From Fonticula alba ATCC 38817 (Eukaryota > Protista > Nucleariida), in the NCBI GenBank assembly GCA_000388065.2, contig KB932209.1: a stretch of DNA of 17,291 nt; one strand, 5' to 3'. A model generated the notes under the pieces. It was given only the letters and a program-made list of their open reading frames with translations. It was not told the DNA's origin and did no database searches. Below are positions 1 to 17,291 of this stretch, piece after piece. Made by a program: the position numbers and the translations under genes. Numbering within the stretch: position 1 is the stretch's first letter; each line of letters begins with the position of its first letter.

Positions 1-28
<28 letters not shown>
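1..28 (+). repeat. (TC)n microsatellite
   Basis: Perfect TC repeat at the window start. Confidence 0.95.
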
Positions 29-32
<4 letters not shown>

Positions 33-639
33 AGGTGGTTCTTTCGTTCCCCCCTCACCCCGGGAAGTGGGAGAGGTCCTCCTCACCGTTGTTGCCGCGT
101 GTCTCGCAGGAGGAGGCCGACCGACATGAAGGACTGCCAGCCACGCACGGCCCAAAGACCACCCCAATCCACAGCCACATGAATGCACACGCTCACAGAC
201 CCAAATATGTGGCGACGGGCCAAGGAGAAAGCATCCTGCTCAGGCACTGGGGCCATACTGCGCCGGTGGGAGGAAAGGGAGGGGGGGGGGGGGGGAAATA
301 GGGCATGCAGACACATGGATAGCATGTCGAAGGGGGACAAGATGAGGAGGGATGGTGTGTGTATATATATATGATAGAAAAGACATAACAAGGACGGACA
401 GGGGAAAAGAGGGGGCGAGAAAAGAGGGCCAACAGTGGGAGCGGGAATCCGGCACACTTGGAGGGAAGGATGACTCCCTGCCAGAATGCCCGGGGCCTGG
501 GGAGGAGAACCCGGAAAAGAGAGTGGCCCATTCGGCGGACACATGCCTGCAAAGGGGAAAGGCGCAAGAAAATGCCACCAATACACGCCCACATGACGCC
601 TCATGGCCCTGGCGCGGCGCAGCGGACGCGCGCACGGCC

Positions 640-762
640 GACGCACGCACGCACGCGCACACGTGCGGGACGACCCACACATATACACGCGCACACACGC
701 GCACATGTACATACACATGTACCTACACATGTATACACATACACACACACACACATACATAC
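640..762 (+). repeat. Mixed ACGC/AC/AT alternating purine-pyrimidine tract downstream of the RhoGEF stop
   Basis: acgcacgcacgc..., cacacatatacacgcgcacacacgcgcacatgtacatacacatgtac..., (CA)n. Confidence 0.85.
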
Positions 763-801
763 TTACATCCATCCATACTAGCAGGAAGATGGCCACGCAT
801 G

Positions 802-3800
802 TCAAAGGTTGCCGGTTTGGCTGCCGAGCTCGATGCGCGCCTGGCGCGTCTGCACGGTGCCCAATTCCTTGGCCGCTTCGCGGGGGAACCACCCGGACAG
901 CAGGGACCCGCGGTGGTTGGCGGACCCGCCGCCGCCGCCGCCGCCGCCGCTTCCAGGGGACAGCACGCGCCCGGGCAGCCAGGCGGCCGAGCGCGAGGCG
1001 CTCGAGTCCTGCAGCTCAAGCAGAGCTCCAGTCTCGAAAGTTAGCTCGGCCCCTGGGGCACCGGCGCCCCGGAGCCCAGGCCGGTGACCATCCGTCGCCC
1101 GGAAGAGCGGCAGCTGGCTGTCGCTGGACAGATCCGGCGAGCCGGGTGGCCGGATGGCCGCCGCACTGGATCCCGGCGCCACGGACACCGGCCGCGAGGC
1201 AGGGACATTCAGCGAGCCCGGCTTGGCCGGCACCGGGGGCGGGGATCCGGCCGGGGCAGACGCCGCCGCGGTTTCCATCACCCCACGGAAGGGGCCCCCA
1301 TAGGAGGACAATGGCCGCGGGGAGGCCGGCGATGAGGCGCTCTCGTTGCCGGCCACCGCGGCCGAGCTGCCCCAAGTGCTGGACATCGGTCGCGTCAGGG
1401 GGGTGCCGCCCGCCGCCGCACCGATGGCGGGCCCGCCAGCCGGGCGCCGGGGAACCACAGCCGGCGGCCCGGCATTGTTGGTGCCGCTCACCAGACGATC
1501 TACCCCGGCAAAGGTGCCGCCACTGGGCGACACCGAATGCAAGGACTCGCGCTTGACACCCATCACCGTGGGCGAGGATGCCGGCTGCTGCCCGACGGAG
1601 GGGGTGCTGACCACCGGACGAGGGGCCGGAGTCGGTGGGGTGGGCTTCTTCGGGGGAACCGGGCGCACTGGCACGGGCCCGGGCGCAACGGCGGGCGAGG
1701 AAACCGGCACGGGAGCCGGGGCCGGGCCCGGGCCCGGGGGCCCCGTGCGCACCGGCGTCCGGGGGGGGATGTCCGGCAGCGGCCGACCCCCCGGGCCCGG
1801 CGTAGGAGTGGTATCCACGTGCAATGCCCCGGCGCTGGAGGATCCGGGGACCGGCGGCGGCGGGCCCTTCCGCGCGGCGGCCGGCGTGGTGCCCGTGGTC
1901 CCGGCCGCCTCAGCCGAGGAGGCTCCCTCATCGGCCGAGGGCTTGACCGAGGCCGGCGGCGGCACCGGCGCCAAAGAAGATGCCACCCGGGGGGCCGGCG
2001 TCGGGGGCAGACTCCGCAGCCGGGGCGGGGCATCGGGCGGTGACGAGCCCAGGGGCGAGGAGGGCGACCGCGGGGGAATCGGCGGGGCGGCGACCGCCAG
2101 CGGGGTCGTGGCGGCCGGGCCGGAGCCTGCTCCAGGCGCGGTAGCGACGGTGGCCGTGGTGGCCGCGGTGGCCGTGGTGGCCGCGGTGGCCGTGGCGGCA
2201 TTGCTCGAGGCCGCGGCCAGCGCATCCGACGAGGTGGAGATCGAGGGCAAGTCCGACGAAGACCCAGACAGGGGCTTGCCCGATCGGGGGTCCTTCAGCA
2301 CGCGTGTCGAGGCCGAGCGACCGAAGAACCCACGCAGCCGGCTGGATGTGGAGGGGGTGCGCTCCGGCAGCCCTGGGCTGCTGAGGCTCGGGGAGATGCT
2401 GGAGTGCGAGGAGGCCGAGGCGGAGCGTGAGTGCGATGACGATGACCCAGCCGAGAGGGACGCCGTCGAATCGGCATCAGCCAGGGAGGACGCGCTCGAT
2501 GGGTCATCCTGGATGCCAGCATCGTCACCATCATCATCGTCATCATCGTCATCGTCATCATCATCGTCCTCGTCCTCAGGCGGGGTCAACTTGCCGGACG
2601 CCGGCAGGTCTTGAGGCTTCTCGGTGCCGGCGGCCTCGGCATCTTCCACTTCGGGAGTCCATTCCGGGGCATCGGTGCTCACGGTGAACATGCTGTAGAA
2701 GCCCTTGGACTGCTTGGAGCTGGGGGATCTGCGAGAGCGCGAGGGGGGGGGAGAGGGGAGGAGGGGAGCATGGGCGGCGGCCGGTGAAGGGTGAGTGGTG
2801 AGCGGCGAACGAGGGAGGGGGGGCATGGCAGGCAGGGGAGACCAGTGTAAACGCACCCGCGCTTCTTCACCAGGTCCGGGCGATCCTTCACCAGGACCTC
2901 GATGGCTCGCTCCAGGTGGGCGCACCACTCCTCGGACGCCCGACAGGAGTCCTTGGCAAACATGGTGTACGTCTTGCTCGGGGTGATCACCTGGAAGGCA
3001 TTCATCAGGGTCTTGTTGGGAGGCAGGCGCCGAACCCAAGCCGTGGACAGGTCGATATGACCGCGGTACTCCACGCGTTGGTCCTCATCCATGATCAAGC
3101 CGCGGATCTTGTCCCGGGTGATGGTCATATTGCCACGCGCATAGAGAAGGATGTCATTGAAGAGGAAGAACCACCTCTTCTGCACGGCCTTGCGGGAAAT
3201 TTTGTGCAACTCACCCACATGCACGAAGTGCCGGCTCGGGATGACCAAATCCCCGGGGAAGCTACCGGAGAGCATGGTGTTGATTTGGTAGACCTGCAGG
3301 AGCATTGTCCCAATCCGGGCCAGTGAAGCATGGGCGTGGGTGTGTGTCGGTGTGAGGGTCCATGTGCATGGGCGCCGGCGTGTGGGCAGCAGAGGCCAAG
3401 GACAGCACAGAGAGCGAGGGAGAAAGCGCAAGGGGGGGGAGGGGGGGGGGGGGGGGTACGCACGCGATGGGCCGCCTCAATGACCTTGAGCCGGGAGTTC
3501 GTGTCATCGGCGATCTTGGAAACCTTCTCCAGGCCCAGGGTAAGGTCCTCGAAGTCCGGATGATCGGGGTCCGTGTACTTAATGACCGCCTCCAGCAGCA
3601 TGCGGTACCGGGGGATGCGCTGAATGGGCAGGATAAAGAAGGACACCAGGGAGAGTCCCTTCATGTCGGGGAGTTTGAGCTGCTCGGTGACGAAGGTCCG
3701 GAAGTCGGGATTCGTCTTGTTAAAGCTGTCCACCATGTTCAAGACGGCCTGGTAGCTGTTGAAATACATCAGGTACATCTGCACACCAGGCAATGGGATG

Positions 3801-4527
3801 CGCCGGGAGACGGGGGGGGGGGGNNNNNNNNNNNNNNNNNNNNNNNNNNNNNNNNNNNNNNNNNNNNNNNNNNNNNNNNNNNNNNNNNNNNNNNNNNNNN
3901 NNNNNNNNNNNNNNNNNNNNNNNNNNNNNNNNNNNNNNNNNNNNNNNNNNNNNNNNNNNNNNNNNNNNNNNNNNNNNNNNNNNNNNNNNNNNNNNNNNNN
4001 NNNNNNNNNNNNNNNNNNNNNNNNNNNNNNNNNNNNNNNNNNNNNNNNNNNNNNNNNNNNNNNNNNNNNNNNNNNNNNNNNNNNNNNNNNNNNNNNNNNN
4101 NNNNNNNNNNNNNNNNNNNNNNNNNNNNNNNNNNNNNNNNNNNNNNNNNNNNNNNNNNNNNNNNNNNNNNNNNNNNNNNNNNNNNNNNNNNNNNGGGGGG
4201 GGGGGGCAGCAGAAGGGATCCATGGTCAGATGGAAGGGCGGCGACACCTGACTGGGGGAGAGCGAGGCAGAAATGCCGGAGGAGGGGGGAGGGGAGGCAA
4301 GGGGCGCAGACAGCCAGACAACGCACGCGCTCAGTGGTAAGGACCTCCATGACAGCATTCCGGCGCTTGGCGGCGCGTGTCTCCTCTGGCGAGAGCGCCG
4401 ACTGTGACGGGGCATCTGACTCGATGTCCAGCGCCTCGGAGCTGCCGTTCAGCGTCGATGGGGCCGGCGTCGGAAGGGACGCCGGGGTATCGACCCGAAC
4501 AATCTTCACAGCCGGGGGGGGAGCCAT
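802..4527 (-). CDS. Dbl-family RhoGEF (DH-PH, FGD-like PH) with acidic/Ser/Pro-rich linker and C-terminal SH3-like domain; spliced, with at least one exon hidden in the N gap
   Basis: Inferred exons: 4527-4327 (ATG...KRRNAVMEVLTTER, DH start), [gap], 3778-3464 (YLMYFNSY...SLVSFFILPIQRIPRYRMLLEAVIKYTDPDHPD, DH core), 3293-2857 (RHFVHVGELHKISRK...RWFFLFNDILLYA...EEWCAHLERAI, PH) and 2728-802 (linker, SH3-like, TGA at 804-802). The visible donors are GTGCGT and the acceptors are CAG. The two fully visible introns are phase-compatible. The ATG at 4527 is tentative because upstream coding exons cannot be excluded. Confidence 0.85.
2519..2577 (-). repeat. Coding (GAT/GAC)n repeat giving a poly-Asp tract in the RhoGEF linker
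   Basis: Translates as EDEDDDDDDDDDDDDDGDD in the RhoGEF frame. Confidence 0.9.
3824..4194. other. Assembly gap (371 N) inside the RhoGEF gene
   Basis: N run flanked by G homopolymers. The N-terminal half of the DH domain, between TTER and MYLMY, is missing and would fit here. Confidence 0.98.
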
Positions 4528-4641
4528 GATGGGATCTATCTGAGTGGGCAATCGGGGCAGGGGTCAGGCGCAGGCGAGGGGAGGGAAGGCAAGGTGAGGG
4601 GCAGCTTGCTATGCTGGCGCATTGGTAGACTGGTACACGCA

Positions 4642-4760
4642 TGTGTGTGTGTGTGTGTGTGCGTGGAGGAGAGGGGGAAGGGGGAGAGAGAGAGAGAGAG
4701 GGAGAGAGAGAAGGAGAGAGAGAGGGAGAGAGAGAGGGAGAGAGAGGGGGGGAGAGAGAG
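4642..4760 (+). repeat. (TG)n followed by an imperfect (GA)n microsatellite upstream of the RhoGEF ATG
   Basis: tgtgtgtgtg... then gagagagaga...; a long CT tract on the RhoGEF sense strand. Confidence 0.9.
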
Positions 4761-7700
4761 GAAGAAGGAGATGGGGGGAACACGCACGAGGGGACGCACG
4801 GGATCGCGCGCGCGCGCGCACTAAGGCTCACACGGAGAGGCGAAGGGAGCAGGGGAGGTCCGGAAGCAGGAGGGGAGGACCGATCGGCGGCGGCGGCAGC
4901 GGCGGCGGCGGCGGCGGCAGCAGCAGCAGCGAGGGAGATGGGACCCCAAACGCAAAAGACGAGGAGCTGCGAGGGCAAGGGCGAGCGAACAACGTGCGAG
5001 GGGAGGAGGCAGGGTGCGAGGCGCGGCGCGAGCGGCGGGGAGGGAGGGGAGGAGGGGGGGGGAGAAAGTATGTTGGCCCAACCGGCGGGGCCGGTCCGGG
5101 AGGAGCCGCGGGGCCCCTTTTGTCGGCGAGCGAGACCGGGCGGAGGAGCGGCCACAGGAGGCATGCAGAGAGAGAGAAAGAGAGGGCGCCTGCCCACTGT
5201 CCCTCGGCGCCCGGCCGCCGACCAAGGATGCCCGGCATGGGTCTAGGCGAGGCCCCGCGCGCGAGAGAGAAAAAAAAACACAGCAACTCCGAGTCAATCA
5301 GCGGGAACAAAGGGCGGGGCATCATCGCCCGTCGTCCGTCCGCCCCCTCCCCCCGTTTCCCGCTCCTGCCCCCCCCCCCCGCCCCCACTCGCGGCGTTGT
5401 GCCCTCCGGCCGATGAAAGTCCAAACAACCTGCGAGCGGGGGGATCGTACCGCGCACGCCAGCCATGGGGCGCGTGCGCGCGCGCCCGGGGGCGAGAGCG
5501 AGAGAGGGAGGGGGGACCAACGGCCCCGGAGCGACCCCGGGGCCTGGCGAACGTGCACCAAAAAAAAAAAGCCTGCCGCCCAACGGCGGTCGCCGTAGCA
5601 AAGGGGGTTGGGCGGACGAGCGAGACGCCGAAGTCCCGGGGCGCGCGGACGACGGCAGCCCCAGCGCAGGCCCCCGCCCGCGCCCCGGAGGCCCGGCAAT
5701 CCCCCGGCCGGGCCTAGGGGCACGGTCGGGGAACGCGGGGACCTCGAGGGGTCGGACGGGCGGGCGTGAACCGGAACGGCGACGGCGCGGTGTCCAGGCG
5801 GGTAGGGGGTCCGCGAGCCCGGCCCCACTTGGCGGGGATCGTGCCAGGGCCAGGCGATCTGTGCACAGGGGTGGCCCGAACATGCCCGGCCCCTCGCCCC
5901 CCCGCCCCCCCCCCCTCTGAGCCCCCCCCCGGGAACGGGGCCCAGGTCCGAAAGCATGGTCGTCTGGGCGCACATTCAGTCCCGGACAGGGGCAGAGAGG
6001 GGGAGAACATGTGCTTCGCCGGACGAAACGTTGTCCCGGCCCATGCCCCAACGCACTTCTCGTCAGTTTCCGAGCAAAAGGCGCGTTTGGTGCGTCTCTC
6101 CGCCGGGCGCCAAAGCGCACGCAGTAGGTGGCCATGCAGGCCGGCCATCCGCCGGGTGTGCGCCAGGCCAGCGGGGAGGCGGGGGGGGGGGGGGGGAGGC
6201 CGGGCCACACCGGCGACCAGTCAGAGGATGCCGGAAGTGATGGTAGCCTGACGCCGGCCGTGTTGGCGTCCGTCCTCCGTCGCGGGGTGGGCGCGCGTCT
6301 GAGCTCGCCTCTTGAGGCGCGCGGGGTATGTGCGCCAGGGCAGGCCGACGGATGAAATGAAAATGCGAAATGCCTGTTGCAGTTGATGGTGTGCGCCGCG
6401 CTCGAACAAGACCGAGCAACGGGGCAGGGGCGCTGGAAACCACGGCGGAGGATGGTTGAGGCAAAAAAAAACAAAAAAAACATCGGACACTATTAACATC
6501 CGAGTGGGGACCCGCCTGAGGTCGGGGCCGTGGTGGGGTGGAAAACGCGGGGGCGCAAGGACCTGGCCGTGACCCGACCACTGGAGAGATCGCCGGCCGC
6601 AGGGGCATCCGCGCCACGGGTACGCACCGGGGCGCGCGGCCACCTATGTGTCCGTGAGTTCGCTAGTGCATGAGCGGCGGGGCCACCGGCGCCGGCACGA
6701 AGACACATGCTGTGATTGTTTGTTGTTGTTTTTTTCCTTTGGCACAATTAGGGATTTTGCGCGCCCGGTCCGACTGCGACCCGGGGCAAGTGAGGAGACC
6801 TGAAGCCGGCCAGTGCGGCGCACGAGATGACACACCTGCCCAAGGCCGCCGCCGCCGCCGCCGCCGCCGCCCCCGGGCCCAGGCCCGCCGAGCTGCAGCC
6901 GGGCCGCCAGGCGCGTGCGCGCGCGCGCGCGCGCCGGCGCGCACGAGCCCGCATCTGTGTGCCCCCTCATTCGGTCTGGGTGTTTGGTTTTGTTGAGATG
7001 CGACACTGTGCGCATGCGTGCTGGGCCAAAATGCATATATTGCCCGGCCATACGGGCCCCCATGTTCCCCGCCGCGGGGAACACCCACCGCCCCGGCTTC
7101 GCGGGAGCGCCTCCACTGCACCTGCCTGCGTGTGAGGCAGAGGGGCCGGCGCGGGGGCGGGGGCCGGGGCCCGGACATTCCTCCCCCACCGACGGGCAGG
7201 GGGGCGGCAGGGCGGGGCTCTCCCATGCGATGGGCCCCGAAGAGATGCACCCGCTGCCGTGCCCCCCCCCCCCCCCCCCCCCGGCCCCTCCAGTGGGTGC
7301 GCACGCCCTCGGGGCACACTTCGAGGGGCGGTTTTTCTCCGGGGGGCGCTTGGCTCTCCTGCCTTGGCACCGGGACGCCGGCCGCGGCCTGACATGCCGG
7401 CATGCGAAAGCTCCCTGCTACAAGGGCCCGTCTCTCGGGCCAGTGGGCCGGCACCGGCACCGGCACCGGCAAATGCAGGTGCCGGCATGGGCCGCGGCAT
7501 TTTCCGCCCGTCCGCGCAGAGGCCCAGGCGGGGGGCAGCAGCGCAGGGGGGAGGGGGGTGGGGGCGCGGGATATGGGGGCCCACCAGGCCCTGCAATGAC
7601 GACCCCCGTACCGGGCTGCCGATGGGGTCCTCACCTCGGCCGAGTGTGCGGGAGAAAGCGTTTAAGCCCCTGAATATCGCCAGCACGACCCCTGAGACAC

Positions 7701-8751
7701 ACTCAGACGGAGATACACACACACACACACACTCACGCACGCGCTCGTGCGCACCTTCGGTCGCTCCCTCACAGCATGCACTCCTGTGAGAGGTCCCCCC
7801 GCCCGCCCTCCCCCCGTGGCTGGTATGCGGGAACTCTCAAGAACGCCTGTTGTCCGCCCGGCCAGGGAATCCCATGCTCGCATTGCGCGGCTGCGCGGCC
7901 CGAGCACGCTAAAAGCCAGCCCGAGAAGAATGCCCGCCCGGGGCAAGAGAGAGGCCCATGGAGGGGGACGCCCATATCCGGCAGCAGGGCAGCGAGCCCG
8001 GCCTGAAGAGAGCGAGGGAGCGGGAAGAGCCCGCCGGAGAACGAGAAAGTGGCCAGACACCCGGGGGCCGAAGCCCCATACCGAGGCGGGGCGGCACAGA
8101 AAACGCGGATGAATGCGAACAAAACGCGATCCCATTTCGGGTGAGAGTCCCTCCCCGGTGGCCTTTCGGAGGGAGGGGAAAGCGAGGAAATACGCCGAGA
8201 ACCCCATGGACCAAGGGACGCCCGGGGCGAAGCGACACACCAGGGCACAAAACTTGACATGCCCAGGCTTACACACGCACGCGCGCGCACCCCTTCTCGT
8301 GCAGACGCGAGCACGCCTCGGAGCCCGAGAATCTTGTCCCAGACATCCTCCCCCCACTCCCTCCGTCCCCCCGAAGACAGTGGCGGGGTGCCAGGAGGCC
8401 GAGAACCAGGGACATGATGGAGTCAGACGTGGGTATACTAATGTGCACCCCCTGCCTGGGGCCCACTGCGGCCAGGAATGGGCCCATCGAAATGGTCCGG
8501 CATGACTTGCACGTGGTGTCGCCATGTCACATGCACGAAATATCCCCCGATCCTACATTTCAGGGGAGAAATAGGTATATTTAAATAATCAAAAGAGGAA
8601 GGACAAGATCGGGGGGAGATGGGGGCGGGGAGGGGGGTCCATACTTCCTCCGTATGGCTGTGCTGGGAGATGCCTCTACCCAACGGGACCGGAAGCGCAG
8701 AGGCAGCAACGGCAGCAACGGCAGCACCACGATGGAGGCATGGGGCCGATT

Positions 8752-11700
8752 TCAGAAAAGCTGCGCGTCCCGCTGCAGCAGGATGGCGTTGATATCCGGC
8801 GAGAGGGGGATGGCATTGATGGCCACGAACGGCACAAGCTGGTTGTGAAGCGACCGGATGTGGCTCAGGTACTGTGGCAGTATGCATAGACATGCCCATC
8901 ATGCATATGGACCACAGCGAGGTTGGAGGAGATGGGGCCATGGGTGTGGTGGGGGCACATACGGGCGCGCGCGCGCGCGTGCGTGTGGTTAGGAAAGATG
9001 GGCCTCACATGGCAGAAGGGCGGCAGCCAAGGAATCGGGCAGTTGGACGCCTGAATTCAGGGAGGGGGGAGCACGCACGCTTTGCAGAGCCGGGTCCGGA
9101 CGCCCGGTCAGCTGGAAGTACTTCTTGGCCAACAGGTTGCTGGTCAGACTAACAAGCGACGGCATGTGACGAGAGATGAAGGGGTTCTTCGAGGCGACGA
9201 GGGCCGCGTCCGAGAGGCGCAGTCGACTGGCCGCATCGGCGGTTGAGTCCTGCGTGGGCAGGGCAATCGGCGAGAATGGCACCGTCTCCAGGAGCCCGAG
9301 CGCCCCATCGAGGTTGCCCTCGCGCTCCAGGTTGAAGACGCTGCTGATGGACACCAGGTGCTGCAAGGTGGCGATGCGGTCGGTGAGCTCCGCGCTGCGG
9401 CTCAGCCGGCTGAGAGTCTCGATGACGCTGCGAACAATCAGACAGGTAGACAGGGGTCAGCCAAAAGAGGGGAGCGGAAAGAGAGAGAGAGAGAGACGCC
9501 GAAGAGGACAGGGGAAGAGAAGAGGAAGGCCACAAATGGCCGCAAAGGACCCGCGACGCACCCTCGCGCCTCGGCCAGAGTCTCCTCGGGCACGGCATTC
9601 AGGTCACCCAGCAGCAGGCACATGAGGTCCACCGTGCGCACGAAGTCCCCGGCAAGATAGGCCAGGCGCACGGCCAGGTCCAGACGGCCCTGAAGCTGGG
9701 CCGTCTGCGACGCGGCCGACGCCAGACGGTACGCCATGACCGCGCGGCTGGGCGCCCCGCCAGTGGTCCCGACCGTCATCGGGTCCAGGAACAGCTCGCC
9801 ATACTTCTCGATGAGGCCGACAGTCCCGCGATCCGGCAGGCCGGCCGGCGCGTCGCCAAGGAACTGCTCGATCAGGTGCGGATGCCGCACCAGCAGCACC
9901 TGCAGGAAGTTCAGGCAGATCTGCTCCTCGCCGGGCCCGGCCCCGGCGGCCAGACGCCCCGGGGCCGCGCGCTCCCCGGTCCCCAGGGAAATGAGCAGCA
10001 GGTAGAAGAACGACAGCTCCGGCAGATCACGGAAGATCCCGCTCGACAGGTACCCCATCAGCATGCCGGCAAAGTCCAGGGCCATCTCGGCCGAGGGGAG
10101 TCGGGCTCCGGCCACGGCCGGGCCGGACCCATTGGTCCTGCCGGCCCCCGGGGCCGGGACCAACACCGACCCGGAGCCCGCCCCGCCGAAGGCCGACGAC
10201 GTGGCTCCGAGCACCGACTGGCCGAGGGCCGCGCTGGCCCACGATGAAGCCAAGGCACCGTGCGCCGGGCTGCCATCGGGCCGATGGGCACCGCCGTCAC
10301 CGGTGGCGGCCGTCGCCGCCGGGGCCCGCTCCAGAAGCCCATGGTACACCAGGCACACGGCCAGATGGAAGGCATCATCCAGGTGCCCGGGCGTGGACCA
10401 CAGGTAGTCCACCGCCTGCGGGAAGAGACCACACAGGAGCAGCACCTGCAGGTAGTTGGTCGGGTTGACGCCGTGGTCGCTGAAATGGTCGGCCCCCACA
10501 CGCAGGACACGCTTTTGCAATGCCGCCAGAGATGGCAAGGCGGTCTCCTTTCGGATCATGGCCAGCTGCAGCCACAGGTAGTCTTCGGTGGTGGCGATGA
10601 CCCCCGGGCTGAGGCTGGTGTCCAGCTGGCAAATCAGCCGGTAAACCGCCGTCCGGAAGACATCGCGCTGGGGCCGGCGGGCGAATTGCTGCTGGGCCAG
10701 CCCCTGCGAGTCGCGCGACAACTGCCGCAGACGCCCGCCAGCGGTCGAGGCGCCTCCGGCCGTCTGCCCGGCAGAATGGATGTACTCGTGGAGGAGCCCG
10801 GCGAACTCCGGCTCCTCGCGGACCAGCGGCGCACAGGCGGGGCTCCGCACATAGGCCTCGGCCAGGTCGAACTTGCCGCACCGCAGCAGGTAGTAGATCT
10901 GCGGCCAGAAGAATTCCCCGCCCTCCTGCTCCAGCGACGGCAGAATCGACACGTCGGTGGCCACCAGCGACCGAACAAACGCCCGGACCAGATGGTCGAA
11001 GCCCAATTCACCCCCGGGCAGGGTCTGCCGGAGGGTCTCATCCAGGCACCGGCGGATGTACTCGCAGTACCTGTGCGCCGCAGGAACGCAGGCGGGAAAT
11101 GCGCGGACAAACGGCGCGCGCGCGCGTAGTCGACCATGGGCGGGTCAGCGGGCGGCTTGGGGAGAGGGGAAAGGGAAAACCAAGAGGGATGGTCAGGGGC
11201 CCAGGACCGAGCGAGCGTACTTCTTCTCCAGGAAGGTCAGAGCAGCCGAGACCAAGTATACCGGCCTGTGTGTGGAGGGCGGAGGGGGGGGGGGGGAGAG
11301 AGAGAGAGAGAGAGACCGTGATAAGGCGTCAGCAAAGTCCGCGCGGCAGCCGGAAAGGGATGGAGGAAGGAGGAAGATGCGGTCAAGGGGCGGCAGTCCC
11401 GGGGAGACATCGAGCGCACGAGAAGATGGAGTAGTCTTTGCCCGCCAGCTCGGGCGGGGCAATCTCCCCGGTCAGGAAGGCCACCAATTCCCAGATGTTG
11501 ACAATGCGGTCGCCCTGGAGCGGGGGGGGGGGGGGGGGGGAAGAGTTTCCGGGAGGGTAAGCATGGGAGCAAGCGAAGGGGAGGCCATGGGGAGGCGCGG
11601 CTCAGCGCACCTTCTCCGACTTCAGGGAGTCGTGCACACTCAGGGCCATGGGGAAGGGGGTCCGCGAGATCCGATGGTTGGTCAGCTGGGTGATGGCACG

Positions 11701-12036
11701 CGAGTAGTGAGTCACCATGCGGAAGCCATTCGGGCCGCCAGGACCGGCTCCGGTGGCGGCCGAACCGCCAGCCACGAAAGCCGACTGCGAGAAGACCCCA
11801 CAAGAGCCGGCCAGCGAGTTGGACAGGTCCCGGGTCAGGTCAGACCCAGTGAGGGACAGTCCTGGGCCAAAGGAGCCGGTGCCAGTCCGGGAGCCGGCAA
11901 CGCGAGCGCCTGGCGCCTCGCTGCCGGTGGCCACAGGCCGGAAGAGCAGCAGCTTGCTGTCGGCCCAGTCTGACATGTGGAAGCGAGATGTCAGGGCAGG
12001 GTGGAAGCTGTAAGAGAAAAGCCATATATATAAATG

Positions 12037-12073
<37 letters not shown>

Positions 12074-12439
12074 CGGGTACGCGTGTGGCTGTGCGAGTTG
12101 TCGCACCCAGCTCGATGTCCAGCTGAAGAAGGAGGCAAACTGGACAACATGGTGACAGGGGTGACAGCGGCGGCAGGGACAGCACATGCGTCAATACTGG
12201 TGGCAAGATGCACGCCCAATTGGTCGGACAACAGGGCGACAAGCGGCCAGCGACAGCCGAGATGGCGGCCAAATATGCAGCAAAGGGACACGCACGGAGG
12301 ACGAATCACGCTGCAGGATGGAAAGGGGACGCTTGACCGAGTGTTCCCGGCGCAGGACATCGCTAGCGCTATTCTGCGCCTCATCACGGAGCCGCTCCAG
12401 CCGGTAGCCGGTCTTCACGGGGGCACTGTGCCCGGACAT
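8752..12439 (-). CDS. NUP93: Nuclear pore complex protein Nup93/Nic96, 8 exons as assembled (about 905 aa)
   Basis: Exons 12439-12296, 12139-12081, 12007-11611, 11514-11420, 11265-11221, 11070-9562, 9427-9079 and 8871-8752. All introns are GT-AG with matching phases, totalling 2718 nt including the stop. Nic96-type motifs: FWPQIYYLLRCG, TTEDYLWLQL, YLQVLLLCGLFPQAVDYL, DAFHLAVCLVYHGLL, FLEKKYCEYI...PGG, and a C-terminus (LVPFVAINAIPLSPDINAILLQRDAQLF) resembling that of Nup93. The 5' exon set appears incomplete in this copy. Confidence 0.9.
12037..12075 (+). repeat. Compound (TG)n(CG)n microsatellite filling most of a 73-nt NUP93 intron
   Basis: gtgtgtgt...gtgtgcgcgcgcgcg lies within intron 12080-12008. 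Confidence 0.9.
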
Positions 12440-12613
12440 GGCGGACACTGGCGGATGGAAGGGGAAGAGAGAGAGAGAAAGAGCGCGTGTAAGGAAAAGG
12501 ATGGGGAGACGAAGGCAGCTTTTGCTGTTACTGTTCTCGAGCGACCCCTCACTCGGACCACAGGGAGTGCAGAGAAGGGACTCGAATCGGCGCGCACACC
12601 GGGGCGGAGCAAG

Positions 12614-12646
<33 letters not shown>

Positions 12647-13254
12647 GCGCACTAAAAAGGGAAGGACAGGCGGGAGGGGACGGGAAGGAGAGCAGACAAG
12701 CGGGCAAGAGCGCCGGCTGGAGAGAGGAAGAGGCGCAAGCAGCAATGGAGGAAAGAGGGGGGGAGGGAGGTGGGTACATGTCTGCCCGGACCAGGGCCGG
12801 AAGTGGGGCCTCGGAAAAGGCCCTGGCTTTCACCCACTGAAGCCACTCGAGGGGGGGGGGGGGGGGAAAGCAAGAGACAAAGAGACGAAGAGAGTGTCGT
12901 TGTGAATGAGCCCGAGACAGGGTCCCAGGAGAAGGAGGCCGAGGCCGAGAGGTAAACCCCCGGCAGCGCTCTCCGTCGCCAATTGGCGGGCTCCATGCAC
13001 AACGCCACGCTTATCACCCCAACACGACACCGGCCGGCGCGGCGGGGGGGCGATGTGGCGTGGCCGCGCGCTCGCGTCGTTTCCCCGCCCCCGCCCCCCG
13101 CCGGCAGGGTCTAGCATCTAGGTAGGGCCAGTAGTCCACTTCGTTGGCAGCTATCGACACCCAGCTCCCGCCGGAGGAGCGCGCATGGTCGTGTGCGTGG
13201 GTGTCTGCCAATTTCGCCGGATCGCGCACGCGCGTCCCGACGCCCCCCCCCCCC
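12130..13254 (+). repeat. Direct repeat copy 1 (at least 1125 bp)
   Basis: Matches 16167-17291 at a constant offset of 4037. The ORF track shows identical peptides shifted by 4037, and the 16-G run has the same length in both copies. Confidence 0.97.
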
Positions 13255-13350
13255 CCCAAGACCCACAACCGCCCACCAAAAGGCACCGGCAAACAAAAAA
13301 AAACAAAGCAAAAACCAGAAACGAACCGCACAACCAAAAAAAAGGCCACC

Positions 13351-13388
<38 letters not shown>

Positions 13389-13551
13389 CTCCTCCCCCCC
13401 CCCCCCCTACCACCAACACCAACACCACACTCGCACATCCCTGCCTGCCGACTGGAAGAAAAGGAGCCCGCCTTCCTCCTCCCCTTCCCTCTTGGCCCTC
13501 TGTCCGGACCTCCCTTCCTCTTTCTTCGGATCCATTTCCCCTTTTCACATC
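12440..13551. promoter_or_regulatory. Divergent NUP93/LAS1 intergenic region (putative bidirectional promoter and 5' UTRs)
   Basis: Lies between head-to-head ATGs at 12439 (-) and 13552 (+). Homopolymer polarity switches from a G-run (12851-12866) to C-runs (13243 onward). A probable NUP93 5'-UTR intron spans 12552-12448. Confidence 0.55.
13352..13407 (+). repeat. Poly-C tract (36 C plus 14 C) upstream of LAS1
   Basis: C runs at 13352-13387 and 13394-13407. Confidence 0.95.
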
Positions 13552-15732
13552 ATGGGAGCGCTGGACGCCGGGATGTGCTTGGATCCGCCCGGTGCGGATG
13601 CCACCACGCCGGCCGACCATGACGAACACCACTCCCACCACCAGTCGCAGCTTGCCTCATTGCGCCATGCCCAGGGCCTCGCGCGCAGCATGCGCTACGT
13701 CCCGTGGGCCGATACCCGCGAGTGGCAGGCCACCTACCACCAGCTTTACAGCTCGACGCCGTGGGCACGGGCGGCCGGGGTGGCGCGTGTGCGCACCTGG
13801 GCCGCACGCCTGCCGCGACTCCCGCCGGCCGTCGAATCGACAGCCCAGTTCGTGGAGCTGCTGGATCGCTGCACCGAGCGAGAGGGCGCCAATGCGCCCA
13901 TGCCGGGGCTCTGTCAGACCGGCGCGCTGCCATCGCCGGCTCTGGCCCAAGCCGGGTCCCTGCGACTGGCCCTCTCGCTGGCGGTCATTCGCTTTGTCAA
14001 TGGCATTGTGGACCCAGCGCAGAAGGGCGGCTTTGCCGGCTCCATTGCCATGATCGCCGAGCGCCTGGAGCTGCCCCAGGTGTTCATCGACATCCGGCAT
14101 GAGGCCACCCATGGGAACACCCTGCCGACGCTGCCGATGCTGGTCAGTGCCGCCGGACAGGCGCTCACTTGGCTCCGCTCGTACTACTGGGAGCCGCAGC
14201 AGGAGGCCATTGCCTCGGCCCTGGCTGGGCTGGACCTGGTGTTGGATCAGTATTTCGAGGCGGCGGCGAGTCAGGCGCGTGATGCGGCGGCGCAGCAGGA
14301 ACGCCGTCAGCAGCAGGAGCTCCAGGCTCTGCGCCAGGCCTTCGGTCGGGGCCGGGCTTTGGCCCGGCAGGAGGCTTCTGGAGATTCGGCGGCCGCCCAG
14401 CCGCCGGCCTCCTCGCCCTCCGGCACTGACAACCCGTCGGAGGGCACCCCGGCCTTCCCGACGGATTACGCCTCCTTCCGGTCCATCCTGCAAAAGACGG
14501 TCCCCTGCACCATCCCCCTGGATTCGGGCAATGTGCTGGCGGTCATTCGCCGGCTGCAGAGTGACCTGCGAAAGGCCTACCGGTCGCGGCAGAAGCACGG
14601 GCCGCGGGTGAACTCGCCAGCCACGGCCGCCGTGGCCGCCTGGCCAGTGGCCCTGCGTGCCTTGCAGAGCCACTGGCCCAACTTCCCGTACCAGGCGCTG
14701 GGGGCCTTCCTCAAGGTGCTGGAGTCTGGCCTGGACCTGGCCGAGACCCCGGTCGATGTGTCCCCGGCTAGCCGGCCTGTCGGGTCCAATCCCGATGAGT
14801 CCCTGGCCGGGGAGATCCTCGGCGTGCTGGTGGCATTTGTGGGGGCCGATACCGGGCCGGCGGCGCAGGCGCTACTGGGCCGCGCTGTGGCCCTGGCCCG
14901 GAGTCCCCCGACGGCCACTGGCGGTGACGGAGGCGCCCGCTTCCGCGGGGACCTGGCCGCTCTGCTGGCTCAGGTGGCCACTCTGGCCGGGACCGGCACA
15001 CACCGTGCTTTGGCCACTCAGGCACAGGAACTGCTCGGGCAAATGCCCGCCCTCGAGCCCGCTGGAAGCGCCCCATCGCAGAGCTCCTCCACTCGGCCGG
15101 ATGTCGTCAGTCGGGCCATCAGCTCGCAACTAAGCCGCCTTGCGGCCTTGGAGGCCCGGCTACCGGGGACCATGTCGGCGCCGGGGGCCCGGGCACCGGC
15201 TGTCCCGGATACCCCCGCCCCAACGCCGGCCAGCTCGAGCCCGGTGGTTATGGCATCGCCGCGCGGCCTTTGGGAGGAGGTGCCCGACTGGCAGCCGGCT
15301 CCGCTGGGCAGCTGCTCGGGCTTTTTCGACAGCGCCACCATGTTCGATCTACCGGCTCACTGTTCGGACTTTTGGCGACAAGTGGACGCCGAGCGGGCCG
15401 CTGCCGCTGCTGCCGCCGCCGCCGCCGCCGCTGCTGCTGCTGCTGCTGGCGATGCCACTGCCGCCATCGCCCCCAGAATCGACCCCTCGTGCACCTCCAC
15501 TGGTACGTCCATGGTGCTTGCTCCGGTTGCACTCCGACGGGCGAGTGGGGCGCACTTCTTTTCTTTTTTTTTCCCCTCGACCTCCGCCTCTCCCCCGACC
15601 CGGGCCCGCATTTGCCCTGGCTCTGACCGACATCCCCATTCAGACTCGGAGTCCCGACACCGGAGCACGTCGCCGCGGACCGAGACTGCCGGCCCGAAGC
15701 CTGTGGCAGTAAGGTCGATCGACCTGCTGTGA
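13552..15732 (+). CDS. LAS1: Las1 family HEPN endoribonuclease (pre-rRNA ITS2 C2 cleavage, Grc3/Nol9 partner), about 679 aa if the 3' intron is spliced
   Basis: Las1 domain motifs VPWADTREWQATYHQLY, RVRTWAAR..LPPAVESTA, LRLALSLAVIRFVNGIVDPAQ, IAERLELPQVFIDIRHEATHGNTLPTL and ALTWLRSYYW. HEPN RxxxxH motif RHEATH at 14095-14112. Las1-type C-terminal tail WEEVPDWQPAPLG at 15271-15309. First in-frame ATG at 13552. Probable intron 15503-15643 (GTACGT...CTGAC...CAG). Confidence 0.92.
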   Translation: MGALDAGMCLDPPGADATTPADHDEHHSHHQSQLASLRHAQGLARSMRYVPWADTREWQATYHQLYSSTPWARAAGVARVRTWAARLPRLPPAVESTAQFVELLDRCTEREGANAPMPGLCQTGALPSPALAQAGSLRLALSLAVIRFVNGIVDPAQKGGFAGSIAMIAERLELPQVFIDIRHEATHGNTLPTLPMLVSAAGQALTWLRSYYWEPQQEAIASALAGLDLVLDQYFEAAASQARDAAAQQERRQQQELQALRQAFGRGRALARQEASGDSAAAQPPASSPSGTDNPSEGTPAFPTDYASFRSILQKTVPCTIPLDSGNVLAVIRRLQSDLRKAYRSRQKHGPRVNSPATAAVAAWPVALRALQSHWPNFPYQALGAFLKVLESGLDLAETPVDVSPASRPVGSNPDESLAGEILGVLVAFVGADTGPAAQALLGRAVALARSPPTATGGDGGARFRGDLAALLAQVATLAGTGTHRALATQAQELLGQMPALEPAGSAPSQSSSTRPDVVSRAISSQLSRLAALEARLPGTMSAPGARAPAVPDTPAPTPASSSPVVMASPRGLWEEVPDWQPAPLGSCSGFFDSATMFDLPAHCSDFWRQVDAERAAAAAAAAAAAAAAAAAGDATAAIAPRIDPSCTSTGTSMVLAPVALRRASGAHFFSFFFPSTSASPPTRARICPGSDRHPHSDSESRHRSTSPRTETAGPKPVAVRSIDLL
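15397..15447 (+). repeat. Coding (GCC/GCT)n repeat giving about 17 Ala near the Las1 C-terminus
   Basis: gccgctgccgctgctgccgccgcc...gctgct in the LAS1 frame. Confidence 0.9.
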
Positions 15733-15773
15733 TGGAACTCCACATTGATGGAGCCCTCATTGCTTCCCCCCCC

Positions 15774-15783
15774 NNNNNNNNNN
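15774..15783. other. Assembly gap (10 N) between a C-run and a 21-G run
   Basis: N run directly visible. It joins the LAS1 3' flank to NUP93 intron sequence. Confidence 0.98.
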
Positions 15784-15898
15784 GGGGGGGGGGGGGGGGG
15801 GGGGAAGAGTGGTTAGCGCACTCGCAACACGGCCAGTTCAGTGTGGCAAAAGGGATGACAGCAAAAGGAAGAGAAACGATCACGGGGCAGACACATAC

Positions 15899-16476
15899 AT
15901 CGACATCGGTCTCGGACGTATGGAAGGTCGACGGCGAGATGTCGGCGGGAACCTGAAGGGATGAAAGGGTGCGCTGCTGCTTGTCCAGATCAACTCCGCC
16001 CATGGCCAGGAAGACGCGGCTGTGTAACGGTCACAGAGGAGAGGTGGGAGAGGGGGCAAATGCATGTGGGTGTGTGTGTGTGTGTGTCTATGGGGTCAAT
16101 GGCGGCCATGCAAGCGTGCGAGCAATGGCAGACAGACGCACCCGGTGCTTCCTGATCCGGAGAAGGAGGAGGCAAACTGGACAACATGGTGACAGGGGTG
16201 ACAGCGGCGGCAGGGACAGCACATGCGTCAATACTGGTGGCAAGATGCACGCCCAATTGGTCGGACAACAGGGCGACAAGCGGCCAGCGACAGCCGAGAT
16301 GGCGGCCAAATATGCAGCAAAGGGACACGCACGGAGGACGAATCACGCTGCAGGATGGAAAGGGGACGCTTGACCGAGTGTTCCCGGCGCAGGACATCGC
16401 TAGCGCTATTCTGCGCCTCATCACGGAGCCGCTCCAGCCGGTAGCCGGTCTTCACGGGGGCACTGTGCCCGGACAT
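15899..16476 (-). CDS. NUP93: Second copy of the Nup93 5' end: exon 1 duplicate plus two exons (35 nt, 121 nt) absent from the first copy; partial gene
   Basis: Exons 16476-16333 (identical to 12439-12296), 16176-16142 (FASSFSGSGSTG) and 16019-15899 (RVFLAMGGVDLDKQQRTLSSLQVPADISPSTFHTSETDVD). They splice in frame through GTGCGT/CAG sites and end at a GTATGT donor. The peptide resembles the Nup93 N-terminal segment (small-x-x-hydrophobic-L-x-x-x-G-x-D ... TD[IV]) as I recall it. Confidence 0.75.
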
Positions 16477-16650
16477 GGCGGACACTGGCGGATGGAAGGG
16501 GAAGAGAGAGAGAGAAAGAGCGCGTGTAAGGAAAAGGATGGGGAGACGAAGGCAGCTTTTGCTGTTACTGTTCTCGAGCGACCCCTCACTCGGACCACAG
16601 GGAGTGCAGAGAAGGGACTCGAATCGGCGCGCACACCGGGGCGGAGCAAG

Positions 16651-16683
<33 letters not shown>

Positions 16684-17291
16684 GCGCACTAAAAAGGGAA
16701 GGACAGGCGGGAGGGGACGGGAAGGAGAGCAGACAAGCGGGCAAGAGCGCCGGCTGGAGAGAGGAAGAGGCGCAAGCAGCAATGGAGGAAAGAGGGGGGG
16801 AGGGAGGTGGGTACATGTCTGCCCGGACCAGGGCCGGAAGTGGGGCCTCGGAAAAGGCCCTGGCTTTCACCCACTGAAGCCACTCGAGGGGGGGGGGGGG
16901 GGGAAAGCAAGAGACAAAGAGACGAAGAGAGTGTCGTTGTGAATGAGCCCGAGACAGGGTCCCAGGAGAAGGAGGCCGAGGCCGAGAGGTAAACCCCCGG
17001 CAGCGCTCTCCGTCGCCAATTGGCGGGCTCCATGCACAACGCCACGCTTATCACCCCAACACGACACCGGCCGGCGCGGCGGGGGGGCGATGTGGCGTGG
17101 CCGCGCGCTCGCGTCGTTTCCCCGCCCCCGCCCCCCGCCGGCAGGGTCTAGCATCTAGGTAGGGCCAGTAGTCCACTTCGTTGGCAGCTATCGACACCCA
17201 GCTCCCGCCGGAGGAGCGCGCATGGTCGTGTGCGTGGGTGTCTGCCAATTTCGCCGGATCGCGCACGCGCGTCCCGACGCCCCCCCCCCCC
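16167..17291 (+). repeat. Direct repeat copy 2, running to the window end
   Basis: Same sequence as 12130-13254 wherever I compared them. It diverges upstream of 16167 (ccggagaaggagg versus ctgaagaagg). Confidence 0.97.

What the first reader, a model, noticed from the sequence alone, without database searches (positions are those of the whole stretch)
12081..16476. NUP93 5' exons are split across two repeat copies, leaving LAS1 nested antisense inside NUP93 as assembled
Seen: the copy attached to the NUP93 body lacks two exons (16176-16142 and 16019-15899) that occur only 4 kb upstream, beyond LAS1. The phase-0 donor at 15898 is compatible with the phase-0 acceptor at 12140. A full-length protein of about 957 aa could therefore be spliced across a 3.76 kb intron containing LAS1, the promoter and a decoy exon 1. 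Against this, other introns here are 73-207 nt. A CTAAC branch-like motif (15816-15812) and poly-C tract also suggest the natural acceptor lies right at the 10-N gap. Inference: most likely 15784-16166 belongs between 12129 and 12130 (misassembly or haplotype contig). If genuine, it is a recently created nested-gene arrangement of two essential genes.
Basis: partly seen in the sequence, partly recalled or inferred. Interest (0 to 1): 0.75.

Follow-up and report, generated by a model that had tools for sequence, protein, structure and literature searches.

The report
NUP93 start written twice by assembly
The apparent split of the Fonticula alba NUP93 gene around LAS1 is almost certainly an assembly artefact: a redundant 1.5-kb mini-contig carrying two real NUP93 exons was parked in the next scaffold gap, so the nesting is not real but the public gene model lacks about 52 residues.

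Summary
The window is Fonticula alba scaffold C9:457093-474383. 12130-13254 and 16167-17291 are identical over 1125 nt. Two NUP93 exons (16176-16142 and 16019-15899, minus strand) occur only next to the second copy, beyond LAS1.

The second copy is a 1508-nt mini-contig (15784-17291) between an N10 gap and a 2045-N gap, ending in G21 and C12 runs. In 200 kb of this scaffold, all three duplicates of 500 nt or more at 99.6% identity or better touch a gap edge. N10 is the assembly's floor gap size.

The mini-contig's unique 383 nt read as the natural NUP93 continuation. Exon 1 (144 nt), exon 2 (35 nt) and exon 3 (121 nt) stay in frame. Exon 3 is the best match in 200 kb to the conserved Nup93 N-terminal FLAxGGVD...TFEP...DTD segment. 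Its intron ends in CTAAC plus poly-C, which fits directly onto TCTTCAG at 12129-12123, ahead of the annotated 16-nt micro-exon.

Verdict: one locus, written twice; LAS1 is not nested. Its in-frame splice into acceptor 12140 is not. By-product: the annotated protein H696_05167 (878 aa) lacks at least 52 N-terminal residues. Low interest. Other notes of this scan report similar gap-edge duplications elsewhere in this genome.

The parts
12130..13254 (.). Repeat copy A, inside the main contig. Holds the first 10 nt of NUP93 exon 2, intron 1, exon 1 and most of the NUP93-LAS1 intergenic region.
   Evidence: Identical to 16167-17291 over 1125 nt. Only two full copies in the genome.
15784..17291 (.). 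Mini-contig B (1508 nt): 383 unique nt followed by repeat copy B (16167-17291). Bounded by N10 on the left and 2045 N on the right, with G21 and C12 at its ends.
15774..15783 (.). N10 scaffold gap at the floor value. C8 on its left, G21 on its right. No frame crosses it.
12296..12439 (-). NUP93 exon 1 (48 codons, ATG at 12439-12437, donor GTGCGT). Duplicated at 16333-16476.
   Evidence: Residues 1-48 of annotated protein P0001 map here. No detectable similarity to the fungal R1 helix.
16142..16176 (-). NUP93 exon 2 (35 nt, low-complexity FASSFSGSGSTG), with acceptor CCAG| and donor GTGCGT. Only its first 10 nt are present in copy A.
   Evidence: This is the only exon length that puts exon 3 in its conserved frame.
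16020..16141 (-). Intron 2 (122 nt), containing a CA microsatellite.
15899..16019 (-). NUP93 exon 3 (121 nt). Encodes RVFLAMGGVD...TFHTSETDVD and ends in phase 0 with donor GTATGT.
   Evidence: Best hmmsearch hit of all six-frame fragments of the window (E 0.098) and of 200 kb (rank 1 of 3744 fragments). hhalign E 2.9e-4 at profile columns 60-81. GC3 is 0.75, against 0.52-0.61 GC in the introns.
15784..15898 (-). 5' part of intron 3: GTATGT ... CTAAC (15816-15812) ... CTCTTC plus a C21 run that reaches the gap.
   Evidence: Intron 4 has the same 3' architecture: CTCTTC, C19, GCTCCAG|.
12107..12129 (-). TCTTCAG acceptor context (12129-12123) plus the annotated 16-nt micro-exon LDIEL (12122-12107) with donor GTGCGA. 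The main contig's suspect junction lies at 12129|12130.
11611..11972 (-). NUP93 exon 4 (DWADSKLLLF...), which enters in phase 1.
   Evidence: Weak hhalign match at profile columns 194-224.
8755..11514 (-). Remaining NUP93 exons, including the Nic96 domain exon 11066-9561.
   Evidence: Pfam Nic96, E 2.9e-47. Exon map.
13552..15732 (+). LAS1 open frame (726 codons), transcribed divergently from NUP93 exon 1. Internal splicing was not resolved.
   Evidence: Pfam Las1, E 1.2e-41, residues 50-215.

Best explanation
There is one NUP93 5' region and one LAS1, arranged head to head. The main contig lacks about 0.4-0.5 kb at 12129|12130: a poly-G run, 25 nt of exon 2, intron 2, exon 3 and most of intron 3. 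The same locus was also assembled as an alternative 1.5-kb contig, G21 - missing piece - exon 1/promoter - C12. Because that contig overlaps the main contig, the scaffolder could not place it there and parked it in the next gap, after LAS1, with a floor-size N10 spacer.

The true gene reads: exon 1 (144 nt), intron 1 (156), exon 2 (35), intron 2 (122), exon 3 (121), intron 3 (about 125 or more), the 16-nt exon or a longer exon ending at 12107, intron (134), exon 4, and so on.

Shown: the repeat, the gap-bounded mini-contig, the Nup93 homology and frame consistency of the B-only exons, and the link between duplicates and gaps in this assembly.

Inferred: the true order, and how the 12129|12130 junction arose (a false join, or DNA molecules that carried a deletion).
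For: 1. Copy B is an isolated 1508-nt contig between N10 and 2045 N, with homopolymers at both ends.
2. The two copies are identical over 1125 nt, including a G16 run and GA microsatellites. That is expected if both were built from the same reads.
3. In 200 kb of the same scaffold there are 35 gaps and three duplicates of 500 nt or more at 99.6% identity or better. All three touch a gap edge. One is a 552-nt mini-contig that duplicates sequence 4.3 kb away, the same geometry as here. Chance contact with a gap edge is about 1e-3 per duplicate.
4. N10 is the floor gap size, so the estimated distance was 10 nt or less, possibly negative.
5. The Y|R junction (16166|16167) is the functional one. 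Exons 1, 2 and 3 total 300 nt with no stop. Exon 3 is the top hit to the Nup93 N-terminal profile and sits at the right place in the protein.
6. Intron 3 in B ends in CTAAC and poly-C. On the minus strand the main contig continues at 12129 with TCTTCAG| and the 16-nt exon, which is in frame with both exon 3 and exon 4.
7. As assembled, the gene would need a 3.77-kb intron, where its other introns are 96-207 nt.
Against: - No reads, depth or long-read data could be consulted, so the copy number of the 1125-nt block is not measured.
- The 12129|12130 junction shows only about 4 nt of microhomology. That is hard to explain as a pure k-mer misjoin, so some sequenced molecules may really carry it.
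- If B abuts 12129 directly, F. alba Nup93 lacks about 31 residues (YLxHxHEQ...IEEsRRxT...F) that are present in all 14 orthologues aligned. That suggests more sequence may still be missing. No such exon was found in the window or its flanks.
- The exon 3 homology is statistically modest on its own (E 0.1-0.4 in open searches).
Confidence: 0.82

Rival explanations
1. Two real versions of one locus were in the sequenced DNA (alleles, or subclones of the culture). One is intact and is represented by mini-contig B. The other carries a roughly 0.4-0.5 kb deletion from inside exon 2 to the end of intron 3 and is represented by the main contig. There is still no nesting, and LAS1 lies outside NUP93.
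For: A deletion-type junction with minimal microhomology (GAAG) at 12129|12130 is more typical of real or PCR-made molecules than of a k-mer assembler. Another redundant mini-contig in the scaffold differs from its twin by one substitution and one 1-nt indel, so variant paths do get written out separately.
Against: The 1125 nt shared by A and B show no variant at all. The deletion would remove a conserved part of an essential nucleoporin, although it stays in frame through the 16-nt exon. The ploidy and heterozygosity of F. alba are not known to me.
Confidence: 0.12
2. The scaffold is correct. A recent 4-kb segmental duplication put a second copy of the NUP93 promoter, exon 1 and intron 1, together with LAS1, between exon 3 and the rest of NUP93. 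Full-length NUP93 would then be spliced across a 3.77-kb intron that contains LAS1 and a decoy exon 1.
For: This is the order as deposited. Splicing exon 3 (phase 0) to the annotated acceptor at 12123 is in frame.
Against: - It needs a non-tandem insertion whose breakpoint lies 10 nt inside exon 2.
- The second copy is known only from a gap-bounded 1.5-kb contig.
- The copies are 100% identical, including their homopolymers.
- All comparable duplicates in 200 kb are gap-edge artefacts.
- The intron would be about 20 times longer than any other in the gene.
- A C-run facing a G21 run across N10 shows no sign of continuity.
Confidence: 0.06

Closest known systems
False duplications from redundant or overlapping contigs at scaffold gaps in short-read draft assemblies
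   Same: The copy is 100% identical and ends at a gap. It sits on a mini-contig with homopolymer ends, next to a floor-size N10 spacer. Two further cases with the same geometry lie within 200 kb.
   Different: Here the redundant contig also carries 383 unique nt that the main contig lost. It is therefore informative (two real exons), not just redundant.
Nup93/Nic96 linker nucleoporin (Pfam PF04097 plus the N-terminal linear motifs that bind the channel and Nup188/Nup205 complexes; the motif functions are from my own knowledge)
   Same: The Nic96 domain is present. Exon 3 matches the conserved FLAxGGVD...TFEP...DTD segment, and exon 4 has the DW...K...F motif at the expected distance.
   Different: Exon 1 has no detectable similarity to the fungal or animal first helix. 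About 31 conserved residues between DTD and DW are absent from everything that was sequenced.
Nested (intronic) genes of eukaryotes
   Same: As deposited, LAS1 lies antisense between NUP93 exons.
   Different: The host intron is not supported by continuous sequence. It crosses an N gap and depends on a duplicated mini-contig.

Membership tests
Nup93/Nic96 | Nic96 (PF04097) alpha-solenoid domain | tested here: met
   window:9438-11003(-), E 2.9e-47, above the curated cut-off. Annotated as H696_05167, nuclear pore protein.
Nup93/Nic96 | Conserved N-terminal segment FLAxGGVD...FEP...DTD, upstream of the solenoid and collinear with it | tested here: met
   Exon 16018-15899(-) is rank 1 of 3744 six-frame fragments in 200 kb. 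hhalign E 2.9e-4 at columns 60-81. The alignment ends coincide with the splice sites.
Nup93/Nic96 | Conserved YLxHxHEQ..IEEsRRxT..F stretch between DTD and DW | tested here: not met
   No hit in the window, L004, L005 or 200 kb of the scaffold. The whole-genome profile search returned only the main exon. The stretch may be truly lost or may lie in unsequenced DNA.
Las1 | Las1-like domain (PF04031) | tested here: met
   window:13552-15729(+), E 1.2e-41, full profile 1-149.
Nested gene pair | The host gene's intron spans the guest gene on continuous, uniquely assembled sequence | tested here: not met
   The path crosses N10 and relies on a mini-contig that duplicates 1125 nt of the main contig.
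Nested gene pair | Transcript junction joining exons on both sides of the guest gene | not testable with these tools
No alternative F. alba Nup93 protein exists in the collection.
Assembly false duplication | Copy identical to nearby sequence and ending at a gap or contig end | tested here: met
Assembly false duplication | Recurrent pattern in the same assembly | tested here: met
   3 of 3 large duplicates in 200 kb abut gaps.
Assembly false duplication | Single-copy read depth over the duplicated block | not testable with these tools
   No reads are available.

The most novel reading that the evidence does not exclude
The scaffold order is real. A very recent 4-kb duplication has nested LAS1, plus a duplicate promoter and exon 1, inside a 3.8-kb NUP93 intron. 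Two essential genes would then share a newly made nested arrangement in an otherwise short-intron genome.
Probability: 0.06. Interest if true: 0.45.

Novelty: not a real feature. Interest (0 to 1): 0.1.

Why it matters
The nesting should not be treated as biology.

The practical points are:
1. The deposited F. alba Nup93 model (H696_05167, 878 aa) is missing at least exons 2-3 (52 residues). These include the conserved GGVD...TFEP...DTD linker segment, which matters for comparative work on nuclear-pore linker motifs in early Holomycota.
2. In the 200 kb of this F. alba scaffold sampled here, redundant contigs sit next to gaps at roughly one per 70 kb. Any "recent duplication" called from this assembly should first be checked against the gap positions.

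Tried and rejected
- Homology between the A-specific (12066-12129) and B-specific (16091-16166) flanks. This would have suggested diverged paralogues or alleles. Local and global alignments are no better than shuffles or natural controls; only the CA microsatellites match.
- An earlier acceptor for exon 4 at 12008, adding FHPALTSRFHMS. It gives the wrong phase with every upstream exon, and its hydrophobic pattern fits the orthologue profile worse than LDIEL|DW does.
- A second-best profile hit just after the 2045-N gap (L004:2451-2684, plus strand, resembling the IERGIDQIExQSRKL helix). It is on the wrong strand, has no codon-position GC bias (0.56/0.58/0.59) and E 2.9, so I take it as chance.
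- Searching for the missing conserved exon elsewhere in the genome with the orthologue profile found only the main exon.
- Looking for a transcript-derived or alternative F. alba Nup93 protein. There is none; the cluster has a single member.
- PDB sequence search with the 40-residue exon 3 gave no hit.
- Literature on the assembly method gave nothing usable.
- I did not build or search a joined spliced protein. Exons were searched one by one, by reference.

Full report
**Source.** The window is G000:C9:457093-474383, part of a 1.08-Mb scaffold of a 31.3-Mb, 214-scaffold genome. The minus-strand gene encodes NCBI protein H696_05167 of Fonticula alba ("nuclear pore protein", 878 aa, P0001). It is not human sequence.

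**The repeat.** Positions 12130-13254 and 16167-17291 are identical over 1125 nt. The first mismatch going left is 12129/16166, and beyond it the two flanks are unrelated. The genome holds exactly these two full copies. The B-only 383 nt (15784-16166) are unique in the genome.

**The genes.** Pfam finds Nic96 in 9438-11003(-) at E 2.9e-47 and Las1 in 13552-15729(+) at E 1.2e-41.

**The gaps.**
- Left of the N10 gap (15774-15783) lies the LAS1 stop at 15730-15732, followed by 41 nt ending in C8. Right of the gap is a G21 run. No frame crosses it and nothing shows continuity.
- Fetching the scaffold beyond the window shows that the window ends exactly at a second gap of 2045 N.
- Copy B is therefore a 1508-nt mini-contig with a homopolymer at each end.
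- The contig after the big gap shares nothing with the window.

**Base rate in this assembly.** I took 200 kb of the same scaffold and listed all gaps and all self-matches.
- There are 35 gaps, most at G or C runs. Seven are exactly 10 N and none is shorter, so N10 is a floor value for "10 nt or less, possibly overlapping".
- There are three duplicates of 500 nt or more at 99.6% identity or better, and every one touches a gap edge:
  - C9:487081-488223 = 493738-494880 (contig end = next contig start, with N10, a 598-nt mini-contig and 4906 N in between);
  - C9:535536-536087, a whole 552-nt mini-contig, = 539845-540395, 4.3 kb away inside the next contig, differing by one substitution and one 1-nt indel;
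  - the present case.
- With 70 gap edges in 200 kb, chance contact is about 1e-3 per duplicate.
- Earlier notes of this scan describe similar gap-edge duplications elsewhere in this genome. I did not test those cases, only the pattern in my own sample.

**What the B-only sequence encodes** (minus strand):
- Exon 1: 16476-16333, the same as 12439-12296; 144 nt, phase 0, donor GTGCGT.
- Intron 1: 156 nt.
- Exon 2: 16176-16142; 35 nt, FASSFSGSGSTG, donor GTGCGT.
- Intron 2: 122 nt.
- Exon 3: 16019-15899; 121 nt, donor GTATGT.
- 35 + 121 = 156 nt, so the frame is kept and exon 3 ends in phase 0. The only other AG-preceded start in that stretch would give a 10-nt exon, which breaks the frame.

**Homology of exon 3.** Exon 3 encodes RVFLAMGGVD...TFHTSETDVD. 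I aligned 12-14 fungal and one sponge Nup93 and built a profile of their first 146 or so match positions.
- The exon is the best hit among all six-frame fragments of the window and its flanks (E 0.098, profile positions 58-96).
- It is also rank 1 of 3744 fragments (340,455 residues) from the 200 kb.
- hhalign gives E 2.9e-4 at columns 60-81.
- The alignment covers the exon from splice site to splice site. About 62 residues precede the motif, against 59 in the orthologues.
- GC at the third codon position is 0.75, against 0.52-0.61 GC in the flanking introns.

**Which junction is the original one.** Exon 3 belongs in the protein between exon 1 and exon 4. The junction 16166|16167 in mini-contig B must therefore be the ancestral, functional one. 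The junction 12129|12130 in the main contig is the derived or false one.

**How the annotators coped.** The public model copes with 12129|12130 by splicing exon 1 to a 16-nt exon (12122-12107, LDIEL) through an acceptor TCTTCAG, and then to exon 4 at 11972.

**Fit of the pieces.**
- Intron 3 in B runs GTATGT ... CTAAC ... CTCTTC plus C21 and then stops at the gap.
- On the minus strand, the main contig at 12129 continues with TCTTCAG| and the 16-nt exon.
- Intron 4 of the same gene ends CTCTTC, C19, GCTCCAG|, which is the same architecture.
- Exon 3 (phase 0), the 16-nt exon and exon 4 (enters in phase 1) are in frame.
- I did not build or search the joined product. Exons were handled one by one.

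Splicing exon 3 into acceptor 12140 is phase-compatible only at the junction itself. The 33-nt exon that follows leaves phase 0 while exon 4 needs phase 1. Read through without splicing, the frame stops near 11845.

**Open points.**
1. All 14 orthologues carry about 31 conserved residues (YLxHxHEQ..IEEsRRxT..F) between DTD and DW. F. alba would have only VD-LDIEL there.
   - Either the lineage lost the stretch, or 12129-12107 is the tail of a longer exon and about 90-100 nt are still unsequenced next to the poly-G.
   - No such exon is found in the window, its flanks or the genome.
   - I lean slightly towards direct abutment, because the main contig's left part stops exactly where a homopolymer would begin.
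2. The origin of 12129|12130 is unknown. Microhomology is only about 4 nt, so it may be a permissive merge of purine-rich contig ends, or it may reflect molecules that carried a deletion (allele, subclone or PCR jump).

Neither open point revives the nesting.

**Rivals.**
- A real duplication as deposited needs all of the following: a non-tandem insertion breaking exon 2 at its 10th base; perfect identity through hypermutable runs; an intron about 20 times longer than the gene's other introns (96-207 nt); and a coincidence with the assembly's recurrent gap-edge artefact. I give it 0.06.
- A real deletion-bearing version beside an intact one gets 0.12.
- The single-locus artefact reading gets 0.82.

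**Limits.**
- No reads or RNA-seq could be consulted.
- No alternative F. alba Nup93 protein exists in the protein collection.
- The assembler used could not be established from the literature.

Noticed in passing
G000:C9:487081-488223 and 493738-494880 (about 30-37 kb beyond window start +29989): 1143 nt are written twice at 100% identity: once as the end of one contig and once as the start of the next. N10, a 598-nt mini-contig and 4906 N lie between them. This is another probable false duplication.
   Followed up: partly
G000:C9:535536-536087 and 539845-540395: A 552-nt mini-contig between two gaps duplicates sequence 4.3 kb downstream, differing by one substitution and one 1-nt indel. It is either a variant path or an error-bearing redundant contig.
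   Followed up: partly
window 11541-11600 (NUP93 intron 4) and G000:C12:93879-93931: About 55 nt of intron sequence next to a long poly-G/C run recur at 96% identity on another scaffold, also next to a long G run, and then diverge. There are only two copies in the genome. The origin is unknown (a small mobile or intron-borne element, or a homopolymer-linked assembly chimera).
   Followed up: partly
window 12107-12439 and P0001 residues 1-54: The public Nup93 model H696_05167 joins exon 1 to a 16-nt exon through an acceptor whose pyrimidine tract is created by the suspect 12129|12130 junction. The model lacks exons 2-3 (52 residues).
   Followed up: yes
window 12440-13551: The divergent NUP93-LAS1 intergenic region is packed with homopolymer runs (G16, C15, C36, C14) and GA/CA microsatellites. 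Exon 1 of NUP93 has no detectable similarity to the conserved first helix of fungal and animal Nup93.
   Followed up: partly
window 3824-4194: A 371-N gap is flanked by G12 on both sides. This is typical of the assembly, where most gaps sit in G or C runs, so the gap lengths are estimates only.
   Followed up: no
L004:2451-2684 (+), just after the 2045-N gap: A short open stretch resembles the Nup93 IERGIDQIExQSRKL helix (E 2.9). It is on the wrong strand and has no codon-position bias, so I judged it chance.
   Followed up: yes
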